64,000 nucleotides of DNA from a virus, in the IMG/VR virus record IMGVR_UViG_3300042402_004628, positions 6,831 to 70,830 of that record; one strand, written 5' to 3'. Shown here in pieces: positions 1 through 64,000 of this stretch. A model generated the notes under the pieces. It had not been told where the DNA came from. It saw nothing but the letters and a program-made list of their open reading frames with translations, and did no database searches. How positions within the stretch are numbered: position 1 is the stretch's first letter; every line of letters starts with the position of its first letter. A program made the position numbers and the translations under genes.

Positions 1-378
1 GCTATTCCAGATAAAACCGTTTCATCGTAAAATTCGATTTCAACCAATCCGTTATTTTGAATGGCCTGTTTTATCACATCCTCATCACCATCTGCGATAT
101 AAGTGGAAAATAAGAATTTTCTAGCATCATCGAAATAACGATCCAAATGAATTCTTTGACCAGGTTTAATAACCAAGCCCCTGTTTGAGATGTAATTACC
201 GTTTAATTTTATTTTCGCTAAAACCGAAATTGTTTTCGGATTAAATACCTCGATCTCAAATTGATCTTGGTTGTCAAGATAAACAACACCATCGTGCTGT
301 TTGATTCTGTTTTTGCCTTTTGTGATGTAGGCTTCTGGGTTCGGGTTTAAACCGAACGAATAGTTTGTTGTGTACATT
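1..378 (-). CDS. hypothetical protein, 3' part (start codon at 376-378; the gene runs off the window start)
   Basis: Reverse translation from ATG at 378 (MYTTNYSFGLNPNPEAYITKGKNRIK...) stays open to position 1. Confidence 0.5.
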
Positions 379-508
379 TTTTTTCTCGTTTTATTTTTAT
401 TATACTAACCTTTTTGTCGCTCATCACGACTCAAGGGCAACAAGTACCCAAGGTTAATAGCCACACGAGGCTTTCATATAAATATATGAAGCTTTAAAAT
501 GTAATCAA

Positions 509-1111
509 TTAATATTCAAAAATAATTTTATTTGGTTGTAATCTACCGCTGATGGCTTGAGTATAAAAAGCATCGCCACTTTCATAAGTTCTATTAGATT
601 CAAATACAACCTCAGTATCCATTGATGGAATTTCAATATTTTTTCCACCCAAATCCATAGTCCCACTTAAAGTGTTTGTTTTTAAACCACTTCTATCGAA
701 CTCTAATTCAAAGTCTTTCTCAAAAGAATCATCATCACCAGTTAATTCCAATGAGCCATAAATCAAAACACTAATAGGTGATAAATAAACATCTTTAATA
801 CCATATGACCTGTATTCTATTTCAATTGAATAGTTGGCAACGGCCCCACGAAATGTTATATATGTGTCATACTCAACACCATCCACAATCACAGTTGCCC
901 CCCTTGTCCCTGGTTTTGCTATGTTTTTAAATAAAGCTTCCATATCGATATCTAGATCAATATCGGAACCACTTTTCAATTCGTTTCTAAAAACATTATT
1001 AGATGCGTCAGCCTCATTCATATTAGCTGATTCGTTAGATTGTTTGTCTTTTTGTTTTTTACTGAGTATGGCAGCAAATTGAGTTTCAGATATTCTATAT
1101 GTTTTTTTCAT
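509..1111 (-). CDS. hypothetical protein
   Basis: ORF track 200 aa; no recognisable motif. Confidence 0.5.
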   Translation of the reverse strand: MKKTYRISETQFAAILSKKQKDKQSNESANMNEADASNNVFRNELKSGSDIDLDIDMEALFKNIAKPGTRGATVIVDGVEYDTYITFRGAVANYSIEIEYRSYGIKDVYLSPISVLIYGSLELTGDDDSFEKDFELEFDRSGLKTNTLSGTMDLGGKNIEIPSMDTEVVFESNRTYESGDAFYTQAISGRLQPNKIIFEY

Positions 1112-1137
1112 ACTTTTTTACATATAAATATCAACAA

Positions 1138-1710
1138 CTACGATATAAGTTCAATAAAGTCACCCAAATTCGAAGATATTGGTGTTAATCTTTCAAACCC
1201 GTAAAAACCAGATTTACCCCTCGCTTTATAATAATCCGAAACCAATAAGTCAGATCTGGAATACATATCAATTATATTTGGTGTACCCACACCACATATA
1301 TAAAAATCGGTCTTACTTAACATACAGATAAAAATCGATTTCCGATATGTCTTTTTATAGACCATAGGGAATAATCCATAATTGAATGTGACAACATCTA
1401 TATTTTTTTTGGGTGCAGCTTGATTTAAAAACGAAATTCGATTATCATCAAAAATTTTGTCGTAATCAACTATATTGTATAAACCAAGATGTTGTTCTAA
1501 AACCAAATCACCTGCGGTTTGCATGTAAGTTTTACGATAAATCGTAATTTCTTGCTCAAATAATTTTCTACCTTTGGATTTTTCTCGCTCCTTTATGCGG
1601 TTTCCAATAACAGTCGCTAACTTTGTGCGTCTATCGGTATCAAGGGTCACCTTAGCAAACTTATTGACATAAGGTGTAAAATAATTATCGTATGTAAAAA
1701 TTGAACTCAT
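1138..1710 (-). CDS. hypothetical protein
   Basis: ORF track 190 aa; tightly spaced with the 509-1111 gene. Confidence 0.5.
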   Translation of the reverse strand: MSSIFTYDNYFTPYVNKFAKVTLDTDRRTKLATVIGNRIKEREKSKGRKLFEQEITIYRKTYMQTAGDLVLEQHLGLYNIVDYDKIFDDNRISFLNQAAPKKNIDVVTFNYGLFPMVYKKTYRKSIFICMLSKTDFYICGVGTPNIIDMYSRSDLLVSDYYKARGKSGFYGFERLTPISSNLGDFIELIS

Positions 1711-1780
1711 GGGACAAAATTAATAAAAGGTTTGGTAATAACCAAATTTTTTCATACCTTTGTAGAAAATTAGGTAGAAT

Positions 1781-3166
1781 ATGAGCAAATACACCGAGGA
1801 ACAACTTAAATTTATTAACTATAACGGGAACGATTCTGTTATATTGTCCGCAACCGCTGGTTCAGGTAAAACACACTCAACTGTTGGTAGGTTGAATAAA
1901 ATGATTGAAGATGGAGTCGATCCCAGTCGAATTATCTTCTTTAGTTTCACGAACGATGCTGTTAATGAGCTAAGATCGAGGATAAAACATGACGTTAAAA
2001 TAACCACAATTCATAGCTTCACAAGCTCAATTTTGGGTAAAATGGGGCTTTTTAAGCCAATTGTGACCTTTTATGAGTTTACTAACTGGTATAAGGACAA
2101 ATACAAACCACACCCAAAGGATCCGATGAAAATTAAAATGGATTACGCCAGAAATGTAGATAGATTCTACGAAGAGGGTGCTCAGATATCCGCTGGGTTT
2201 TCAGCTTATAAATTGCAAAATGCGGATAACATCAAAGTCATGAAACCTAGTTTTTATGATGAATATTCGGCTTTCATTAAAGAAACTAAGAGTCGAGATT
2301 TTTCTGATATGTTAATTGATACCGAGAAGTATTCAAGAAATGCTAAATATAAAGGATATTTTGAGAATTTGTATGATTATATTTTCGTTGACGAATACCA
2401 AGACACGTCAACACTTCAAATGAAGATACTATTGGCGATTAAAGCCAAGCAATATCATTTGATTGGTGATAAGAACCAATCAATATATGGGTTTTCTGGT
2501 GCGAATTGTGAAGAAATTGAGAATTTATTAATGAAAAACTCAACAGTAACTCAAATGACACTAACCAAGAATTTCAGGTCAACAAAAAAAATAGTTGAAA
2601 ACTCAAATCGATATAGTAGTCTAGTAGCGGTTCCACATCACGAAGAAGATGGCTACATACATGATAATCTAATCAACGATGTTATGATGTATAACATGAT
2701 GAATGACGGCAAACCTTTAACGGTATTGGCTAGAACAAACAATGTGATAAAAGAAATTGAAAAAGAATGCCTTAAGAAAAAAATTAAAATGCGTTATTTT
2801 AATTTTATATCACCTCAAGACATTGAAAAGATTAATGAGGGTAAAGTTAACCCATCATTAAAGAAAAAAATTGATTCGGTTTCGCCTTACTACGGAAACA
2901 CCTTTAATTTGATTAATTTTATTAAGGAAAATCAAGAATCAGATGTTTTTGTAACTAGTATTCACAAAAGTAAAGGTCGTGAATTCCCAAGATGTATTAT
3001 CATCAATTCAATCGACCCTGATATGTTGGCTGAAACGGACTATGATTTCGAAGAATATAGTTTTTTAACAAATAGTGGTGAGATTAATCAGGAAGCTAAA
3101 AATGTCCACTATGTGGCTGTTACCAGACCAAAAGAAGAATTATACTTCCTAGTGTACGAAAATTAA
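1781..3166 (+). CDS. UvrD/Rep/PcrA-family SF1 DNA helicase
   Basis: Walker A 'SATAGSGKTHS', motif II 'VDEYQDTS', C-terminal 'TSIHKSKGREFP' and 'VHYVAVTRPKEEL' typical of UvrD-like helicases; hairpin terminator follows. Confidence 0.8.
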   Translation: MSKYTEEQLKFINYNGNDSVILSATAGSGKTHSTVGRLNKMIEDGVDPSRIIFFSFTNDAVNELRSRIKHDVKITTIHSFTSSILGKMGLFKPIVTFYEFTNWYKDKYKPHPKDPMKIKMDYARNVDRFYEEGAQISAGFSAYKLQNADNIKVMKPSFYDEYSAFIKETKSRDFSDMLIDTEKYSRNAKYKGYFENLYDYIFVDEYQDTSTLQMKILLAIKAKQYHLIGDKNQSIYGFSGANCEEIENLLMKNSTVTQMTLTKNFRSTKKIVENSNRYSSLVAVPHHEEDGYIHDNLINDVMMYNMMNDGKPLTVLARTNNVIKEIEKECLKKKIKMRYFNFISPQDIEKINEGKVNPSLKKKIDSVSPYYGNTFNLINFIKENQESDVFVTSIHKSKGREFPRCIIINSIDPDMLAETDYDFEEYSFLTNSGEINQEAKNVHYVAVTRPKEELYFLVYEN

Positions 3167-3195
3167 AATGGGGGTTAAAAACCCCCATTTATTAT
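3165..3195 (+). terminator. hairpin terminator after the helicase gene
   Basis: AATGGGGG-TTAAAAA-CCCCCATT. Confidence 0.5.
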
Positions 3196-3349
3196 CTTCT
3201 TCCCTGTCCAGCGTACCTTTTTTTATAATTTTTTGACGCCTTATGTTTGCTTGCTTTTGTTTTTGAGTGAACGCCAGGTCTTTTTCTTTTTGGGTTAGAC
3301 CTAAAAAGTTTTGCGTTTGAAGTTGATCCCCCTTTTTTAGCTGCCATAA

Positions 3350-4525
3350 TTAAATGTAATTAATAATCTTTTTAAATCTATTAATCGCCTCGTTAAGTTT
3401 CTCATCTTCTTCGTAAACTTTACCTTCAGCACCAGCTCTCATTTTCATAAAAGAACCCTCTTCTTTAACTTCTTCCTGACCACCCTCTTCCATTGGCTTA
3501 TCTTCACCTTCAGCAAAAGTACCGTCTTCTCTTACAGCGCCCGATTCAATATCATCCATACTTGGTACAGCGTATTTGTTAGTCTCTTGTTCTTCGTAAT
3601 CTTTTATCATAGCTTCAATCTCATCAACACCATCTTGAGCGTTTTTGGTGAAACCTGTTAGTCTGCTATAAGCATTACTCAACCACTGTTTAACTTTTCC
3701 GAACATTTCTTCAACACCCTCAAAAACTTTCGAACCATCAATCTTTAATTGGCCTTTAACCTTTGAGGCTACTTTAGAGTTTTCTAAAATTTGTTCAAGA
3801 ACTTTTCTAGTGTTCTCGTTAACTTTTGTTAACGCAGTCTCAAACGCATCTTTATATGATGTTGTTAATTTTTCAGATTCCTGGATTATTTCAACCAACA
3901 TCTCATCTATTGAAATTTTTAGTTTTTCGGCACCTTGGGTCTGACCTTTAAATGCATCCATAACCTCTGGAACCAAAGCGCTTTTTTGTGTTTCCAAATC
4001 AGCTATTGATTCTTTATAAGTTTTTAACGCCTCATCTAATTGAGTTTGAATTGTTTTTAATTCAGCTATTTTTTGGTTAATTGTATTTTCCATATTTTCA
4101 TTTATATTTTTTTTATCGTCATTGGTTTTAACACCAATCTTGGTGGTTTTACCCCAAACTGATGTTCTTATTTTACCCTGTTTGTTTTTTAATGTCACCT
4201 CAACTTTTCCACTCGGCGTTTTAGCCCCACTTGAAACTGAAACTATTTCTTCACCACTGGTAATTATATCACCCTTTTTTAAGTATTGGGCTTCTTTTCG
4301 ATCAACACCTTCCTGTAAACTTTTTTCATCTTTATCAATACCCATGGCAACTCTAAAATCATTATAATCGTAAGCCAAGTCGGTTGCATATCTGTAAACG
4401 GCTATATCAATTTTACCGTCTGGGTATTTACCCCAGCAATACACCCATTTCTCACCACCCATTTCAAATGGCGTTTCATCTCTGTATGGTTTGTAATATT
4501 CAACAACATCCATAGTACTTCTCAT
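3350..4525 (-). CDS. coiled-coil protein (possible scaffold or structural role)
   Basis: 391 aa; long heptad-like K/E-rich central region; no enzymatic motif. Confidence 0.5.
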   Translation of the reverse strand: MRSTMDVVEYYKPYRDETPFEMGGEKWVYCWGKYPDGKIDIAVYRYATDLAYDYNDFRVAMGIDKDEKSLQEGVDRKEAQYLKKGDIITSGEEIVSVSSGAKTPSGKVEVTLKNKQGKIRTSVWGKTTKIGVKTNDDKKNINENMENTINQKIAELKTIQTQLDEALKTYKESIADLETQKSALVPEVMDAFKGQTQGAEKLKISIDEMLVEIIQESEKLTTSYKDAFETALTKVNENTRKVLEQILENSKVASKVKGQLKIDGSKVFEGVEEMFGKVKQWLSNAYSRLTGFTKNAQDGVDEIEAMIKDYEEQETNKYAVPSMDDIESGAVREDGTFAEGEDKPMEEGGQEEVKEEGSFMKMRAGAEGKVYEEDEKLNEAINRFKKIINYI

Positions 4526-5002
4526 AATGTGATATTTTAATGATAAATAGTTTGCTTTTAATTAAAGTTTCGTATATTTACATATAAATAAACCTTACCA
4601 CTATGACGTATTTTTTTTATTCAAAAAATGACAAAAAAAGAGAACCGATTAAAACTTTAAATAATATTGGTTCAAGGCTAGCTGCGGCAAAATATTTTTC
4701 AGAGTTAAAAAAATTATCTCTTAAAGAGTTTTTGAAAGTTTTTTCTATTTCCAGGTAAAATGGGTTTTAATAAAAGGCATATAGATTTTGAAAGGATAAA
4801 AAGTCATTACAAGCAAGATGGTATTGAATCTTTAAAACTTTTATTCTCTCCTAAAGTTGATGCTTATATTTTTTCGGATATGATTTCTCACAAAATTTAT
4901 GAAATGTTTGAGAATAAAGAATATAGAAAAATATCGTGCCTTATCAGAATTGATTAAAAATCTTTTACTAAACGGTGATATATTTATTCCAAAAATAAAT
5001 AA

Positions 5003-5239
5003 ATGCACGGAAAAACCATAAAACAACTTTTAGCATTAAAAGAAGAACTCAATTCAATTTTAGAAACTCGTAGTGAGAAATTATTAGAATCAACCAAATC
5101 ATCTTATCTTCAAGAAGAATTACAAAGAAACATTGTCGATTACATCTCAGAAACAATTGACCAGATCGATATGATTATGGACAACATCGAAGGTGGTGAA
5201 TATGATGAGAACGATAATGAAGAGTTAGATGATTATTAA
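5003..5239 (+). CDS. small acidic protein
   Basis: 78 aa, D/E-rich C-terminus; terminator hairpin at 5285-5314. Confidence 0.45.
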   Translation: MHGKTIKQLLALKEELNSILETRSEKLLESTKSSYLQEELQRNIVDYISETIDQIDMIMDNIEGGEYDENDNEELDDY

Positions 5240-5284
5240 GATATTCCACCTTAGAGTGGTATTTTAGGATCGTTCATGGTTATG

Positions 5285-5314
5285 GACAAACTAAGGTCGG
5301 AATTCGCTACTCCG
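5285..5314 (+). terminator. intrinsic terminator
   Basis: GGTCGGAATTCGCTACTCCGACC + T6. Confidence 0.6.
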
Positions 5315-5359
5315 ACCTTTTTTATTTGCGCTGGATATTTATCTAAGTAACACATTTCA

Positions 5360-5977
5360 ATGAATCATCATATCGAAGACGAATTAAAACAAAAGTACCC
5401 AGACATCAGGTTTGAGTTATACCCAAATGAAAAGCACAAAAGGATATATCTCACTGGATTTATGGTTCCACCTAACATGCGTGGAACTGGTATTGGTACT
5501 TCTTTTATGAACGATTTAACAAGTCTTGCTGATCAACACGGTTATAAATTAACATTAACACCATCAAGCAGTTATGGTGGAAATGTGAACAGATTGAAAG
5601 ATTTCTACCAGAGATTTGGTTTTGTTTTTAATAAAGGTGATAATCGTGATTTCACACACAAGGAAGATATGTACAGGGATCCTAAGATTAATGAAGAGGA
5701 TTCGTCAAGCACATCGAGCACATCAAGTGGTTCAAGTGGTGGGACATCAGCCTCAAATAGTCCAGTACCAGATAGAGTTAAAAAAGGAAAAGCAAATCCA
5801 ATATCAAATACTGGTAAATACGAATTTGGTACAACCAGAGGAAAAGCAAATCCAATATCAAATACTGGTGCTTATGACTTTGGAACAAATCGTGGCCCAG
5901 CAAACCCAATATCAGAAAATAAAAATAATCGCCTGGATGAGGCGATTATTAATATGAAAAAATTGATTAATTTTTAA
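5360..5977 (+). CDS. GNAT-like N-acetyltransferase domain protein with three C-terminal tandem peptide repeats
   Basis: GNAT motif A-like 'MRGTGIGTSFM'; three ~18-aa repeats 'KANPISNTG.Y.FGT.RG' encoded by a 54-nt period at 5786-5920. Confidence 0.5.
   Translation: MNHHIEDELKQKYPDIRFELYPNEKHKRIYLTGFMVPPNMRGTGIGTSFMNDLTSLADQHGYKLTLTPSSSYGGNVNRLKDFYQRFGFVFNKGDNRDFTHKEDMYRDPKINEEDSSSTSSTSSGSSGGTSASNSPVPDRVKKGKANPISNTGKYEFGTTRGKANPISNTGAYDFGTNRGPANPISENKNNRLDEAIINMKKLINF
5786..5920 (+). repeat. three tandem 54-nt coding repeats inside the GNAT-like gene
   Basis: GGAAAAGCAAATCCAATATCAAATACTGGT repeated at 5786 and 5840; diverged third copy at 5894. Confidence 0.8.
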
Positions 5978-5978
5978 T

Positions 5979-7073
5979 TTAAGACCATTTGTTTAACATT
6001 TGGTAATTGTGAACTTCGTTCCATTTATTTGCGTCATAATTACCCCCTTTCCAATATTGGAATGAACCTATTCTTATATCACCCCCAGCTGTTAAGCCCA
6101 ATCTGAAAATATTATCAAATATCAGTTCAGTTGTTCCAACTTGTTGTACATAATTTTCATTACTATCATCAGCAATAAATAGTTGACCAGCATCGTTTCT
6201 ACCAAAAATAAGGGTTATCCAAGTATTAACTTGTGCACTCATTGATACGGTATCAGCACCCATAGTAAATTGGTATACGTTTGTAGCAATATCATATCTA
6301 AGTCTCGTAATCCCCCCATCAGCATAAATTATTGCTGGTGAATTACTGGCCTGCGGTGTGAATCTGAGCCTCAACGCAAACATAAAAGACTCACCAGATG
6401 AAGTATTAAGGGGTGCTATATATGAAGCCGCATTGGATGAATCTAAATCTATGTATAAATTTGCCGCATTAAATCTTCTATTATAAGTTGAATTATCGCC
6501 CGCGGTTTGTATTGATGTGGAGATATTTCCAGCGACATTTTTTGTAAACCATCTTTCTATTACACCATCAGTTGCTTGAACCAAATCGTAACATTTTGTT
6601 AAATTAGTCTCAAGAATGTCGCAATTAAGATTACCGAAATCAATATTTAACATTAAATTAGGGGTGTCAGCGTATTTGTATTTTGATAAATCAGCCAAAA
6701 AATGATTTAAATTTTCATTTTCAATAACGTATCTTTTGGCAACATCCACGTCACTATAATACGTGCCATCAATTTTTATTGAATGCAAACTATTAATTAT
6801 GTGTACAATTTCCGCATTGGTTTTACCAGTGACGTGATATGTTGGAATCGTGGGCTCACCGCCAACACCTTCTACATTTCCTCTTGATACGATATAATAT
6901 TTTTCGCCACCAAAATTACCCGCAGGATAACCTGGTCTCCAAGTAAGACCCGTTGAATTTCCGTCTTGAAAATTAAACCCTTCATTAATGTGGCCATAGC
7001 AATATTTACCAATTCTATGATATTGATCAATCGTTGGTGCGGTACCGTATTGTATAGTTACTGGAACTGACAT
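5979..7073 (-). CDS. hypothetical protein (possible virion or fibre protein)
   Basis: 364 aa, G/N/T/S-rich beta-type composition; divergent from the 7137 gene. Confidence 0.45.
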   Translation of the reverse strand: MSVPVTIQYGTAPTIDQYHRIGKYCYGHINEGFNFQDGNSTGLTWRPGYPAGNFGGEKYYIVSRGNVEGVGGEPTIPTYHVTGKTNAEIVHIINSLHSIKIDGTYYSDVDVAKRYVIENENLNHFLADLSKYKYADTPNLMLNIDFGNLNCDILETNLTKCYDLVQATDGVIERWFTKNVAGNISTSIQTAGDNSTYNRRFNAANLYIDLDSSNAASYIAPLNTSSGESFMFALRLRFTPQASNSPAIIYADGGITRLRYDIATNVYQFTMGADTVSMSAQVNTWITLIFGRNDAGQLFIADDSNENYVQQVGTTELIFDNIFRLGLTAGGDIRIGSFQYWKGGNYDANKWNEVHNYQMLNKWS

Positions 7074-7136
7074 AATTTAATATTTTACAATAAATAGTAT
7101 TAAAGTTTAAAATAACTCGAGATATTTATATTATAT

Positions 7137-7850
7137 ATGAATTTAAACGAGCAGATATTAAGAATGAAAACCATGATCGGTTTATCCGAGGTTACCATTC
7201 CACAATCAATTAAAAAATCGGTTGGTGATGTTTTGTTTGGTTCAAATCCAATAATTGCAAAAATTCAAAACAAACCAATTGAAAAGAATACCCCATACGA
7301 GGATAACCTGGTTGACAAAATAAAGGATTGGACATTTCAATCAACAGAAAAATCCGAGATGGGCGTTGTATCAACAATATCCGATTTAATTAAACTAAAA
7401 AAATATTTTCCAGAGGTTCTCAACCCACCGTATGGTGAAAAAGTTTACAGAGGAACATCGGTTAAATTACCAGAGCTATCCAAATTCATAAAAGAAAACC
7501 CAGAACATGATGTTTTGGATAACGGTGCGGTTAAATTTAAAACACCCTACCAGTATACCCCAAAAAGAGAAGTTAGTAGTTGGAGTGCATCCTTGTTCTA
7601 CGCATCATCATTTCAGGGCAAATCATTCGAGAGTGCTGTGAATGTCCCAGTTATTTTTGAAACAACTGTCGATGACACATTCATTATGAATCCAAAAGTT
7701 ATGAACATCATATTTAAATCAACGGGCGGTGTTCACCAGGATTTTATAAGGGACGAGGACGAGATTATGAAGTACAACCCGAGTGGTACTTACCATCTAA
7801 TTTTGTCAGAAGACGAATACGAAATATTCGCACCAAATGCCGAGGTCTAA
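7137..7850 (+). CDS. hypothetical protein; member of the shared N-terminal leader family
   Basis: N-terminus 'MNLNEQILRMKTMIGLSE' matches leaders of the 9075-9692, 10065-11639 and 12454-13137 genes. Confidence 0.6.
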   Translation: MNLNEQILRMKTMIGLSEVTIPQSIKKSVGDVLFGSNPIIAKIQNKPIEKNTPYEDNLVDKIKDWTFQSTEKSEMGVVSTISDLIKLKKYFPEVLNPPYGEKVYRGTSVKLPELSKFIKENPEHDVLDNGAVKFKTPYQYTPKREVSSWSASLFYASSFQGKSFESAVNVPVIFETTVDDTFIMNPKVMNIIFKSTGGVHQDFIRDEDEIMKYNPSGTYHLILSEDEYEIFAPNAEV

Positions 7851-7937
7851 AACCGCCGAAGGCGGTTGCGAAAAAATTTTTCTTTTAAATGAATTTTTCT
7901 TATTTTTGTGATATATATGTAAAATAATCAGAATATA

Positions 7938-8120
7938 ATGTCGATGACCAACGAAGAAATAGCAGAAGAAATCTACCACCAAGCGTTTGATCTCGGATTT
8001 ATCGATTTACTTCGTGAAAAGGTTGGTTATATTTACAAAACAACGCATGTGAAAGATCACAGTGATGTTGTGCAAAAAGCATATAATTTATTGGTTACAG
8101 AAGGTTTGATACAACTATGA
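7938..8120 (+). CDS. small hypothetical protein
   Basis: 60 aa ORF followed by hairpin+T-run at 8167-8197. Confidence 0.45.
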   Translation: MSMTNEEIAEEIYHQAFDLGFIDLLREKVGYIYKTTHVKDHSDVVQKAYNLLVTEGLIQL

Positions 8121-8166
8121 GATTCAGAAGAAAATACAATAACAATAATAATAAAATAGTAATTGG

Positions 8167-8197
8167 AAATCCTGTCATTTGACAGGATTTTTTTTTG
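8167..8197 (+). terminator. intrinsic terminator
   Basis: AATCCTGTCATTTGACAGGATT + T9. Confidence 0.65.
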
Positions 8198-9040
8198 CGC
8201 CAAAAATTAAACAAAAAAAAACAAATGAAAAACACAGAAACTTACAATGAACTCGTGCAGAAGATGCGCAAATTCTTTCTTGAAAGAGGATTCAAGGAAG
8301 TGCCAACACAATCAAGATTATCAATTCTCGCGGCTTGTGAGAACCCACACTCGGTTAAAACGTTCGAGTATGGTGGTTTGATCTGGCCGTTGCCACAGAC
8401 TGGACAGATGTGGCTTGAGTATGAGTTGTTAAAGAATCCAGAATGGAATGGCGTATTTTGCGTATCAACATCGTACAGAGAAGAAAAGAACCCAATCCCA
8501 GGAAGGCATGAGCTTATCTTCCCAATGTTTGAGTTTGAGTCAAAGGGAACCATGGAGGATTTAATCAAAATGGAAGGCGACCTTTTGGCTTATCTTGGAT
8601 TTGGTGATGAGATGGTTCAAGTTAAATACGATGATGTGTGTGAGGAATACGGTGGGGTACCAATTCTTGAGGATGAGCATGAATCCAGAATGTGGAATGA
8701 AAAGGGTAATGTTGTTTCATTACAACACTTCCCAATCAGAACAAATCCATTCTGGAACATGAAACACAATAACGATGGGATTTTCAACAAGGTTGATGTG
8801 ATTCTTTACGGACAGGAAACAATTGGATCCGCCGAGAGAAGCTGCGATGTTGAGAAGATGAGAGAAATGTTTTATGCTATTGAGAACGGTGCGTATTGCG
8901 CCAAGTTGTTCGAGTTATTCGGAAAAGAAAGGGTTGAGGCTGAGCTTGAGGAATTCTTGAAGCACAATTTCTTCCCAAGATATGGTGGTGGAATCGGGAT
9001 GACCAGAATGGCCAGAGCGTATGAGTTATTAAAGAAATAA
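8195..9040 (+). CDS. class II aminoacyl-tRNA synthetase catalytic-core-like / asparagine synthetase A (AsnA)-like protein
   Basis: motif-2-like 'STSYREEKNPIPGRHELIFPMFEFES' and motif-3-like 'GGGIGMTRMARAYELL' (compare AsnA 'GGGIGQSRL'); 281 aa with no anticodon-binding domain. Confidence 0.55.
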   Translation: MRQKLNKKKQMKNTETYNELVQKMRKFFLERGFKEVPTQSRLSILAACENPHSVKTFEYGGLIWPLPQTGQMWLEYELLKNPEWNGVFCVSTSYREEKNPIPGRHELIFPMFEFESKGTMEDLIKMEGDLLAYLGFGDEMVQVKYDDVCEEYGGVPILEDEHESRMWNEKGNVVSLQHFPIRTNPFWNMKHNNDGIFNKVDVILYGQETIGSAERSCDVEKMREMFYAIENGAYCAKLFELFGKERVEAELEEFLKHNFFPRYGGGIGMTRMARAYELLKK

Positions 9041-9070
9041 AAAAAGGGGCGAAAGCCCCTTTTTCTTTTT
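9041..9070. terminator. bidirectional terminator between convergent genes
   Basis: A-run GGGGCGAAAGCCCC T-run. Confidence 0.65.
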
Positions 9071-9074
9071 ATCT

Positions 9075-9692
9075 TTAATCTTCTCCGCCCCAATCTTTAT
9101 AATCACCAAATCTTTCGTTGTCTTCATAACCAGCGTTGTACGCTTCGATTTCTTCTGGTGTTAAATCGGTGATTCTCTCACCTTTGTAAGTTCCTTCTGG
9201 ATACTTATGTGGGCTCTTGGGTCTTCTGTAATATGAATCGGCGTGACCGCGATCATATGGTGATCCGTGCGAATCATCGTATTTCTCACTTCTACCCTCC
9301 TGAAATATTTCAGTTCTTGGTTCATCGTAATGATCCAACTTACCTATTGGGTAACGTTCGCCCGTCTCAGCGTTGTATTTAATGATTATCTTACCATCAT
9401 CACTATCACCTATAAAATAATGTACATTATCATCAGCTAAACTATAATATAATGGTCTGTCATAATCATCAAACTCTCTTTGAACAACTTTTTCACCACT
9501 TGCGGATTCGATCGCGGCTTTTTCGAAATCGAAATCACTTTCCATTTCCTCGCCACCTCTTTCGGAATTATAGTTAAAAATATCATCGGTGTATGCATTT
9601 GGATTATCCACCTTTGATAGATCAATTTCTTCATTAAGACCCATTATTTTGCGGAGTCTCGCAATTTCTTCATTTAATGTATTCTTTTTCAT
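9075..9692 (-). CDS. acidic hypothetical protein; shared N-terminal leader family (start moved to second ATG)
   Basis: 'MKKNTLNEEIARLRKIMGLNEE' leader; D/E/Y-rich body; ORF track start 9749 is an upstream extension. Confidence 0.55.
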   Translation of the reverse strand: MKKNTLNEEIARLRKIMGLNEEIDLSKVDNPNAYTDDIFNYNSERGGEEMESDFDFEKAAIESASGEKVVQREFDDYDRPLYYSLADDNVHYFIGDSDDGKIIIKYNAETGERYPIGKLDHYDEPRTEIFQEGRSEKYDDSHGSPYDRGHADSYYRRPKSPHKYPEGTYKGERITDLTPEEIEAYNAGYEDNERFGDYKDWGGED

Positions 9693-9741
9693 AGAAAAAA
9701 ACAATTTATTGATAAATAGTTTGTCAAATCCAAAAATATTT

Positions 9742-10056
9742 ATGAACATGGTAAAACTTTTTGAGAGAATACATATCCCATTGTGGATCGCAAAGGATAT
9801 GTTCTGGATGTTGGGTCAGGGCGAACTCTCATTGGCTTTCGCGATACCAACCATAATATTATCAACAATACTCATAACAGTAAAACAGGGGTCGGAAAGG
9901 TGGCTCGAGATGATGATGGCCTTTTGGTTATCAGCCAATACCTTATGGATGTCCCACGAGCTTTTTCATACGGACACAAAAGAAATTGCATTAACCTGTT
10001 TTTTATTTGGCATTTTAACAATTCCAATCTATTTATTAAAGATAAAAGAAGAATAA
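9742..10056 (+). CDS. small multi-pass membrane protein
   Basis: In-frame ATG at 9742 inside track ORF 9589-10056; three hydrophobic segments. Confidence 0.45.
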   Translation: MNMVKLFERIHIPLWIAKDMFWMLGQGELSLAFAIPTIILSTILITVKQGSERWLEMMMAFWLSANTLWMSHELFHTDTKEIALTCFLFGILTIPIYLLKIKEE

Positions 10057-10064
10057 AACTAGTT

Positions 10065-11639
10065 ATGAAACTAACTGAGGAAATAAAGAAAATGCAATCC
10101 ATGATGGGCATTATGTCCGAGGATGTGAAAATATACGCAAACGGTGTTGGATCTGAGGTGTTTAATGATAACGAACATTACGGAAAGGTTGATGATATTA
10201 ATTTAAATGACACCATAGCAAATGAACCGTTTAAGGATATGGAATACATGGATAAAAGTTCCAATGTCGATGATATGGTTCAAGCCTTGAAATCTGGTGA
10301 AGAGCTGCCACCAATACTTGTTATTCAACACCCCTTCGACCAATCAAAATATTTGGTTGTCGATGGAAACCATAGAAGATACGCATATGACCGCGCAGGT
10401 GCTGATAAGATTCCAGCCGTTGTGATTAAACCAGAGGATGTTTTGTTAATGCAATCCGATTGGGGTGATCCAGAGGAAAAGGCGATCAGATTATCTGATG
10501 TTATATCCGATCCAGAGTTGTTTGCTCGAGAAAACACAAGAATGTTAATTGACAAGTATTTTGTTAAACCAGACGGATCACATGAGTTCGAATTGAATGA
10601 AAATTTATATGAGGAAAAGAAAAAAGCCGATCGTTGTTTAAGAATAGCGAGAAGAAAATACAGCAAACCATCAGCATATAGATCTGGTGCAATCGTTCAA
10701 TGCAGAAGAGGAAAGATATGGAGAGGTTTGAAGGAAGAGGAGATCCAAATGATTGACAACGCACCAGAGGAAATGCAAGGTTTGATCGCCAAGGCTCACG
10801 ATGCTTTGACGTGGAAGAGGGGTCGAAAAGAATATGCTCCAGATTTTAATGAACTTCAAACATGGGTGGATGCTTATTTGGAGACTGACGGTGGAATGCA
10901 TGAAGCGAAGAAAACCGATTTCTCAAAGGAGAAAAAGAGCGGACTTCACGGATGGTTTTCAAGAAGAGGTGGTGGCGGAAGCAAAGGATGGGTTGATTGC
11001 AACACATGCAGAAAAGTTGACGGAAAGAAAAAATGCAAGGCTTGTGGAAGACAAAAGGGTGAGGTGAGAGCCAAGTACCCATCATGCAGACCAACACCAG
11101 CATCATGCGGAACACCAGGAAAGGGAAAATCTTGGGGCAAGACAAAGGAAGAGGGTTACAGCTTGAATGAAGCCAAGGAGATGAAGAGAGTTGCTTTGCT
11201 TTTCATTGTGATTGACAACGAAGCGTTGTTGTTCAAGAGAAGCGAAGACGAAACAACAAATCCAGGAAAATACGGAATGCTTGGTGGTGGAATTGAAAAG
11301 AATGAAACGCCAGAGGAAGCAATCGTGAGAGAGATCAGAGAAGAAGCTGGTGTTGAGTTGAAATCATTCAAACCACTGAAGAAATATATTTACAACAACG
11401 AGTGTGAATTAAACGTATTCTACACAAACGAATTTCCAATTGATGATGTTGTGCTTGACAAGAACGAACACACATCGTACAAATATTTCACGATGGAACA
11501 ATTGATAGATATGGATCCAAAGGATATGATTGGTTCCAACAAAGAAATCGCGAAGGATTACAACGAGATCGCAAACAAGAAAAAGAAATTGGAAGAAGAG
11601 ATAGAGAGAATAAAAGCTACGATGAAGATTCTTATTTAA
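10065..11639 (+). CDS. ParB/Srx-like nuclease domain + Cys-rich linker + Nudix hydrolase fusion; shared N-terminal leader family
   Basis: 'LVVDGNHRRYA' ParB-type motif; Nudix box 'GGGIEKNETPEEAIVREIREEAGV'; Cys cluster CNTC..CKAC..C..C; N-terminus 'MKLTEEIKKMQSMMGIMSE'; the track ORF start 9783 overlaps the membrane gene. Confidence 0.7.
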   Translation: MKLTEEIKKMQSMMGIMSEDVKIYANGVGSEVFNDNEHYGKVDDINLNDTIANEPFKDMEYMDKSSNVDDMVQALKSGEELPPILVIQHPFDQSKYLVVDGNHRRYAYDRAGADKIPAVVIKPEDVLLMQSDWGDPEEKAIRLSDVISDPELFARENTRMLIDKYFVKPDGSHEFELNENLYEEKKKADRCLRIARRKYSKPSAYRSGAIVQCRRGKIWRGLKEEEIQMIDNAPEEMQGLIAKAHDALTWKRGRKEYAPDFNELQTWVDAYLETDGGMHEAKKTDFSKEKKSGLHGWFSRRGGGGSKGWVDCNTCRKVDGKKKCKACGRQKGEVRAKYPSCRPTPASCGTPGKGKSWGKTKEEGYSLNEAKEMKRVALLFIVIDNEALLFKRSEDETTNPGKYGMLGGGIEKNETPEEAIVREIREEAGVELKSFKPLKKYIYNNECELNVFYTNEFPIDDVVLDKNEHTSYKYFTMEQLIDMDPKDMIGSNKEIAKDYNEIANKKKKLEEEIERIKATMKILI

Positions 11640-11734
11640 CCTTCGCAAAGACAAACGCTACCTTCACATTCTGGGCAGCAAGTTCCTGGTTCAACCACGG
11701 GTAAAAACATTAAAGACAATTTTTATTATAGAAA

Positions 11735-11765
11735 AAAAAGGATCGATTAGTTCGATCCATTTTCA
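11735..11765. terminator. bidirectional terminator
   Basis: A8-GGATCGATTAGTTCGATCC-T4. Confidence 0.55.
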
Positions 11766-12298
11766 TTTATATTCTTTTCAACATTCTGTTTCATCCCGCG
11801 AACCATTTTAAGAAGACTGGAGTTATCGGTCTTAACGATGGTTGTCACCTGTGGTTCAGGTTCACGTGGCATTATCATGGCTGATACCTCACCGTCCCCA
11901 GAACCAGAACCGCCAGTTTCCATGCGAAGAGTTCTTTCGAAACGAACTGGTGAGCTGGTTGAGGTTGAAACAACTTTATTATGTGTCTTTTGAGCTTCAC
12001 TCTCCATATTGGTCAACATCTCAAGAATTTCCTTCTCACGAGATATGAATCTGTCCGTGCAAACGGTTTGATTGCTGATAACAATATCATTAAGTTCATT
12101 CACCCTGTCACTAAGGCTCTTTATCATAACCTTTTGGTTTTCCACCTTGTGTAATAATTCCTCATTATCTTGGGTAAGACCTTCGATAAGCTTAGGGCCA
12201 ATTGAGATAATCACAATGGACAAAAGAACAATCCCAAGAGCAGCAAGACGCTGTTTCATGGAGATCTTTGAGATGATTTCTGAAATATATTTAAACAT
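11747..12298 (-). CDS. membrane-anchored coiled-coil protein
   Basis: N-terminal TM 'LAALGIVLLSIVIISIG' then coiled coil; palindrome 32-56 nt upstream. Confidence 0.5.
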   Translation of the reverse strand: MFKYISEIISKISMKQRLAALGIVLLSIVIISIGPKLIEGLTQDNEELLHKVENQKVMIKSLSDRVNELNDIVISNQTVCTDRFISREKEILEMLTNMESEAQKTHNKVVSTSTSSPVRFERTLRMETGGSGSGDGEVSAMIMPREPEPQVTTIVKTDNSSLLKMVRGMKQNVEKNINENGSN

Positions 12299-12329
12299 GT
12301 CTCTATTTGTTTAAATATAAATATTCGTG

Positions 12330-12354
12330 TTTACAGTAAATTGTTTACTGTAAA
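12330..12354. promoter_or_regulatory. perfect 11-bp inverted repeat with a 3-bp spacer (operator-like palindrome)
   Basis: TTTACAGTAAA-TTG-TTTACTGTAAA, 32-56 nt upstream of the 12298 start codon. Confidence 0.45.
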
Positions 12355-12453
12355 CTAAATTAAAAGCAACGGGGGTAAAAATTACCATAATGTGTCACCA
12401 TCCCCAGGAGGGTGTTCGGAATAAAGGGTTTGTAAAAATTGTGGGGTTATGAA

Positions 12454-13137
12454 TTATATTCCAACGGTTGGTGAGTCCATGTTCTCACTTAAACCATAAT
12501 GTTTCTCAACCAAAGTTTCAAAGTAATTTAAAAGTCCTTCTTTACCAATACCACTTTCTTTGGCTTTCGCAATGAAGTCATCAGCACTAGCACCAATTCC
12601 ACCTTGAATCCAGTCCACATCAGCAGCTGTGATTATTTTTTCATTGATTGGTTCCTCACTCATTCTATTTAAAAAACTATTTAATTTTCCATTACTATAA
12701 GTTAAACCAAGTTCTTTGGTTAACTTTTCAAGTACTCTAACCACTTGAGTTTTATATGGGTCTGAATAAGCTCTAACAAAAGATCCAGAGCCACGATTAA
12801 ACATGAAACCGTATATTCTTTGATCTATTTGACTAATCACATATTTTTTCTTCTCTTCTGGTTCTGTTGGTATTGACCCAGTATATTTTTGGTCTGACTC
12901 AACAAAATCGGTTACCAGTTTATTAAAAGCTTCCACAAATTCTTTTGCTTTTGTTGGATTTTCTTGCCAAGAATCATTACGAGCACTATTATTAATTGAT
13001 AAACCTTTAATTATTGGTTCCATACGTCCAAAGCCATCATCAATTATTTTAACGGAATCAACGAACTCGTTTAGATTCTCATTAAGGCCCATCATCTGGC
13101 GTATTCTTAAAACTTCTTCATTTAAGGTATTATTCAT
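12454..13137 (-). CDS. hypothetical protein; shared N-terminal leader family
   Basis: 'MNNTLNEEVLRIRQMMGLNE' leader. Confidence 0.6.
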   Translation of the reverse strand: MNNTLNEEVLRIRQMMGLNENLNEFVDSVKIIDDGFGRMEPIIKGLSINNSARNDSWQENPTKAKEFVEAFNKLVTDFVESDQKYTGSIPTEPEEKKKYVISQIDQRIYGFMFNRGSGSFVRAYSDPYKTQVVRVLEKLTKELGLTYSNGKLNSFLNRMSEEPINEKIITAADVDWIQGGIGASADDFIAKAKESGIGKEGLLNYFETLVEKHYGLSENMDSPTVGI

Positions 13138-13190
13138 GGTAAAATCAATTAATTTACTATAAATATCTGAAAAATGGATAAAAAAAACAC

Positions 13191-13243
13191 CCCCAGAAAT
13201 TTTTTGAGAAAACGATTTGAAAATAAAACAAGGGTCACTTTTT
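13191..13243. repeat. left copy of a ~50-bp direct repeat flanking gene 13217-13840
   Basis: CCCCAGAAATTTTTTGA.AAAA.GATT...ACAAGGGTC..TTTT shared with 13853-13903. Confidence 0.7.
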
Positions 13244-13840
13244 AGTTTATGGTTTTTTTATTACTTTTGTTTTATGATATTACAGAACACAAATACCGAG
13301 GATAAACTTTCATATTGCAAGGAAGCATCGGATGTACAAGAACCAGCGTTTGTTGAGTTCATAAACGGGTTGAATGGATTGGTTACATTGAAGATTAATC
13401 CAGATAAGGAATTTGATCCATACACACACGATTTGGTTGTGAATGGAGCCCCAGGAGATCTTAAGACACAAGACACACCATTCTTTAAATCTGAGACGCT
13501 TTACGATATCGATCCTCAGTGGGCCATCACATATAACCATAAGGATTACCTGAGGTACAAGAAGAAGTACACAAGCGTTGGAAAGAACGTTGTATTGTTC
13601 TTTGACGTGACAAGAAAGGATGAGGTTAAATACGATGTGAAGACATTCCCCATGAGGGCCATCTTTTACACAAAGGCATCAGACATTGAAAAGATGATTG
13701 AGAACAAAGAGGTTCCCCTTCATGAGTACCTTAACAGAAAGAATGACGACCAGGGAAACGCAAAGAGCAGTTATGTGATCGATGTCAGACGCTTTAACAT
13801 GATATACTATTCAGGAAAAGGATTCAGGTTGAAAATCTGA
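13217..13840 (+). CDS. hypothetical protein flanked by ~50-bp direct repeats (alternative start 13274)
   Basis: ORF track 207 aa; the first ATG lies inside the upstream direct-repeat copy. Confidence 0.5.
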   Translation: MKIKQGSLFSLWFFYYFCFMILQNTNTEDKLSYCKEASDVQEPAFVEFINGLNGLVTLKINPDKEFDPYTHDLVVNGAPGDLKTQDTPFFKSETLYDIDPQWAITYNHKDYLRYKKKYTSVGKNVVLFFDVTRKDEVKYDVKTFPMRAIFYTKASDIEKMIENKEVPLHEYLNRKNDDQGNAKSSYVIDVRRFNMIYYSGKGFRLKI

Positions 13841-13852
13841 GAAAAAAAAATT

Positions 13853-13940
13853 CCCCAGAAATTTTTTGAAAAAATGATTCCCCACAGAACAAGGGTCGAT
13901 TTTCCAGAAAAAAGTACCCCCAGAAATTTTTTTCAGAAAT
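13853..13940. repeat. right copy of the direct repeat plus a partial third copy (13916-13940)
   Basis: See the left copy. Confidence 0.7.
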
Positions 13941-13957
13941 ACTTCATTTAGATATTT

Positions 13958-14030
13958 GAGCCCCCCTTTGCCCCCCATAAACGGGGGGTAGGGAGGGGGA
14001 TACGGGAGGGGGGAGGGTGTACCACCCCCT
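13958..14030. other. GC-rich structured element at the convergent A/B junction: C6/G6 hairpin followed by a G-tract run (G-quadruplex candidate)
   Basis: GAGCCCCCCTTTGCCCCCCATAAACGGGGGGTAGGGAGGGGGATACGGGAGGGGGGAGGGTGTACCACCCCC in an otherwise AT-rich window. Confidence 0.6.
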
Positions 14031-14124
14031 ATACTGCTATTTTCTTTTAATGTGCAAGTTTATATAAAACAAAGTTATCCACACTTGTGATGTGGATAAC
14101 ATTATTTGTTTATGTGGTTAAAGG

Positions 14125-14646
14125 TTATCCGAAGATAACCTTTTCCCCACACTTGATATTCTCAATACCCTCAACCTTGATAGTACGGATAACAATATCA
14201 TTATCCAAACCTTGATTGATTGCCTTGCTTGGCTTTTGTTTGAACTGCTTGATAACCTCAACTTGTTCAGCGTTTGCCTCAACCCCGTCAACGAAGTATT
14301 TAAGCGTTTTAGAAGTGTTACAAGCGAACTTTAAGTACTCACACGATAGGTCGCTTTTCTTTGCTACGATAGAGCCGTTAAAGCCGTCATTTACGGGCGT
14401 AAACCAATTTTCTTTGGCTACGAAGTCAGCCTCTTTACCCTCACGAATACGGGCGTTATTCACCATATTTTGATAGTTAGCGTTTAACAACATATTGTAG
14501 TCAACTAACTTGGTGATAACGGCACTACGCAAAGGGTTGCCCGTCTTTAACATTTTTTGTTCAACCACTGCTAATACTTGGGCGAACTTTGCACTGCCTC
14601 CGTCATTGATAAGGCTTGCGATTACTTGTGATTTTTTGTTTTGCAT
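14125..14646 (-). CDS. hypothetical protein, paralog A of a duplicated family
   Basis: ~50% identical over full length to the 24502-25017 protein (shared NDGGSA, KTGNPLR, REGKEADF, YFVDG.EA.AE.VE.IK.FK blocks). Confidence 0.65.
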   Translation of the reverse strand: MQNKKSQVIASLINDGGSAKFAQVLAVVEQKMLKTGNPLRSAVITKLVDYNMLLNANYQNMVNNARIREGKEADFVAKENWFTPVNDGFNGSIVAKKSDLSCEYLKFACNTSKTLKYFVDGVEANAEQVEVIKQFKQKPSKAINQGLDNDIVIRTIKVEGIENIKCGEKVIFG

Positions 14647-14670
14647 ATCTGTTTGTTTTGATTTGATGAT

Positions 14671-14702
14671 ACAAATGTAGGTGTAATTTTTTTAACCCGC
14701 AA
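14671..14702 (-). promoter_or_regulatory. cassette promoter (TTTG-N20-TAnnTTTG) for paralog A
   Basis: TTTGCGGGTTAAAAAAATTACACCTACATTTG. Confidence 0.6.
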
Positions 14703-14835
14703 ATTTTAACGCAAATTTTTTTATCTTTTTTTTTGTTTAACTTTTCGGGCAAAACATTAAACACAAAAAGTATCGTGTAGGTTGGAGTATACTCTCCCGA
14801 CTTGTTCAGCCCGCCCGTTGTCTTTAACAACAATA

Positions 14836-14867
14836 CAAAGGTAAATGAAATAAATTTAACTTGCAAA
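14836..14867 (-). promoter_or_regulatory. cassette promoter with no ORF downstream (candidate sRNA unit)
   Basis: Consensus copy; ~135 nt non-coding before promoter 14671-14702. Confidence 0.5.
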
Positions 14868-14981
14868 CTTTAACACAAATTTCTTTGTTTTTTTTTTGAC
14901 TCATTTTAAGCCGTTTTAAGACACTCTAACAACTAAACCATACGAACATATACCTTTGTTCCTTTCGTTTAATCTGAGCAT

Positions 14982-15006
14982 AAAAAAAGGGGCGATTTGC
15001 CCCTTT
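14982..15006 (-). terminator. cassette terminator (one of about 35 similar GGGGA..TCCCC hairpins with a T-run in module B)
   Basis: GGGGCGATTTGCCCC flanked by A7 on + (a T-run on the transcribed strand). Confidence 0.6.
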
Positions 15007-15024
15007 CTTTGTTTCTTGTTTACC

Positions 15025-15258
15025 TTACCAAACCAAAACCGCTGGGTCTTCCGTTTGGGCGATTTGTTCCGCCTTTGTTTTTAACTCGGTCATTTGAGCG
15101 ATTAAAACCTCATAGGTCGGTCTTTGATTTGTTTTGTAACCCAAAATTCGTTTGGCACAATCCCTCGCTGAAATTCGGCTCATTTTCATTCCTGTTTTTT
15201 TCTCGAACTCTAAGCCGCGAAGGCATACTACGATTTGAAAAAGTGATGTTGTTGTCAT
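15025..15258 (-). CDS. hypothetical small protein
   Basis: First ATG after the cassette promoter; the track's extra 'MNYQNKQT' is a promoter/leader read-through artefact; terminator downstream. Confidence 0.55.
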   Translation of the reverse strand: MTTTSLFQIVVCLRGLEFEKKTGMKMSRISARDCAKRILGYKTNQRPTYEVLIAQMTELKTKAEQIAQTEDPAVLVW

Positions 15259-15279
15259 TGTTTGTTTGTTTTGATAGTT

Positions 15280-15311
15280 CAAAGATAAACGAAATAAATT
15301 TAACTTGCAAA
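15280..15311 (-). promoter_or_regulatory. cassette promoter for CDS start 15258
   Basis: TTTGCAAGTTAAATTTATTTCGTTTATCTTTG. Confidence 0.65.
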
Positions 15312-15320
15312 TTTTAACAT

Positions 15321-15347
15321 AAAAAAAAGGGGAATTTCTTCCCCTTT
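15321..15347 (-). terminator. cassette terminator
   Basis: GGGGAATTTCTTCCCC + T8 on the minus strand. Confidence 0.65.
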
Positions 15348-15365
15348 CTTTGTTTCTTGTTTACC

Positions 15366-15506
15366 TTAAAAATTTCTTCCCGAAATTTTATATTTGTCTT
15401 CTTTTGGATTACCCCAAAACCAATTGTTAAGTTTACGAACTATAACTATTGATAGCCAAATGGTAAGAAAAAATATGGGCAATCCGATAATAAAGAAATC
15501 TTTCAT
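15366..15506 (-). CDS. small membrane protein (46 aa)
   Basis: MKDFFIIGLPIFFLTIWLSIVIV... after an inverted-core cassette promoter. Confidence 0.45.
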   Translation of the reverse strand: MKDFFIIGLPIFFLTIWLSIVIVRKLNNWFWGNPKEDKYKISGRNF

Positions 15507-15528
15507 AGGTTTGTTTGTTTTGTTGATA

Positions 15529-15560
15529 TAAAGATAAGTTAAATTTATTTCATTTGCAAG
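15529..15560 (-). promoter_or_regulatory. cassette promoter, inverted-core variant, for CDS start 15506
   Basis: Flanks conserved; central 17-mer present as its reverse complement. Confidence 0.5.
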
Positions 15561-15615
15561 TTTTAACATAAAAAAAGGGGAATTTCTTCCCCTTTGTTTG
15601 CATTAGCACTTTTGT

Positions 15616-15681
15616 TTACATTAGCACAGCCATGATTAACAAAGCACCGCAAAAAAGCGTTAAGACGAATAGAATACTCAT
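15616..15681 (-). CDS. candidate 21-aa hydrophobic micro-peptide MSILFVLTLFCGALLIMAVLM
   Basis: Only ORF between cassette promoter 15704-15735 and the next terminator. Confidence 0.25.
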   Translation of the reverse strand: MSILFVLTLFCGALLIMAVLM

Positions 15682-15703
15682 TGTTTATTTTGATTTGTTG
15701 ATA

Positions 15704-15735
15704 CAAAGATAAGTTAAATTTATTTCATTTGCAAG
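15704..15735 (-). promoter_or_regulatory. cassette promoter, inverted-core variant (micro-ORF or sRNA unit)
   Basis: As above. Confidence 0.5.
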
Positions 15736-15798
15736 TTTTAACATAAAAAAAAGGGAACTTTTTTTGTTCCCTCTCTTTTGATCCACAACCCTATTCTT

Positions 15799-16350
15799 TT
15801 AATATGAACAACCTTTTGATTTAACAAAGGGAATAAAAACCCCGAAGTTTGCACTAACTTGTTTTTGTGTGTTTATATCAACCCTAACCCAACCAACATA
15901 ATAGTTAAGATACAAACCCCCAACCAAAGTGTTTATGTTTTTGCGACAACTTAAAACGCTGAACTCCCCGACACTTGTTTTTGTGTAGTTTGTGTATGTT
16001 TCTCTTTGATTAAAGTTTAACCCTGCGTGAACCCCAACCCGAACTGCGTTATCATTGTTCAACACTTTACCAACCAACAACTTTGTGTTTGTTTCTTTTG
16101 TTGATATGTTTCTAACCTCGTAATTGTTGTATTGTGGGTGTTGTTCGGGTGCAACATAATCATATTGAAACAAAGGTGCTTGTTCCCCTTGTTTAATACA
16201 ACCATAAGAAACTGAACCATAGTAACCCCAATTGTTTGCGTCAACCCCCAGGGTTATATCGTTTAACTTTGTGTTTGTTCCTACCAACATTTGTCCGTTT
16301 GCAACCATTGAAGAAACTCCGAGTGCGATTGAGAAAATTAACTTTTTCAT
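15799..16350 (-). CDS. secreted beta-rich protein (signal peptide; outer-membrane-like)
   Basis: MKKLIFSIALGVSSMVANGQ signal; alternating aromatic/polar pattern. Confidence 0.55.
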   Translation of the reverse strand: MKKLIFSIALGVSSMVANGQMLVGTNTKLNDITLGVDANNWGYYGSVSYGCIKQGEQAPLFQYDYVAPEQHPQYNNYEVRNISTKETNTKLLVGKVLNNDNAVRVGVHAGLNFNQRETYTNYTKTSVGEFSVLSCRKNINTLVGGLYLNYYVGWVRVDINTQKQVSANFGVFIPFVKSKGCSY

Positions 16351-16374
16351 TTGTTTTGTTTGATTTGATAACAC

Positions 16375-16405
16375 AAAGATATGTTAAATTTATTTCATTT
16401 GCAAA
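16375..16405 (-). promoter_or_regulatory. cassette promoter, inverted-core variant, for CDS start 16350
   Basis: As above. Confidence 0.5.
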
Positions 16406-16524
16406 TTTTAACATAAAAAAAGGGGACTTTTTTGTCCCCCTTTTTTGTTCGGTTAATCTAACTTGTTGCTGACAAACGAACCGATAGCAACAAGAATTAA
16501 AGCTATTAATAGTCCCATAGTTTT

Positions 16525-16737
16525 TTATATGTTATTTGTTTGACAAAACCTATCAAAATAGGCTTCTTCTTGGGCTTGAACATAACGAGATTCATCCGTT
16601 ATTGTTTCACTTGGGGAATAACTTGGGTGGTACGCTAATTTACGATTTACATCATAAACAATTGTGTCCCCCTTTTGTAGTCTTTTACCACTTGCGGCAC
16701 ATTTGCTACTGAATTTGGCTACGATTATTTTTAACAT
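16525..16737 (-). CDS. hypothetical small protein
   Basis: Cassette promoter + first ATG (MLKIIVAKF...). Confidence 0.5.
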   Translation of the reverse strand: MLKIIVAKFSSKCAASGKRLQKGDTIVYDVNRKLAYHPSYSPSETITDESRYVQAQEEAYFDRFCQTNNI

Positions 16738-16758
16738 TGTTTGTTTGTTTTGATAGTT

Positions 16759-16790
16759 CAAAGATAAACGAAATAAATTTAACTTGCAAA
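16759..16790 (-). promoter_or_regulatory. cassette promoter for start 16737
   Basis: Consensus copy. Confidence 0.65.
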
Positions 16791-16851
16791 TTTTAACATA
16801 AAAAAAGGGTAAATTTCTTTACCCCCTTTTCAAACATTATGAACAACAAAT

Positions 16852-17079
16852 TTATTTTATCTTTTCCGCGAAATAGTTTACAACATCGGGAATGTGTTTT
16901 TTGTAGTACGGCTGATTTTCCATGCACCACTTTTTAACCTCTTCTTTTGTTGTGAAACCTTTGTTACCCCAACTTGAAGCGTTTGATTGAATTTGATTGA
17001 ATGTTGGCTCCAAGTCGTTGATGAAGTCGCGAACTGTCCAACCCTCCCAAATGTGTTTGTCTAAATTTACTTTTGCCAT
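16852..17079 (-). CDS. hypothetical small protein
   Basis: Cassette promoter + first ATG (MAKVNLDKHIWEGW...). Confidence 0.5.
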   Translation of the reverse strand: MAKVNLDKHIWEGWTVRDFINDLEPTFNQIQSNASSWGNKGFTTKEEVKKWCMENQPYYKKHIPDVVNYFAEKIK

Positions 17080-17100
17080 TGTTTGTTTGATTTGTTGATG

Positions 17101-17132
17101 CAAAGATAAATGAAATAAATTTAACTTGCAAA
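17101..17132 (-). promoter_or_regulatory. cassette promoter for start 17079
   Basis: Consensus copy; abuts a terminator. Confidence 0.65.
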
Positions 17133-17133
17133 T

Positions 17134-17157
17134 AAAAAGGGGAATTTCTTCCCCTTT
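17134..17157 (-). terminator. cassette terminator
   Basis: GGGGAATTTCTTCCCC. Confidence 0.6.
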
Positions 17158-17163
17158 CTTTTT

Positions 17164-17352
17164 TTAGTTATAAGCATCGCAAGTGTGGTGCTTGTGTCTT
17201 TCAGGTTTAATCGGTGCATAGTGTGTTTTGTACGCATCGCACTGAACATACTTTGTGCGTTTTTTATGTTTCTTTAACTTGATACCATCGTTTGCAAAAC
17301 TTGTTCCCGTTGCCATAACTGAAACCAACAATAAAATAAATAACTTTTTCAT
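17164..17352 (-). CDS. small secreted His/Lys-rich protein
   Basis: Signal peptide MKKLFILLLVSVMATGTSFA; 62 aa. Confidence 0.5.
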   Translation of the reverse strand: MKKLFILLLVSVMATGTSFANDGIKLKKHKKRTKYVQCDAYKTHYAPIKPERHKHHTCDAYN

Positions 17353-17465
17353 AGGGTTTGTTTTTGATTATGATGTAAAAGTATATAGATTAAATTTAAT
17401 GTGCAAATTTTTTGCAAAAAAAAAGGAAGAAATTTCTTTCTTCCAATTTTCGTATCAAATCAAAC

Positions 17466-17843
17466 TTAATCTTTCGTTACTTGCATTGTCTTTTCAAGCA
17501 ACAATATTCGTGGTACAATGTACTCAACATATTCGGGTGTAAGTTGTTTGTTGTATATCTCCATAACAAAATCAACCGAAGGTGTTGCACCATAGAATGT
17601 TCCCAGCAAAACATTTGTTTCTTTGTGTCTTATCTCGGTGTAACTTTCCTTTGTGGTTTTCGCCACTTTAATATCAAAGACACAACAAAATTCGGGGTCG
17701 GACTGCAAAGCGTTTAGTTTGGCTATATCCGTTTCGTTTGTGTAGTGAACCTCCAAAACAAGTTTGGGCTCTTTCGGGTTTGTACTCGCTTTAACTCCAA
17801 CAAAGGTAGTTAAGCAAATGAGTGTTAAAAGTATTTGTTTCAT
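17466..17843 (-). CDS. secreted hypothetical protein
   Basis: Signal peptide MKQILLTLICLTTFVGVKAS; leaderless start 4 nt after the -7 element. Confidence 0.55.
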   Translation of the reverse strand: MKQILLTLICLTTFVGVKASTNPKEPKLVLEVHYTNETDIAKLNALQSDPEFCCVFDIKVAKTTKESYTEIRHKETNVLLGTFYGATPSVDFVMEIYNKQLTPEYVEYIVPRILLLEKTMQVTKD

Positions 17844-17847
17844 ACTA

Positions 17848-17879
17848 CAAATATAAACATTTTATTTTTAATATGCAAA
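17848..17879 (-). promoter_or_regulatory. cassette promoter (leaderless) for start 17843
   Basis: TTTGCATATTAAAAATAAAATGTTTATATTTG. Confidence 0.6.
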
Positions 17880-18056
17880 TTAAACTCTCCCCTCAATGAT
17901 TGCCGCGAACCAAAGTGATGCGTAAAGAAACGCAGACATAAAAATCATAAAGGCGACTGAACCATAAAACTCTTTCGGATCTTCCTTGCGAAAATCATTC
18001 AGCGTGATGAACATTTCTTTAATATCTTTCATTGTTTGTTTGTTTTTGTTGATACA

Positions 18057-18088
18057 AAGATAAGTGAAATAAATTTAACTTGCAAATT
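18057..18088 (-). promoter_or_regulatory. cassette promoter for the frameshifted small ORF 17880-18033
   Basis: Consensus copy. Confidence 0.6.
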
Positions 18089-18259
18089 TTAATTCAAAAA
18101 AAGGGGAAATTTCTTTCCCCAATTAAATGCATTTTGCCTTTTTCTGTTTATTGACGGATTACAAAAGACAAACGTCATCCGTTCTCACCCACCTTATAAA
18201 TCCTTCCCGTGCACGAAACAAGAAACTGGGGCGGGATTGTTTCTACTTGTTATTTAATA

Positions 18260-18291
18260 CAAAGATAAACGAAATAAATTTAATGTGCAAA
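18260..18291 (-). promoter_or_regulatory. cassette promoter with no ORF downstream (candidate sRNA unit 18115-18255)
   Basis: Consensus copy; terminator 18100-18122. Confidence 0.5.
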
Positions 18292-18295
18292 TTTT

Positions 18296-18493
18296 TTACC
18301 AAGTGAAATCATTTTTATTCGCATTCAAAGAAAGGAATAAAATGAATAGAAACAATAAACCTGTTCCGAAGAAGAATGCAAACTCTTCGTTCTTGATGTA
18401 ACCCTTTGATTGCAGGGCAAGTCCAACGCTTACTCCAATGGTTATCAAACCAAGGATTGAAAGCACGAATGGGATAACTTTAACTTTTTTCAT
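18296..18493 (-). CDS. two-TM membrane mini-protein
   Basis: MKKVKVIPFVLSILGLITIGVSVGLAL...; track 'MQVKFISFIF' prefix removed. Confidence 0.5.
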   Translation of the reverse strand: MKKVKVIPFVLSILGLITIGVSVGLALQSKGYIKNEEFAFFFGTGLLFLFILFLSLNANKNDFTW

Positions 18494-18513
18494 ATTTTTT
18501 TGTTTTGATAGTT

Positions 18514-18545
18514 CAAAGATAAACGAAATAAATTTAACTTGCAAA
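18514..18545 (-). promoter_or_regulatory. cassette promoter for start 18493
   Basis: Consensus copy. Confidence 0.65.
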
Positions 18546-18677
18546 CTTTTGTTTAAGTTTTTTTCGGTTATATGTTTTACCCGAAGGTTTGCTCCTTGTT
18601 ATCATATTCCTACGAATGATTTGAGCAATGTGTCTTTCTGACAAACCTTGTTTCCAATCTTGTGTTTCGTTTTTCAT
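18534..18677 (-). CDS. candidate small basic protein (47 aa)
   Basis: ATG right after promoter 18682-18713; its stop lies inside the next promoter (QKFAS*). Confidence 0.3.
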   Translation of the reverse strand: MKNETQDWKQGLSERHIAQIIRRNMITRSKPSGKTYNRKKLKQKFAS

Positions 18678-18681
18678 AACA

Positions 18682-18713
18682 CAAAGATAAATGAAATAAA
18701 TTTAATGTGCAAA
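18682..18713 (-). promoter_or_regulatory. cassette promoter for start 18677
   Basis: Consensus copy. Confidence 0.6.
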
Positions 18714-18715
18714 TT

Positions 18716-19057
18716 TTATTCTGCAAAATTATCTTTACCACATTCAGGACAAACTTTTTCCTCATACAAAGTATGGTCTTGTGGATTATGTTCGTTGTCA
18801 ACCATTACCGATTTCAACTCATCCTTACCACCAATCCAACCACAATTTTCGCAATAAAGGTCGTATTCAATTTCAATAACCTCATCAAAAATTTCCTTGT
18901 ATTCAGTAACCAATTCTTTATCGGTGAAATTCGCATACCCTTTCATCCCGTATTCAAATATACTGGCAACATAACTATTGTCACCTCGTTCGTGTTCCGA
19001 TATGATTGTGTTGATGTCGTTATCTACCAACTTGTCTATGATTTCCTGTCTTTTCAT
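18716..19057 (-). CDS. Zn-ribbon protein
   Basis: C-terminal CENCGW...CPECGK pair of CxxC. Confidence 0.55.
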   Translation of the reverse strand: MKRQEIIDKLVDNDINTIISEHERGDNSYVASIFEYGMKGYANFTDKELVTEYKEIFDEVIEIEYDLYCENCGWIGGKDELKSVMVDNEHNPQDHTLYEEKVCPECGKDNFAE

Positions 19058-19139
19058 AACTTAAAAGTTTTTCTTATATTGTACTCATCGCCAACCTTGT
19101 TTAACTATTACGTTCTTTCTACCTTGCTTTCGCCATATT

Positions 19140-19250
19140 TTAGTTATATCGTTGTTTACAAATCACCCAAATGCTATAAAGAATAAGTGGTGAAAAAAGA
19201 ATTAATTGCCCCAAACAAACCATTCTTTGTCTTGCTGTTAATCTTTTCAT
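19140..19250 (-). CDS. candidate small membrane protein (36 aa)
   Basis: Leaderless ATG abutting promoter 19254-19286; hydrophobic core. Confidence 0.3.
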   Translation of the reverse strand: MKRLTARQRMVCLGQLILFSPLILYSIWVICKQRYN

Positions 19251-19253
19251 AGT

Positions 19254-19286
19254 TTAAAGATAAGTTAAATAAATTTAACTTGCAAA
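19254..19286 (-). promoter_or_regulatory. cassette promoter for start 19250 and the Zn-ribbon gene
   Basis: Consensus copy. Confidence 0.6.
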
Positions 19287-19429
19287 CTTTGTTTCAATTT
19301 TTTTATCCCCAACAAAGTTATACCCAGAGTTAAACCACCATAGGGCCAAACGGATTGACCAGTAAATGCTTCGTTTTTGTTTCCTTCCATTCAGATAGCA
19401 TTCCCACGCTTTCCGAATTCTAAACTTGT

Positions 19430-19648
19430 TTATTCGCATAATTCAACCTCAATGATTTCACAATAGTTTTCCAACTCGTCTAACGGAATTCTACCATAGT
19501 TCGTTGATGAATAGTAACCTTGAAACTCGTAACGCTTCTTCCATTCAGTTAAGGCGTTCTTTGCTTCCTCAACACTATTGTAAGTGTCGCTGAAATGAAT
19601 GCTAAACCCATCGGGACTTAACACATCGTATTGCTTGTTTGATTTCAT
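19430..19648 (-). CDS. hypothetical small protein
   Basis: Cassette promoter 19654-19684 upstream. Confidence 0.5.
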   Translation of the reverse strand: MKSNKQYDVLSPDGFSIHFSDTYNSVEEAKNALTEWKKRYEFQGYYSSTNYGRIPLDELENYCEIIEVELCE

Positions 19649-19653
19649 AGTTC

Positions 19654-19684
19654 AAAGATAAGTGAAATAAATTTAACTTGCAAA
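19654..19684 (-). promoter_or_regulatory. cassette promoter for start 19648
   Basis: Consensus copy. Confidence 0.65.
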
Positions 19685-19693
19685 TTTTAATAC

Positions 19694-19722
19694 AAAAAAA
19701 AGGGGCAGATTTCTCCGCCCAC
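19694..19722 (-). terminator. cassette terminator
   Basis: GGGGCAGATTTCTCCGCCC. Confidence 0.6.
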
Positions 19723-19751
19723 CTTTTTCAAATATGAAAACAAATCAAGTT

Positions 19752-20126
19752 CTATGAAAAGTAAGGTTGTATAACCTCTTTGTCGCTCAAATTAGCTCTC
19801 ATCTTTGCATACGCTTCCGCTTCTTTATCATCTTTGTTATAGATGAAATCAACATTGCTTGAAGCGATTGCAAATTGTCCGTTCGCAATACCCCAAAAGT
19901 AATAACGAACATTGTCATTCACATCAACTGCATTCAATGCCCTCTCGCAAACCTCGTTCAGTTCGGGGAATAACTTAACGCTTCCCGTGATACTTGAAAC
20001 GATTGCAAGTTTCATACTGCCGTTGGCGAATTCATCAGCTACCTTGTTCTCACCAATGTTTCTTAAACCCTCAATAAGGATTTGTTTGTAGCTACCCGAA
20101 GGTGCTTTTGGAAATGGATTGTTCAT
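19752..20126 (-). CDS. hypothetical protein
   Basis: Cassette promoter upstream, terminator 19694-19722 downstream. Confidence 0.55.
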   Translation of the reverse strand: MNNPFPKAPSGSYKQILIEGLRNIGENKVADEFANGSMKLAIVSSITGSVKLFPELNEVCERALNAVDVNDNVRYYFWGIANGQFAIASSNVDFIYNKDDKEAEAYAKMRANLSDKEVIQPYFS

Positions 20127-20148
20127 ATCGTTTTGTTTTTTGATACAG

Positions 20149-20180
20149 CAAAGATAAGTGTAATAAATTTAACTCGCAAG
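20149..20180 (-). promoter_or_regulatory. cassette promoter for start 20126
   Basis: Consensus copy. Confidence 0.65.
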
Positions 20181-20339
20181 TATTTTTTTAATTTCTTTTA
20201 ATCGATCCAAAACTTTATCCATTTCTTTTGAAATCTTTGTGTGGGTTCTATGTTTGCTATTAGGTTCCCACAACTCGGACAAAGTTTTATATCGTTCTTT
20301 GAGCCGTATCTCCTCAACAATCAATACCGAATGTTCCAT
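20169..20339 (-). CDS. hypothetical small protein (start corrected to MEHSV)
   Basis: Starts 2 nt after the stop of the 20342-20545 gene; bicistronic cassette. Confidence 0.45.
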   Translation of the reverse strand: MEHSVLIVEEIRLKERYKTLSELWEPNSKHRTHTKISKEMDKVLDRLKEIKKILAS

Positions 20340-20341
20340 TG

Positions 20342-20545
20342 TTAATTCAGTATTGATTGGTAAGGGATTGGAAATTCCAAGAAAGGTGCGGACAACCATT
20401 TGTCAATTTTGATTGTCTTGTCGGTAATCTTTTCCTTTCGGTAAACCTTTACGCAAGTTTCCAAGTTTTCATCAGCGAATATGGTTTCGGTGCTTTCATC
20501 ATCATTTGTGCGAAATACCTCGTACCAAGTTTTTGTGTTTTCCAT
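20342..20545 (-). CDS. hypothetical small protein
   Basis: Cassette promoter 20573-20604. Confidence 0.5.
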   Translation of the reverse strand: MENTKTWYEVFRTNDDESTETIFADENLETCVKVYRKEKITDKTIKIDKWLSAPFLEFPIPYQSILN

Positions 20546-20572
20546 TTTTTCTTTTTCCTAATTTTGTGAGTG

Positions 20573-20604
20573 CAAAGGTATATATAATAAATTTAACTCA
20601 CAAG
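20573..20604 (-). promoter_or_regulatory. cassette promoter for start 20545
   Basis: -7 TACCTTTG. Confidence 0.55.
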
Positions 20605-20618
20605 TTTTCAACACATTT

Positions 20619-20939
20619 TTACCAAGTTTTTGGATATTTGTCCAATGTTTCTTGCGGATATAAAACTTCGTTTCCGTTGTTCAAAACATCTTCCCACCAA
20701 CGAATACCAATCTGCAATCGTGGTACTGCGAACTTCATAACATCTTCATCGTGGACACGAAAGAACAAATCGTTTCTTCCACCTGTTCCCTCTTCGCCAG
20801 GTGTTGGCAAAGTTAAAACTTCTTCGCAATAAACTCCGCGAACATTAAACTCTTCTTTGAGCCAATTTTCAAAATCTTTGGCACAACTCTTTCCAACAAT
20901 TGTTCCGTGCCAAACACATACTTGATTAAAATTTTCCAT
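20619..20939 (-). CDS. hypothetical protein
   Basis: First ATG after promoter 20960-20991 (MENFNQVCVWHG...). Confidence 0.55.
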   Translation of the reverse strand: MENFNQVCVWHGTIVGKSCAKDFENWLKEEFNVRGVYCEEVLTLPTPGEEGTGGRNDLFFRVHDEDVMKFAVPRLQIGIRWWEDVLNNGNEVLYPQETLDKYPKTW

Positions 20940-20959
20940 TTGTTTTGTTTTTGATATAA

Positions 20960-20991
20960 CAAAAATAAATGAAATAAATTTAATGTGCAAA
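20960..20991 (-). promoter_or_regulatory. cassette promoter for start 20939
   Basis: TTTGCACATTAAATTTATTTCATTTATTTTTG. Confidence 0.65.
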
Positions 20992-21027
20992 TAAAAAGGG
21001 GAATTTCTTCCCCTTTCTTATCCACAA

Positions 21028-21432
21028 TTAGCGGTCAAAATATGTTTCTTTGATACCTTGTTTCTTTTCCATTGACTGCGACATAAGGTACATTGTTTCC
21101 CCCATTGGTTTATCGTGGTGAGAAATAACAACTTCAATGATACCCTTGTTGTCGGTCGGGTGAAACAACATTGTAAACTCCCCAGTGTTCGGTGCAAGTT
21201 TACGGATTAAAGTTTCTGCACTATCCGTTTCAAATTCGGTGTACCCTGCAACATTTCTCCAAGTCAAAGAAAGTCCGTAACAAAAGAATTTCTTTGTACG
21301 CATTTTCTTCATCATTGTTTTTACTTCGTACACAAAATCTTCCCAATAGATTTGTGCTTCCATTTCATCTTCAACTTCGGGCATATCCCAACCCGCTAAA
21401 ATTCTTTTTGTTTCTTTGATTAAAGTTTCCAT
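21028..21432 (-). CDS. hypothetical protein
   Basis: First ATG after promoter (METLIKETKRILAGWDMPE...). Confidence 0.55.
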   Translation of the reverse strand: METLIKETKRILAGWDMPEVEDEMEAQIYWEDFVYEVKTMMKKMRTKKFFCYGLSLTWRNVAGYTEFETDSAETLIRKLAPNTGEFTMLFHPTDNKGIIEVVISHHDKPMGETMYLMSQSMEKKQGIKETYFDR

Positions 21433-21445
21433 TTGCTTGTTTGTT

Positions 21446-21477
21446 TTTGTTGATACAAATATAAATGAAATAAATTT
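21446..21477 (-). promoter_or_regulatory. cassette promoter for start 21432
   Basis: Consensus copy. Confidence 0.65.
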
Positions 21478-21543
21478 AACTTGCAAATTTTAACACAAAA
21501 AAAAAGGGCGGATTTCTCCACCCCTTTTTTCAATCGGAAAGAA

Positions 21544-21900
21544 TTAAAGTTTATAGAATGTTATGACACACTTATTTTTTTTGTTGTCAATATCGGGTGC
21601 TGAACTATTATATTTACTACCCTTTGGTTGCCACCTTTCATAATAATAGTTTATGTAGTTTTTAACCAACTCAATATCACTTTCTGCCAAATGCTTTGTG
21701 AATGTAGCAACTAATGTTCCGTTACTTGCGTTCCTTGAAATTGTCATTTCTTCGGAAATGTTTGTTGGCAAAGTAAGTTTGTTTTGTGCTAACTTTGAGC
21801 AAGTTTCAAGGGTGTCAACAACATCAACCTTGTTGGTTGTTTGTGCTTTTGCGGTTGTTACTCCGAACAACACAACTGCGATAAAGAATACTTTTTTCAT
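21544..21900 (-). CDS. secreted hypothetical protein
   Basis: Signal peptide MKKVFFIAVVLFGVTTAKAQ. Confidence 0.55.
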   Translation of the reverse strand: MKKVFFIAVVLFGVTTAKAQTTNKVDVVDTLETCSKLAQNKLTLPTNISEEMTISRNASNGTLVATFTKHLAESDIELVKNYINYYYERWQPKGSKYNSSAPDIDNKKNKCVITFYKL

Positions 21901-21923
21901 CTTGTTTATTTTTGATTATGATA

Positions 21924-21955
21924 CAAAGATAAATGAAATAAATTTAACTTGCAAA
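21924..21955 (-). promoter_or_regulatory. cassette promoter for start 21900
   Basis: Consensus copy. Confidence 0.65.
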
Positions 21956-21962
21956 TTTTACC

Positions 21963-22238
21963 TCAAAAATCTTCGGTTGAAAAATCAATGTTAAGTTCGC
22001 TAACCATTTGTATTGTTTCAAACTCCGTTTTAAGTTCATTAACTTCTTCGTTGATAAGACACATCTCAAAGTCCAGTGCGTGTACTTTCATAAGACAAAG
22101 AATAGGGTGTATGTGCCCGTTCTCCAACTTAAACATCAATGTTGTTTTCTCACCCAAAATTTCTGTTGCTCGGTCATTAAACTTAACCAACTTACTCTTT
22201 AGCTCCATTAAACGAATGTCCGTTTGCTTGATTGCCAT
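21963..22238 (-). CDS. hypothetical small protein
   Basis: MAIKQTDIRL... after a cassette promoter. Confidence 0.5.
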   Translation of the reverse strand: MAIKQTDIRLMELKSKLVKFNDRATEILGEKTTLMFKLENGHIHPILCLMKVHALDFEMCLINEEVNELKTEFETIQMVSELNIDFSTEDF

Positions 22239-22258
22239 TTTGTTTGTTTTTGTTGATA

Positions 22259-22290
22259 CAAAGATAAATGAAATAAATTTAACTTGCAAA
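22259..22290 (-). promoter_or_regulatory. cassette promoter for start 22238
   Basis: Consensus copy. Confidence 0.65.
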
Positions 22291-22325
22291 TTTCAGGGAT
22301 CTAAGTTATCCACATTGTTATAAAC

Positions 22326-22353
22326 AAAAAAGGGTGGGGATTTCCCCCACCCA
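22326..22353 (-). terminator. cassette terminator
   Basis: GGGTGGGGATTTCCCCCACCC. Confidence 0.65.
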
Positions 22354-22378
22354 ATCATCAAATAAACAAACAAGCAAT

Positions 22379-22618
22379 TTAACAAATCAATGATACTTCC
22401 ATACTTTGAAGTTTTTTGATAAACTTCTCTTCATCGGTATCAACCATAAGTTTAATTGTTGGATTGATACTTTGGGCATAACCCCATTTTTGTTTTACCG
22501 CCTCAAAGTAATTTCTTGCGGTTTTCAGTTGCAAAAAGTTGTTACAACTGCTCAACACTTTGAATGCCCTTTCTCGGTCATCGTGGTAATCTTTTGCGAA
22601 GTCGGTTACTTTTAACAT
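22379..22618 (-). CDS. hypothetical small protein
   Basis: MLKVTDFAKDYHD... after a cassette promoter. Confidence 0.5.
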   Translation of the reverse strand: MLKVTDFAKDYHDDRERAFKVLSSCNNFLQLKTARNYFEAVKQKWGYAQSINPTIKLMVDTDEEKFIKKLQSMEVSLIC

Positions 22619-22639
22619 ATTTGTTTGTTTTTGTTGATA

Positions 22640-22671
22640 CAAAGATATGTGTAATAAATTTAACTCGCAAG
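22640..22671 (-). promoter_or_regulatory. cassette promoter for start 22618
   Basis: Consensus copy. Confidence 0.65.
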
Positions 22672-22675
22672 TTTT

Positions 22676-23026
22676 TTAGTTAAATTGTGCAGCCCATCGG
22701 TCGCAAGTGGCTTTGTCCACCCAAATAACCATTGCTTCCAATTCTTCTTTTGTTGTGATTGGCTCGGTGCTTTCGCCATCATCATCAGTACCTTGTAAGA
22801 TAGCGTTTCCTACAATAGGGTATTGCCAGTCCGCCATCATAAACCCACCATCAAACGGATGATACAACCCCTCATCATCGGTGTAGATTGTGTCGTTGTT
22901 CTCGAATGTTACAGGACAAGCGAAGGTTTCGCAACCATTACCAATAGCAGGTGCAATGTCTTTCCAATCGTTGATTTCAATTTCTTCGATTTTGCGGTCA
23001 GCGGTGTTAATCTTAAATGCTTTCAT
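22676..23026 (-). CDS. hypothetical protein
   Basis: Cassette promoter 23047-23078. Confidence 0.5.
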   Translation of the reverse strand: MKAFKINTADRKIEEIEINDWKDIAPAIGNGCETFACPVTFENNDTIYTDDEGLYHPFDGGFMMADWQYPIVGNAILQGTDDDGESTEPITTKEELEAMVIWVDKATCDRWAAQFN

Positions 23027-23046
23027 ATCGTTTCGTTTTGTTGATA

Positions 23047-23078
23047 CAAAGATAAATGTAATTTATTTAACCTGCAAA
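23047..23078 (-). promoter_or_regulatory. cassette promoter for start 23026
   Basis: Consensus copy. Confidence 0.6.
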
Positions 23079-23293
23079 TTTTCATTCAATTTATTTGCAA
23101 AGTTTTCAGCACTTTGTTTATCGTGAAACCAATAGTTAGCCAAGTCCTTACCTCTATAAGGTTTTAAGGTTTTGTGGCTTACCACTTGCCCTCGTTCGTT
23201 GGTAACATAATAGTATGTCGCACACATAGGCATACCACTCGGTGTGCTTTTACCCTTACGGGGTATGTATTGATTTGATTGTACTTGAAACAT
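23063..23293 (-). CDS. hypothetical small basic protein
   Basis: Leaderless: the ATG abuts the -7 element. Confidence 0.5.
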   Translation of the reverse strand: MFQVQSNQYIPRKGKSTPSGMPMCATYYYVTNERGQVVSHKTLKPYRGKDLANYWFHDKQSAENFANKLNENLQVK

Positions 23294-23298
23294 AATGC

Positions 23299-23329
23299 AA
23301 ATATAAGTATAATAAATTTAACTCGCAAA
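23299..23329 (-). promoter_or_regulatory. cassette promoter (leaderless) for start 23293
   Basis: Consensus copy. Confidence 0.6.
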
Positions 23330-23533
23330 TGGTTTCCAACTTAATGGTTCATCGGTTGAAAGGTCGCAAGCAATTTCAATGTTGTTTAAGTGTGTCCAAC
23401 ACTCGTCAGCCATTCCCGTTGGTTGCTCAAATTGTTTTGCCAACCCGTTCTCATAGATAAACTTTCGGATAACATCCAAGTCATCTTTAACCATTGCAAG
23501 GCGGTGCTTTAATTGATCGATTTCGTTTTCCAT
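23318..23533 (-). CDS. hypothetical small protein
   Basis: Leaderless cassette. Confidence 0.5.
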   Translation of the reverse strand: MENEIDQLKHRLAMVKDDLDVIRKFIYENGLAKQFEQPTGMADECWTHLNNIEIACDLSTDEPLSWKPFAS

Positions 23534-23537
23534 ATCA

Positions 23538-23569
23538 CAAAGATAAACGAAATAAATTTAATGTGCAAA
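23538..23569 (-). promoter_or_regulatory. cassette promoter (leaderless) for start 23533
   Basis: Consensus copy. Confidence 0.6.
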
Positions 23570-23869
23570 TTAATCAACAACTCCGTTCCCGTAGTAAAGG
23601 TCAAACGATTTCTTTTTATAGTCATCGGACTTTAACCACGCTTGGTACTTTTGTTCCCACTCGTTGTCTTGAAACTTGTAATAACTCCCGTTGCAATATC
23701 TTAAACGATTATTCAGTTTATAGAATTGTTCAAACAAACCTATCTCGGTTATGTCCGCAATTTCCTTTGTACTGGTGATAACCGATGTCTTATCAAGGTA
23801 ACAAAAACCCGTTTCGGTTACAACCGTTTCGTTTCTTGGGTTCCAATAGTTCAATGTCGCTTTGTGCAT
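23570..23869 (-). CDS. hypothetical protein
   Basis: Cassette promoter 23889-23920. Confidence 0.5.
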   Translation of the reverse strand: MHKATLNYWNPRNETVVTETGFCYLDKTSVITSTKEIADITEIGLFEQFYKLNNRLRYCNGSYYKFQDNEWEQKYQAWLKSDDYKKKSFDLYYGNGVVD

Positions 23870-23888
23870 ATCGTTTGATTTCTTGATA

Positions 23889-23920
23889 CAAAGATAAGTG
23901 TAGTTTTTTTAACTTGCAAA
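23889..23920 (-). promoter_or_regulatory. cassette promoter for start 23869
   Basis: Consensus copy. Confidence 0.6.
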
Positions 23921-23922
23921 TT

Positions 23923-24240
23923 TTATTTCAAAATAATACCATCAACAATCAACACTCGGTCATACTTTAAAATCTTAATATCAGCCAATAGTTTAGTTGT
24001 TTTACGAAGATACTCCGCTTCAGTCATATTAGAATACTCCAATTCATTTTCAATCTTACTTAACTTATTTTGACTTCTTTCGGCTTTTTTAACCATTTCG
24101 TGGTAAAGTTCGGAAAGGGTTTCCTTTGTGTCGCTTGGACTACCTGCGATAATATCTGTTTGTTGGTGGCGAACGCTTGAATAGTCGGTGTCATAAACTC
24201 CAACGCAGGTGTAGTCTGTTTTTAATCCGATTAATAACAT
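23923..24240 (-). CDS. hypothetical protein
   Basis: MLLIGLKTDYT... first ATG after a cassette promoter. Confidence 0.5.
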   Translation of the reverse strand: MLLIGLKTDYTCVGVYDTDYSSVRHQQTDIIAGSPSDTKETLSELYHEMVKKAERSQNKLSKIENELEYSNMTEAEYLRKTTKLLADIKILKYDRVLIVDGIILK

Positions 24241-24263
24241 ATTGTTTGTTTGTTTTGTTGATA

Positions 24264-24295
24264 CAAAGATAAACAAAATAAATTTAACTTGCAAA
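24264..24295 (-). promoter_or_regulatory. cassette promoter for start 24240
   Basis: Consensus copy. Confidence 0.65.
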
Positions 24296-24335
24296 CTTTA
24301 TCACAAAAAAAAGATAAAAAAAACTTACATTAAAG

Positions 24336-24367
24336 TTTGCACATTAAAAAAAATACATTTACCTTTG
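24336..24367 (+). promoter_or_regulatory. plus-strand cassette promoter inside the minus arm; drives an ORF-less structured transcript (24368-24465)
   Basis: TTTGCACATTAAAAAAAATACATTTACCTTTG on the + strand; hairpin+T-run at 24466-24490. Confidence 0.5.
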
Positions 24368-24501
24368 TATTGTCCAATTAAGGAAGGGCGGGCACTCAAA
24401 AGGTGGCTGGGGTGTTCTAAGGGAACCTGCCCTTTACTCTCGTATTATGTTAAATAAAAAAAAAGGGGATTGCTCCCCTTTTCTTGTTTCGGCTTTCTCG
24501 C

Positions 24502-25017
24502 TTACTTGAAAGCGATTACATTCTTGTTGGCTCTCACTTCCTTAATGCCCTCAATCTTGATTGTGCGGAAGATTACTTCATCTGCAACACCTTGATTTGC
24601 GGCACTTGAAACTCGCTTAAAGTTCTTGATGATTTCCACTTCTTCTGCGGTGGCTTCTTTGCCATCAACAAAGTATTGCAACACTTCTGCACTTTCAACA
24701 ATGCCCGACAAATACATTTTGTCTTGTGCTTTCTTGCTTCTTACGATTGCACCATTCTTGCTATCGTAAACTTTCTCGTGCCAATTACTTTTGGCTTGAA
24801 AATCGGCTTCTTTGCCCTCACGAACACGCTGATTGTTTACTGCATTTTGGTACACAGCATTAAGCAAAAACTTGTAGTTTACAAGTTTGGTAACATTCGC
24901 CTTACGCAAAGGATTACCTGTTTTTACCATGTCTTGTTCAACATTGGCAATGATTGTTGCGAAGGTGGCACTTCCGCCATCGTTAATCGCATTGAAGATG
25001 ATTTGTTCTTTGTTCAT
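24502..25017 (-). CDS. hypothetical protein, paralog B (matches the 14125-14646 gene)
   Basis: Full-length similarity to paralog A; own promoter 25040-25071 and a bidirectional hairpin at 24466-24490. Confidence 0.65.
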   Translation of the reverse strand: MNKEQIIFNAINDGGSATFATIIANVEQDMVKTGNPLRKANVTKLVNYKFLLNAVYQNAVNNQRVREGKEADFQAKSNWHEKVYDSKNGAIVRSKKAQDKMYLSGIVESAEVLQYFVDGKEATAEEVEIIKNFKRVSSAANQGVADEVIFRTIKIEGIKEVRANKNVIAFK

Positions 25018-25039
25018 ATTGTATCGTTTTTTGATGATG

Positions 25040-25071
25040 CAAATATAAGTGCAATAAATTTAACTTGCAAA
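25040..25071 (-). promoter_or_regulatory. cassette promoter for paralog B
   Basis: Consensus copy. Confidence 0.65.
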
Positions 25072-25093
25072 TTTTACTGCAAAAAAATTAAAA

Positions 25094-25411
25094 TTATTCT
25101 TCAAGCAATTCCGTAACCTCAAATTCCTTTTCCTCAATCATCTTCAACAAACAAATAAGTTGGTCGGTTGAAAGGTCTTGCAAAGAAATGGTGTCCATAT
25201 CGTGTCCACTATCAATAAACACTCGTTCATCAAGTGTAACCCCACCAATAACCTCGTTCATTTGGTCATCAATGTAGTTAAAGATAATACCACCATGCAG
25301 GTTTATCTCTTGTGCGTTGTTGCATATCATTTCGGTCTTAATATCCTCAATGATTTCCTTTCGTTGCAATTCAATGCGAAGATTGTGTCGGTATGATTTA
25401 TCTTTGTTCAT
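25094..25411 (-). CDS. hypothetical acidic protein
   Basis: Cassette promoter 25431-25462. Confidence 0.5.
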   Translation of the reverse strand: MNKDKSYRHNLRIELQRKEIIEDIKTEMICNNAQEINLHGGIIFNYIDDQMNEVIGGVTLDERVFIDSGHDMDTISLQDLSTDQLICLLKMIEEKEFEVTELLEE

Positions 25412-25430
25412 AGGTTTGTTTTTGATGATG

Positions 25431-25462
25431 CAAATATAAGTGCAATAAATTTAACTCGCAAG
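25431..25462 (-). promoter_or_regulatory. cassette promoter for start 25411
   Basis: Consensus copy. Confidence 0.6.
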
Positions 25463-25702
25463 TTAAACTTCGATTTCACCACTTTTTATTTTCTCGTCAA
25501 TCAGTTGTTCATACTCGGTTTGTATTTCCTTTGAACACTGGCTAACTTGGATCGCGACAAACTCACCATGAGGTAAACCCTCAAGTGCGTCATCAACGCT
25601 TCCCGCAAAAAACAATTTGTTATCGGACTTCCAACGCAAGGGTTGGTCTGTTCCTCTTTCAAACACCAAATAGGTGTTTTCCTTTTTGTATATGTTGTTC
25701 AT
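25463..25702 (-). CDS. hypothetical small protein
   Basis: ORF track; overlaps the upstream gene by 44 nt. Confidence 0.4.
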   Translation of the reverse strand: MNNIYKKENTYLVFERGTDQPLRWKSDNKLFFAGSVDDALEGLPHGEFVAIQVSQCSKEIQTEYEQLIDEKIKSGEIEV

Positions 25703-25880
25703 ACGCTTGGCGTTCTTCTTTGATTTTTATGAGAGTATTCAACTTGTTCTTTGCACATTCAATCGCTTCTTTCTTCGCACCCTTGTATTCAATAACCCAC
25801 ATTAAGTTTGCTTCTTCTTGGTGAAAGTTATTTGAACTCAAATTTCGCAACCAATAGTCATAGTTTGAATACATACTCAT
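25659..25880 (-). CDS. hypothetical small protein
   Basis: ORF track 73 aa. Confidence 0.45.
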   Translation of the reverse strand: MSMYSNYDYWLRNLSSNNFHQEEANLMWVIEYKGAKKEAIECAKNKLNTLIKIKEERQAYEQHIQKGKHLFGV

Positions 25881-25884
25881 AGCG

Positions 25885-26001
25885 TTATAGTTTAGTTAAT
25901 ATACGAAAGATAAGGGCAATAAAATGTAGTGTTATTACCAACACTCCAAATATCACAACAAAGTAATAAAAGTAATCGTGTGCTGTCCTTTTCAATTTCA
26001 T
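25885..26001 (-). CDS. candidate 38-aa membrane mini-protein
   Basis: First ATG after promoter 25996-26027; hydrophobic FYYFVVIFGVLVITL. Confidence 0.3.
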   Translation of the reverse strand: MKLKRTAHDYFYYFVVIFGVLVITLHFIALIFRILTKL

Positions 26002-26027
26002 AATACAAAGATAAGTGAATTAAATTT
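25996..26027 (-). promoter_or_regulatory. cassette promoter for starts 26001 and 25880
   Basis: Consensus copy. Confidence 0.6.
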
Positions 26028-26038
26028 AATGTGCAAAT

Positions 26039-26287
26039 TTACAAGTGAGTAACATGCCCACAATTTAAGCATTCAATATAAGGTTTTCCACCTTGTGCAA
26101 CAATAACACTTTCTTTGGGAAACAACCACCATTCATTCTCGCCACATTGTTCACATTCTGCATTCTCACTCCCCATTCTCTCGGTCATTGTCATTTGTCC
26201 CTTTCCTTTCAAATGTGGGTACACCAGGTCAAGTACATTTCCATTCACTTCTTGAAGGACTGCTTGATAAAATTTCGGTTTGCTCAT
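26039..26287 (-). CDS. Zn-ribbon protein
   Basis: CEQCGE ... CLNCGH. Confidence 0.55.
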   Translation of the reverse strand: MSKPKFYQAVLQEVNGNVLDLVYPHLKGKGQMTMTERMGSENAECEQCGENEWWLFPKESVIVAQGGKPYIECLNCGHVTHL

Positions 26288-26309
26288 ACTCGTTTTGTTT
26301 TTGATAGTT

Positions 26310-26341
26310 CAAAGATAAGTGAATTAAATTTAATATGCAAA
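26310..26341 (-). promoter_or_regulatory. cassette promoter for start 26287
   Basis: Consensus copy. Confidence 0.65.
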
Positions 26342-26342
26342 T

Positions 26343-26366
26343 AAAAAGGGGACTTTCGCCCCCTTT
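26343..26366 (-). terminator. cassette terminator
   Basis: GGGGACTTTCGCCCCC. Confidence 0.6.
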
Positions 26367-26387
26367 TTTTACCCACAGTTTTATGGT

Positions 26388-27044
26388 TTAATCATCACTA
26401 TCACTATACTCGTAAACCTCACAATCAACATACAACTTCACATACAACTTGCCCTCTTGTTCAACAACCTCTAAACCATTCTCGCCCTCATCTTCTGCCG
26501 TATTGTAGTTTACGCTATCATCAGTAATTTCGCCCTTGTGTTCGGGTGTCCAATCGTTTGCACAATCTTGGAAACTTTCGTGCAACTGCTCAATCATTTG
26601 TTCGTTTTCTTCGGTAAGAATGAAATCCTTTTTGTAGTCAGTATTCTTTCCGTTCCAATTAGTGTGCGACATACCACCAATGTATTCAGTTAGAAAGTCG
26701 GCTTGTTCCTTTGTAACCTCACAAAGTACATTACCACTATACCTTTCGCACCACTCCGATTGAGCCGATTTTGAGTAAGTGAAATCATCTTCTTCATCAC
26801 TCAATTCAATACGGACAATACCACTTTCGCCCATATAGTGTCCGTCAGACGCTTCATAAAACTGAACTTGGTTGTAAACCTCATTGTCAAAGTAGTCAGT
26901 TAAACCACTTTCATCATTCACAATCTCGCCCTTTTTATCGTGGAACAAAAGGTTTGTGTCATTCATACTATCGCCACCACAACTGAAATGAAATTCAGCG
27001 AAAGCGATTTTTTGGGCTTTCCATTTTTCAATAATTTCTTGCAT
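26388..27044 (-). CDS. acidic hypothetical protein
   Basis: MQEIIEKWKAQKIAFAEFHFSCGGDS...; D/E-rich C-terminus. Confidence 0.55.
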   Translation of the reverse strand: MQEIIEKWKAQKIAFAEFHFSCGGDSMNDTNLLFHDKKGEIVNDESGLTDYFDNEVYNQVQFYEASDGHYMGESGIVRIELSDEEDDFTYSKSAQSEWCERYSGNVLCEVTKEQADFLTEYIGGMSHTNWNGKNTDYKKDFILTEENEQMIEQLHESFQDCANDWTPEHKGEITDDSVNYNTAEDEGENGLEVVEQEGKLYVKLYVDCEVYEYSDSDD

Positions 27045-27067
27045 ATCGTTTTTGTTTTTGATTGGTA

Positions 27068-27099
27068 CAAAGATAAATGAAATAAATTTAACTTGCAAG
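27068..27099 (-). promoter_or_regulatory. cassette promoter for start 27044
   Basis: Consensus copy. Confidence 0.65.
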
Positions 27100-27504
27100 T
27101 TCTTCGTTCTCTTTTCTTAATTTATCCAAGAAAACATTTGCAGTTTCAATACTTTCGGGGTTGTCCACCAACTTAACCCCATTGTGTATCCAATCGGGCA
27201 AATCAAAGTGTTTAAGATAGTCCTGTGCAGTCGGCACAAACTTCATACGGAAATCTTCCAAGATATGCAACATAGCAATATCAATCGTGTCTACACTTCT
27301 ACCACTTGAATTGGTTATATTGTAACCAAACACCTTTGGAATGATTGTGTAAGCAAACCAAGTATTGTGTGTTAATACCCTTGCTGAATTGTTGTTCATA
27401 GTCGCTTTCGGACTATCAATAAGTTCGTGGATAGCCAAGTAATCTTCCACTTTACCACCCCAACGCTTAACGCTGGACTTTGAATGAATTAACGGATTAG
27501 CCAT
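27088..27504 (-). CDS. hypothetical protein
   Basis: Cassette promoter 27527-27558; its stop overlaps the next promoter. Confidence 0.5.
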   Translation of the reverse strand: MANPLIHSKSSVKRWGGKVEDYLAIHELIDSPKATMNNNSARVLTHNTWFAYTIIPKVFGYNITNSSGRSVDTIDIAMLHILEDFRMKFVPTAQDYLKHFDLPDWIHNGVKLVDNPESIETANVFLDKLRKENEELAS

Positions 27505-27526
27505 ATTGTTTTGTTTTTTGATATTG

Positions 27527-27558
27527 CAAATGTAAGTGTAATAAATTTAACTCGCAAA
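27527..27558 (-). promoter_or_regulatory. cassette promoter for start 27504
   Basis: -7 TACATTTG. Confidence 0.6.
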
Positions 27559-27627
27559 TTTTAACACAAAAAAAGGGGGAAATTTCTTTCCACCCTCTTT
27601 TCTTTATCAAATAAACAAACAAAATCC

Positions 27628-27897
27628 TCAATCCCAAATTCGTGTAACTTGTTGGCTGAATGGGTTGTACTCAACTTGTTTACCCATTTTCCAATCCCCT
27701 TTGTCCACTAACAAGGTTTTGTGTTCGTTACTCCACGCACCATTCGGTTTTTCGTGTTTCAGTTCACTATCCTCTTTGACAAGGACTTCGGGGAAATCGG
27801 TTTTCTCTTGCAAGTCCATAGCGAAATTGCCATAGAGTGTGTGTTGGTTTGTTCCCTCGCCCACCAACAAAGTGTGCTTTGTTAAACTCTTTTTCAT
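27628..27897 (-). CDS. hypothetical small protein
   Basis: MKKSLTKHTLLVGEG... Confidence 0.5.
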   Translation of the reverse strand: MKKSLTKHTLLVGEGTNQHTLYGNFAMDLQEKTDFPEVLVKEDSELKHEKPNGAWSNEHKTLLVDKGDWKMGKQVEYNPFSQQVTRIWD

Positions 27898-27921
27898 ATC
27901 ATTTATGTTTTTGATTGGTAC

Positions 27922-27952
27922 AAAGATAAGTATAATTTTTTTAATGTGCAAG
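27922..27952 (-). promoter_or_regulatory. cassette promoter for start 27897
   Basis: Consensus copy. Confidence 0.6.
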
Positions 27953-27959
27953 TATTTTT

Positions 27960-28637
27960 TTAACTTTCTGCAACAAGTAATGTTTTGTACTCTTTCTCGG
28001 TCAAGTGTCTTGCACTACCCAAAGATTGGTATTTACCCTTTGGTTTAATCATAATACAATCCCCTTGTCGGATAATCTTCTCAATCTTACCCATTGGAAT
28101 ATCGGTTTGGATAGTCCACGCAATACATTGTATAGCGTTTACTTTCTTTTTGTCAAACTTCCACATATCCCCCAAATCGTTTGTGCGATATACGGACTGC
28201 AAATCAACCCAAATAAGATATTCTCTATCGGTGCTTGTATCTTTGCAACGGACATAATGACAACTTTCCATACCCCTACCATTCAACCCCTCGTTAAAAT
28301 AACTACCCTCAACCTCGTACAATTCATAAGTATCGTTAAACTTGTGTTCAACCAATTTACCATTGGTATCAACCCAAGTGGTTGATTTTTTGAGTGTTTT
28401 TTTGGATAACAATTTTGGGTTTACATCAGCGACAATTTTGTCCAAACCCAAATGTAAAACACCAATTCGCCTTTGTTCAAGGTTGTTTAATCGTGCAATC
28501 TCATTGAAAGACAAGGGAACAATATCGTTCCAAAAATCTTCAAGTTGTTCCATTGGACAATCCTCTTTGTGTTTCAGTTTTAGAACACGACACCCCAAGT
28601 CAAAGGGGAACTCTACATTGTTGATTACTAATTTCAT
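27960..28637 (-). CDS. hypothetical protein (225 aa)
   Basis: MKLVINNVEF... after promoter 28659-28690. Confidence 0.55.
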   Translation of the reverse strand: MKLVINNVEFPFDLGCRVLKLKHKEDCPMEQLEDFWNDIVPLSFNEIARLNNLEQRRIGVLHLGLDKIVADVNPKLLSKKTLKKSTTWVDTNGKLVEHKFNDTYELYEVEGSYFNEGLNGRGMESCHYVRCKDTSTDREYLIWVDLQSVYRTNDLGDMWKFDKKKVNAIQCIAWTIQTDIPMGKIEKIIRQGDCIMIKPKGKYQSLGSARHLTEKEYKTLLVAES

Positions 28638-28658
28638 ATTGTTTCGTTTTTGATAGTG

Positions 28659-28690
28659 CAAATGTAAGTGTAATAAATTTAACTTGCAAG
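28659..28690 (-). promoter_or_regulatory. cassette promoter for start 28637
   Basis: Consensus copy. Confidence 0.6.
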
Positions 28691-28785
28691 TATTCACAAA
28701 AAATAATTTGAAATACTTTTCTTTTCTCTGGCAATCAAGTTAAAAAGAAAAAGGGGACTTTCGCCCCCTTATCTTGTTCATACTT

Positions 28786-29613
28786 TTAGTTATTCCAACA
28801 AGCGTTGAAAAATTCAAGGTAATCTTCTTTGCGACCATAGGTTTTTCCGTTAAAGTCGCGTTTCTTCATACCCCTTTTAATACATTCAATAAACTTGTTT
28901 TGGCTCTTGTAGTATTTCTCAACTCCCAAGTTACCCATAAAGTTAATCAACCCCGTTGTCGCATATTGACTGCGAACAAACCCCGTTGCATTGTAGAAGA
29001 AATCAATCGCATTGATACGCTTAATTGCTTCTTGCATATCAACAACTTTGAAACTCCCGTTTATGATTTGCTTCTTTGCCAAAGCGGTGGTTGAATTTGT
29101 GAGCAAAGCGGCAATCGTTGTGTGGGTGAGAGAGAAATCCTCCGTTAATTGACTAATAACTTTTACATCTTTGTTGAAATCCGACCAACCACAAATAAAG
29201 TCGGATATACCCCAATTACGAGAACTGCTATTTAATTTCGTTACAACAATCAACGCTTCCTTTTCGTCTTTCACCTCAATAAGTTTGCAACGAATAGGTA
29301 ATTCAACACCCTTTAAGGCGGTGGTTAAATGTTGTCCATCAGCCACATTGTAAGACATACCGATTTTAACAACAACCACATCACGAAGAACTGCACCTAA
29401 TTGTGTAACGCTTGAAGCCATTTTTTGGACATGAGAAGGTGATACTTTTCGGTTAAACTTTAATAGTTTTAACAACTCATAATTAGTTGTTTCAACAATC
29501 GCAGGGTAACAAATTACATTACCATTCACATCATACTCAATCGTTTCTTTGAGTAAGGTTTTGAACGCAAAATTCCTTGAATTTTTACGCCCGATTTTCT
29601 CTGTTTTTTTCAT
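28786..29613 (-). CDS. DUF262 / ParB-like nuclease-domain protein
   Basis: 'VADGQHLTTAL' resembles the DUF262 DGQQR-T signature of GmrSD/ParB-like N-terminal domains. Confidence 0.5.
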   Translation of the reverse strand: MKKTEKIGRKNSRNFAFKTLLKETIEYDVNGNVICYPAIVETTNYELLKLLKFNRKVSPSHVQKMASSVTQLGAVLRDVVVVKIGMSYNVADGQHLTTALKGVELPIRCKLIEVKDEKEALIVVTKLNSSSRNWGISDFICGWSDFNKDVKVISQLTEDFSLTHTTIAALLTNSTTALAKKQIINGSFKVVDMQEAIKRINAIDFFYNATGFVRSQYATTGLINFMGNLGVEKYYKSQNKFIECIKRGMKKRDFNGKTYGRKEDYLEFFNACWNN

Positions 29614-29642
29614 AAAGAATTATTTTTTGTTTTTGATTGGTG

Positions 29643-29674
29643 CAAATATGAGTGTAATTTTTTTAACTCGCAAA
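29643..29674 (-). promoter_or_regulatory. cassette promoter for start 29613
   Basis: -7 CATATTTG variant. Confidence 0.55.
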
Positions 29675-29785
29675 TTTTATCACAAAAAAATTTAAAAAAC
29701 TTTTCAAACCTGGTGGATCCATAAAAAGAAAGGGGCAATGTTTCCACCGCCCCCTATTGTTGTAATCAAAAAACGCAACAATATA

Positions 29786-30391
29786 TTATTCTGTAAGGTC
29801 AAAAATGAACTCTGTATATCCTTTCGGTATTCTATTTCCAACCGAAATTGAATGACGAGCCCAAACTCCAACCTGCCCTCTTTCATCCCCTCTAAAATCT
29901 CCACCGCCTCGCCCGTTGCCCTCGCAAGTTAGCAAAGGTAAAGGGTGAATTGTGAACGGCCACTTTTTCCCGTTCTTATCTTCCCAATAATCGCTAACGG
30001 GTACTTTTGTTTTATCAACATACTGCTTTTTGGTATGGTTGATAATGTACTGATACCTTGAACGATTAACACGGGTAGGTGCGAGCTCGTTATCATCATC
30101 GCAAAGGTCGTAAAGATTAACCTCTCTAACTTTCCCCTCTTCGTCTTGGTGAGTTAAACCTTTTTCCCCGTCTGCATAATCACCAGCCCAAACTACACGG
30201 GCTTTGTTAAACTTTCCTCTCGGTGATAACAACTTTTCAAAAGTGTTCACAAAATCGTTACGCATCCACGAGTGCTCCATAAGTTTGAGCCCGTTGTTGT
30301 ACTTGTGTGAATACATCCACCCTAAGACCGTTTCTTTTTCATCATCGCCCGTCTTTTCAGCGAGAATACAAGGTTTGTAATACTGTCCCAT
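29786..30391 (-). CDS. hypothetical protein (201 aa)
   Basis: Promoter 30412-30443; terminator 29735-29760. Confidence 0.55.
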   Translation of the reverse strand: MGQYYKPCILAEKTGDDEKETVLGWMYSHKYNNGLKLMEHSWMRNDFVNTFEKLLSPRGKFNKARVVWAGDYADGEKGLTHQDEEGKVREVNLYDLCDDDNELAPTRVNRSRYQYIINHTKKQYVDKTKVPVSDYWEDKNGKKWPFTIHPLPLLTCEGNGRGGGDFRGDERGQVGVWARHSISVGNRIPKGYTEFIFDLTE

Positions 30392-30411
30392 ATCTGTTTT
30401 GATTTATGAAT

Positions 30412-30443
30412 ACAAAGGTAAGTGTAATTTTTTTAATGTGCAA
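30412..30443 (-). promoter_or_regulatory. cassette promoter for start 30391
   Basis: -7 TACCTTTG. Confidence 0.6.
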
Positions 30444-30447
30444 ATTT

Positions 30448-30609
30448 TAATTCAATAATTTTATCCAACCTTGTGAGTGTGCTTCATTTATAAGATACTC
30501 ATCACTAACACTATTATAGTTCTCATCACCTTGGGAACGCAAAAACTCTACCATTGCTTCATCACCTTTATAGGTAATCCCTGTGTTATTGTCTATCCAA
30601 ATGTTCATC
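30448..30609 (-). CDS. candidate 53-aa protein
   Basis: ATG immediately after the stop of the 30608-30841 gene. Confidence 0.3.
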
Positions 30610-30841
30610 ATTGCCACCCTTGTTTTATTATTACATTTTTTTTACCCTGTTTAATCCAGTGTTCAAACCATTCGCCCCATTCACCTCTCCTGTGTCGGTA
30701 AACGCAAATGTATTCATCAAAACTATCGTTCATAAATGCATTCATACGCTTCTTAACTTCTGCGTATGTATTCACCCTCAAAGAAACATCTTTTCCTTGT
30801 TGGTTTCTATAACTCACCGAAGGTTTAAATGCTTTTGCCAT
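30608..30841 (-). CDS. hypothetical small basic protein
   Basis: ORF track. Confidence 0.45.
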   Translation of the reverse strand: MAKAFKPSVSYRNQQGKDVSLRVNTYAEVKKRMNAFMNDSFDEYICVYRHRRGEWGEWFEHWIKQGKKNVIIKQGWQ

Positions 30842-30842
30842 A

Positions 30843-31193
30843 TTACTTCCACAAATTTTCGTAAGACATCAATGAAGCGGTAATCCTTTCAATAAACAAA
30901 TCACCCCACTCAACATCACTCATCGTTCCGATACCCTTTTGGTTTTTGTAATCTTTCAAATCATTGTTCATTTCAAACAAAATAGTTTTACAAGCAATTA
31001 ACCTTTCGGGTATTTCAAAATCGGTGCTTTCGTTACTCTCTCTGCGATAATACTCCGCAATGTTGATAACCTCATCAACCAATTGTTCATCGGACATCTT
31101 CGCATACTTAACCATATCTTGCGGTGTTTCGATTTCATCCCCCGCCATATCCACAATGGCGTCTATTAGTTTTTCTCTCATTGTTTGTTTCAT
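30843..31193 (-). CDS. hypothetical acidic protein
   Basis: Leaderless after promoter 31198-31229. Confidence 0.5.
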   Translation of the reverse strand: MKQTMREKLIDAIVDMAGDEIETPQDMVKYAKMSDEQLVDEVINIAEYYRRESNESTDFEIPERLIACKTILFEMNNDLKDYKNQKGIGTMSDVEWGDLFIERITASLMSYENLWK

Positions 31194-31197
31194 AGTA

Positions 31198-31229
31198 CAA
31201 AGATAAGTGTAATAAATTTAATGTGCAAA
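31198..31229 (-). promoter_or_regulatory. cassette promoter (leaderless) for start 31193
   Basis: Consensus copy. Confidence 0.6.
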
Positions 31230-31286
31230 TTTTTTTACAAAAAAAAGGGATAATTTCTTATCCCCTTTGTATTCAATCGTTACGGA

Positions 31287-31802
31287 TTAATAAGCGTATT
31301 CAACTTCCCAACCCGCATTTGTTTTCTTCTTCTGCAAGAAAGGTTTAAGGTCTTTAATGAACTTCTTTTCCGCCTCGCTATCAAAGAATGAACCCAAAGC
31401 ACTCTTAACCACTTCAAGTATCGGTGTGTTGGTTGTTGTATCAGCGAATGTGCAATACAAATCAGCACTCCAATCTTTTGGTATTGAGCCGTGTTCTTGG
31501 TGTGATACCTTTGCTTTCTTCAAACCTCTCTCAATACGAACAATCGGTGTTTCGTAAATGTCGGTCATATCATCGTACCAATCAATTTCGCTGAATGATA
31601 CTGACATTGACAACAACTTTTTGGTCTTGATTGACTTCCAAAAGTTTTCAACTTCCTCAGCAATTCGTTTCTCGTTCACATACAACTGCGACTTGCGTGA
31701 TGAACCCGAATAGTCCGAACTGATACATAAACGGATTTTGTTTTCATTCAATCGGTTCACGCTAACCGAAAGCGACTCCTTGGTGAAAAGATTTTTTATC
31801 AT
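31287..31802 (-). CDS. hypothetical protein
   Basis: MIKNLFTKESLSVSVNRL... Confidence 0.55.
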   Translation of the reverse strand: MIKNLFTKESLSVSVNRLNENKIRLCISSDYSGSSRKSQLYVNEKRIAEEVENFWKSIKTKKLLSMSVSFSEIDWYDDMTDIYETPIVRIERGLKKAKVSHQEHGSIPKDWSADLYCTFADTTTNTPILEVVKSALGSFFDSEAEKKFIKDLKPFLQKKKTNAGWEVEYAY

Positions 31803-31825
31803 ATCTTGTTTTGTTTTTGTTGATG

Positions 31826-31857
31826 CAAAGATAAGTACAATAAATTTAATGTGCAAA
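31826..31857 (-). promoter_or_regulatory. cassette promoter for start 31802
   Basis: Consensus copy. Confidence 0.65.
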
Positions 31858-31866
31858 TTTTAAGAT

Positions 31867-31893
31867 AAAAAAAAGGGGAATTTCTTCCCCTTT
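31867..31893 (-). terminator. cassette terminator
   Basis: GGGGAATTTCTTCCCC. Confidence 0.65.
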
Positions 31894-31908
31894 CTTTTCA
31901 ATGTTTTA

Positions 31909-32241
31909 TTACTCAACCACTTCTTCTTCTTTTGTTTCAATGTTGCTGAACAACTCTCCGATGTCGTGTGTGATTGCATTCACATAATGTGATGCATCAA
32001 AATCGGCATCATCAATCTCAATCTCGTTTCCGTTGGTAATTCGGAATGTAGTGCGGTATCCACTGATTTCAATATCACTTGGATCCGCTTCCTCAACGAT
32101 CGCGATAACTCTTTCGCGTAACTCGTTAAGGTCTACCGAACTTTCACCCTCAACCTTGTTAATAAGATTGATGACATCTTCCTTTGTGAACAATGAACCT
32201 GCGGACTCGTTCACTAACTTAATAACTTCATTTTTTTTCAT
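31909..32241 (-). CDS. hypothetical acidic protein
   Basis: MKKNEVIKLVNESAG... Confidence 0.5.
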   Translation of the reverse strand: MKKNEVIKLVNESAGSLFTKEDVINLINKVEGESSVDLNELRERVIAIVEEADPSDIEISGYRTTFRITNGNEIEIDDADFDASHYVNAITHDIGELFSNIETKEEEVVE

Positions 32242-32267
32242 AGGTATTATATGTTTTTGATTATGAT

Positions 32268-32300
32268 ACAAATATAAGTGCAATAAATTTAATGTGCAAA
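32268..32300 (-). promoter_or_regulatory. cassette promoter for start 32241
   Basis: Consensus copy. Confidence 0.65.
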
Positions 32301-32302
32301 TT

Positions 32303-32773
32303 TTAACCCAAAAACTTTGGGTTTAATTTGAACTCCAATTTGTATGTAGGGTTATAGCGACCACCCGAACAAAAACCGCAAGAAGATGTATTGCGTGTTG
32401 CTCTATGTTTCTTATGAGTATGACCACAACCCGAACAAACTGCAATATAGCGTGATTCGGGCGTTGTAACACTCTTACCACTATAACATCTATCGCCTGA
32501 GCAACCAATTTCTTGTGCTTTGGCTTTCCATACTCTATCGTGGTGATGACCTGGTGTGAGGGCGTGTGCAATCTCGTGTAGGATTGTATTTCTAACTTCT
32601 TTTTCATCGTTCAAATGTGTTAAATACTTTGATAATGTAATTACCTTTGCTCGGTACTTGCAACAACCAAATCTGCGTCTTGCGTTGTCAAAGGTGAAAC
32701 GCCAACCTTGTTGTTTGATACCATGCTTTTGCATGAGTTCGTTTGCGAGTGTTTGTGCTTTGTATAAGTCCAT
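32303..32773 (-). CDS. SprT-like zinc metallopeptidase-domain protein with C-terminal Cys-rich Zn-binding region
   Basis: 'RRRFGCCKY...ILHEIAHAL...GHHHDRVWK' (HExxH plus downstream His) characteristic of SprT-like domains; CSGCGH..CGFC cluster. Confidence 0.7.
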   Translation of the reverse strand: MDLYKAQTLANELMQKHGIKQQGWRFTFDNARRRFGCCKYRAKVITLSKYLTHLNDEKEVRNTILHEIAHALTPGHHHDRVWKAKAQEIGCSGDRCYSGKSVTTPESRYIAVCSGCGHTHKKHRATRNTSSCGFCSGGRYNPTYKLEFKLNPKFLG

Positions 32774-32794
32774 TGCTTTGTTTTTTGATGATGC

Positions 32795-32825
32795 AAATAT
32801 AAGTGTGATAAATTTAACTTGCAAA
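32795..32825 (-). promoter_or_regulatory. cassette promoter for the SprT-like gene (last of the minus arm)
   Basis: Consensus copy; about 35 bp from the first plus-arm promoter. Confidence 0.65.
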
Positions 32826-32849
32826 TTTTACTGTAAAAAAAATTTTTTT

Positions 32850-32888
32850 GTAAAAAAGTTTGCGGGTTAAAAATATTGTATGTACATT
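32850..32888 (+). repeat. 39-bp exact direct repeat, copy 1 (promoter region of the first plus-arm gene)
   Basis: GTAAAAAAGTTTGCGGGTTAAAAATATTGTATGTACATT; second copy at 33080-33118. Confidence 0.8.
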
Positions 32889-32890
32889 TG
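32859..32890 (+). promoter_or_regulatory. first plus-arm cassette promoter
   Basis: TTTGCGGGTTAAAAATATTGTATGTACATTTG. Confidence 0.6.
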
Positions 32891-32908
32891 TATTACAAAA
32901 CAATTAAA

Positions 32909-33100
32909 ATGGATTTAAATCAAAAATCATCAGCAGACCACATTATCGAACATCTATTAGCTATTGATGTGGATGGGGAAACAATGGAATATATCATCAA
33001 TGGGGTTTGTATGGATGAACAGGTATTCAGACAATTATTTCTTAAAGCATCGCTCTCGCAAATTAATCAGTTGATGGATGTAAAAAAGTTTGCGGGTTAA
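32909..33100 (+). CDS. hypothetical small protein (first gene of the plus arm)
   Basis: ATG after promoter 32859-32890. Confidence 0.45.
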   Translation: MDLNQKSSADHIIEHLLAIDVDGETMEYIINGVCMDEQVFRQLFLKASLSQINQLMDVKKFAG

Positions 33101-33118
33101 AAATATTGTATGTACATT
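33080..33118 (+). repeat. 39-bp exact direct repeat, copy 2
   Basis: Identical to 32850-32888. Confidence 0.8.
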
Positions 33119-33120
33119 CG
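33089..33120 (+). promoter_or_regulatory. duplicated copy of the first plus-arm promoter (degenerate -7 TACATTCG)
   Basis: 39-bp exact repeat of 32850-32888. Confidence 0.5.
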
Positions 33121-33124
33121 CAAC

Positions 33125-33424
33125 ATGAAAACAAAAGACATAAACACGAGTATCGGTCTGTCAATCTATAAAGGTGATTGGGACGGGGCTGAATGGACGA
33201 TAACGGGCTTTCCCAAAGCCGAGGTCATCGGACATAAATATGAAAGTGCATACGATTTCGAAGAAGCCGTTAAACGCAATGTGAATTGTAGCGGTATTAA
33301 GTTTGATAGTGAGATGTGCCAGTTCTTTGCATACGCCAAAACCAAAGCAAGGTTGGTTAGTTTCGCGAAGCAAATTGAGAAGCACTACGCTAAAGCGAAT
33401 GAGTTGAAAGAAAAAATGTTTTAA
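33125..33424 (+). CDS. hypothetical protein
   Basis: After the duplicated promoter copy 33089-33120. Confidence 0.5.
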   Translation: MKTKDINTSIGLSIYKGDWDGAEWTITGFPKAEVIGHKYESAYDFEEAVKRNVNCSGIKFDSEMCQFFAYAKTKARLVSFAKQIEKHYAKANELKEKMF

Positions 33425-33426
33425 TA

Positions 33427-33458
33427 CTTGCACATTAAATTTATTTCATTTACATTTG
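33427..33458 (+). promoter_or_regulatory. cassette promoter for start 33478
   Basis: CTTGCACATTAAATTTATTTCATTTACATTTG. Confidence 0.65.
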
Positions 33459-33477
33459 CCTCCAAATCAAAAACGCA

Positions 33478-33693
33478 ATGGAAGATATTATTAAAATCAA
33501 CAAGTTGGAACTCGCAAGTGAGTTAGCCAACGAAGCCACAAAGGATGAGATGTTCTCAAAGGGTCTTATCGTGGATGAGGATGAAATGTATCGTGAGGAC
33601 AATGGTTGCTCAATCTATACAGAGGAAGCACAAGACATCTTCAACGATTACTACGATTATTTCTTAACCAAGATTGAGGAGGTTGCGATATGA
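33478..33693 (+). CDS. small acidic protein
   Basis: Cassette promoter 33427-33458. Confidence 0.5.
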   Translation: MEDIIKINKLELASELANEATKDEMFSKGLIVDEDEMYREDNGCSIYTEEAQDIFNDYYDYFLTKIEEVAI

Positions 33694-33884
33694 GTAAGGT
33701 AGCAAAACTGGTTACAATATCCCTGATGACAAGAGTCATCGTGGATGAGAATGCAAGTGAGGAAGAGATTTTGAATTCTGCCAGACCTAAATTCATTCAG
33801 AAGGTTCAGGAAGAACTGAATGAAAACATCGAGGAAATTTGGTACGACAATGAATGTCCCTACGACCCTGAATTCGACAATTAA
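33690..33884 (+). CDS. small acidic protein
   Basis: ATGA overlap with the preceding gene. Confidence 0.5.
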   Translation: MSKVAKLVTISLMTRVIVDENASEEEILNSARPKFIQKVQEELNENIEEIWYDNECPYDPEFDN

Positions 33885-33902
33885 AATCTTTTTGTATTCA
33901 AA

Positions 33903-33934
33903 TTTGCACATTAAAAAAATTATACTTATCTTTG
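33903..33934 (+). promoter_or_regulatory. cassette promoter (leaderless) for start 33939
   Basis: Consensus. Confidence 0.6.
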
Positions 33935-33938
33935 CTGT

Positions 33939-34259
33939 ATGGAAAAATCAATGAGAACAGCGGCTGTATGTTCAAACTACGCCCTGAAAATAAAAGAAGC
34001 CCTTGTTCAAATGGCTGTTGAGGATAAACTCCCAATGGATATGACCACTTTGAATACGGATGAATTCGAAAACATTCTCGAACCGCTTGTTCGCAAGGTT
34101 GTCCGTGACGAGGACGAGAATGCAATCCCTGAGAGCATTCAGGTTGGTGTTTACTACTATGAGGATGATGAAACAGGGAAGCCTGTGTTTGATACTGATA
34201 GTATGATGGATGAATTCGAAAATGAGTTGAAAAAACTTGAAGACAAGTTTGCGAGTTAA
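33939..34259 (+). CDS. small acidic protein
   Basis: Leaderless after promoter 33903-33934. Confidence 0.5.
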   Translation: MEKSMRTAAVCSNYALKIKEALVQMAVEDKLPMDMTTLNTDEFENILEPLVRKVVRDEDENAIPESIQVGVYYYEDDETGKPVFDTDSMMDEFENELKKLEDKFAS

Positions 34260-34279
34260 ATTAAATTCACTTATATTTG
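34248..34279 (+). promoter_or_regulatory. cassette promoter for start 34289
   Basis: Consensus. Confidence 0.6.
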
Positions 34280-34288
34280 CATAACACA

Positions 34289-34591
34289 ATGACAAACTAT
34301 ACTGATTTCAATGAAGAGGTTGGCAAGATTCGGGTGAGGCTAGCCCAACAAACCGAAGCTTTACTTAAGCCCGCGATTCCGCCAGCCATTTACAACTGCA
34401 AGAACGAAGGCATTGCCATATCGACAGCAGAAGGTACGATGAAAGTTGAAACCATTGGTTACGACAACGGCGGAGTATTCGTTAAAACCGAAACAGGTGA
34501 GGTATGGGATTACATGGATTTGGACACTGATGATATGGTCGCGATTTACGAGCATGTTTGGTACCAAATTAATTCCGCACCTATGAGGTGA
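34289..34591 (+). CDS. hypothetical small protein
   Basis: Second ATG; the first lies inside the -7 element. Confidence 0.5.
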   Translation: MTNYTDFNEEVGKIRVRLAQQTEALLKPAIPPAIYNCKNEGIAISTAEGTMKVETIGYDNGGVFVKTETGEVWDYMDLDTDDMVAIYEHVWYQINSAPMR

Positions 34592-34688
34592 GTCTTTGTG
34601 TGATGTTTTGTTTTGATGATGAAGAGGAGACCTAGTGTCTCCTTTTCTGATTATACCAGGATCAACAGCAAAAAAAGTTGATTTCAGA

Positions 34689-34720
34689 TTTGCACATTAA
34701 ATTTAATTCATTTATATTTG
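34689..34720 (+). promoter_or_regulatory. cassette promoter for start 34739
   Basis: Consensus. Confidence 0.65.
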
Positions 34721-34738
34721 CATTCAAAACAAAACGAA

Positions 34739-34954
34739 ATGGCTAAACCAAAATTTTACGAGTGTGTGATTTCATTTACATACGAAGCGGAGAACCCAAC
34801 AGACGCCGCGAGGCAGTTTATCGCAAACATTCAGAACAATCCAAACTGGAATGTACTGGTGAAAGATTGTGAGAACTTTGAGAACACCTTTAATGTTGAT
34901 ACGGAAACAGGTGAGTGTGAAACCAATTCAATCGAGGATTATGACGACCTGTAA
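34739..34954 (+). CDS. hypothetical small acidic protein
   Basis: MAKPKFYECVISF... Confidence 0.5.
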   Translation: MAKPKFYECVISFTYEAENPTDAARQFIANIQNNPNWNVLVKDCENFENTFNVDTETGECETNSIEDYDDL

Positions 34955-35153
34955 AGCCCTGACAGCACATATTGTTGAAGAAGGAAACCTGATCGACAGG
35001 TGGCCCTGTGATGTTAACGAAGAGAATGAGATGCAATCAAACGGGTCTCAGGAATTTCTTTATGAATATAACGGGAACAAGTACTGTGTCTGGATGGACT
35101 GGAACGACAATCCAATCCTACCTGGTGAAATTTTATCACCAATTCCTGAATAA
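34941..35153 (+). CDS. hypothetical small protein
   Basis: MTTCKAL...; overlaps the upstream stop. Confidence 0.4.
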   Translation: MTTCKALTAHIVEEGNLIDRWPCDVNEENEMQSNGSQEFLYEYNGNKYCVWMDWNDNPILPGEILSPIPE

Positions 35154-35155
35154 AA

Positions 35156-35187
35156 TTTGCAGGTTAAAAAAATTATACTTATATTTG
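35156..35187 (+). promoter_or_regulatory. cassette promoter for start 35209
   Basis: Consensus. Confidence 0.6.
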
Positions 35188-35208
35188 CATCATTAAATCA
35201 AAACAAAT

Positions 35209-35493
35209 ATGTCAAAGCCCACAGCAAAAGAAACGGTAGAAACCGTAACCAATTACCTGAACAGTTTCTCGAGCAAAGAGAAGGAATTCATTGAGGAAAT
35301 GAACAGGGAACATCGCACACTTCAACAGTCATTCACAAAACTATGTCTGGCATGGCTTGAGAACTGCGCCAATGAAGAATATCGTTTTGATGGAAGGAAT
35401 GAAGCGAGTCACACTGTATCGAAGGAACTCGTTGAGAACTTCAAGTGGAACAAGGATGGTTTCAAACCATCTGAATTCTTACCCTGTATATAA
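35209..35493 (+). CDS. hypothetical small protein
   Basis: Promoter 35156-35187; bidirectional hairpin 35492-35530. Confidence 0.5.
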   Translation: MSKPTAKETVETVTNYLNSFSSKEKEFIEEMNREHRTLQQSFTKLCLAWLENCANEEYRFDGRNEASHTVSKELVENFKWNKDGFKPSEFLPCI

Positions 35494-35530
35494 AAAAAAG
35501 AGGGGACTTTTACATCCCCTCATTTTTTAT
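35492..35530. terminator. bidirectional terminator between the + gene and the antisense lipoprotein gene
   Basis: A8-GAGGGGACTTTTACATCCCCTC-T6. Confidence 0.6.
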
Positions 35531-35697
35531 TGTACCGAGTCTGTGGTTGTGGAAACATTCGTAGTGTCTACGCTTGTGGTATCGGTAACAACAGCGGTTG
35601 AGTCCGTAGCTGTTGTTGACTCGGTGGATTCCGATCCGCAAGATACAACTGTCAACATTGAAGCGACAATTGCAAGTGTCATGAGAATTCTTTTCAT
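35527..35697 (-). CDS. Ser/Thr-rich mini-lipoprotein (opposite strand inside the plus arm)
   Basis: MKRILMTLAIVASMLTVVSCGSES... lipobox VVSC then T/S-rich tail. Confidence 0.45.
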   Translation of the reverse strand: MKRILMTLAIVASMLTVVSCGSESTESTTATDSTAVVTDTTSVDTTNVSTTTDSVQ

Positions 35698-35753
35698 GTC
35701 CACAATATTAAACAAAAAATAGATAAATGTCAAGCAAATTAGACAAAAAAAAA

Positions 35754-35785
35754 TTTGCAGGTTAAAAAAATTACATTTACATTTG
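35754..35785 (+). promoter_or_regulatory. cassette promoter for start 35804
   Basis: Consensus. Confidence 0.6.
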
Positions 35786-35803
35786 TATTCAAAATCAAAA
35801 GCA

Positions 35804-36148
35804 ATGAAATATAAACAGCAAGCTCCAATTGATGATTGGTCAGACATCGACAAGTGCATCAAGAATTCTGAAATCAACCTGAAACATTTACAGGACATTG
35901 ACAAAGCTCAGGAAGCCAAAGGTGAACCCTTACTTTACCGTTACTTTTACAGGCCTGTCGCTGACGGTCGAGCTTGGTATCAGGTGACGAAGGTTACATC
36001 TAGAACAGCTACCGTCACATGGTGCGCAGGGATTTGTCTTGACGACTATGTTGATATGATGTTGGGTGAGGAAGCTACGATATCTCGCGGCATGATTGAG
36101 AACATGGTGAATGGAAGAATTGCACTTGAAAAATTATTTGCACATTAA
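35804..36148 (+). CDS. hypothetical protein
   Basis: MKYKQQAPIDDWSDIDK... Confidence 0.5.
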   Translation: MKYKQQAPIDDWSDIDKCIKNSEINLKHLQDIDKAQEAKGEPLLYRYFYRPVADGRAWYQVTKVTSRTATVTWCAGICLDDYVDMMLGEEATISRGMIENMVNGRIALEKLFAH

Positions 36149-36168
36149 ATTTTTTCCATTTATATTTG
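36137..36168 (+). promoter_or_regulatory. cassette promoter for start 36194
   Basis: Consensus. Confidence 0.65.
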
Positions 36169-36193
36169 TATTCATAAATCAAAAACAAAATAT

Positions 36194-36817
36194 ATGCACA
36201 AAGGAGTAATCTTATTAGTAAAAGCGGATGACCGCGATGACGCCATTGGCCAAGCCAACGAGTTTCTTGACCACTATGGGGATGGCGATGTATGGGATTG
36301 GTTCGTAATCGGTGGCCGTTGGAGCGGTAACCTGAACACCCTATCGAAAACTTTCTACGAGAAAGCAAAGGTTCTTTTCGAACAAGCATATCCAAATGAG
36401 GATAGCCCATTCTTGTCAACCAAAATGGTTGAGGAGCAAGCACAGGGTTTGCAAGAGATTTGGGAAAGCATTGGCGGGAAAGGTCAGAACCCATATTCTC
36501 GCAGCAGTTATATCAGTGACGGATTTGAGGATGATTGTCTCCCGTTGACTGATTGCATTCCCGTCATTCAGGATTGGAAGAAAGATATGGTGGCGGAGGC
36601 TGAAACCATTTGGAATAAAATGATTGAGGCCAAGAAAGATAGTGCGGACAAGTACGATATGTCAGGGTACTACGCAGGTATCTATCGTGACTTAAAGTAT
36701 GATAATTTCTCTTTCGAGAGTAATGTCTACGATGTCGTCAATCACACGAACGACCCCTCGCAGGCTTTGGAGAACCCCGAGCAGTGGTGGGCGGTTCAAA
36801 TTGATATGCACAATTAA
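36194..36817 (+). CDS. hypothetical protein (207 aa)
   Basis: Promoter 36137-36168; terminator 36840-36873. Confidence 0.55.
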   Translation: MHKGVILLVKADDRDDAIGQANEFLDHYGDGDVWDWFVIGGRWSGNLNTLSKTFYEKAKVLFEQAYPNEDSPFLSTKMVEEQAQGLQEIWESIGGKGQNPYSRSSYISDGFEDDCLPLTDCIPVIQDWKKDMVAEAETIWNKMIEAKKDSADKYDMSGYYAGIYRDLKYDNFSFESNVYDVVNHTNDPSQALENPEQWWAVQIDMHN

Positions 36818-36839
36818 TATTCCTCTTATCATTCCACAA

Positions 36840-36873
36840 AGGGGAGGTTTTTAAAATCTCCCTTTTTTTTTAT
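36840..36873 (+). terminator. intrinsic terminator
   Basis: GGGGAGGTTTTTAAAATCTCCC + T10. Confidence 0.65.
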
Positions 36874-36905
36874 CACATTTGTAAAATCAATTAATAACAG
36901 AGCAT

Positions 36906-37013
36906 ATGTCTAAGTCAGTAAAAGTAAAAATCACGAAGAGTACATTCAAGTATGTAAGCAAACCAACAACTAAACAGGGCCGTGTGCCAAAACCCTCATC
37001 CAAAAAAAGATAG
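36906..37013 (+). CDS. candidate 35-aa lysine-rich peptide
   Basis: MSKSVKVKITKSTFKYVSKPTTKQGRVPKPSSKKR between a terminator and the next promoter. Confidence 0.25.
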   Translation: MSKSVKVKITKSTFKYVSKPTTKQGRVPKPSSKKR

Positions 37014-37020
37014 ATTCACA

Positions 37021-37052
37021 TTTGCAAGTTAAAAAAATTATACTTATCTTTG
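37021..37052 (+). promoter_or_regulatory. cassette promoter for start 37074
   Basis: Consensus. Confidence 0.65.
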
Positions 37053-37073
37053 TCCCAATCAAAACAAAATAAT

Positions 37074-37328
37074 ATGGAACTTTTAGTTGGAACCAACCTT
37101 GAGGTTATGAGTAGGACAATTTACATCGCCGTTGATGTACAATTTGACAAGAACGGTGAAACCTACGAGGCTAATCTCACCTGTTGTTTATCGGAAGATA
37201 TAAACATTGGATTTGATTCCTGGGATATCACAATTGCAAACGAGGAAGAACTTCCTGAGTTAACGGCGGAAGAAACTGAGCAACTTAAAGAATTTGCAAA
37301 AAAATATGCCCAAGTACTTGCAAATTAA
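37074..37328 (+). CDS. hypothetical small acidic protein
   Basis: MELLVGTNLEV... Confidence 0.5.
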   Translation: MELLVGTNLEVMSRTIYIAVDVQFDKNGETYEANLTCCLSEDINIGFDSWDITIANEEELPELTAEETEQLKEFAKKYAQVLAN

Positions 37329-37348
37329 ATTTATTACACTTATATTTG
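37317..37348 (+). promoter_or_regulatory. cassette promoter for start 37368
   Basis: Consensus. Confidence 0.6.
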
Positions 37349-37367
37349 TAACCTAAATCAAAACAAT

Positions 37368-37982
37368 ATGTCAAAAGTATTCAAAGTAACTTCAGGTACA
37401 ATGGTGTGTTCCGACCCTTGTTACGAAATCCCGACTTGGTGTCAGGGTATCGTGAGTAATGTGAAAAACGGAAATTGGGAAGCGGGTATTGAAACTTCCG
37501 ATGAAGGCTCTTGGGGTGAGCGTATCGCTCGTCTTTGGGTTTACAACTTGGAAGCGGCTATCAAAGACCCAAGTATAGTTAAAGCCATTGAGAATGGTGG
37601 TGGACACGAAATGCCTTTCAGTGCGGGTGTTGATAGTGGTCAGTTCGGTTTCTTCGACCACGCCAACTATCGCAAAGATGATAGTGCGAAAGATTTACCA
37701 CAATACGACTTCGGTGGTGACTTTGGAATGGGTACTAACGAGGGTGATGCTTGGTATGGTGCTTGTTGTCATTTAACACTTGGTGAAGAAAATTGGGGTG
37801 TCCTACCAAATGGTGTTGTTTCTTCTTCAGGATATGGTGATGGCTCTTATGCAGTCACAGGTATCAAGAACGATGAGGGTGAGTATGTTGCGTTCTGCAT
37901 TGTCTTTATCGGTAACGATGATGAGGAGGATAACGATGATTTGGATTGGGGTGATTGGAACGAAACTACCGATGAGGATTAA
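37368..37982 (+). CDS. hypothetical protein with poly-acidic C-terminus
   Basis: 204 aa; ends NDDEEDNDDLDWGDWNETTDED. Confidence 0.55.
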   Translation: MSKVFKVTSGTMVCSDPCYEIPTWCQGIVSNVKNGNWEAGIETSDEGSWGERIARLWVYNLEAAIKDPSIVKAIENGGGHEMPFSAGVDSGQFGFFDHANYRKDDSAKDLPQYDFGGDFGMGTNEGDAWYGACCHLTLGEENWGVLPNGVVSSSGYGDGSYAVTGIKNDEGEYVAFCIVFIGNDDEEDNDDLDWGDWNETTDED

Positions 37983-38042
37983 ATTGGGTTTTTAGGTTGG
38001 AGCCTCCTGATCAATTCAGGGGGCTTTTTTTTTCTTAAAAAA

Positions 38043-38074
38043 TTTGCATATTAAATTTATTTCATTTATCTTTG
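38043..38074 (+). promoter_or_regulatory. cassette promoter for start 38097
   Basis: TTTGCATATTAAATTTATTTCATTTATCTTTG. Confidence 0.65.
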
Positions 38075-38096
38075 CATTCATAAAATCAAAAACAAA

Positions 38097-38675
38097 ATGA
38101 ATATTTTACCAAAATCAATTACTGACCGAGTGTCAATCAAGAATGTGAAAGAAAACTTCGGACACGACTTGGGTGGTTTCTTCTGCGACATCTACTTCGA
38201 CAACAAGAAAGTAGGTTACCTGAACAATGATGGTTGGGGTGGTTGCCCTGACATTCGTACCTATGGTTTCGATGCAAAGCACAAAGCGATGATGAAATCA
38301 TTTGAGGACTTCCTGACCGAGCAGAACTTCGCCCAGTTTGTTGCTGATGATTACAACAAACCGCACCCGCAAATGCCCAATGGTAAGAATGATTGGGTTG
38401 CTGATGATTTCAGGTTTGACAGCCAAGTTGAATTCCTTTGTGAACGCCTGAACTTTATGAAAAGTATTGAACGCCAAACAAAGAAAGCAATCCTTTATGG
38501 TAACCCTCGTTCAACCAATTACAAGATAGTATCTTGGAAAGGTGCAAAGACACTTGAAGATGTTGTGAAGAGTATCGGTAATGCTCGTTTCAAGGTTGTT
38601 GTTGATGGTATCAAAGCCAAACTTGTTGAGGGGGAAATGATTTACAACACAAACCTCGAAAAGTTTTTGCAATAA
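38097..38675 (+). CDS. hypothetical protein
   Basis: Cassette promoter 38043-38074. Confidence 0.55.
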   Translation: MNILPKSITDRVSIKNVKENFGHDLGGFFCDIYFDNKKVGYLNNDGWGGCPDIRTYGFDAKHKAMMKSFEDFLTEQNFAQFVADDYNKPHPQMPNGKNDWVADDFRFDSQVEFLCERLNFMKSIERQTKKAILYGNPRSTNYKIVSWKGAKTLEDVVKSIGNARFKVVVDGIKAKLVEGEMIYNTNLEKFLQ

Positions 38676-38677
38676 AA

Positions 38678-38709
38678 TTTGCACATTAAATTTATTTCAC
38701 TTATCTTTG
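38678..38709 (+). promoter_or_regulatory. cassette promoter for start 38732
   Basis: Consensus. Confidence 0.65.
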
Positions 38710-38731
38710 TACCAACAAAATCAAAAAACAT

Positions 38732-39349
38732 ATGGGATATTCAACCGATTTCTTTGGCTCATTGTCTTTGAGCCGACCAGCGACCATCGTAGAGAAGAAC
38801 TACTTGGATAAACTCGCTGACACTCGCAGAATGAAACGCGATGTTAACAAACTCATGGAACTCTACAAAGGGGAACATGGCAATCCATTTGCTAAAGACA
38901 AGAACAACCCTGACGATATCTATGGTTTCAAAGGGGAATACTTTGTTGGGGCAGATGGTTTCAAGGGTCAGAATGGCGATGATAGTGTTATCGACCACAA
39001 CAGCGCCAGTGGCGAGATTGGATGGGGAGAATACAAAGGCGATTGGGTTTTGCGTGATAAATTACAAACCGAACTCAACGCTGATAAAATCAAACAGCCA
39101 GGTCTTTGGTTGCAATGGGTGCTTAACGAGGATGGTACTGAACTATCATGGGATGGTAACGAAAAGTTTTACCACTACACCGAATGGTTGCAGTATCTTA
39201 TCGCCCATTTCTTTGAGCCATGGGGTATCAAACTCAATGGCGAGATTGAATGGGTTGGCGAGGACAGCAATGACCGAGGAAAGATTGTTGTGTCCGACAA
39301 CCATGTTGAAATTCTTGACGCTGTTATAGGATATCAGAAGAGGGGTTAA
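38732..39349 (+). CDS. hypothetical protein
   Basis: Cassette promoter 38678-38709; terminator 39340-39362. Confidence 0.55.
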   Translation: MGYSTDFFGSLSLSRPATIVEKNYLDKLADTRRMKRDVNKLMELYKGEHGNPFAKDKNNPDDIYGFKGEYFVGADGFKGQNGDDSVIDHNSASGEIGWGEYKGDWVLRDKLQTELNADKIKQPGLWLQWVLNEDGTELSWDGNEKFYHYTEWLQYLIAHFFEPWGIKLNGEIEWVGEDSNDRGKIVVSDNHVEILDAVIGYQKRG

Positions 39350-39399
39350 TCCCCTCTTTTCCTGAATTCTGGATCGGATCAAAAAAAAATGTAAAAAAG

Positions 39400-39431
39400 T
39401 TTGCGTATTAAATTTATTCCACTTATCTTTG
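39400..39431 (+). promoter_or_regulatory. cassette promoter for start 39457
   Basis: Consensus. Confidence 0.65.
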
Positions 39432-39456
39432 TATCATAATTAAAAACCAAAATAAA

Positions 39457-40269
39457 ATGTACGAACTCGAAAAAATCAAAGAACTTGCACCTGCGGCTTT
39501 CCGTATGCCTGAAGACGGTGCTCAGGACGGTGTGTCAAAGCACTACCAATTCATGACCACCGCTGAAATCATTGACGGTCTTGGTGGAATGGGTTGGGAT
39601 GTTCACTCGGCTATGCAACAAAAGTCGAAGAAGAACCCTGAAACCACAAAGCACATGTTGCGCTTCCGTAATGACAACTACGGTTCACTGGGTGTTAAGG
39701 GGAATGTTCCTGAAATCCTGTTAGTGAATTCTCACGACCGCACAACCTCATTGAACTTTCATGTGGGTATCTTCCGCATCATCTGTTCGAACGGCTTGGT
39801 GGTTGCTGATGAAACATTCAACAAGTTCCGTATTCGTCACATGGGTACAACATTCGATGAGGTTAAGGGATTAATCAACAACATCACTGAGAACCTACCA
39901 ACTGTGTTCAATACAATCAACCGCTTCGAGGGTGTGATTATGAGTGAGGAGGCACAAACCGAGTTCGCTATGCGAGCATTCGCTATCCGCTTCCCTGAGT
40001 ACATCAACCCAAAGACAAACGCTTTGGACACCAAGAAAGTAATGAAGAATGTATCAGTTGATGAAATCCTGAAAGCAGTTCGTCCTGAGGACAATGGCCC
40101 TGACTTGTGGAGAGTTTACAACCGAGTTCAGGAGAAACTCATCAAGGGTGGCTTCCAACATCAAGGCGAGGGGCAGAAGCCTCGTGCTTCACGCCCTATC
40201 AGCAACATTCGTATGAATGTCCTGATTAACAAAGGCCTGTGGAACTTGGCGGAGGAGTTCGCTAACTAA
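39457..40269 (+). CDS. DUF932-like (phage/plasmid-associated) protein
   Basis: 'ILLVNSHDRTTSLNFHVG' resembles the conserved NSHDGS block of the DUF932/TIGR03299 family. Confidence 0.4.
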   Translation: MYELEKIKELAPAAFRMPEDGAQDGVSKHYQFMTTAEIIDGLGGMGWDVHSAMQQKSKKNPETTKHMLRFRNDNYGSLGVKGNVPEILLVNSHDRTTSLNFHVGIFRIICSNGLVVADETFNKFRIRHMGTTFDEVKGLINNITENLPTVFNTINRFEGVIMSEEAQTEFAMRAFAIRFPEYINPKTNALDTKKVMKNVSVDEILKAVRPEDNGPDLWRVYNRVQEKLIKGGFQHQGEGQKPRASRPISNIRMNVLINKGLWNLAEEFAN

Positions 40270-40289
40270 CTCACAATACACTTGAAAGA

Positions 40290-40318
40290 AAGGGGGAAGA
40301 AATTCCCTCTTTTTTTTT
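40290..40318 (+). terminator. intrinsic terminator
   Basis: GGGGGAAGAAATTCCCTC + T9. Confidence 0.6.
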
Positions 40319-40347
40319 GCACATTAAATTTAATTTACTTATCTTTG
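40316..40347 (+). promoter_or_regulatory. cassette promoter for start 40371
   Basis: Consensus. Confidence 0.65.
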
Positions 40348-40370
40348 TTATCGAAATCAAAAACAATAAT

Positions 40371-40940
40371 ATGAAGTTACTTAATTTTGTGATGGTCGCC
40401 AAACACCTGACAGGTGACAGCGAAGTTTATTTCTTTCCTACAAAGGAGGAAGCAAGAACATTCTACAACAACAGAGTTAAACCGCTGTTGGATATTTGTA
40501 TGAAGAACGAATTGGAGGAAGATGAGGCGTACTCATTCGGACAAACCAAAGATTGTGTTCGTTTCGATTGTGGTTACGATGAGGAACTTGATGCGATGCT
40601 TAACGAGTGTAATCATTACTATCGTGTGGACAGCGTTGAAGTTCCTGAAAATGTTACACACTATGTGGCTGACTTTTCCGAGTGGGTTGATGAGAGTGTT
40701 ATCGAGTTCCACACCGAACAACAGGCAAAGGAAGTTTGGAACGATAAGATTGATGAGGAAATCAGGTTGGCTTCCGAGTATCATGGGATTGAGATTAGCA
40801 GACATCACCAAGAAACTTGGGAAGATAAATCAGGTATGACCTTGTTTCAGGAAACACATTACAGCGATATGTATTCCGATGCTTACTTTGGTCATTCAAT
40901 GGATATGACTTGGACATTCAGGATTGGACAAATAAATTAA
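40371..40940 (+). CDS. hypothetical acidic protein
   Basis: MKLLNFVMVAKHL...; track 'MHIKFNLLIF' prefix is a promoter artefact. Confidence 0.55.
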   Translation: MKLLNFVMVAKHLTGDSEVYFFPTKEEARTFYNNRVKPLLDICMKNELEEDEAYSFGQTKDCVRFDCGYDEELDAMLNECNHYYRVDSVEVPENVTHYVADFSEWVDESVIEFHTEQQAKEVWNDKIDEEIRLASEYHGIEISRHHQETWEDKSGMTLFQETHYSDMYSDAYFGHSMDMTWTFRIGQIN

Positions 40941-40944
40941 TCTT

Positions 40945-41172
40945 ATGGCGATAAAAATCATTTACTACTCGGAGGTTATAGATAACTGGGGTAGAACAGA
41001 AAGTTCAATGAAAGGTGATATCATCTTCGCGGCCCTGAACAATGTTGAGGACTGGACTGACGATATGATGTTCGAGGGTGATGACGGTCGCAAGTATTCA
41101 ATAGATGAGCTTGCAGGTAAAGAAGTTTGTGTACCAGACATCGGGATATTCACCGTACCAGAAGAAGAATAA
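40945..41172 (+). CDS. hypothetical small protein
   Basis: ORF track; terminator 41175-41205. Confidence 0.45.
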   Translation: MAIKIIYYSEVIDNWGRTESSMKGDIIFAALNNVEDWTDDMMFEGDDGRKYSIDELAGKEVCVPDIGIFTVPEEE

Positions 41173-41229
41173 TTAACGGGGCTTAAAAGCCCCTTTATTT
41201 TTTTATCTGGGACGTTATATTTATCATGG

Positions 41230-41712
41230 ATGGTGAAGTCCCAGATTTTAAATGAGAGATCTTTTGATATAACAGACGGTGAACGATATTTAATTGTCGT
41301 GATCACCCCAGATAGATCGTACTCAGTTTTCACCAGAAAGTACCAGAGCAAACCAGTTGTCTCTGTGGAATTCAAAGAAGCAAAACTTTATAAGGAGCTG
41401 AAGACAGCTCAGAATGTTGTGAAGGAAATCTTCCAGAACAATGAACACTACCAGGAATCTGTAATAAAGATATTCCAGGTGAAGGATCTATTCGAACCCA
41501 GATATTTTGTACAGTATATTAAAAAAGCTTACATGAATTCTCCTGAGCTTAAGTGTTACATCGACTGGTACGTGATCGGCGAGAACCAGGTTGATACTTA
41601 TCTGGATTACAGCGAAGCTCAAAAACATCTGGACAAATACAAACGCGATCTACTTGAATTCTATTACAGCCAGATCATGAACATCAGGAGCTTCGACTTA
41701 AAAAAAATATAA
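41230..41712 (+). CDS. hypothetical protein (in a compositionally distinct block)
   Basis: No cassette promoter; higher GC and different codon usage. Confidence 0.45.
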   Translation: MVKSQILNERSFDITDGERYLIVVITPDRSYSVFTRKYQSKPVVSVEFKEAKLYKELKTAQNVVKEIFQNNEHYQESVIKIFQVKDLFEPRYFVQYIKKAYMNSPELKCYIDWYVIGENQVDTYLDYSEAQKHLDKYKRDLLEFYYSQIMNIRSFDLKKI

Positions 41713-41768
41713 AAAAAAACGGCTCCATTTCTGGAACCGTCTCTTCACCACTAAATCAAAAACAAAAA

Positions 41769-42035
41769 TCAATACTGGTAGTATGTGTATTCAATTGTGT
41801 CCCCCACCCTGTAACGGGCATGTTGAGGATCAACTGTAACTGGAGCTGTGCTGTCCCAGAATTCATATCGGTAGCGCTTCTTGTAATTCAGTGTTGTTGG
41901 ATCGTACTGTTCGATCGTGTCAACTTTCTTAATCACATGTGGCACCACATGAATTGACTTCGGTGGTCTCTGGACACACCCTGTCACCAGGACAGTGAAT
42001 ACAAATATTAGTTTACGCACCTTTGGTAAATACAT
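41769..42035 (-). CDS. lipoprotein
   Basis: MYLPKVRKLIFVFTVLVTGC lipobox. Confidence 0.45.
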   Translation of the reverse strand: MYLPKVRKLIFVFTVLVTGCVQRPPKSIHVVPHVIKKVDTIEQYDPTTLNYKKRYRYEFWDSTAPVTVDPQHARYRVGDTIEYTYYQY

Positions 42036-42246
42036 CTGGGTTTTCAAAATCAGTTTCAGTATCCAGAAACATGAATGAATCCTCCAACTCCTCATCGGTG
42101 AGTTTAACATCTTCCGACAAAGAATTCAGAAAGTCCATTGCTTCCCGTTTGCTGTTGAAATACTTGTAGTCTGTGTTGTCCTCATTCATAAGGTACTCCA
42201 AACCATTTAACGATATGCCCTCAATGGGTCTTCCAATTATTATCAT
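42013..42246 (-). CDS. hypothetical small acidic protein
   Basis: Promoter 42249-42280 (minus). Confidence 0.45.
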   Translation of the reverse strand: MIIIGRPIEGISLNGLEYLMNEDNTDYKYFNSKREAMDFLNSLSEDVKLTDEELEDSFMFLDTETDFENPDVFTKGA

Positions 42247-42248
42247 AT

Positions 42249-42280
42249 GACAAAGGTAATTTAAATTTATTTAATATGCA
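42249..42280 (-). promoter_or_regulatory. minus-strand cassette promoter for start 42246
   Basis: -7 TACCTTTG. Confidence 0.5.
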
Positions 42281-42324
42281 AGAAACTGGGGAAGTTTTTT
42301 TCTCCCCCAGTTAATTTTATTACA

Positions 42325-43170
42325 TTATTCCCAAGGTGTATCAAAGTTATCGAATGGGTTTTCTGGGAAGCAAGAGTTCTCATCATTCCATTCTTCTTCC
42401 GAAATTACATTTCCGTCCTCACCAACATAAACTCTTTGTTCAACATTGTAGTTATATACAACGCCATCCAAAACATATTCTGGTTCACCCTCCGCTAACA
42501 TAAGTTCACCATCCTCGCTGTAAGCACAACCCGCGAACCAGTTTCCAGTTTCCATAAACACCAGTTTGAAGTTCAAGTTCGGAAACATTTTGATAACTTT
42601 TCCCAACCAGTTGATTGGTGGCGACCAGGCGGAGTTGAAGTTAATTGTAATATAGTTTTCGTTATCTGTATCGAAACCCATTTCCTCTGACGAGCAATCC
42701 CACTTTGTTCCCCAGTTCATAACATTCCAGTCGTACCAGTTGTCAGTCCCATACTCTTCAATAAGAGCCTCTCGCTTCTCTTCTGTACCATTGGCACATT
42801 CAATTAGTTCTGGAATTTCAATTGGTATCTTTGCTTCATTCAATTGGTTGTTGATGAAGTCCCTGTCGGTTTTGTCTGTGGTCTCCAGAAGTTTTTTCTC
42901 CAGATCAGCGATCAACTCTTGTTGTTTCTCGATACGATTTTTTGCGTGGTTCACATCCCACTCGTTCACCCATTCACAATCACGAGGTGGTGATATGGTT
43001 CTGGAAAGTGGTTCTGGTGTCGGTAAGTAGTTCGACATTCTCCAGACAAGTTCTGTTTCACCTGTTTTGCTGTAACGCACAGGTTCTTCGGTAATTCCCA
43101 TTGCAAGGAATTGTTTGAATTCTTTGGTATCACCCGATACCTCTAAACGATTTTCGCACCAGTTTGGCAT
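42325..43170 (-). CDS. hypothetical protein starting MPNWCENRL (possibly DUF1281-like)
   Basis: Start moved to the first ATG after promoter 43196-43227; N-terminal MPNWC motif recalled from DUF1281-type proteins (low certainty). Confidence 0.45.
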   Translation of the reverse strand: MPNWCENRLEVSGDTKEFKQFLAMGITEEPVRYSKTGETELVWRMSNYLPTPEPLSRTISPPRDCEWVNEWDVNHAKNRIEKQQELIADLEKKLLETTDKTDRDFINNQLNEAKIPIEIPELIECANGTEEKREALIEEYGTDNWYDWNVMNWGTKWDCSSEEMGFDTDNENYITINFNSAWSPPINWLGKVIKMFPNLNFKLVFMETGNWFAGCAYSEDGELMLAEGEPEYVLDGVVYNYNVEQRVYVGEDGNVISEEEWNDENSCFPENPFDNFDTPWE

Positions 43171-43195
43171 AGTATATTGTTTTTGATTTCGAGAG

Positions 43196-43227
43196 CAAAT
43201 ATACACCATATATTTTTAACTCGCAAA
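43196..43227 (-). promoter_or_regulatory. minus-strand cassette promoter for start 43170
   Basis: TTTGCGAGTTAAAAATATATGGTGTATATTTG. Confidence 0.55.
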
Positions 43228-43257
43228 CTTTATCACAAAAAACTTTTTTCATTTTTA

Positions 43258-43289
43258 TTTGCACATTAAATTTATTGCACTTATCTTTG
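43258..43289 (+). promoter_or_regulatory. cassette promoter for start 43313
   Basis: Consensus. Confidence 0.65.
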
Positions 43290-43312
43290 TGTCGAAATCA
43301 AAAATAAAAATC

Positions 43313-44056
43313 ATGTTTAATCTAGGGTACACGTACAAGAAGCCTACCACACTGTTTGGTACGCAGAATGCAAAGACAAAGAAAGGTGAAAAACTGGGGT
43401 ATACAACCTATATCCTGTATATGTCACCAGAAAAACAAAACACGCTTGGCAAGAACATTTGCCCGAAAGCCACAGCAGGCTGTTCGAAGTCATGTCTCTT
43501 CACAGCGGGTCGTGGCAAGTTTAGCAATGTCATGAAAGGTCGTCTGAATAAGACTGAATACTTTCTTCGTGACAAGGTGAACTTCATGGACGATGTTGTT
43601 AAGGAAATTAAAAAGGGTATTAAAAAACATGGTGCGGGTGCAATGTGCGTTCGTCTCAATGGTACCTCTGATATTCCTTACGAGAACATTCCAGTGGGTG
43701 GTTTTAAAAATGTCATGGAAATGTTTCCTGATGTGCAATTTTACGATTACACAAAGATCTATTCAAGGTTGACAAAGCAATTGCCTGCGAACTATCACCT
43801 TACCTTTTCCAGGGCGGAGACAGAGGACAACCAACGCGAAGCGGACAAAGCACTCGCACTTGGTTTCAATGTCGCTGTTGTTTTCGCTGTTAAGGACGAG
43901 ACAGAACTTCCCGCTGAATACAACAATGCAAAGGTTATCAATGGTGACGAGCACGATCTTACTTTCTTACATGGCAATGGTGTTGTCGTGGGGTTGAAAG
44001 CAAAGGGTGAAGCAAAGAAAGATGATACAGGTTTCGTAGTAAGGGGTTGTAACTAA
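43313..44056 (+). CDS. hypothetical protein (248 aa)
   Basis: MFNLGYTYKKPTT...; promoter 43258-43289; terminator 44041-44072. Confidence 0.55.
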   Translation: MFNLGYTYKKPTTLFGTQNAKTKKGEKLGYTTYILYMSPEKQNTLGKNICPKATAGCSKSCLFTAGRGKFSNVMKGRLNKTEYFLRDKVNFMDDVVKEIKKGIKKHGAGAMCVRLNGTSDIPYENIPVGGFKNVMEMFPDVQFYDYTKIYSRLTKQLPANYHLTFSRAETEDNQREADKALALGFNVAVVFAVKDETELPAEYNNAKVINGDEHDLTFLHGNGVVVGLKAKGEAKKDDTGFVVRGCN

Positions 44057-44072
44057 CCCCTTATTTTTTTTT
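44041..44072 (+). terminator. intrinsic terminator
   Basis: AAGGGGTTGTAACTAACCCCTT + T9. Confidence 0.65.
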
Positions 44073-44081
44073 GCATTCAGA

Positions 44082-44113
44082 CTTGCAAGTTAAATTAAAT
44101 TCATATACCTTTG
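44082..44113 (+). promoter_or_regulatory. cassette promoter for start 44118
   Basis: CTTGCAAGTTAAATTAAATTCATATACCTTTG. Confidence 0.55.
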
Positions 44114-44117
44114 TCAT

Positions 44118-44435
44118 ATGAAAGCAAAACAAAACAATTATCCAAAGTTTATCATCCGTTGGAACGGTCGATTCCATAAGGGTCTGATAACCGAAGACTT
44201 CGTCTTCTACTGTAACTACCAGGAAGGAGATGATAACGGCAATGTTGAGATGTATCGCAGGGTTGAATCTAACCCGCATGACAGGGACAACAGCGGGCTA
44301 GAATTGGTATCGAACAATTACTTTGCTAGCGTTGGTCTCTTCGAAGCGCTCGAGGCGGGCGTCTGGGAATACATCTCACCAACCATGAAACTGAATTATA
44401 AACTAGCAAAAGAAGCGGGACAATTCGATGAGTAA
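44118..44435 (+). CDS. hypothetical protein
   Basis: Promoter 44082-44113. Confidence 0.5.
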   Translation: MKAKQNNYPKFIIRWNGRFHKGLITEDFVFYCNYQEGDDNGNVEMYRRVESNPHDRDNSGLELVSNNYFASVGLFEALEAGVWEYISPTMKLNYKLAKEAGQFDE

Positions 44436-44739
44436 GAAAGAAAGAAAAATATACGAGACCTCTGTAATATACAGAGGGTACCAGACATTTAAACTGTGCT
44501 GGGCCACCTCATATGCTGAAGCTGCCAGGATCTTGGATGTGGCCCCTAGTTACCTTAAGAATTACGGCCTGTCTTATAAACGCGATCGGGATTTTGACTT
44601 CGAGGGTTGTTATGGGTATATCGATTCAGGTGAGATCATCTTTGGTGAACCAGGACGACCTGATCTGATGAGAAAACTTATGCCATGGGCGGAGTTGACG
44701 GAGATCGTTGATACTTATATTAAAGAGAAATACGAATGA
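44428..44739 (+). CDS. hypothetical protein
   Basis: Overlapping start/stop chain; elevated GC. Confidence 0.45.
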   Translation: MSKKERKIYETSVIYRGYQTFKLCWATSYAEAARILDVAPSYLKNYGLSYKRDRDFDFEGCYGYIDSGEIIFGEPGRPDLMRKLMPWAELTEIVDTYIKEKYE

Positions 44740-45101
44740 GACCAGAATTCAAGATATACAGGAATCTACACAGAGACTGTTTCAGTGTGATGAGATGGAA
44801 CCAGGAGAAGAGAGGGTACCGTCTGTATCAGCATGTCAAGGATCTAGAAGCTTACGGCGTAACGTTCAGGGTATCTCAGGCTGGACGGGCCAGGGTTCTG
44901 GAGACGAAGCAAAAGAATGTACATGCATTCGTATGCTGCCAAGAATTCAAGCTTGCTTCTGGGGCCGCGAACCTGGGTGAGGAGATCTACTACAATCCAT
45001 ACAAGATGGAAACGTTCAGGATCAAGAGCTCGGACGAATCGATTCTGAATGCAGATTCGGTTATCATGACGAATAATAAATGTTATTTAAATGTGATCTG
45101 A
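44736..45101 (+). CDS. hypothetical protein
   Basis: ATGA overlap. Confidence 0.45.
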   Translation: MRPEFKIYRNLHRDCFSVMRWNQEKRGYRLYQHVKDLEAYGVTFRVSQAGRARVLETKQKNVHAFVCCQEFKLASGAANLGEEIYYNPYKMETFRIKSSDESILNADSVIMTNNKCYLNVI

Positions 45102-45105
45102 ATTC

Positions 45106-45657
45106 ATGGGCGGAGATGAGAGAAGCGCGATAGAAGTGATCGCTGAATTCACGTCACCATTTGAGGATTCACTTAACGTGTTAATCCTAGGTGATCATAT
45201 AGATGATCTTGAGGCTGCTGAAGTAAAGGCGGCGTTCGATCGAACCAGGAATGAATTCCTGAGTCTGCCATCGGTGGACGAGGAGAAGATGGCCCCGATC
45301 AAATATATTAAAATTAATACATCCGAATTTTTCAGGGGGAAGATCAGTAATAAAATTAAGAAGGAACCCTGTGTTGTATATCTGGATCACGAGCTCAGCA
45401 AAAATGCTTTGAACATCCTCACCAATAATAACAGTGAGGTGGATGATCTGGAGGAAATGCTTCTGGAGAAATATCTTTTCGGGATCAACCAGGAAAAATT
45501 TATTCTGGATCTCACCAGCTGTCTGGATGAAAGGATCGAACTTCTCATGAGTGCCATGGACGCCAGAGCTGGGGAATTCAATTATGTTCTGGTGGAAAAG
45601 TATCTGGCGATCTGGATATATGCGCTTGACGAATTCGCCCCATTTCAGTTCGATTAA
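45106..45657 (+). CDS. hypothetical acidic protein
   Basis: 183 aa. Confidence 0.45.
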   Translation: MGGDERSAIEVIAEFTSPFEDSLNVLILGDHIDDLEAAEVKAAFDRTRNEFLSLPSVDEEKMAPIKYIKINTSEFFRGKISNKIKKEPCVVYLDHELSKNALNILTNNNSEVDDLEEMLLEKYLFGINQEKFILDLTSCLDERIELLMSAMDARAGEFNYVLVEKYLAIWIYALDEFAPFQFD

Positions 45658-45684
45658 AAAAAAGATAAAAAAAGTTTCAAAAAA

Positions 45685-45716
45685 ACTTGCATAATAAAAA
45701 AAGTTGTATTACATTT
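45685..45716 (+). promoter_or_regulatory. cassette promoter with no ORF downstream; leads into an inverted repeat and the GAATTCA repeat array
   Basis: CTTGCATAATAAAAAAAGTTGTATTACATTTG. Confidence 0.5.
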
Positions 45717-45735
45717 GTAGTCCTTAAGAGTTCAG

Positions 45736-45794
45736 GCCTGGGAGGCAACCCTTTCTCTCTGTTTTGTTTTTGATTTCAAAAAGTCCTCCCAGGT
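45736..45794 (+). other. long-range inverted repeat (CCTGGGAGG ... CCTCCCAGG) downstream of the ORF-less promoter
   Basis: 9-bp arms about 40 nt apart. Confidence 0.5.
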
Positions 45795-45803
45795 TCTGTT
45801 CTC

Positions 45804-45942
45804 GAATTCAAGTTTAAGTTTCTACTAGAATTCAACCCCGTATAATTTTTAGAATTCATATTGCTGGATCTTCCAGAATTCATATCCGTAACTTTTTTAG
45901 AATTCATATATAAATAAAAAAGGTGAACCCTTTTAGAATTCA
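45804..45942. repeat. array of six (T)AGAATTCA repeats (iteron-like), the first three on a 24-bp register
   Basis: GAATTCA at about 45804, 45828, 45852, 45886, 45900, 45936. Confidence 0.65.
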
Positions 45943-45957
45943 CCTTTCAGTTTTTTT
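45920..45957 (+). terminator. hairpin + T-run closing the ORF-less transcript from promoter 45685
   Basis: GGTGAACCCTTTTAGAATTCACC ... T7. Confidence 0.5.
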
Positions 45958-45967
45958 ATGTATTCAC

Positions 45968-46225
45968 TTATTCGTCATCCGCTTCTTTCTTGCGTCTGGT
46001 CTTTCTGGTTGGTAAACCTCTTTTCTCACGTATCCTGTCCCTGAGTTCCATCACCTTCAGGATGGCTGTGATCACCGCGATGAAAAGACCGAGGATCACA
46101 CCGATCAATTGTAGGAGATCTGTTGCACTCATGGTGATTGATAACATTGATGATAATATTCCGTATTCAGGTTTTTTAGTTAGTGTATCCGTTAATTGGG
46201 TGATGAGTGTGTCCTTCATTTTCAA
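45968..46225 (-). CDS. holin-like small membrane protein (one TM plus a highly charged C-terminus)
   Basis: 'LLQLIGVILGLFIAVITAILKV' then RDRIREKRGLPTRKTRRKKEADDE. Confidence 0.4.
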   Translation of the reverse strand: MKMKDTLITQLTDTLTKKPEYGILSSMLSITMSATDLLQLIGVILGLFIAVITAILKVMELRDRIREKRGLPTRKTRRKKEADDE

Positions 46226-46321
46226 TACTGTTTTTGTTTATTTTTTTGTATACAAATAAATAGTATGAATGAATAGAAAACGCCCGTTGTTAACTCGAAT
46301 ACATTATTTTTTTTTAAAAAA

Positions 46322-46353
46322 ATTTGCACATTAAATTTTAATGTGTTATCTTT
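46322..46353 (+). promoter_or_regulatory. cassette promoter for start 46371
   Basis: Consensus. Confidence 0.6.
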
Positions 46354-46370
46354 GATTAAATTAAAATAAT

Positions 46371-46664
46371 ATGAATGCAATAAATACAGCCTATACATTG
46401 GGTTTGGTCGCCATGTATTTTATCATGGGCGGAGAATTCACATTCTGGGTGTTCATGACCTCGGTCTTGATCGCACTGATTCCACTGACAACTTCGAACC
46501 TGTTATTCGCGACCCCGATCGTGGTTCTGATCTGGTGTTTCTTTTTCACCAGCAGTACAGTTTACGATTCCGACTTCGCGTGGTTATGCATCCTGTATGC
46601 ACCCTTCCATTACACCTCATTCATATCCCATGTCATAGACGCCATCGAGGGCATTTTCGATTAA
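46371..46664 (+). CDS. multi-pass membrane protein
   Basis: Three hydrophobic helices; promoter 46322-46353. Confidence 0.5.
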   Translation: MNAINTAYTLGLVAMYFIMGGEFTFWVFMTSVLIALIPLTTSNLLFATPIVVLIWCFFFTSSTVYDSDFAWLCILYAPFHYTSFISHVIDAIEGIFD

Positions 46665-46742
46665 ATTTACGCCGTTTTTTTAATAATTTAAAAAAAATAT
46701 ATCGAAAACTGTCGAGGGGCTCAAATTTTTTTCACTTGTTCC

Positions 46743-46792
46743 TGGGTGGGAAATGGGATTTTGTGGGGGTAAGTGGGGGATTGTGGGAAATA
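46743..46792. repeat. G-run repeats (GTGGGAAAT / GTGGGGG) in the 280-bp non-coding spacer at the convergent C/D junction
   Basis: GGGTGGGAAATGGGATTTTGTGGGGGTAAGTGGGGGATTGTGGGAAAT. Confidence 0.6.
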
Positions 46793-46941
46793 GTGTAAGT
46801 AACTGATTATCAGGTAATTCAGTGACTGTCAGTGAGTTATCTGAATGCACTCATTTTCAGTCAGTTGCGGGTATGTGTGTTTCTCGGCAGAATTCACATG
46901 GGATCCTGGGCAATATAATGTAAAATGAATGCATTTTAAGG

Positions 46942-47238
46942 CTATTTAAGCGCACTTCGTGCTGCTGTGGTAGCCTCTATCATTTTATTGTATTCAATCC
47001 ACTGAAGGTATGTTTTCTCCTCGAATACTCTGGTGTATTTATTACAGTTTTTCACTCCGTACTTCCATACAACCTTCATGATATTTTCATCCTCAGCCAG
47101 AGAGCTGTACCATGTGAGTATTCTTTTTTTACCCTTCATGTATACAAACTCATCTCCTTCTTTCAGACTGTGAATTCCATTCTCAAGCTCCTGAAGAATG
47201 AATACACCTTTCATATGATTCACTCTTATTGTATTCAC
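46942..47238 (-). CDS. hypothetical protein
   Basis: ORF track 98 aa. Confidence 0.45.
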   Translation of the reverse strand: MNTIRVNHMKGVFILQELENGIHSLKEGDEFVYMKGKKRILTWYSSLAEDENIMKVVWKYGVKNCNKYTRVFEEKTYLQWIEYNKMIEATTAARSALK

Positions 47239-47465
47239 TTCTTCTGTACGATATCAATATATTCTTTTAATCTATTCGCAGCCCTCTGACTCGGTTTTCC
47301 ATTCTCAACCGTGAACAAATACTTCTCAAAGAAATACCTCAGCGCTTCCACGTCCGATAGTTTTGCATCTGGCAATGTTTCCTTGTTCGATTCCTTACAT
47401 TCTCCTGTGCAAGATTCCCCACAACTGTAAAGACATCCTTGCGTTCCTGAATAACCTATACCCAT
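47235..47465 (-). CDS. small Cys-rich protein
   Basis: GTQGCLYSCGESCTGEC. Confidence 0.45.
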   Translation of the reverse strand: MGIGYSGTQGCLYSCGESCTGECKESNKETLPDAKLSDVEALRYFFEKYLFTVENGKPSQRAANRLKEYIDIVQKK

Positions 47466-47605
47466 ATCTTATTATTTTACATTGGATGTATTTCATTTAT
47501 TATAGCTTTAACAAGTAATCCATAAGTTATAATTAATGATATAACTATAATTATCTCAAATAGATTTTGCCACTTTTTTGGTGTTTTTCTTACCCACATA
47601 ATTTT

Positions 47606-47884
47606 TTAATATTCGGTTATTGTATAATTGTTGCAGACGATGCGTTTAATTCCAAATCCATCCTTAAAGGTAATGCACCCGCTCTTTTCATCCCTGGTAT
47701 ATTCTCTGGTGAAATATGTCTCCATGGTTTGAAAATTGTTCACGCTTACCTGATACAAGGTTTCGTTTGACTTGACCCCCTTGTAAATAAAATATGCTCT
47801 GGAGCCCACCAAAGCAATCACGGCGATGATCGTGAATACCATAATCATCTTAATCAACGAATGTGTTCTGTCGTATGTTCTCAT
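47606..47884 (-). CDS. membrane-anchored small protein
   Basis: N-terminal TM. Confidence 0.45.
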   Translation of the reverse strand: MRTYDRTHSLIKMIMVFTIIAVIALVGSRAYFIYKGVKSNETLYQVSVNNFQTMETYFTREYTRDEKSGCITFKDGFGIKRIVCNNYTITEY

Positions 47885-47901
47885 TGTTTTTATTTATTTT
47901 T

Positions 47902-48198
47902 TTAATCCATTGGAATCTCAAGAACTCTCCCCCCAGAAATATCAACCCAGGTTTTGCATACAATCAGATCCAATCCAATCATATAACCCCTGACATGATT
48001 ATCTTTGCTGAACACCTTCTTCGCCACCCATGGGCCAGTTGGTTTTCCAACCGCAAGATATGGTTTTACCCAGATACCCAGTTCATATTCCTTTCTGAGT
48101 TTCCATACGGTGTAATTATCCATACCCTTGTTCTTCTCCCACCTGTGTCTCAACACAAAGGTCATTCTAAACCACTTTGTTCTTATTCTTCCAATCAT
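47902..48198 (-). CDS. hypothetical protein
   Basis: ORF track. Confidence 0.4.
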   Translation of the reverse strand: MIGRIRTKWFRMTFVLRHRWEKNKGMDNYTVWKLRKEYELGIWVKPYLAVGKPTGPWVAKKVFSKDNHVRGYMIGLDLIVCKTWVDISGGRVLEIPMD

Positions 48199-48201
48199 CC
48201 T

Positions 48202-48450
48202 TTATTGTTTCATTCCATACACACCCATCACCAACAACATCAAGATCAACCCAGCCGTCACCAACATTGATAATACGGATATCTTCTCGCTATCCTCAAC
48301 TTGTTGTGGTGTTCTTCCTTGGTACTCCACGGTGTTATCCTTTGGTTTATTATTGTCAACCAGACTGCGAACCTTTTCACCCAATTCGGAATCATTTGGT
48401 GTCTCCCACACCATCTCCGTTAATTTCTTCATTAATTCTTGATTATCCAT
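48202..48450 (-). CDS. small protein with C-terminal TM
   Basis: ...LSMLVTAGLILMLLVMGVYG. Confidence 0.45.
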   Translation of the reverse strand: MDNQELMKKLTEMVWETPNDSELGEKVRSLVDNNKPKDNTVEYQGRTPQQVEDSEKISVLSMLVTAGLILMLLVMGVYGMKQ

Positions 48451-48456
48451 GTGTTT

Positions 48457-48687
48457 TTATTTTTTATCTATTTTAATATTTTGACTGAAATAATATTTTC
48501 CGCAAGTATCAATAAACTCATCTCTGTATGGCAAACCAACCTTAACCCATTGAACCACCATGTATTCGCATTGGTTGTCACCAATATCTTTGATTCCAAC
48601 AACCTCCCACGGTTTATTCGGGTCTGGTTGCGAACAGGAAACCAAGAACAAAATTAATAACGATGCAAATTTTTTTGTCATAACCAA
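48457..48687 (-). CDS. lipoprotein
   Basis: MVMTKKFASLLILFLVSCSQPD. Confidence 0.5.
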   Translation of the reverse strand: MVMTKKFASLLILFLVSCSQPDPNKPWEVVGIKDIGDNQCEYMVVQWVKVGLPYRDEFIDTCGKYYFSQNIKIDKK

Positions 48688-48691
48688 ATTT

Positions 48692-48961
48692 TTATTGTTT
48701 TACTTTTACCATATGATCGTTGAAACTATCCACATCCACAAACTCCCGCTCAAGATATTCAATCACCTCACGCATTGCCTTGGCATCATTGTCAGAACTC
48801 TTTATTGTCAGAGCGACTGCACCAGCCAGAATCATTCTTATCTCATGAAGAGTTAATTCATCCTGTTCTTTGGGTTGTACAATATTAAAATAAGACATCC
48901 CATCCCTTCGTGTCATCTGAACAACAACCGTCCGTGTCGTTTCATCGAATTTACTGTCCAT
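48692..48961 (-). CDS. hypothetical protein
   Basis: ORF track. Confidence 0.45.
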   Translation of the reverse strand: MDSKFDETTRTVVVQMTRRDGMSYFNIVQPKEQDELTLHEIRMILAGAVALTIKSSDNDAKAMREVIEYLEREFVDVDSFNDHMVKVKQ

Positions 48962-48964
48962 GTT

Positions 48965-49135
48965 TTATTTATTGTTCAAACGTTTTTGCTTCTCGTAATA
49001 AATCGAATCGTGCTTTCCTTTCCAAGCCACCCATTGCACATCACCCCTCTTTATATCCCTGTGCGTTTTCCTCGCACCAAGATAACTCAACCCCACGATG
49101 AAACCAATTCCAATTTTAAACCATAGCGCTGCCAT
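48965..49135 (-). CDS. small membrane protein
   Basis: MAALWFKIGIGFIVGLSYLG...; start corrected to avoid the upstream lipoprotein gene. Confidence 0.4.
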   Translation of the reverse strand: MAALWFKIGIGFIVGLSYLGARKTHRDIKRGDVQWVAWKGKHDSIYYEKQKRLNNK

Positions 49136-49137
49136 AA

Positions 49138-49365
49138 TTATTTCCTTAAATGTTCTGGGTGAATGGGATTCTTGCAATTACCCTTATGTTCAAAGATCGC
49201 CCCCCTATCATAATCAGCAAAGAAATATTCACAACCCTCAATCTCAACAATGTTTAATTTGGAATGTCCGTTGTTGATCACAATGTTTGTTTGTCTCTTC
49301 TCAACCGTTGATTGTGTGCAAGAAACCAATCCGATTAAAATCACCGCAATTAATATCTTTCTCAT
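49138..49365 (-). CDS. lipoprotein
   Basis: MRKILIAVILIGLVSCTQS. Confidence 0.5.
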   Translation of the reverse strand: MRKILIAVILIGLVSCTQSTVEKRQTNIVINNGHSKLNIVEIEGCEYFFADYDRGAIFEHKGNCKNPIHPEHLRK

Positions 49366-50222
49366 GCTGTTTCCCTTTCCGCATTAAGAGACTTCAATTT
49401 CAATCCTGGTGTGGACAACCATTTGATGATTTCCTCAGCGGTGTACCAACCAAAGTTATCATCATCGTCAGAGTAGTTCACCCAAAACATAATATCATAC
49501 TCCGTGTTCGCTTTTCTCTTCTTCTCTTCCCTCGCAACAGCATCCTTATAATCAATCCACCTCGGTGAACAAGCCATAAAATACTTATTACCTTTGTAAC
49601 CACTGTTACGTCTTGTCTCCTCCTTCAACTTGGTGACGCCAATCTCTTTCTCATACTCAATGAGATCATATGCTTCCTTATCCACGTTGTACATCTCATC
49701 CAATACGTCTTGTGGCAACTTATCCAGAATGAGAACGGACAATGATGAATTTGAGAACGCTGGCACCTCAGACTTTAGAAATGTGATGGCGATGTTCTTA
49801 TTCTTGAACGCCTCATACAACTCCCTCATCTTAGGGAAATCTTCCTTGTTCTTGCTAGCGATACAAAAGTCACCCTCGTCCCAAGCGCACTCAAGGTCGT
49901 TGTAAACATTCTTAATGTCATAGCCCAAAAGATCCTTGGCCTTATACTTCTCCTTCAACCCATATGGTCTTTCAGATGTCAACACACAAAGGTCTTTATC
50001 TTCTTTGAACAGAACCTCACCGATTGTCATTCTTCGGTTATCAATCCCAAGCAATGGTTTCTTAATCCCCAAGATGTTTGTCTTGTCGGACTTCAATCCA
50101 AACTTGTTTTTGATTCCCCTGATTCCCCATTCGTGTTCCGATGTGAAATCCCAACCGAGTGATACCCCATAAAAGTTATCACCCTCAACGATGAACGATA
50201 CGTTTTGATATGCTCTTCTCAT
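49362..50222 (-). CDS. hypothetical protein (286 aa)
   Basis: ORF track; first large gene of module D behind promoter 50407-50438. Confidence 0.55.
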   Translation of the reverse strand: MRRAYQNVSFIVEGDNFYGVSLGWDFTSEHEWGIRGIKNKFGLKSDKTNILGIKKPLLGIDNRRMTIGEVLFKEDKDLCVLTSERPYGLKEKYKAKDLLGYDIKNVYNDLECAWDEGDFCIASKNKEDFPKMRELYEAFKNKNIAITFLKSEVPAFSNSSLSVLILDKLPQDVLDEMYNVDKEAYDLIEYEKEIGVTKLKEETRRNSGYKGNKYFMACSPRWIDYKDAVAREEKKRKANTEYDIMFWVNYSDDDDNFGWYTAEEIIKWLSTPGLKLKSLNAERETA

Positions 50223-50228
50223 GATATA

Positions 50229-50402
50229 TTATTTTTTTGTGTATTTTTTTAAATCCTTTGCTGAAATATTCAACTCACAATTTCCGTGTGCTTTCAATGA
50301 AACGAAAATTTCGCCACGCTCGGTTATCCAGACATTGGTTGCCTTGGTTTTCACACCATCGATGTAAAAATCCTTATCCTTTATGTTTGTTGCGTCTCGC
50401 AT
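50229..50402 (-). CDS. candidate 57-aa protein
   Basis: ATG right after cassette-type promoter 50407-50438; MRDATNIKDKDFYIDGVK... Confidence 0.35.
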   Translation of the reverse strand: MRDATNIKDKDFYIDGVKTKATNVWITERGEIFVSLKAHGNCELNISAKDLKKYTKK

Positions 50403-50406
50403 GTCG

Positions 50407-50438
50407 CAAATATATAACAGGAATTTTTAATACGCAAA
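50407..50438 (-). promoter_or_regulatory. cassette-type promoter heading the 46.9-50.4 kb part of module D
   Basis: TTTGCGTATTAAAAATTCCTGTTATATATTTG. Confidence 0.5.
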
Positions 50439-50439
50439 T

Positions 50440-50676
50440 TTATTTCGTTAATTTTATAAAGATTCCAGCTGGCCCATGTGATACATGATAACCACAACAT
50501 CTATTGTCCAAAGTCATACCATACGATTTAAGACGAAATATTATCGCGGACTCAGCCTCACCATAAAAAATAGCGTGAACCGTGCTATCAGCGTAATCAA
50601 TTGAAACGCCAATTATTTTATTTATTGCCCAAGATGGGTTTATGTCCAACTCTTCAACTGGTATGTGTACTAACAT
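50440..50676 (-). CDS. hypothetical small protein
   Basis: ORF track. Confidence 0.4.
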   Translation of the reverse strand: MLVHIPVEELDINPSWAINKIIGVSIDYADSTVHAIFYGEAESAIIFRLKSYGMTLDNRCCGYHVSHGPAGIFIKLTK

Positions 50677-51500
50677 TGTATTCTTTTTAATACGTCTAAT
50701 ATTCTTGAGTATGCTTCAACACCAACTGGTATCGACATTAATGAGACCAAAAAGTTACTGATGTATGAGTACATTGCGATGATATCCCCTTGAGATAACT
50801 TGTCAGATGTCTTGATGAAGACAATCAAAGCTGTCACAAGAAATGTATATTTAACCGCATTCACCCAGAACCAATTCTTTCCTTGTAATGTTGAACCGTA
50901 TATCCATAACTTTCTTCTTCTGTTAAAGAAACTTGTTATCTCATCCTTATTGGAACGATTGATAACATCAACTTTTTTCTCATATTGATTGTTCCCAACA
51001 ACAGTTGCTTGTTTTATCTTCTTGTAAAACTTAAACACAATAAACATAATTGGGAACACACAACCCAACACAATGAAACCTGTTATCAAACTTCCCCTCA
51101 TCACAAAAACCAAACTACCCAGAACCGTGACAATAACGGAAATGTAATAATGAACGTAACTCTCGAGAACATCCACAATCTGGTGAGCCATATCTGTCCT
51201 GGCTACCTTAGATGAGTTATCAACATCGGTCTTATGTATAAACTCCATCACGATGTTGTTATATATCTTTGTGTATACCTTTGTGTCATAAACCATTCTC
51301 TTGTATATGAACATGGTTGATCCAGCGTAAACCAGAACCAAACCAATCAACCAATTCCAGTTACCAACCAACAAACCATCAATCGTCTTTCCAAGAAAAT
51401 AGGGTTGCAATAAAAGCAAACCCTCGGCAATTAACATGTAAGTGTATATTAATAATAACTCATACTTATATTGCTTAAATATATTAATCAGATGTTTCAT
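50670..51500 (-). CDS. ABC-exporter-type transmembrane domain protein with no ATPase domain
   Basis: Six-helix layout with 'LLLLQPYFLGKTIDGLL' resembling the ABC_membrane N-terminal helix; no Walker motifs. Confidence 0.45.
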   Translation of the reverse strand: MKHLINIFKQYKYELLLIYTYMLIAEGLLLLQPYFLGKTIDGLLVGNWNWLIGLVLVYAGSTMFIYKRMVYDTKVYTKIYNNIVMEFIHKTDVDNSSKVARTDMAHQIVDVLESYVHYYISVIVTVLGSLVFVMRGSLITGFIVLGCVFPIMFIVFKFYKKIKQATVVGNNQYEKKVDVINRSNKDEITSFFNRRRKLWIYGSTLQGKNWFWVNAVKYTFLVTALIVFIKTSDKLSQGDIIAMYSYISNFLVSLMSIPVGVEAYSRILDVLKRIQC

Positions 51501-52050
51501 CGTTTTCAGTTTCCCCTTTCAGTTTTTCATAATAATCTTTTAGTTCACATAAGCTATACCAGTCCTTATCGAATGTCGGTTCCATTTCCTTTATGTTCTC
51601 AACCAGCTCGGCTTTGTAGCCTCTGTGATATACATAATGTTCTATCGCATCAGCCAAATCCTGAAGATGCTTCGGTGCCCCTATGCTTATTCTCAAATCG
51701 TAATCAGACCATTTAGTTTTATAATCCCACATTCGAATCCCCTTGGTTATTTTTCTCTCAATATTATGTAAGAACCTGTTCCTTACTCTAACGATTGAGT
51801 TATCCGATCCAAATAAATGCAAGAACCTTAGGAACCACCTTGGGCACCACCAGGGTTTGGCTTCAGCATCCATTGCCATTACCAATGCGTGAATCATTCC
51901 ACGCTTCTCGTAAGCATCCTCGAAAGGAACATAGCCTAGGTAGCCATACTTTTCATGGAAATTCTTTGGAAAGAAAACCGCTCGCAGGTCATCCAACCTT
52001 ATATCCATTGTGTGGATCATCCCTTTATTTTTACCCTTGAATATTTTCAT
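51484..52050 (-). CDS. hypothetical protein
   Basis: ORF track 188 aa. Confidence 0.5.
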   Translation of the reverse strand: MKIFKGKNKGMIHTMDIRLDDLRAVFFPKNFHEKYGYLGYVPFEDAYEKRGMIHALVMAMDAEAKPWWCPRWFLRFLHLFGSDNSIVRVRNRFLHNIERKITKGIRMWDYKTKWSDYDLRISIGAPKHLQDLADAIEHYVYHRGYKAELVENIKEMEPTFDKDWYSLCELKDYYEKLKGETENDETSD

Positions 52051-52387
52051 TTCGAATGTTGTTAAATTCTTCTCTTATTCTTCTGATTATTTCAGCATCG
52101 ATATTTCTCATTAGTTCTTCTGTCAATGCTCTGGTCAATTCTTTCTCAACATCTTCATCACATCTAACACGAGTTATTAATTTATCTTTCTCATAAAACC
52201 AAATAACCTTGAATCTTTCATATGAAAAGTTCGATTTGATTTTTGGATATCTAAACTCTTCGGTTTTGGGAAATGGTTCTTCAAGTTCATTGTTGAATAA
52301 AATAACATAATGGTCACCAACATCAATGATATCATCACACAATAGGTAGGTTCCATACTCATCATTTAATAACCATTCTTTAGACAT
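52031..52387 (-). CDS. hypothetical protein
   Basis: ORF track. Confidence 0.45.
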   Translation of the reverse strand: MSKEWLLNDEYGTYLLCDDIIDVGDHYVILFNNELEEPFPKTEEFRYPKIKSNFSYERFKVIWFYEKDKLITRVRCDEDVEKELTRALTEELMRNIDAEIIRRIREEFNNIRNENIQG

Positions 52388-52390
52388 AAA

Positions 52391-52756
52391 TTACTTCTTA
52401 GTGTCATCCTTTATGACAATACTGTAATCCAATTTATTTAGTTCATCAGATAATCTTTTCAAGAAAGTTTCTTCACCATCATCACCAGACAATAACCAAT
52501 CAACACGCTGTGCGTATATCTCAGCAATTCTCAAAATCTTTACAGCATCCCTGAATTTTTTGATGACCTCATCGGGATATTTGTGGTGGGTTCTCTCATC
52601 TGGGTATCTTTCAAAATACTCAACGCCATACCATCTAACCTTTTCTCTGAACTCCTCATCGGTTAAAGGTCTGCCACTTCGTTCTATTTCACTTTCAATG
52701 CTATCAGCAATGTTGCGAATCTTATATTGGTCGTAATCAAATGCTCCTCCACTCAT
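52391..52756 (-). CDS. hypothetical protein
   Basis: ORF track. Confidence 0.45.
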   Translation of the reverse strand: MSGGAFDYDQYKIRNIADSIESEIERSGRPLTDEEFREKVRWYGVEYFERYPDERTHHKYPDEVIKKFRDAVKILRIAEIYAQRVDWLLSGDDGEETFLKRLSDELNKLDYSIVIKDDTKK

Positions 52757-53307
52757 ATTTTATTTGTATAAATTTCTTTTATTGTACCATCTTTATAAAA
52801 AATTCTGCAATCAGGTTTTGTCCACCCATAGAGGTTAGCCATAACTTGCGCATACTGCTCAATGCTATCCAATTTAAGTCTACCAACAACTCTTGTTGAA
52901 CTATATTTATTTTCAACAATTGGTTCAACCAACCAAGTGGCGCCAGGATATTGGCTCTTCAAGTTTTTAATAGCGACATCTTTCTGAATGGTTCCTTTTT
53001 TACCATCGGTCAGCCATTGAGAAACCTCGTAACCATTCCATTTTGTGTTCATCTCCTCGATGTTGGTGGCATAAGATGCTGGGTACCAACGATCGCCACA
53101 GCAAGGGCAATCCATACCCTCATCACAACCATTCCAATAACAACCCAAGTCCTCGGCAATTCTTAGAGCCTCATCCTCCGAAACGGCCTCAATGTACAAT
53201 CTGTGGCATAGTTTATCATCGGTGATGAATGAACCACCACTGTTGTTCTGTGTAATTTCGTAAAATTCGGTTGATTTTGCCTTAATCGCTGATTTTTCGC
53301 TGACCAT
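52753..53307 (-). CDS. hypothetical Cys-cluster protein
   Basis: CYWNGCDEGMDCPCCGD. Confidence 0.45.
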   Translation of the reverse strand: MVSEKSAIKAKSTEFYEITQNNSGGSFITDDKLCHRLYIEAVSEDEALRIAEDLGCYWNGCDEGMDCPCCGDRWYPASYATNIEEMNTKWNGYEVSQWLTDGKKGTIQKDVAIKNLKSQYPGATWLVEPIVENKYSSTRVVGRLKLDSIEQYAQVMANLYGWTKPDCRIFYKDGTIKEIYTNKI

Positions 53308-53372
53308 AATTTTTATTTTAGGTCACAAATATAAAGAAATATTTTTAAATATCCAAATCTTATTGAAACATT

Positions 53373-53633
53373 TTAATCAAAATTATATTTGACTGTAACC
53401 AGATAATTTTTTTTGATATCTTCTGGTATAAAACACCAGACAATATTAATCATCTTGTGGCGCGAAAAAAATGTTGATGGTTTCTCATCTATTTGTTTCA
53501 ACGCATCGGAATTTTCTATAATATGTTTCTCATCGTTTGATATCCAAACGTATTGATCACCGATTCTATTTGGTTTTTTATCATCAACCAAAAGAACCAT
53601 CTTGTCAAGCATTATAAATCTCTCATTCAGCAT
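53373..53633 (-). CDS. hypothetical protein
   Basis: ORF track. Confidence 0.4.
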   Translation of the reverse strand: MLNERFIMLDKMVLLVDDKKPNRIGDQYVWISNDEKHIIENSDALKQIDEKPSTFFSRHKMINIVWCFIPEDIKKNYLVTVKYNFD

Positions 53634-53662
53634 AATCGTATTGAAAATCTAAGTAAAACAAT

Positions 53663-53911
53663 TCACCCCCTTGGGCTGTCCATTGGTTGGACAGCCACTA
53701 AATCTTGTGAAATAAATGTATGCGTAACACCAGTCGCATAAGGCATAAAGATCATGTCATAGTAAACGGAAACGTGTGTACCGAATGTTTCGTAATACCA
53801 AACTACTTTGTGGTTTACACCATCGATTGTGATGTACTCATCACCATCTTTTAATTGATCATCCGTAACAATATAATGATTGCCCTGGTACTTTATGAAC
53901 TCACCAATCAT
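53663..53911 (-). CDS. hypothetical protein
   Basis: ORF track. Confidence 0.4.
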   Translation of the reverse strand: MIGEFIKYQGNHYIVTDDQLKDGDEYITIDGVNHKVVWYYETFGTHVSVYYDMIFMPYATGVTHTFISQDLVAVQPMDSPRG

Positions 53912-54162
53912 ATTGAAATGTCATCATTCTTTGGGGATGCGAAAGTATAATTAGCTGCCATAGCAACTTCAAACTTAGTTAAAAGTTCTTTTATATCAGT
54001 CGCACCCCAACCCGTACCAACCGTTCTGTTTTTTGCGGTGTGTTCGATTGTGTATCGCACAACTCTATCGTGTGTTACACTAACGGACACTCGGAAGTCA
54101 GACCTATCAGTGTATTTCCTTTCAATCTCAGCAACTTTATCCGCTAGTTCAAGTAATGTCAT
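53908..54162 (-). CDS. hypothetical protein
   Basis: ATGA overlap chain. Confidence 0.4.
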   Translation of the reverse strand: MTLLELADKVAEIERKYTDRSDFRVSVSVTHDRVVRYTIEHTAKNRTVGTGWGATDIKELLTKFEVAMAANYTFASPKNDDISI

Positions 54163-54163
54163 A

Positions 54164-54427
54164 TCAGTCCCACTCTGTTATGTCCATATCTCTGTCGTTG
54201 ATCACACAATCTAATGCTCTTTCAATGTCCCAAAAATATGTAACGAAATTACCATCAATCATTGTAATTGTGTTCACACCAAGTGCAGTGTAAAACTTGT
54301 CTGGGTCAATATCGTTATCGACTAACATTGTGACGATCTCATCACTAGTGAAACCGACCTCATATTTTCTTTTGCTATTTTTAATTATTTCTTCTGCCGT
54401 CATATTATTTCTTATTTTTACGAGCAT
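54164..54427 (-). CDS. hypothetical protein
   Basis: ORF track. Confidence 0.4.
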   Translation of the reverse strand: MLVKIRNNMTAEEIIKNSKRKYEVGFTSDEIVTMLVDNDIDPDKFYTALGVNTITMIDGNFVTYFWDIERALDCVINDRDMDITEWD

Positions 54428-54481
54428 TCGGTAGCACCAGGAAAAAATACCATAGTATTACCAGTATCGTTAATGTATGCA

Positions 54482-55087
54482 TTAATTAATTTTTTCTATG
54501 TAACTTAAAACCTCTTCTTTAGTATTAACCCAATCCAATAGTTCGTAGTGTTCGCCTTTGGCGTTTATAAACTCGGCGTTGATTATTTGCAAACTATCTT
54601 CAACATTGTGAATGTTTCCGATGTATCGCTCACGTGCTTCATCGTCATATTCAAAAAGACAACCATCGGAATCTTCCTCAACTCTGATCGTGCTTCCCCA
54701 TTTAACAATGTTCCAGAAAGCGCCACCCTCGGATATTGATGTTGCAAAATCATCCACATCGAATGATTCAGCATCTTCTTTGATTGGCATGTCCCAAGTT
54801 TCTTTCAACATTGGTAGCAACTCGTTCCACCATTTAACATCACCATCAAAATTATCCTCAACGGTAACAACAACCTCGGCAATACCATGCTCTTCTTCAT
54901 CATCCCAGTATAATTCATCACCCTCGGTGGATATCCATTTCTTGGTGAAATCCTCTGAGAATCTGATTGAATCGAGTAGTTCTGTTAAAAATCTAACCCA
55001 CGCTGACTCATCCGATTCTAACTCCTCAAACAAATCGTAATCAGTAATTTTGTAAGTTAATGTGTAGGATACTTTAAACTTTTTCAT
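54482..55087 (-). CDS. acidic hypothetical protein
   Basis: 201 aa, D/E/W-rich. Confidence 0.5.
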   Translation of the reverse strand: MKKFKVSYTLTYKITDYDLFEELESDESAWVRFLTELLDSIRFSEDFTKKWISTEGDELYWDDEEEHGIAEVVVTVEDNFDGDVKWWNELLPMLKETWDMPIKEDAESFDVDDFATSISEGGAFWNIVKWGSTIRVEEDSDGCLFEYDDEARERYIGNIHNVEDSLQIINAEFINAKGEHYELLDWVNTKEEVLSYIEKIN

Positions 55088-55091
55088 TGTA

Positions 55092-56543
55092 TTAAATTTT
55101 AATCTTTATGTTTTCGATAATTAAATCACCAGTGTGAATACCGTTATGTTTATAAATTTCAACATGGTATCTGTTAGATGAGTTGACCTCAAATTCAAAT
55201 TGCATTGTTGGTCTACCGTCAGCGTTGAGTGTTCTACAACAACCCTTTTCACAAGACTCACCAGGCATTTTATGATCGGCTCCGAAGAAAGACATATAAC
55301 CCGCGAAGCTCTCAACCATATTCGGGTGTGCTGTTGTTAATTTATTTCGATTAACGTAAACCTCATAGACACCTTTAGGTATCTTCGTGAATGAAACGGT
55401 TAATACTAATTTAACTCTATTTGGCGCACCTAGCTGGCCACTTGTTGGCGTAACCTGTGTGACAGCATCTGTGATTTGACCATTAATTGGTATGCTGAAA
55501 TTATTGCTATGTAAAACATTGTTGTATGCTCTAGCCATCATCGGTTGATCAGCTTTTTCATATACCTCAACATCATCATAATCATAATCAAGTTTGTATA
55601 TTATCTTTATCACATCTTCCATTGTATAGGTAACTTTCTTACCATTCTCATCGAAGAAAACATAAGACCAGTCAGCTGATTTTAACATCTCCAATGTAAC
55701 TTTCTCCCCATTCGGAGAATTAGTCCATTGCTGCCATAGTCTATCAATGTTTGAGTGATGTGTCCAGAAAACTGGATCAAACCCAGCTGTCGGAACCCAA
55801 CCCATCAACCCTGTCTCACTAATTTTACCAGTGATTGGGTTGTTGAACAACTTACCAGTTTGTACATTACCAGCGCCGATGTAATCGTGCATCGCACCAT
55901 GTGGGGCATTGTTAATCTGCGAGTTAAACATTTCGTATGAGGTGTAACTCATTAATTTATCTGTCTCCAAAGCTCTTTGGATTTCACCTGCAATAGGATA
56001 ACCATAGTTCAAGCTATCAAATCTACAACGTTCATATAGGGATGATTTCGGATCTCTGAATTTTTCTTGTAAAAATTTGTCGTAGTCAAAATTATTTGTG
56101 TAGCCCCAATAAGGTAATGCGAAATCTTTATATCCAGACAATTTTCTAACTATCTTTTCTAAATGGTGAATGTATAATCTATGCCAAACCAAGAAATGAA
56201 TTTTTTCTTTACCACTTGGTGTATGTGTACAATTATCCCAAGCTTCTTTTAAATCGGCTGGGGTCTTATAGCTTGGGCACAGTGGGTTATATAAGATTGT
56301 GTCGGGAACCCAATGAATTGCACCTTGATAATACCAACTCAATGGGTTATCACAAGGCATATTACGCATAATTTTAAAGGCTTTGTCCATGGCTTCAACG
56401 TCCATTTGTGCCTCTGGTGTGTGAATTTCTTTTCGGAGATATCGTTTTCCAACAACATCTCCAACGCTTTCGGTTCTGTCTTTACATGATATTAGCCATA
56501 ATAGGCCAAACATCAAAATGAATAGTATTAATATTTTTTTCAT
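55092..56543 (-). CDS. tyrosinase / polyphenol oxidase (type-3 copper), predicted lipoprotein
   Basis: CuA 'HFLVWHRLYIHHLE', CuB 'HGAMHDYIG...DPVFWTHHSNIDRLWQQW'; N-terminal MKKILILFILMFGLLWLISC lipobox. Confidence 0.8.
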   Translation of the reverse strand: MKKILILFILMFGLLWLISCKDRTESVGDVVGKRYLRKEIHTPEAQMDVEAMDKAFKIMRNMPCDNPLSWYYQGAIHWVPDTILYNPLCPSYKTPADLKEAWDNCTHTPSGKEKIHFLVWHRLYIHHLEKIVRKLSGYKDFALPYWGYTNNFDYDKFLQEKFRDPKSSLYERCRFDSLNYGYPIAGEIQRALETDKLMSYTSYEMFNSQINNAPHGAMHDYIGAGNVQTGKLFNNPITGKISETGLMGWVPTAGFDPVFWTHHSNIDRLWQQWTNSPNGEKVTLEMLKSADWSYVFFDENGKKVTYTMEDVIKIIYKLDYDYDDVEVYEKADQPMMARAYNNVLHSNNFSIPINGQITDAVTQVTPTSGQLGAPNRVKLVLTVSFTKIPKGVYEVYVNRNKLTTAHPNMVESFAGYMSFFGADHKMPGESCEKGCCRTLNADGRPTMQFEFEVNSSNRYHVEIYKHNGIHTGDLIIENIKIKI

Positions 56544-56553
56544 AATTTTTAAT

Positions 56554-56754
56554 TTATTTTACAACATTAAGTAAAAAAAGTGTGATGTAAACCATAGATA
56601 CAACTGTCATAAATTTAATTGTCATGGCGATGATGGGTTTAGTACCGTTAACTTTAGCAACAAGCATGAAGGATCCTGTTGCATAGAACCAAATGATGGT
56701 TATGATCTTAGCAATGTCTAATATGTTCATAGTTTTAATTTTTAAATAAATCAC
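56554..56754 (-). CDS. small two-TM membrane protein
   Basis: ORF track 66 aa, hydrophobic. Confidence 0.4.
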   Translation of the reverse strand: MIYLKIKTMNILDIAKIITIIWFYATGSFMLVAKVNGTKPIIAMTIKFMTVVSMVYITLFLLNVVK

Positions 56755-57298
56755 TCAGGTATTGAAACATTTCAAAGTAAGGTTCGGTGGCATACCAAGT
56801 AAACCCCAACTTAGTCATGAATTCCTCATTTTCTTTTTTATACATCTCAAACATACGACTACCAGTCATCTTAGAGTATTGTACATTAGCGATACGATCA
56901 CATAATTTAACAAATACAGCGCCTTTGGTATTACGAATACCCTCATAGTATTTGTCATTGGCACGTTCCTTACGGTTCTTACCCTTTTCATTGGTTACAG
57001 CATAAATAATCTCAGCCGCTTCCTGACCCAAAATATCTTTAACATCGTTATATGACACACGACAATCTTCGATCAAATCGTGGCCCCAACAAGCAAGCAT
57101 ACATGCGTGTTTAGTCGAAACCTGTGTGGTTGGATTAACAACCACATCACCAGTAAAGTATTCTTTATCGTCTAAAAGATGGTTGTACTTCTCACCGACA
57201 TGGGCCACCATTCTCAAGTGGAACTCATACGGTAAGTATGTGTCGTACATGTGGTTTGTTTCATTGTGCTTCTCAATGCACCATTTTTTCTTATCCAT
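56735..57298 (-). CDS. HD-domain hydrolase, RelA/SpoT-type small alarmone hydrolase (SAH/Mesh1)-like
   Basis: 'AHVGEKYNH ... WGHDLIEDC' (H..H..HD-x-x-ED signature); ~187 aa; own promoter 57316-57347. Confidence 0.6.
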   Translation of the reverse strand: MDKKKWCIEKHNETNHMYDTYLPYEFHLRMVAHVGEKYNHLLDDKEYFTGDVVVNPTTQVSTKHACMLACWGHDLIEDCRVSYNDVKDILGQEAAEIIYAVTNEKGKNRKERANDKYYEGIRNTKGAVFVKLCDRIANVQYSKMTGSRMFEMYKKENEEFMTKLGFTWYATEPYFEMFQYLSDLFKN

Positions 57299-57315
57299 AA
57301 TTTCTCTTGTTGTTA

Positions 57316-57347
57316 CAAAGGTAAGAAAGAAAAATTTAATAACCAAA
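57316..57347 (-). promoter_or_regulatory. cassette-type promoter for the SAH-like gene
   Basis: TTTGGTTATTAAATTTTTCTTTCTTACCTTTG. Confidence 0.5.
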
Positions 57348-57397
57348 AAAAGGGGATAATTATTTCTAATTACCCCCCAGCACTTGACATGGCATGC

Positions 57398-57754
57398 TTA
57401 AGATTTTTTGTAATAGATCGTATCAGGTAAAGACCCAAACACGAACTTGGTTACGTCACATAACCACATTTTAATATCAAATGGTATACCCATGTAAGAC
57501 TCAACCTTATATGTGGCACCAGAACCATTCCCCTCATCATACAACCAACCATCCGAAATTTTTTTGAGCTCCTCAGCACCCTCAAATGGTTTATCGGACA
57601 ATGCTATCCAAATATACCACTCACCTTCACATAGCAAATCAAGCCAGGTGTCAGCACCAAGAACCATTTGTAGATCGGCTTTAGATCCTTCCCATTCTGG
57701 AAGATCAACAAACCAACCATTAAATTCTTTATCAAATCTTAATCTTTGTTTCAT
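57398..57754 (-). CDS. hypothetical protein
   Basis: ORF track. Confidence 0.45.
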   Translation of the reverse strand: MKQRLRFDKEFNGWFVDLPEWEGSKADLQMVLGADTWLDLLCEGEWYIWIALSDKPFEGAEELKKISDGWLYDEGNGSGATYKVESYMGIPFDIKMWLCDVTKFVFGSLPDTIYYKKS

Positions 57755-58137
57755 AAACTACATTTAAACATATAGTTAAATATCTCACAATTTGAATTTA
57801 GTTTAGATAAATCTGGAAAGGTCACATCACCTATATAGTTATTATCTATATGTGATATGTGTAACTCGGTGAACATGTGTGCATATTTTTCATATGTTTT
57901 TTTGCCACCAATGCACCAATCAATAACTTCGATATCTGGATTCCAAAGTCCCCTGGTATCGATTACAACTTCACGACCCTTCAATGGTGGTAACTCTAGT
58001 GATGTGTTGTAGCCAACGAGTAATCTACCACCCATGGTTTTTTCTTTGAAATGTTTGAAATCTTCGGAACTACGCCATAGCATTTTATTACCGATTCCTA
58101 TGAACCCGAGATTATTTACAGCAATTATAGCTTTCAT
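57751..58137 (-). CDS. folA: dihydrofolate reductase
   Basis: 'IIAVNNLGFIGIGNKMLW...DFKHFKEKTMGGRLLVGYNTSLELPPLKGREVVI...IGGKKTYE' matches the DHFR fold motifs. Confidence 0.8.
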   Translation of the reverse strand: MKAIIAVNNLGFIGIGNKMLWRSSEDFKHFKEKTMGGRLLVGYNTSLELPPLKGREVVIDTRGLWNPDIEVIDWCIGGKKTYEKYAHMFTELHISHIDNNYIGDVTFPDLSKLNSNCEIFNYMFKCSL

Positions 58138-58448
58138 TTTGATAATAAATCAATTAGTATGTAAGACAATTTATAACCAGCGAATGCACCTAAAGCTGAT
58201 GGTATTGGAAACACAATTAACTTACCAAGTGATGTAACATACTTCGGTCGGTTAACAATTCTACCCATATAAAAGTAGTAGGTTATATAACCAAGAAGAA
58301 CCGCTAGATCTGTTTTGGTTGCGATAAACACAACCAACATAGCACCGATAAAACCAAACGTAAAATTGTCTCTGGACTCGGTAAAAACCTCACCAGGAGT
58401 TGCATCTTTATATTCTTTAACTATTTGTTTTATCGTTGTCTTGCCCAT
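58134..58448 (-). CDS. membrane protein
   Basis: Three hydrophobic segments. Confidence 0.45.
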   Translation of the reverse strand: MGKTTIKQIVKEYKDATPGEVFTESRDNFTFGFIGAMLVVFIATKTDLAVLLGYITYYFYMGRIVNRPKYVTSLGKLIVFPIPSALGAFAGYKLSYILIDLLSK

Positions 58449-58704
58449 TTTGTTTTATTTTCTCAAGATATTCAATCATAGTTTCGGCGTCTTTTGGGTT
58501 AATGATTATTTCATCAAATGCGCCGTAATTTGACTGTCTACCGAATATATAATCAATAGCATATAAAATCCTATCACGCAATGATTTACGTTTCAAGTGT
58601 GGCTCGATGTATAGCGTATTATCTTCATCATCATACCAAATGGCAAATTGATGTTCGAGCGATTCACATTCACACACCAAGATTTCTCTATTAATCTTTT
58701 CCAT
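58417..58704 (-). CDS. hypothetical protein
   Basis: ORF track. Confidence 0.4.
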   Translation of the reverse strand: MEKINREILVCECESLEHQFAIWYDDEDNTLYIEPHLKRKSLRDRILYAIDYIFGRQSNYGAFDEIIINPKDAETMIEYLEKIKQNGQDNDKTNS

Positions 58705-58921
58705 CTTCTTTTTTAATATCCTCTCGAGTTAATTCTTTTTCAGCTTGGTGCATGAAGATAATCTCTTTTGTTTGTTCATCAACTGTGCAAGCGGCAATTG
58801 GTTTATCAACTCGGTAATGATATTCTTCTCCTAGCATACCAACTTCTCCGTTGACAACTTCAAAGGCATCAAACTCCTCTGGTAGGGTGTTGAGCCACGT
58901 TTTTAATTCTCCTAAATTCAT
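58691..58921 (-). CDS. hypothetical protein
   Basis: ORF track. Confidence 0.4.
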   Translation of the reverse strand: MNLGELKTWLNTLPEEFDAFEVVNGEVGMLGEEYHYRVDKPIAACTVDEQTKEIIFMHQAEKELTREDIKKEDGKD

Positions 58922-59943
58922 ATATCGTAAGGTGTTGTACTGAATGTTATCTTCTCGATACTCAAACAGTTTGTGTTTATTATTTTTTCGATAAACATAA
59001 TAAAATCAGAAACAATATCAAATGATTTTATTTGTTTGTTCAGGTATAGGTTGTAAACCCCAATTTCTTGAAGAACATCTGATTTATTGATTATTAAATC
59101 AGTCACACCGTTGATGTTAATTGCTTTGATCATATCGTCCAAGTCCAACCAATCAACTTGCCTCGGTCTACCAGTTGTTGCACCAAACTCATTACCAACT
59201 TCTCTTATCTTCACAAACAATGGGTCTGCACCTTCAAAGTTTTTGGCACCAACATATGTGCGATAAGCTTTTGCAACGCCGTACACTCTGTCAATTTTTT
59301 GTGCTGGTATTCCATTAAGGATGGCCCCACCAATTGTGCAATGTGATGATGTAACATATGGGTAATCACCCCAATCAATATCCAACTCAAAACCCTGAGC
59401 CCCTTCGCAAAGTATACTACAACCGTCTTGCCCATTAAATAATCCGTATGTATCAACAACCATGTCGGCTAACATAGGAACATCAACAGCTCTAAGACCT
59501 TTTCGATAATACTTATCTCGGTAAGCTGGGCCATTCCCAGTTTTAGTCGTACCGATTTTACTATCCAAACTATCTTCGTGTAGATGTTGCTCGGTGATGA
59601 TGTGAACACGTTTATCAATCAATAAGTTCTCACGAACTTTAAATCCAGCTAATTCGAGTTCATCAATTTCTTGAATAAGTTTGTCTGGGTTGACCACACA
59701 ACCAAGTCCAATAATTGATTTGATTCCATACAATACACCAACTGGTATGAAATGTGTTACATATTTTTCACCATTGTGATATATCGTGTGACCAGCATTA
59801 CCACCACCATTGTAGCGCATAACATAATCATACTCATCTGGCTTCTTAGCCAGAGCGTGGGCAACCTTGCCCTTTCCAGTGTCACCCGCTTGCAGGTCAA
59901 CAATTACATCAGCTTTGCGTATCATAGTGCGTGGTTTTCCCAA
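58918..59943 (-). CDS. purA: adenylosuccinate synthetase (short form)
   Basis: 'GDTGKGK', 'RYNGGGNAGHT', 'GTTKTGNGPAYRDK', 'EGAQGFELDIDWGDYPYVTSS', 'GNEFGATTGRPRQVDWLD' align to PurA motifs; the real start may be the internal MIRKADV. Confidence 0.85.
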   Translation of the reverse strand: MGKPRTMIRKADVIVDLQAGDTGKGKVAHALAKKPDEYDYVMRYNGGGNAGHTIYHNGEKYVTHFIPVGVLYGIKSIIGLGCVVNPDKLIQEIDELELAGFKVRENLLIDKRVHIITEQHLHEDSLDSKIGTTKTGNGPAYRDKYYRKGLRAVDVPMLADMVVDTYGLFNGQDGCSILCEGAQGFELDIDWGDYPYVTSSHCTIGGAILNGIPAQKIDRVYGVAKAYRTYVGAKNFEGADPLFVKIREVGNEFGATTGRPRQVDWLDLDDMIKAININGVTDLIINKSDVLQEIGVYNLYLNKQIKSFDIVSDFIMFIEKIINTNCLSIEKITFSTTPYDI

Positions 59944-60380
59944 TAACCGTTAGGGTAATCAATATTAACATAAAGCATATAAGTTGTGTAACCTTTGCGC
60001 TCATCTTTTTTATAGTGATTCCAGGTAGCATCTTCATCCATAAATGGTCGCAAACCAATAGCTTTGAATTTCTCAACAAACCACTTACAAAGTTCATGGT
60101 GAATGACCATATCTTTTGTCTCGAGTTCAAAACGAACACAAACCCATGGTGTTGTCATATAACCATCGGATCCCCCACCATAACTCAAAAGTTCTGGATA
60201 TAAAACGATACCGATTTTTGGTTTCCATTCGTCATTTTTAGAGTCTGGGTTAATCAAAAAAGGTGTTTTAACTTCCAAGTAATGTTCATCAACCTGTTTA
60301 AAATTTGGGTCGTGTAATTGTAATCGATCAATAATTTGGTCGATTTCTTTGTCGATTTGTTCTCTTATATTTACTAACAT
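59922..60380 (-). CDS. hypothetical protein
   Basis: Start placed at MLVNIREQ, after the flotillin-gene terminator hairpin. Confidence 0.4.
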   Translation of the reverse strand: MLVNIREQIDKEIDQIIDRLQLHDPNFKQVDEHYLEVKTPFLINPDSKNDEWKPKIGIVLYPELLSYGGGSDGYMTTPWVCVRFELETKDMVIHHELCKWFVEKFKAIGLRPFMDEDATWNHYKKDERKGYTTYMLYVNIDYPNGYWENHAL

Positions 60381-60432
60381 AATTTTATTTAAAATAGGAT
60401 TGGGTTGTTTCCAACCCAATCCATTGTTTTAA

Positions 60433-62295
60433 TTATTTTACCTCGGTTACAGTACCCTGTTCAGATTCTTTTTTCTCTTGGATTTGCTTTAACAATTCCA
60501 TTCCAAGTAAGCCATTGATTGGGCTACTATCACCACTACCTGTGATAAGAATCTCAGGGATGATTTTGATACCATTTGTACCAATCATTTCGGTAACTTT
60601 AAGTTTACCAAAGTTTTCAACACCCATAGCTTTAACTTGCTTTTCGTAAGCCTCAGCAGTTGATTTACCAATCGCGGAAATCTTAGATGCTTCAGCATCA
60701 CCAGTCAATTTAATCTGCGTAGCATCAGCTTCAGCGTTCAATTTCTTAGCTTCAGCTTGAGCGGCAGCTTTTAATTTCAAGGCTTGTGCTTCACCCTCAG
60801 ATTTCTTAACAGCGGCCTCAGCTTCACGTTGAGAAATCTCAACCGATTGTTGTGCTGACACCATTTGTCCTTGCATATCGGCAAGTGCTTTAGCCGATTC
60901 AAGCGTCTTACGTTTATCTTGAGCTTTGCGTTGAGTGTCAAATGTTACCTCTTCTTCTTGTGCAATCTTACGGTCAGTAAGAGTTTTCATCAGAGAGTCT
61001 GGTGGTGTGATGTCACCAATAAGCGTATCAACCGCATGCACGTTGTATTCTTCAAGAACCGTGCTGATCTTATCTTTAGCAGCATTCTGTCTTTGTTGAC
61101 GAGTTGATAAGAACGCAATCACATCAGAATCTTGTGCCGAGTTACGGAAATAGTTACCGATGGTTGGTTCAAGAACTTGTGACACAAGGTTCTGCATTGA
61201 GCCGAAACGAGCAATTACTTTAGGCGCTTCGGTTGATGGGATGTGGATAATCTGTGAAACATCCAAATTGAATGGGAAACCGTCTTGTGAACGTACTGTG
61301 ATGGTACTCAAGTTCTTATCAAGATTGTGTGATTCATTACGAGCATTTGCCCAGTTAAGAACCAAGTTTGTTGTTGGTACTATCTCAATCTTCTGTGTAT
61401 AAGGATTGATTGCGTATTTACCTGGATCCAATGGGGTTGCCCACACACCTTTCTGACCTTTTTTAACGATGTTACCGTGTTTAAAATCACTTCCAGTGGT
61501 GTCTTCACCATCTTCACCAACATAAGAGATAACAACACCAACATGACCGATAGGAATGGATGTCATTTCTTTCTTCTCAACTTCGATTGCCCATGGGTTC
61601 AATGAATAAGAACCAGCTTGAATAACTTGGATTTGTAAACCCCTTTGTCCACCATTAGCCAAAAACTTATCAAAGTCTTGGAAATTATTGTGACCGCTAA
61701 CCACAGAACCAGCGATTGAACCAATCTCAAGTGGTGTACCATCAAGTGCTGTAACAACGCCAACCATACCATCTTCAATGTATGTGATGTCAGCGAGGAA
61801 TATCTCGAATAAATGGGTATTAACACGATACACACCGTTGTTTAAATAACCAACTTGTTTACCACGTTGTCCACCTGTTGATAAAAACGCTCTAGCATCT
61901 TGGTAATCATCACAATCAACGTGTCGAGCCAAGATAGCACCCTTTGGTAACTGTGCGCCATCTTTAGCTGATAACAAGCCGATCTTACCTTTAGGTATTG
62001 TTGTTAAAGGGGCTTGTTCGATTTCGAATTGCCATATCCAGTAAGCCCAATATAAACCTGGGGCTAATGTGTCGGCCTGAAAGCCTGGTTCATTGTTTAA
62101 GGCGATAATCTTACCATCGGGTAATTGTTTATTGGGGCCAAAAAGTACAAATTTTTTGGTCACCAAACCAATTTTGTCTTCAGGTATGATAACCATACCA
62201 AAGAACACTCGTAGTACGAACTTGTAGAATACTACCATGAGGATCGGGATTAAAACCCATGCGTAACCCAATACGCTAGTTAATTGTTCTGTCAT
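60433..62295 (-). CDS. flotillin-like SPFH/band-7 protein (YqiK-type) with EA-rich C-terminal coiled coil
   Basis: N-terminal TM, SPFH-like core, 'AEAAVKKSEGEAQALKLKAAAQAEAKKLNAEADA' flotillin-type repeats. Confidence 0.7.
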   Translation of the reverse strand: MTEQLTSVLGYAWVLIPILMVVFYKFVLRVFFGMVIIPEDKIGLVTKKFVLFGPNKQLPDGKIIALNNEPGFQADTLAPGLYWAYWIWQFEIEQAPLTTIPKGKIGLLSAKDGAQLPKGAILARHVDCDDYQDARAFLSTGGQRGKQVGYLNNGVYRVNTHLFEIFLADITYIEDGMVGVVTALDGTPLEIGSIAGSVVSGHNNFQDFDKFLANGGQRGLQIQVIQAGSYSLNPWAIEVEKKEMTSIPIGHVGVVISYVGEDGEDTTGSDFKHGNIVKKGQKGVWATPLDPGKYAINPYTQKIEIVPTTNLVLNWANARNESHNLDKNLSTITVRSQDGFPFNLDVSQIIHIPSTEAPKVIARFGSMQNLVSQVLEPTIGNYFRNSAQDSDVIAFLSTRQQRQNAAKDKISTVLEEYNVHAVDTLIGDITPPDSLMKTLTDRKIAQEEEVTFDTQRKAQDKRKTLESAKALADMQGQMVSAQQSVEISQREAEAAVKKSEGEAQALKLKAAAQAEAKKLNAEADATQIKLTGDAEASKISAIGKSTAEAYEKQVKAMGVENFGKLKVTEMIGTNGIKIIPEILITGSGDSSPINGLLGMELLKQIQEKKESEQGTVTEVK

Positions 62296-62364
62296 TTTTT
62301 TATTTTTTTAAATGTTGTACAAAGGTAAGTTAAAATTTTTAAATCACCAAATTTTTTTATAAAA

Positions 62365-62619
62365 TTATTTAATGGTTTTGTTGAGTGAATCAATCATATG
62401 CATCGCATCATTCCAAGTAACTTCTTTTGAAAGCTGGATTGTGTAATCAGCGGCATTTTCAACATTTACGTTGATGGCTGGTACTCCGTGTGAGTACCTA
62501 CCATCAAGTTCGTATGCTACAACTTTTTTTGGTGATAGAATAAAATAAATCCCAACCGATAGGACTGATGCTACAACTAGCATCAAAAAGTATAACCAAG
62601 ATTTTTCCATTGTGCTCAT
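62365..62619 (-). CDS. small single-TM protein (possible NfeD/YqiJ-like flotillin partner)
   Basis: N-terminal TM; immediately upstream of the flotillin gene. Confidence 0.4.
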   Translation of the reverse strand: MSTMEKSWLYFLMLVVASVLSVGIYFILSPKKVVAYELDGRYSHGVPAINVNVENAADYTIQLSKEVTWNDAMHMIDSLNKTIK

Positions 62620-62620
62620 C

Positions 62621-64000
62621 TTATAATTTATTTAAACGTTCACGAATTTCAGTTAATGTTGTTTGGTTGTGGAACTTACCATCTTCATAAATGGTTTGTA
62701 AGATTCCAGTTCCCTCTTGCTCCCAAGTACATTGAGTTAATACCTCATGGTCTTCAGTTACACAGATCAAACCTTTCAAAGATTTCTTGGTACCATCATC
62801 AGTTACTGGATCTTTGTAGATGTTGTAACCAACCTTTCCTTTTGGAATTAAAGCACTTCCCAAAAGTCCATCGGCTGAAGGTATAGTATCAAACTCCTCA
62901 ACTTCAAACCAAGCACCTTTGGCTGCGAAACCTAAAGTGTCACGGGTATTCATTTGGTAAGTAAATGAACCAACACCCAATACAATGTTTGTTGCCGCAA
63001 ATCCTTTTGCTTCCAATCTCTTGTAGATTTCAATTTGACGGTCTAATGTGATTGAATCTCCGTAGATTGCTCCGATGTGTGGGTCAAGAACCTTGTAACC
63101 TTGTTCATTGATTGTTCCACCAAAGATGTCCCAAAGTAATTCTATTACCCCGACTTCAGCAGGTGTTTTATACTCACCAGGCGCATCGGATAATTGTTCT
63201 TCTCTACCACAAATAATATCAACTGGATCACCAGAGTCAGGACGAATTACTAACTTACCGTCACGAGCCATGATAGCTTCTTTGTTTGCTGGTAAGTATT
63301 CAGTAATCAACTTCCACAAATCAAATGTGTCAGATACAATTGATAGGATTCCATTCGGAAAATCTACCAACCAATCGGCAATCATTTGTTGTTCACCAAC
63401 AGTAAAGATTTTTGTTGTTGATACAGAGTGTTCAGATGCGTTAACCGAGTTAATGCACACTTCGTCTTTTGGTTCATTATAGAAATAACGAGCCCCTGGA
63501 ATACAGATGATTGTATCTGAACCACGGAACGATGTTGCATGTCCCATTCCACTAGTCAACATATCCCATGGTGATAAACCACGTGCTGAAAAGTCATGAC
63601 ACATAAAAGGAATTAACCAAGCTGTTGATGGGTCGGTTTTCATAACCCACTCAACAACATTACGTTTGTATTGCAATGCTATTGTTGCTGATGTGGATGG
63701 TTTCCAAGCCAACGAACTGATAATTGTTTCCAAATACAATGTCAACCACGCAAACCCATCGACAGTATTGATGAAAGTCATGTGTGGAACATTTGGGTTT
63801 GTTTCAATACCTTCAGGTAGTGCTTTAACACGAATAGGTAAGTAACCTAATCTGTGTAGTGCAACGAAGTGTGATGCATCGTAATCCATTCCAAGATACA
63901 ATGACATATCTTTTCCAAAGTTAACCGCAACTTCCTCGGGTAAACTGAAAAAGTTCTCTTGAAATTCATCATGTAACCATTTAACAACCAATTGTTGTCC
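62621..64000 (-). CDS. nadV: nicotinamide phosphoribosyltransferase (NAMPT/NadV), 5' end beyond the window
   Basis: 'IRPDSGDPVD', 'GSDTI', C-terminal 'IYKDPVTDDGTKKSLKGLICV' match NAMPT; the frame stays open to position 64000 (the track start 63991 is a TTG artefact). Confidence 0.8.
   Translation of the reverse strand, partial: GQQLVVKWLHDEFQENFFSLPEEVAVNFGKDMSLYLGMDYDASHFVALHRLGYLPIRVKALPEGIETNPNVPHMTFINTVDGFAWLTLYLETIISSLAWKPSTSATIALQYKRNVVEWVMKTDPSTAWLIPFMCHDFSARGLSPWDMLTSGMGHATSFRGSDTIICIPGARYFYNEPKDEVCINSVNASEHSVSTTKIFTVGEQQMIADWLVDFPNGILSIVSDTFDLWKLITEYLPANKEAIMARDGKLVIRPDSGDPVDIICGREEQLSDAPGEYKTPAEVGVIELLWDIFGGTINEQGYKVLDPHIGAIYGDSITLDRQIEIYKRLEAKGFAATNIVLGVGSFTYQMNTRDTLGFAAKGAWFEVEEFDTIPSADGLLGSALIPKGKVGYNIYKDPVTDDGTKKSLKGLICVTEDHEVLTQCTWEQEGTGILQTIYEDGKFHNQTTLTEIRERLNKL

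Follow-up and report, generated by a model that had tools for sequence, protein, structure and literature searches.

Between positions 45685 and 45960 of the window, by which we mean the whole 64,000-nt stretch of viral DNA analysed here, lies a unit that is most likely a noncoding RNA gene without an Rfam family. The best model for its product, one on which our confidence is evenly balanced, is a regulatory sRNA of ~235 nt that acts as an anti-leader to the leaders shared by early mRNAs. A sequence-only reading had described a promoter, an inverted repeat, six GAATTCA repeats and a closing hairpin with a T-run, and had offered two interpretations, a structured ncRNA of ~230 nt or an iteron-type origin or partition site. 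All of the features that it listed were confirmed with small corrections only; what it overlooked is the most informative feature of the unit, the antisense relationship between the hairpin loop and the common early leader.

Results

The proposed cassette promoter proved to be one of 61 matches to the promoter pattern in the 64-kb window, where 2.5 would be expected; these matches are oriented with the genes, and nearly all of them lie between 14.6 and 46.4 kb. Its layout is TTGCAT-N-TACATTTG, and it is kept in 16 of 16 variants of the unit with a mean identity of 79%. The hairpin and T-run said to close the unit were found by both a repeat tool and a terminator scan, with AAAGGTGAA (45919–45927) pairing with TTCACCTTT (45939–45947) ahead of a T-run at 45951–45957, and with the sixth GAATTCA forming part of the terminator loop and 3′ arm. 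Because the scan calls a terminator on the minus strand as well, it is taken to be bidirectional, and the predicted terminator also serves the convergent holin-like gene (45968–46225, minus strand). Across 13 sequences the terminator stem is 98% paired, with an AU to UA swap in three, and the terminator and its motif are kept in L035 and L038, relatives that lack the remainder of the unit (L numbers denote loci throughout). The ends of the predicted transcript given in Table 1 follow from the positions of promoter and terminator, both of which are consensus-level calls. On the plus strand this transcript folds at −52.3 kcal/mol (z = −3.4). At the level of sequence the unit thus appears as an independent transcription unit without a conserved ORF, as befits a trans-acting sRNA, and its transcription may be presumed from these signals.

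Table 1. Coordinates, within the window, of the predicted elements of the unit and of putative target leaders.
Feature	Position	Strand	Details
Early-type promoter	45687..45717	+	−33 TTGCAT, −7 TACATTTG; Bacteroidota sigma-A type; 0 mismatches to pattern
Predicted primary transcript, ~234–235 nt	45724..45957	+	Start from −7 box, end from terminator T-run
Hairpin 5′ arm	45736..45745	+	GCCUGGGAGG; 93% of cells paired, 10 lineage variants
Anti-leader core in 39-nt hairpin loop	45758..45778	+	UCUGUUUUGUUUUUGAUUUCA
Hairpin 3′ arm	45785..45794	+	CCUCCCAGGU; same pairing evidence as 5′ arm
Five (A)GAAUUCA units, exact 24-nt register	45803..45907	+	Spacers G-poor, pyrimidine-rich
Bidirectional intrinsic terminator	45919..45957	both	AAAGGUGAA/UUCACCUUU + U-run; includes sixth AGAAUUCA (45935–45942)
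Putative target leader UUAUAUCAAAAACAAAACAA, directly before AUG of early gene	20940..20959	−	15 nt contiguous, −19.8 kcal/mol
Putative target leader uauucauaAAUCAAAAACAAAAuau-AUG, gene 36194–36817	36169..36193	+	15 nt, −19.7 kcal/mol
Putative target leader, gene 38097–38675	38075..38096	+	15 nt, −16.0 kcal/mol
Putative target leader, Api92-like gene (42325–43170)	43171..43195	−	14 nt, −17.1 kcal/mol

The statement that no ORF fits the unit holds in substance, since all plus-strand frames carry stops and no ORF is conserved on either strand among relatives, although the window does contain a 55-aa minus-strand ORF at 45776–45943 in which MNS recurs every 8 codons. We give next to no credence to the idea that the unit encodes this small repeat protein (MNSxxxxx every 8 codons). 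In the window and in L031 the ORF is uninterrupted, the period of the array (24 nt) is a multiple of 3, and in L041 a 163-aa ORF overlaps the motif cluster; however, stops break the frame in the L044/45/47, L048-50 and L051-53 lineages and motif spacings of 11, 16, 25 and 27 nt disrupt it, the start of the ORF falls within the terminator of the upstream minus-strand gene, the ORF lacks a promoter, and the gene calls at 12 loci included none at this place. We rejected this candidate for want of a conserved frame. A search of the whole window against Rfam 15 gave no matches at gathering thresholds. The best hit below threshold, to Termite-leu on the minus strand (29.9 bits against a gathering score of 51), consisted of two generic hairpins and was rejected, and a literature search for GAAUUC motifs in phage RNAs and for ncRNAs of Bacteroidetes jumbo phages found nothing relevant.

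Variants of the unit were fetched via the adjacent holin-like gene from related metagenomic contigs of up to ~310 kb. Sixteen variants retain promoter, hairpin, motif array and terminator, with spacers diverging and motif units gained or lost, and the order of anti-leader or hairpin, array, and motif-bearing terminator is the same in three divergent lineages. Because the relatives L035-37, whose holin-like protein shares 76% identity, are without the unit, it is evidently dispensable. Megablast of the 6-kb neighbourhood and tblastn of the holin-like neighbour against GenBank phages gave no match, and a helicase search returned matches at no more than 31% identity, so no cultured relative was found. 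The proteins flanking the unit match GP88, L5 gp82-like or holin-like proteins, or nothing, and the upstream 183-aa protein found nothing as a query in IMG/VR. A pattern scan of IMG/VR for GAATTCA three times at a spacing of 24 nt yielded 30 loci; of these only L015 was a homologue, the other 29 being perfect tandem repeats unrelated to the unit. Scans with the loop core (an 18-mer in IMG/VR and a 19-mer in 185,579 species genomes) found, besides L015, nothing but T-rich chance matches and therefore neither a clue to the host nor a prophage copy. The source is an uncultured virus-like element, probably a jumbo phage of Bacteroidota to judge by its promoter type.

The inverted repeat reported at 45736/45785 is borne out, with CCTGGGAGG (45737–45745) and CCTCCCAGG (45785–45793) showing 100% complementarity, and a G·U pair lengthens the helix to 45736/45794, for a total of 9–10 bp. 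Covariance in relatives, which had been suggested as a check, is seen as compensatory changes: among 10 lineage variants both sides have changed at three stem pairs (GC/AU/GU series), the arms reading CCUGGGAGG/CCUCCCAGG, CCUGGGGGG/CCCCCCAGG and CCUGGAGG/CCUCCAGG with G·U intermediates. Shuffles match the observed pairing values in 1–3 of 500, a statistic that overstates independence given that the variants are mutually related. G·U pairs occur at four stem positions; because the minus strand would have C·A mismatches there, the compensatory and G·U changes fit a plus-strand RNA only. RNAalifold predicts the same stem and leaves the loop open. An end-anchored alignment of the hairpin (A6) was used for this analysis, as MAFFT misaligned the stem arms when given the full RNA. 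The covariance model R1 found the hairpin once per genome and had no hit in L035-42 or L193. On this comparative evidence, the hairpin stem is under RNA-level selection, and the earlier interpretation of the unit as a structured ncRNA of ~230 nt is supported by the conserved promoter, hairpin and terminator, by covariation on the plus strand and by the lack of a conserved frame.

The loop of this hairpin carries the core UCUGUUUUGUUUUUGAUUUCA, which six of the 10 lineage variants share unchanged and one more has with a single base altered, and UUUUUGAUU is retained in all 10. This core is the antisense of an A/C-rich leader, AAUCAAAAACAAA, found in dozens of early genes in the stretch from promoter to AUG. 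The complement of the core, AATCAAAAACAAA, was counted 18 times where 1.8 are expected; 16 of the 17 other copies are on the strand of nearby early genes, and the early leaders that contain it are situated between the −7 box and the AUG. Of 63 units composed of a promoter and an ORF, 37 show Watson-Crick complementarity to the loop over at least 9 nt (mean for shuffled loops, 1.6) and 16 over at least 11 nt, the maximum being 15 nt, and the mean duplex energy between loop and leader is −11.1 kcal/mol as compared to −6.2 ± 0.96 for 200 shuffled loops. As an antisense of the leader consensus, the loop equals the leaders' own opposite strands. The signal is nonetheless partly compositional, because a simply reversed loop still gives matches of at least 9 nt in 23 leaders. 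Both partners are of low complexity, the leader being A/C-rich and the loop U/G-rich.

The relationship extends to other lineages. Leaders of L194 have 13-nt matches, among them the orthologous Api92-like leader, where the 13-nt match is kept. The anti-leader of the distant L196-198 lineage is CAUGUUGUUUUGAUUUGAUUUGAG and the GP88 leader there aaucaaaucaaauaac, a difference which, on the sequences compared, is a lineage-level co-change. A second copy of the anti-leader is present in the 5′ tail of the L044 and L051 variants. The loops of L191 and L192, for which few leaders were available, differ outside a UUUGUUUUUGAUU core. The L048/L194 variant has an extra 5′ module, UUGUUUUGGUUUAU, which finds a match in L031, where the Api92-like leader reads cauaaaccaaaaaaa, and no matching leader in 15 kb of L194. 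What would be expected of an sRNA seed, a conserved and accessible complement to translation-initiation regions, is found in the loop core, which RNAalifold leaves unpaired, and we infer that loop and leaders pair in vivo.

The second half of the unit is the GAATTCA array. Six copies had been counted correctly (starts at 45804, 45828, 45852, 45876, 45900 and 45936), but the exact 24-bp register attributed to the first three in fact holds for five, the sixth lying 36 bp past the fifth. The first unit reads CTCGAATTCA and the remaining ones (T/C)(T/C)AGAATTCA. Outside the unit, GAATTCA occurs 11 times on the plus strand in 64 kb, which corresponds to ~0.02 expected per 140 nt, against the 6 observed. 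The array escaped Tandem Repeats Finder, since only 9–10 of every 24 nt are repeated. Absence of the repeats from all related genomes, named earlier as an outcome that would speak against the unit, is not what we found: the array is present in 16 variants, and among their 46 distinct units G-A-A-T-T-C-A is invariant and position −1 is A in 39. Copy number varies from 3 to 6 and spacing among 11, 16, 24, 25, 27 and 35–48 nt, the spacers have a mean identity of ~48% among variants, the flanks of the motif are G-poor, and the last motif always falls within the loop or an arm of the terminator hairpin. The tract is presumably unstructured, and we interpret it as multivalent sites for a partner, perhaps an RNA-binding protein or an RNase, or else RNAs that contain GAAUUC.

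Direct repeats in an A/T-rich context with a promoter reading into them, in a window that also encodes two ParB-like proteins (28786–29613, minus strand; 9783–11639, plus strand), count in favour of the suggestion of an iteron-type origin or a parS-like site, activated by transcription and bound by an initiator or ParB-like protein. What the unit has in common with iterons and centromere-like arrays is a set of direct repeats, all in one orientation, in noncoding DNA that is sometimes crossed by transcription. However, iterons are ~17–22 bp long with conserved, helically phased spacing, whereas the repeat core here is 8–10 bp, much shorter, with diverged spacers and unconserved spacing. No initiator, ParA or ParB domain is encoded by the genes on either side, and neither an adjoining initiator nor DnaA boxes or an AT-rich unwinding element accompany the unit: the nearest DnaA-box-like matches are ~1.5 kb off (44138 and 47590, one mismatch each), the sole tight pair of perfect boxes is at 14075–14099, and the ParB-like genes are 16–36 kb away. 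Nor does the motif form an extended palindrome like parS, which usually lies beside parAB; the GAATTC core alone is palindromic and its flanks (A...A) are asymmetric. In addition, the covariation of the 5′ hairpin, with its G·U pairs, points to RNA, and absence from close relatives (L035-37) would be unlikely for an origin. We thus regard an origin or partition site as highly improbable, and that reading of the unit is not supported.

The layout of promoter, tandem repeats and terminator also recalls a processed repeat RNA, either the decoy of a type III antitoxin (ToxI-like) or a miniature CRISPR-like array, and L192 has a true CRISPR array with a Cas6-like gene ~2 kb away. The mark of a ToxI-like antitoxin was taken to be near-identical tandem repeats of ~34–45 nt followed by a same-strand gene for a toxin endoribonuclease, and that of a CRISPR array to be repeats of ~23 nt or more alternating with unique spacers of about the same length, as a rule accompanied by cas genes; neither describes the unit. 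Its repeat is ~9 nt (8–10 of ~24 nt recur), its spacers of ~15 nt are too short and differ within the array, downstream comes a convergent, holin-like gene in place of a toxin or cas gene, and the 36-nt CRISPR repeat of L192 (ACTGTTAC...CACAAC) is unrelated to the motif. A mimic of either kind is scarcely credible.

More weight must be given to a role of the motif in DNA, because the antisense model leaves the AGAAUUCA array unexplained, and the motif may act on DNA. Of the 41 GAATTC sites in the window, 33 lie at 33.7–47.2 kb, the right early arm. In this arm 18 of 27 Glu-Phe dipeptides are encoded by GAATTC (38% expected from codon usage), as against 4 of 46 elsewhere; the relatives have 73 such dipeptides where 31.6 are expected, 59 of them encoded by GAATTC where 24 are expected. 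The full 8-mer, in either orientation, is found in 61 of 110 distinct coding contexts (A..A in 43, T..T in 18), as compared to 14 with palindromic flanks. The motif points left at 33.7–41.7 kb and right at 41.86–46.9 kb, with genes mostly on the plus strand on both sides, and this switch in orientation recurs at the homologous spot in L194. By these counts GAATTC is selected for and against in different genome compartments, and together with the polarity of the motif this suggests an unrecognised sequence signal in these genomes. The earlier idea that GAATTCA acts on DNA thus retains some ground, in that the 8-mer is selected with positional polarity in neighbouring coding DNA, but not in its iteron or partition form.

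One could accordingly envision the AGAATTCA array as primarily a DNA element, a dense cluster of same-orientation sites where the right early arm ends on its right-hand side, bound by a sequence-specific DNA-binding or DNA-tracking protein, with the ncRNA or its 3′ half merely occupying the noncoding DNA that hosts the cluster. The orientation of the 8-mer would then depend on position as does that of polar motifs near origins, termini or the ends of DNA, and the 5′ hairpin could still act as RNA. The finding of one motif beyond the terminator in L038 agrees with this. Because GAATTC is a palindrome, however, it gives GAAUUC in mRNA whatever its orientation, and enrichment alone is equally compatible with DNA and RNA. 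The spacing of the array is neither helically phased nor conserved; in three divergent lineages the array is always sense-oriented between a 5′ hairpin or anti-leader and the terminator; the last motif is built into the terminator hairpin, and the G-poor flanks are as expected of single-stranded RNA. A candidate binding protein was not identified either. We consider a primary role in DNA possible, if unlikely, and a serious rival to the antisense model.

The same enrichment bears on a pure protein sponge of the CsrB/RsmZ type, in which AGAAUUCA would titrate an RNA-binding protein or endoribonuclease that recognises GAAUUC in right-arm mRNAs, the antisense likeness of the loop being incidental or a second protein site. 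Multiple short invariant motifs separated by variable spacers are indeed what the array presents, with a core of 7–8 nt unchanged in 46 units, a variable copy number and a G-poor context, and GAAUUC is enriched in right-arm mRNAs and avoided elsewhere. By our own comparison, the GGAG sites of RegB in phage T4 would be expected to be distributed as GAAUUC is here. But no cognate protein was identified, and a sponge explains neither the identity of the loop core in 6 of 10 variants nor the leader matches of 13–15 nt. It also leaves the polarity of the flanks unexplained: in the GAAUUC-enriched right-arm mRNAs, flank orientation is positional and not transcriptional. A pure sponge is in our view improbable.

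Discussion

Under the model that we favour, a regulatory sRNA directed against early leaders, host RNA polymerase would transcribe the unit from one of ~58 near-identical early promoters and stop at the intrinsic terminator. The 5′ half would fold into a GC-rich hairpin whose large loop displays the exact, U/G-rich antisense of the ..AAUCAAAAACAAA..AUG leader found in most of the phage's early mRNAs, and the sRNA would pair in trans with A-rich translation-initiation regions that have no Shine-Dalgarno sequence, blocking ribosome loading, promoting decay, or both. Its accumulation could thus act as a bulk shut-off or a timer of early-gene expression, while the 3′ half, an unstructured, G-poor tract, would bind a partner through 3–6 invariant AGAAUUCA motifs. 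In this scheme we infer both the direction of regulation and the role of the motif array, and its timing logic is speculative because the sRNA itself has an early promoter.

A wider and more tentative proposal is that the sRNA, as a class-wide riboregulator, is physically joined to an array of an 8-nt signal (AGAAUUCA/AGAATTCA) that organises the early programme by being read in RNA and in DNA alike; the signal would be written by synonymous codons, with position-dependent polarity, into one early arm and avoided elsewhere. We are inclined to doubt this proposal.

Post-transcriptional shut-off of early genes by proteins is well described in phage T4 and hardly known in other phages, and to our knowledge no phage has been shown to shut off its early class with a single RNA against a shared leader. 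If true, the model would give the uncultured giant phages of Bacteroidota a regulatory logic that is simple and can be tested, and would supply a natural “universal antisense” design for silencing phage early programmes. The unit also adds a new candidate RNA family with a clear anatomy.

The closest known systems are antisense RNAs that mask ribosome-binding regions, such as c4 RNA of P1 and P7, which acts on icd-ant, and sar of P22, which acts on ant. Like the unit, c4 and sar are short phage RNAs with their own promoter and terminator and with a loop complementary to a translation-initiation region. They control one operon, however, whereas the loop of the unit matches the leader of dozens of separately transcribed early genes in both arms; the unit has in addition an array of invariant 8-nt motifs, and we found no relationship to c4 or sar by sequence or in Rfam. 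The array invites comparison with the sponge sRNAs CsrB and RsmZ, which carry many short invariant motifs with variable spacers and copy number and in which, as in the unit, the terminal terminator hairpin also bears the motif. Their motif is GGA, whereas that of the unit is AGAAUUCA and is not obviously placed in hairpin loops except in the terminator, and the unit differs further in having no known CsrA-like partner and an additional antisense module.

In function the nearest parallel may be found in T4, where RegA, a translational repressor, and RegB, an endoribonuclease that cuts GGAG in early initiation regions, target the regions of many early mRNAs in which translation initiates (PMC3014915). 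The same outcome is proposed for the unit, in that early mRNAs would be shut off as a class by way of a short sequence that their initiation regions share, and the GGAG of RegB and the GAAUUC of the unit would be alike as short motifs gathered in genes of one temporal class. In T4 the recognisers, RegA and RegB, are proteins; the one proposed here would be an RNA.

Results

The low-GC window (33-41%) derives from a virus-like element and encodes a UvrD-type helicase, two ParB-like proteins, NUDIX, NAPRTase and adenylosuccinate synthetase proteins, and the phage families GP88, L5-gp82 and DUF932. A GenBank search found no close phage for it, and the protein neighbouring the unit under study has identical or near-identical copies on metagenomic contigs of up to 298-310 kb. 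A single promoter type, TTGCAnnTTAAA...TAnnTTTG, which by its sequence is of the Bacteroidota -33/-7 type, is present in about 58 near-identical copies at 14.6-46.4 kb (61 pattern matches vs. 2.5 expected), with a small gene behind each. The matches switch from the minus strand, where they extend up to 32.8 kb, to the plus strand at 32.86 kb, so that about 32.83 kb is the point of divergence of two early arms. The unit (45685-45960, +) is the final cassette of the rightward arm, at the junction with a convergent holin-like gene. An A/C-rich leader, (u)aucaAAAAACAAAcaa-AUG, is common to most early-promoter genes; in a subclass the leader is 4 nt long (e.g., cauuAUG). Three further early-promoter-to-terminator cassettes without an ORF, at 14700-14836 (-), 18085-18260 (-) and 24367-24480 (+), are ncRNA candidates, and those at 14836(-) and 24367(+) have a GGGCGGGC box in common. 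At the leftward arm's outer edge, two perfect inverted DnaA boxes (TTATCCACA) and a one-mismatch copy lie within 47 bp (14075-14121).

A sequence-only reading had described in the unit a promoter, an inverted repeat, six GAATTCA copies and a hairpin with T-run, all of which we found. The 24-bp register, which it had confined to the first three copies, holds exactly for five, and the sixth is built into the terminator. There was no Rfam match for the window and no tRNA in its 64 kb.

Anatomy of the ORF-less unit (window coordinates)
Feature	Position	Strand or direction
Early-type promoter	45687-45717	+
Inverted repeat (hairpin arms)	45737-45745 / 45785-45793	
Loop core UCUGUUUUGUUUUUGAUUUCA	45758-45778	+
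GAATTCA starts	45804, 45828, 45852, 45876, 45900, 45936	
Terminator hairpin, then T-run	45919-45927 / 45939-45947	bidirectional

An IMG/VR pattern scan for the unit returned one homologue, L015. The flanking holin-like protein (83 aa) led further: from the contigs of its 141 homologues we obtained 16 unit variants. All variants keep the promoter, a CCUGG...CCAGG-based hairpin, a run of (A)GAAUUCA and a terminator, AAAGGUGAAC...AGAAUUCACCUUU. G-A-A-U-U-C-A is invariant in 46 distinct motif units, preceded by A in 39 of them and by a pyrimidine-rich, nearly G-free 5' flank, with 3-6 copies per variant at spacings of 11, 16, 24, 25, 27 or 35-48 nt. In pairwise comparisons of six lineages, the terminator is on average 84% identical, the promoter 79%, the loop 73% and the spacers 48%. 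Loci L035-37 have lost all but the terminator, and L038-40 keep four motifs without a promoter. In locus L041 the CCUGG/CCAGG base carries a long hairpin (z = -5), followed by 13 motifs and a terminator with loop CAGAAUUCACC. In L196-198, a distant lineage (holin identity 59-60%), a different small hairpin is preceded by CAUGUUGUUUUGAUUUGAUUUGAG. The order anti-leader/hairpin, motif array, terminator-with-motif is thus a conserved transcription-unit architecture. A called 163-aa ORF in L041 (3450-3941, +) runs antisense across the 13-motif AGAATTCA cluster, where the motif is read in two frames, as NS and EF, and the TGA frame is not used; the ORF is probably spurious. Locus L192, which has the same unit, carries a CRISPR array (239-700; seven copies of the 36-nt repeat ACTGTTACTTATATTAATCTGAAAGAGAATCACAAC, 30-nt spacers) adjoining a Cas6_C-domain gene (1-160) and about 2 kb from the holin-like gene. 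In L031, ARAGORN called one tRNA-like gene (194-282; tRNA-His with an unusual ATG anticodon), and more tRNA-3'-end-like strings (TAGTCAGGACAGGATTCGAACC) lie a few kb past the unit.

The hairpin arms co-vary in these relatives: pairs co-change among GGGAGG/CCUCCC, GGGGGG/CCCCCC and GGAGG/CCUCC, with G·U intermediates in three variants (L043, L048, L051). Ten lineage variants, aligned with their ends anchored, have 93% of cells paired and three pairs altered on both sides, values matched in only 1-3 of 500 shuffles; pairing falls to 68% when the partner is slid by one column, and RNAalifold returns the same 9-bp stem with the loop open. In the terminator stem, pairing reaches 98% across 13 sequences, and one AU/UA swap is seen. 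Because the opposite strand would have C·A in place of G·U at four hairpin-stem positions, the selected molecule is the plus-strand RNA.

The earlier statement that no ORF fits holds in essence. On the plus strand, every frame contains stops. On the minus strand, an ORF that repeats MNS at eight-codon intervals is open both in the window and in L031, but we rejected a repeat protein there: stops interrupt the ORF in three further lineages, and spacings of 11, 16, 25 and 27 nt throw it out of frame. From stem covariation and the absence of a conserved frame we infer an ncRNA gene of about 235 nt, in line with one of two earlier proposals, a structured ncRNA of ~230 nt. The other, an iteron-type origin or partition site, was abandoned: motif spacing is not conserved, the nearest DnaA-box-like matches are ~1.5 kb off, and the neighbours include no initiator or ParAB. 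A ToxI-like or CRISPR-like array was also rejected, since just 8-10 of 24 nt repeat and a nuclease gene is absent downstream.

The loop core is identical in 6 of 10 variants, and UUUUUGAUU is kept in all 10. A search for the complement of this core gave a second, unexpected match at 20.94 kb, within an early gene's 5' leader. The 13-mer AATCAAAAACAAA occurs 18 times (at most 1 mismatch; 1.8 expected); its leftward-arm copies are on the minus strand and most of its rightward-arm copies on the plus strand. As a listing of every promoter-ORF unit shows, its place is between the -7 box and the AUG, the typical early leader being uaucaAcAAAAACAAAcaaa-AUG. Contiguous Watson-Crick complementarity between loop and leader reaches at least 9 nt in 37 of 63 units, at least 11 nt in 16 of 63, and 15 nt in three, whereas 200 shuffled loops matched a mean of 1.6 leaders over at least 9 nt; duplexes average -11.1 kcal/mol with the real loop and -6.2 ± 0.96 with the shuffled ones. 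Composition adds to this signal, as loop and leader are both low-complexity and a reversed loop still matched 23 leaders. Among the window's T-rich 21-mers, the loop is the top antisense of the leader set, level with the leaders' own opposite strands. Locus L194 has 13-nt loop matches in five leaders, and in the L044 and L051 variants the 5' tail contains the anti-leader a second time. In L196-198 the GP88 leader is aaucaaaucaaauaac; thus, given the CAUGUUGUUUUGAUUUGAUUUGAG of that lineage, the anti-leader differs along with the leader. Another anti-leader-like segment, UGAUUUUUGUUUUUGAUUUAG (41751-41771, -), belongs to the 3' UTR of gene 41769-42110 (-), directly upstream of its terminator, and may be a 3'-UTR-derived second anti-leader RNA; its position is kept in L194 (9900-9925), where the terminator stem differs.

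The motif extends into coding DNA. The rightward arm (33.7-47.2 kb) holds 33 of the window's 41 GAATTC sites, and GAATTC appears to be avoided outside it: this hexamer encodes 18 of the arm's 27 Glu-Phe dipeptides (codon-usage expectation, 38%) and 4 of 46 in the rest of the window (22-25%). The relatives' arm has 73 EF dipeptides (31.6 expected), 59 of them GAATTC (24 expected), and 61 of 110 distinct coding sites form the full 8-mer AGAATTCA in either orientation. This 8-mer points left at 33.7-41.7 kb and right at 41.86-46.9 kb, switching near 41.75 kb with genes mostly on the plus strand on both sides; L194 shows the same switch. An extra copy at 46889 lies near G-rich decamer repeats (TTGTGGGGGA/TAAGTGGGGGA; 46745-46790) in the convergent intergenic region after a 97-aa membrane-protein gene, and these repeats are kept in L015 (about 1040-1110).

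Discussion

Arm enrichment, codon choice and the orientation switch resemble a polar signal acting at the DNA level, the main rival explanation for the array. Against this, the palindromic core yields GAAUUC in every mRNA whichever its orientation, the array is always sense-oriented within the RNA unit, and its final copy invariably belongs to the terminator hairpin. Multivalent RNA sites thus stay our working model for the array, with the DNA reading less likely but a serious possibility.

The unit is a new RNA family, absent from Rfam, and it belongs to a kind already known, the phage regulatory sRNA. Two properties are unusual: a putative seed directed at a leader shared across a whole temporal gene class, and a joined array whose 8-nt motif is invariant and is selected in the surrounding coding DNA. 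We propose that the sRNA is produced together with the early genes and that its loop would pair with many early mRNAs at their A-rich initiation regions; as it accumulated, it would reduce their translation or stability, with pairing in vivo and the sign and timing of this effect being our supposition. The outcome would be the same as that in phage T4, where it is reached by other means: RegA binds early initiation regions and RegB cuts GGAG within them (PMC3014915).

Follow-up and report, generated by a model that had tools for sequence, protein, structure and literature searches.

A conserved non-coding element with a helically phased G-rich array at the outer end of a phage early-promoter block

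The element described here lies in a stretch of phage DNA of 64,000 nt (33-41% G+C), which was analysed as a whole and is called the window below. It fills the non-coding gap at about 46.7 kb between two convergent genes, and its parts are collected in Table 1. The first-pass annotation had reported G-run repeats in a non-coding gap of about 280 bp at this place; these repeats are real, the words that it quoted are found, and the gap measures 277 nt. Near its left end the gap has a palindromic A/T-only run, the longest pure A/T run in the window, and the array of G-rich units starts about 40 nt beyond this run. Further conserved short blocks follow the array.

Letter-identical copies of the 97-aa protein encoded to the left of the gap are indexed in 143 blocks of a public assembly collection. 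Public contigs with this identical protein reach 298,824 bp and relatives lie on contigs of up to 306 kb, and therefore the window belongs to an uncultured jumbo phage (~299 kb). No relative was present in a reference phage collection. The window encodes a GP88-like protein, an L5 gp82-like protein, a UvrD-type helicase, a ParB-N/NUDIX fusion, NAPRTase, a PurA-like enzyme and tyrosinase; it contains no tRNA genes, and no Rfam family matched it at the gathering threshold. The PurA-like enzyme is a short adenylosuccinate synthetase (341 aa; 58918-59943, - strand) with neighbours encoding DHFR, an HD phosphohydrolase, NAPRTase and tyrosinase. Its PHROGs family is labelled as PurZ type, and the protein is much closer to cellular PurA (PDB 1e-57) than to PurZ (1e-14). 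Use of 2-aminoadenine in the phage DNA, which would alter the behaviour of A tracts, was rejected because the enzyme is PurA-like and not PurZ-like.

The pattern TTTG-N17-23-TAnnTTTG has 56 matches in the window against 5.7 expected, and nearly all of them are a single 32-nt sequence, TTTGCAaGTTAAATTTATTTCAyTTATCTTTG. About 50 near-identical early promoters occupy positions 14672-46354 of the window, one ahead of almost every small gene. They correspond to the -33/-7 promoter consensus of the Bacteroidetes primary sigma factor (PMC6847099), so the host is presumably a member of Bacteroidetes, judged by promoter type. Copies between 14672 and 32825 are on the - strand and those between 32859 and 46354 on the + strand, giving two arms of small early genes with their point of divergence at about 32.84 kb. 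This early-promoter block spans 32.7 kb, and its outer ends are two gaps with G runs, at 13.9 and 46.7 kb, each of which directly follows the last promoter-driven gene of one arm. A second non-coding stretch of 310 nt (45658-45967) contains an early-type promoter-like sequence (about 45686-45717) and after it six AGAATTCA repeats (45790-45945); having no ORF, it could represent a small RNA or an array of binding sites.

Table 1. Positions of the features at the 46.7-kb gap, conserved spacings within it, and the second G-run gap (window coordinates)
Feature	Position	Strand	Remarks
Rightmost early promoter copy (TTTG-N20-TAnnTTTG)	46323..46354	+	Drives the last gene of the rightward early arm; consensus PMC6847099
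Last early gene	46371..46664	+	97-aa hydrophobic (membrane-like) protein, no family match
Non-coding gap between convergent genes	46665..46941		Conserved element as a whole
A/T-only palindromic run	46675..46702		T7-AATAATTT-A8-TATAT
GGCTCAAATT box	46718..46727	+	GGCTCAAA invariant in 7/7 lineages
Array	46743..46802	+	Six 10-nt units; contains the G4 motif
Conserved block TAAs-N3-4-CTGrT..TCA	46796..46815	+	Exactly 78 nt after GGCTC (99 in one lineage)
Conserved blocks GGTATG (46870), TTTCTCGGCAG (46880), GATC (46902)	46870..46905	+	
Weak A/T hairpin AAAATGAATGCATTTT	46922..46937	+	Position of the GC hairpin of five related lineages
Convergent 98-aa gene, last of the leftward unit	46942..47238	-	Nearest promoter match 50407-50438
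Spacing GGCTC to TAAC			78 nt in 6/7 lineages; 99 nt (+21, two helical turns) in L012
Spacing TAAC to GGTATG			74 nt in all lineages; intervening stretch variable in sequence
Spacing GGTATG to TTTCTCGG			10 nt
Spacing TTTCTCGG to GATC			22 nt (21 in one lineage)
Other G-run gap	13841..14124		Outer end of the leftward early arm

Written in register, the array reads TGGGTGGGAA / ATGGGATTTT / GTGGGGGTAA / GTGGGGGATT / GTGGGAAATA / GTGTAAGTAA. G tracts alternate with A/T tracts, and GTG recurs at 46763, 46773, 46783 and 46793; the word GTGGGAAAT is found at 46746 and 46783, GTGGGGG at 46763 and 46773, and runs of five G at 46765 and 46775. With one DNA turn for each unit, GTG and G tract are set on the same face of the helix, and the array has the strongest G periodicity of about 10 nt in the 64 kb. 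Moreover, it contains a canonical intramolecular G-quadruplex (G4) motif, defined as four or more G3+ tracts with loops of 1-7 nt, at 46744-46787 on the + strand. When both strands of the window were scanned, only one other motif of this kind was found, at 13983-14017, also on the + strand; composition-preserving shuffles gave 0.11 motifs on average, with P(>=2) = 0.013.

Conservation was followed across seven lineages of one phage family, which are the group of the window itself and L014/L021, L011, L012, L025, L026 and L027, the six further lineages being recovered through homologues of the flanking proteins. Within the window group, ten contigs with the identical 97-aa protein have an almost identical gap. 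Between lineages the neighbouring 183-aa protein is 46-63% identical, and the element is kept in all seven; the first-pass annotation had named a lack of conservation in related genomes as part of what would refute its proposal. Over its whole length the gap averages 54% identity, with 64-76% for the genes to the left and 49% for the gene to the right. Its invariant blocks include the stop-codon context TAAATTTA, the A/T run in the form of T7-10 and then A6-8, GGCTCAAATT, GTG every 10 nt, TAAC..CTGrT..TCA, GGTATG, TTTCTCGGCAG and GATC; in several lineages a second copy of CTCAAnTTG stands 17-18 nt upstream of the GGCTCAAATT box. The distances between these blocks are exact, with the exceptions given in Table 1, whereas two neighbouring intergenic regions of the same contigs, used as control, are 284-349 and 110-152 nt long. 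The register of GTG relative to the downstream block is constant within 1 nt across lineages, and a conserved A/T-versus-G/C pattern runs with a period of 9.5-10 nt over 172 ungapped columns. At least two to three G tracts of the array are retained on the + strand in every lineage, with two in L025 and six in the window, and G3+ tracts outnumber C3+ tracts on this strand throughout; the four-tract G4 motif is kept in only two of the seven (the window group and L026). Further searches for relatives gave one contig in IMG/VR and none in GTDB genomes, and a single pattern scan of metagenomes gave three chance matches. Taken together, the comparison argues that the 46.7-kb gap is a real, conserved non-coding cis-acting site. 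In L012 (10929-11645 and 13130-13648) and L026 (2980-3696), genes were noted just to the right of the element that the window does not have at that position: an HNH/NUMOD homing-endonuclease gene and, in one relative of this set, a sigma-70-family gene (regions 2 and 4).

The gap does not look like a gene, a structured RNA or a promoter. Six-frame translation of the lineages gave no conserved ORF, with stops in all six frames, and a short M-x-I-S-R-Q frame was rejected, being broken in L011 and without its start codon in L012. Searching Rfam with the gap at E <= 10 returned only a 12.6-bit chance match. RNAalifold gave -7.8 kcal/mol with a covariation term of +0.67 on the gapped alignment, where 2 of 33 pairs have double changes, and -2.65 (+ strand) and 0.0 kcal/mol (- strand) on the ungapped alignment, with no supported structure in either; a long-range helix of TTGTCGGG and CTCGGCAG consists mainly of wobble pairs and is broken in two lineages. 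Taken singly, the window sequence folds on both strands a little better than shuffled sequence (z = -2.8 and -3.9). In no lineage did either strand of the gap yield an early-type promoter with a position weight matrix trained on 47 early promoters, the best score being -11.9 against a training minimum of 19.5, and a -33/-7-like reading of TTTGAGCC...TAtaTTTT on the - strand scored far below real promoters. Two further candidates, an inverton (inverted repeat 46844/46922) and, at the right edge, a dif-like site, were considered and dropped, neither being conserved in relatives. By these sequence criteria the gap is to be read as a cis site at the DNA level, neither gene nor structured RNA.

Exact distances, an indel of two helical turns, helical register and invariant words, in a stretch with neither ORF nor covarying helices, argue for a DNA-level protein-binding site, and we consider this general reading rather probable. 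A complex of protein with several DNA sites would predict both the exact distances and the register, and a terminator, a rut site or a folded RNA would need none of them. According to this model, a sequence-specific protein, either an early protein of the phage or a host factor, may bind the phased units cooperatively and bend or wrap the DNA, and this would fix the neighbouring blocks in a set three-dimensional arrangement. Among the three roles that the first-pass annotation had named, head-on collision control, a replication terminus and a protein-binding site, the last fits the evidence best, and a replication terminus at the 46.7-kb gap received no specific support.

The leading specific form of the protein-binding site is an origin-type site, which we put forward tentatively because the longest A/T-only run (46675-46702) adjoins a phased array of direct repeats in the same orientation (46743-46802), and this is the layout of an origin. 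The array would then bind an initiator beside an A/T element that melts easily, and early-arm transcription, which enters the site, could aid its opening. Against it, a gap between convergent genes is an unusual location for an origin, and the GC hairpin that five lineages have at the right edge shows that the ends of transcripts are also of importance at this place. No DnaA box was found in this gap at up to one mismatch, and no initiator, helicase-loader or DNA-binding gene is recognisable beside it, the flanking genes having no informative family.

The ends of transcripts lead to the first of the rival readings. The first-pass annotation had taken the 13.96- and 46.74-kb gaps as the two places where transcription converges, but the ORF map has about eight convergent junctions (3166/3350, 5977/5979, 9040/9075, 11639/11747, 13840/14125, 41712/41769, 45657/45968 and 46664/46942). 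Those inspected, 3166/3350, 11639/11747 and 41712/41769, have plain hairpin/T-run terminators. With an intrinsic terminator defined as a G+C-rich hairpin immediately followed by a T run (at least 5 of 8), no terminator-like site was found within 46665-46941 of the window, in agreement with the annotation, which had described both G-run gaps as free of canonical terminators; for the 13.96-kb gap this description was wrong, and even at 46.7 kb it holds for the window while five of the seven lineages carry a GC hairpin, ATGCCCC-N3-4-GGGGCAT, at the right edge. This hairpin overlaps the stop codon of the - strand gene. Its T4 tail on the + strand is below the terminator criterion of the scan, and in four of the five lineages the other strand has no T run; in the window lineage the same edge has only the weak A/T hairpin. 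A candidate leftward terminator at the left edge (small stem and T8) was rejected, as what looked like its stem folds weakly and, in several lineages, is a direct repeat.

Hence the gap might instead be an RNA-level termination zone shared by the two convergent transcription units. Rightward early transcripts would include the gap in a long 3' UTR and terminate at the hairpin next to the opposite stop codon; for leftward transcripts, which have no hairpin terminator, C-rich and G-poor RNA complementary to the G array would load Rho, halting antisense read-through into the early block. Rut-like RNA was sought as a stretch of about 80 nt, rich in C and poor in G, behind a gene, and leftward RNA across the array of the window has 31 C and 3 G in 78 nt. 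The C/G ratio of 10.3 exceeds the 99.9th percentile of the window (6.5). In addition, the excess of G3+ over C3+ tracts in every lineage, the GC hairpin with its T4 tail in five of seven, the high G-tract counts of the two lineages without it, which rank among the highest, and the absence of a terminator-like site from the gap of the window are all in line with such a zone. However, the C/G ratio ranges from 1.9 to 6.0 in the relatives, and its drop to 1.9-3.9 speaks against the zone; the tail of the hairpin has only 4 T, conserved RNA structure was not found, and rut sites would not require the invariant GTG, the exact 74- and 78-nt spacings or the +21-nt indel. Termination alone thus leaves the spacing unexplained, and as the explanation of the element we consider it rather unlikely, but RNA-level termination probably coexists with the function of a DNA site.

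The distinguishing feature of the two G-run gaps is that they lie at the outer ends of the early block; this position and the richness in G tracts are what the two loci have in common. The 13.9-kb gap has its G4 motif at 13983-14017, runs of C6 and G6, and a canonical bidirectional hairpin/T-run terminator at 14074-14100, which is at the same time an inverted pair of perfect DnaA-box 9-mers (TTATCCACA). The loci share one 11-mer, GGGGCTCAAAT, in inverted orientation, with a marginal P of ~0.02-0.03. A profile HMM of the 46.7-kb element finds only itself and nothing at the 13.9-kb locus or in the relatives of that locus, and homology between the two was unsupported by MAFFT, shared words and nhmmer. 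At sequence level the two loci thus appear to be neither homologous nor copies of one element, and the motif comparison proposed in the first-pass annotation yielded nothing beyond the marginal 11-mer. The annotation had taken the recurrence of G-tract repeats to suggest a dedicated role and not chance. A dedicated role is supported for the 46.7-kb gap on other grounds, since seven lineages retain the element together with its 10-nt phasing and the distances inside it; the recurrence argument itself is weak, with about eight junctions, normal terminators at others and no homology between the loci.

Several further observations concern the 13.9-kb locus. A third DnaA box with one mismatch lies at 14113 (region 14074-14121), the inverted pair is retained in the relative L017 (3708-3728), and single perfect boxes at 21018-21026 and 22306-22314 precede the -33 elements of two early promoters by 16-27 nt; the 64 kb contain five perfect boxes against an estimated 0.8 or so expected from base composition. 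A repeated unit of ~65 nt on the - strand, GACCC...TTTTTCAAAAAAATTTCTGGGG, occurs at 13841-13976 and 13191-13250, with two to three copies in the 13.9-kb gap and one upstream of the gene at 12454-13137. It is conserved in L017 and L020 and could be a promoter or a binding site belonging to another class; an early-like promoter at this locus was weakened as a candidate by the result of the promoter matrix. In the more distant L018 (306-kb contig, 3519-3869), an ordinary terminator and promoters, and no G-rich element, come after the homologue of the 173-aa gene, and the 13.9-kb element is therefore limited to a subclade.

The main alternative to an origin at the DNA level is a topological boundary, in which the gap would be a strong site for a type-II topoisomerase of the gyrase type. 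About 25 strong co-directional promoters would push positive supercoils to each outer end of the block, where a phased, wrappable segment would capture gyrase. Only this reading accounts for the fact that a very heavily transcribed block is marked at both of its outer ends, exactly where the two G-run gaps are placed, and the array offers ~60 bp with 10-nt phasing of G/C and A/T. The E. coli gyrase motif covers 130 bp and has 47-bp arms, a GC periodicity of about 10.5-10.75 bp and a central cleavage region; in that bacterium gyrase sites are concentrated behind operons with high transcription, and binding is best at the well-phased Mu SGS (PMC6379681). However, the enrichment downstream of operons is not hard-wired in the sequence (PMC6379681), and the 46.7-kb element has one clearly phased arm only, its other side being unphased. 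Moreover, gyrase reads shape and not an invariant GTG or a multi-block sequence, the 13.9-kb locus has a different architecture, and the motif taken from E. coli may not match the preference of a Bacteroidetes gyrase. We therefore regard a gyrase-type site as unlikely.

Other DNA sites with phased arrays would share the evidence of phasing and spacing. Short tandem repeats of 10-11 bp are typical of type II centromeres and of sites for the terminase small subunit, so that a recognition site for packaging (pac), a centromere for partition or a platform to which a transcription regulator or roadblock binds may be envisaged, and a conserved GATC is present. On the other hand, no terminase, ParR/ParM-like or regulator gene was found nearby, and related contigs do not end at the site, which makes these functions still less probable.

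A function of nucleic-acid structure was also weighed, in which non-template G tracts form a G-quadruplex, a hybrid DNA:RNA quadruplex or an R-loop and the structure stalls RNA polymerase or supplies a primer. Hybrid quadruplexes are reported to form with a G-rich non-template strand and to stop transcription at mitochondrial CSB II (PMC4176368). The two canonical G4 motifs of the window, both on the + strand, and the G tracts retained on that strand in every lineage would agree with such a function. However, the four-tract motif is retained in two of seven lineages only, the invariant features are GTG and the 10-nt register and not the number or length of G tracts, and the surrounding DNA, with 38% G+C, is poor for extension of an R-loop. 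We consider the reading very improbable, and give equally little credence to its extended form, in which two non-homologous G-tract elements would mark both ends of the early block and co-transcriptional R-loops or hybrid quadruplexes would stop host RNA polymerase and/or prime replication. Least probable of all is that the gap has no function of its own and is leftover intergenic sequence that looks conserved through kinship of the lineages: it is less conserved as a whole than the genes to its left, but invariant blocks at exact distances stand beside variable stretches, neighbouring intergenic regions change length freely, and the site ranks first in the window for G periodicity and A/T run length.

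The 143 indexed blocks indicate that the phage occurs widely in metagenomes, and with ~50 copies of a single promoter arranged in two diverging arms its early programme can be read with unusual clarity. At the end of one arm, a conserved site whose spacing is exact to the base offers a concrete candidate for a start of replication or for insulation of the early block. If it proves to be an origin or an insulator, it could be a useful part for Bacteroidetes genetics.

Compared with known systems, the element would belong to a known general kind, the phased-repeat DNA sites, in which it has no described relative. It resembles mitochondrial CSB II in a cluster of non-template G tracts downstream of a promoter, where transcripts should end (PMC4176368), and co-transcriptional G-tract elements would, if real, be a phage counterpart of it; it differs from CSB II in a variable number of G tracts, separated by A/T in a strict 10-nt register. 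With the Mu SGS and the 130-bp gyrase motif (PMC6379681) it shares G/C phasing of ~10 bp over ~50 bp and the position downstream of heavily transcribed units. Unlike them, it has a single phased arm, its invariant blocks and GTG exceed the needs of shape readout, and its host would be a member of Bacteroidetes and not E. coli. As in Rho-dependent terminators, RNA of the strand without a hairpin terminator is C-rich and G-poor, although the C/G excess is weak in several lineages and the 46.7-kb element combines exact spacing with invariant blocks. To our knowledge, neither of these is among the properties of rut sites.

Iteron-type and DnaA-array origins, such as lambda ori and bacterial oriC, have an A/T-rich unwinding element next to phased short repeats of the same orientation. 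The 46.7-kb site, known here from its sequence, differs from them in its 10-nt G-rich units, in its place between convergent genes, and in having neither an adjacent initiator gene nor a DnaA box. It resembles them in an A/T-rich, meltable element beside short repeats of one orientation in helical phase, in bendable DNA, in fixed spacing and in the transcription that enters the site.
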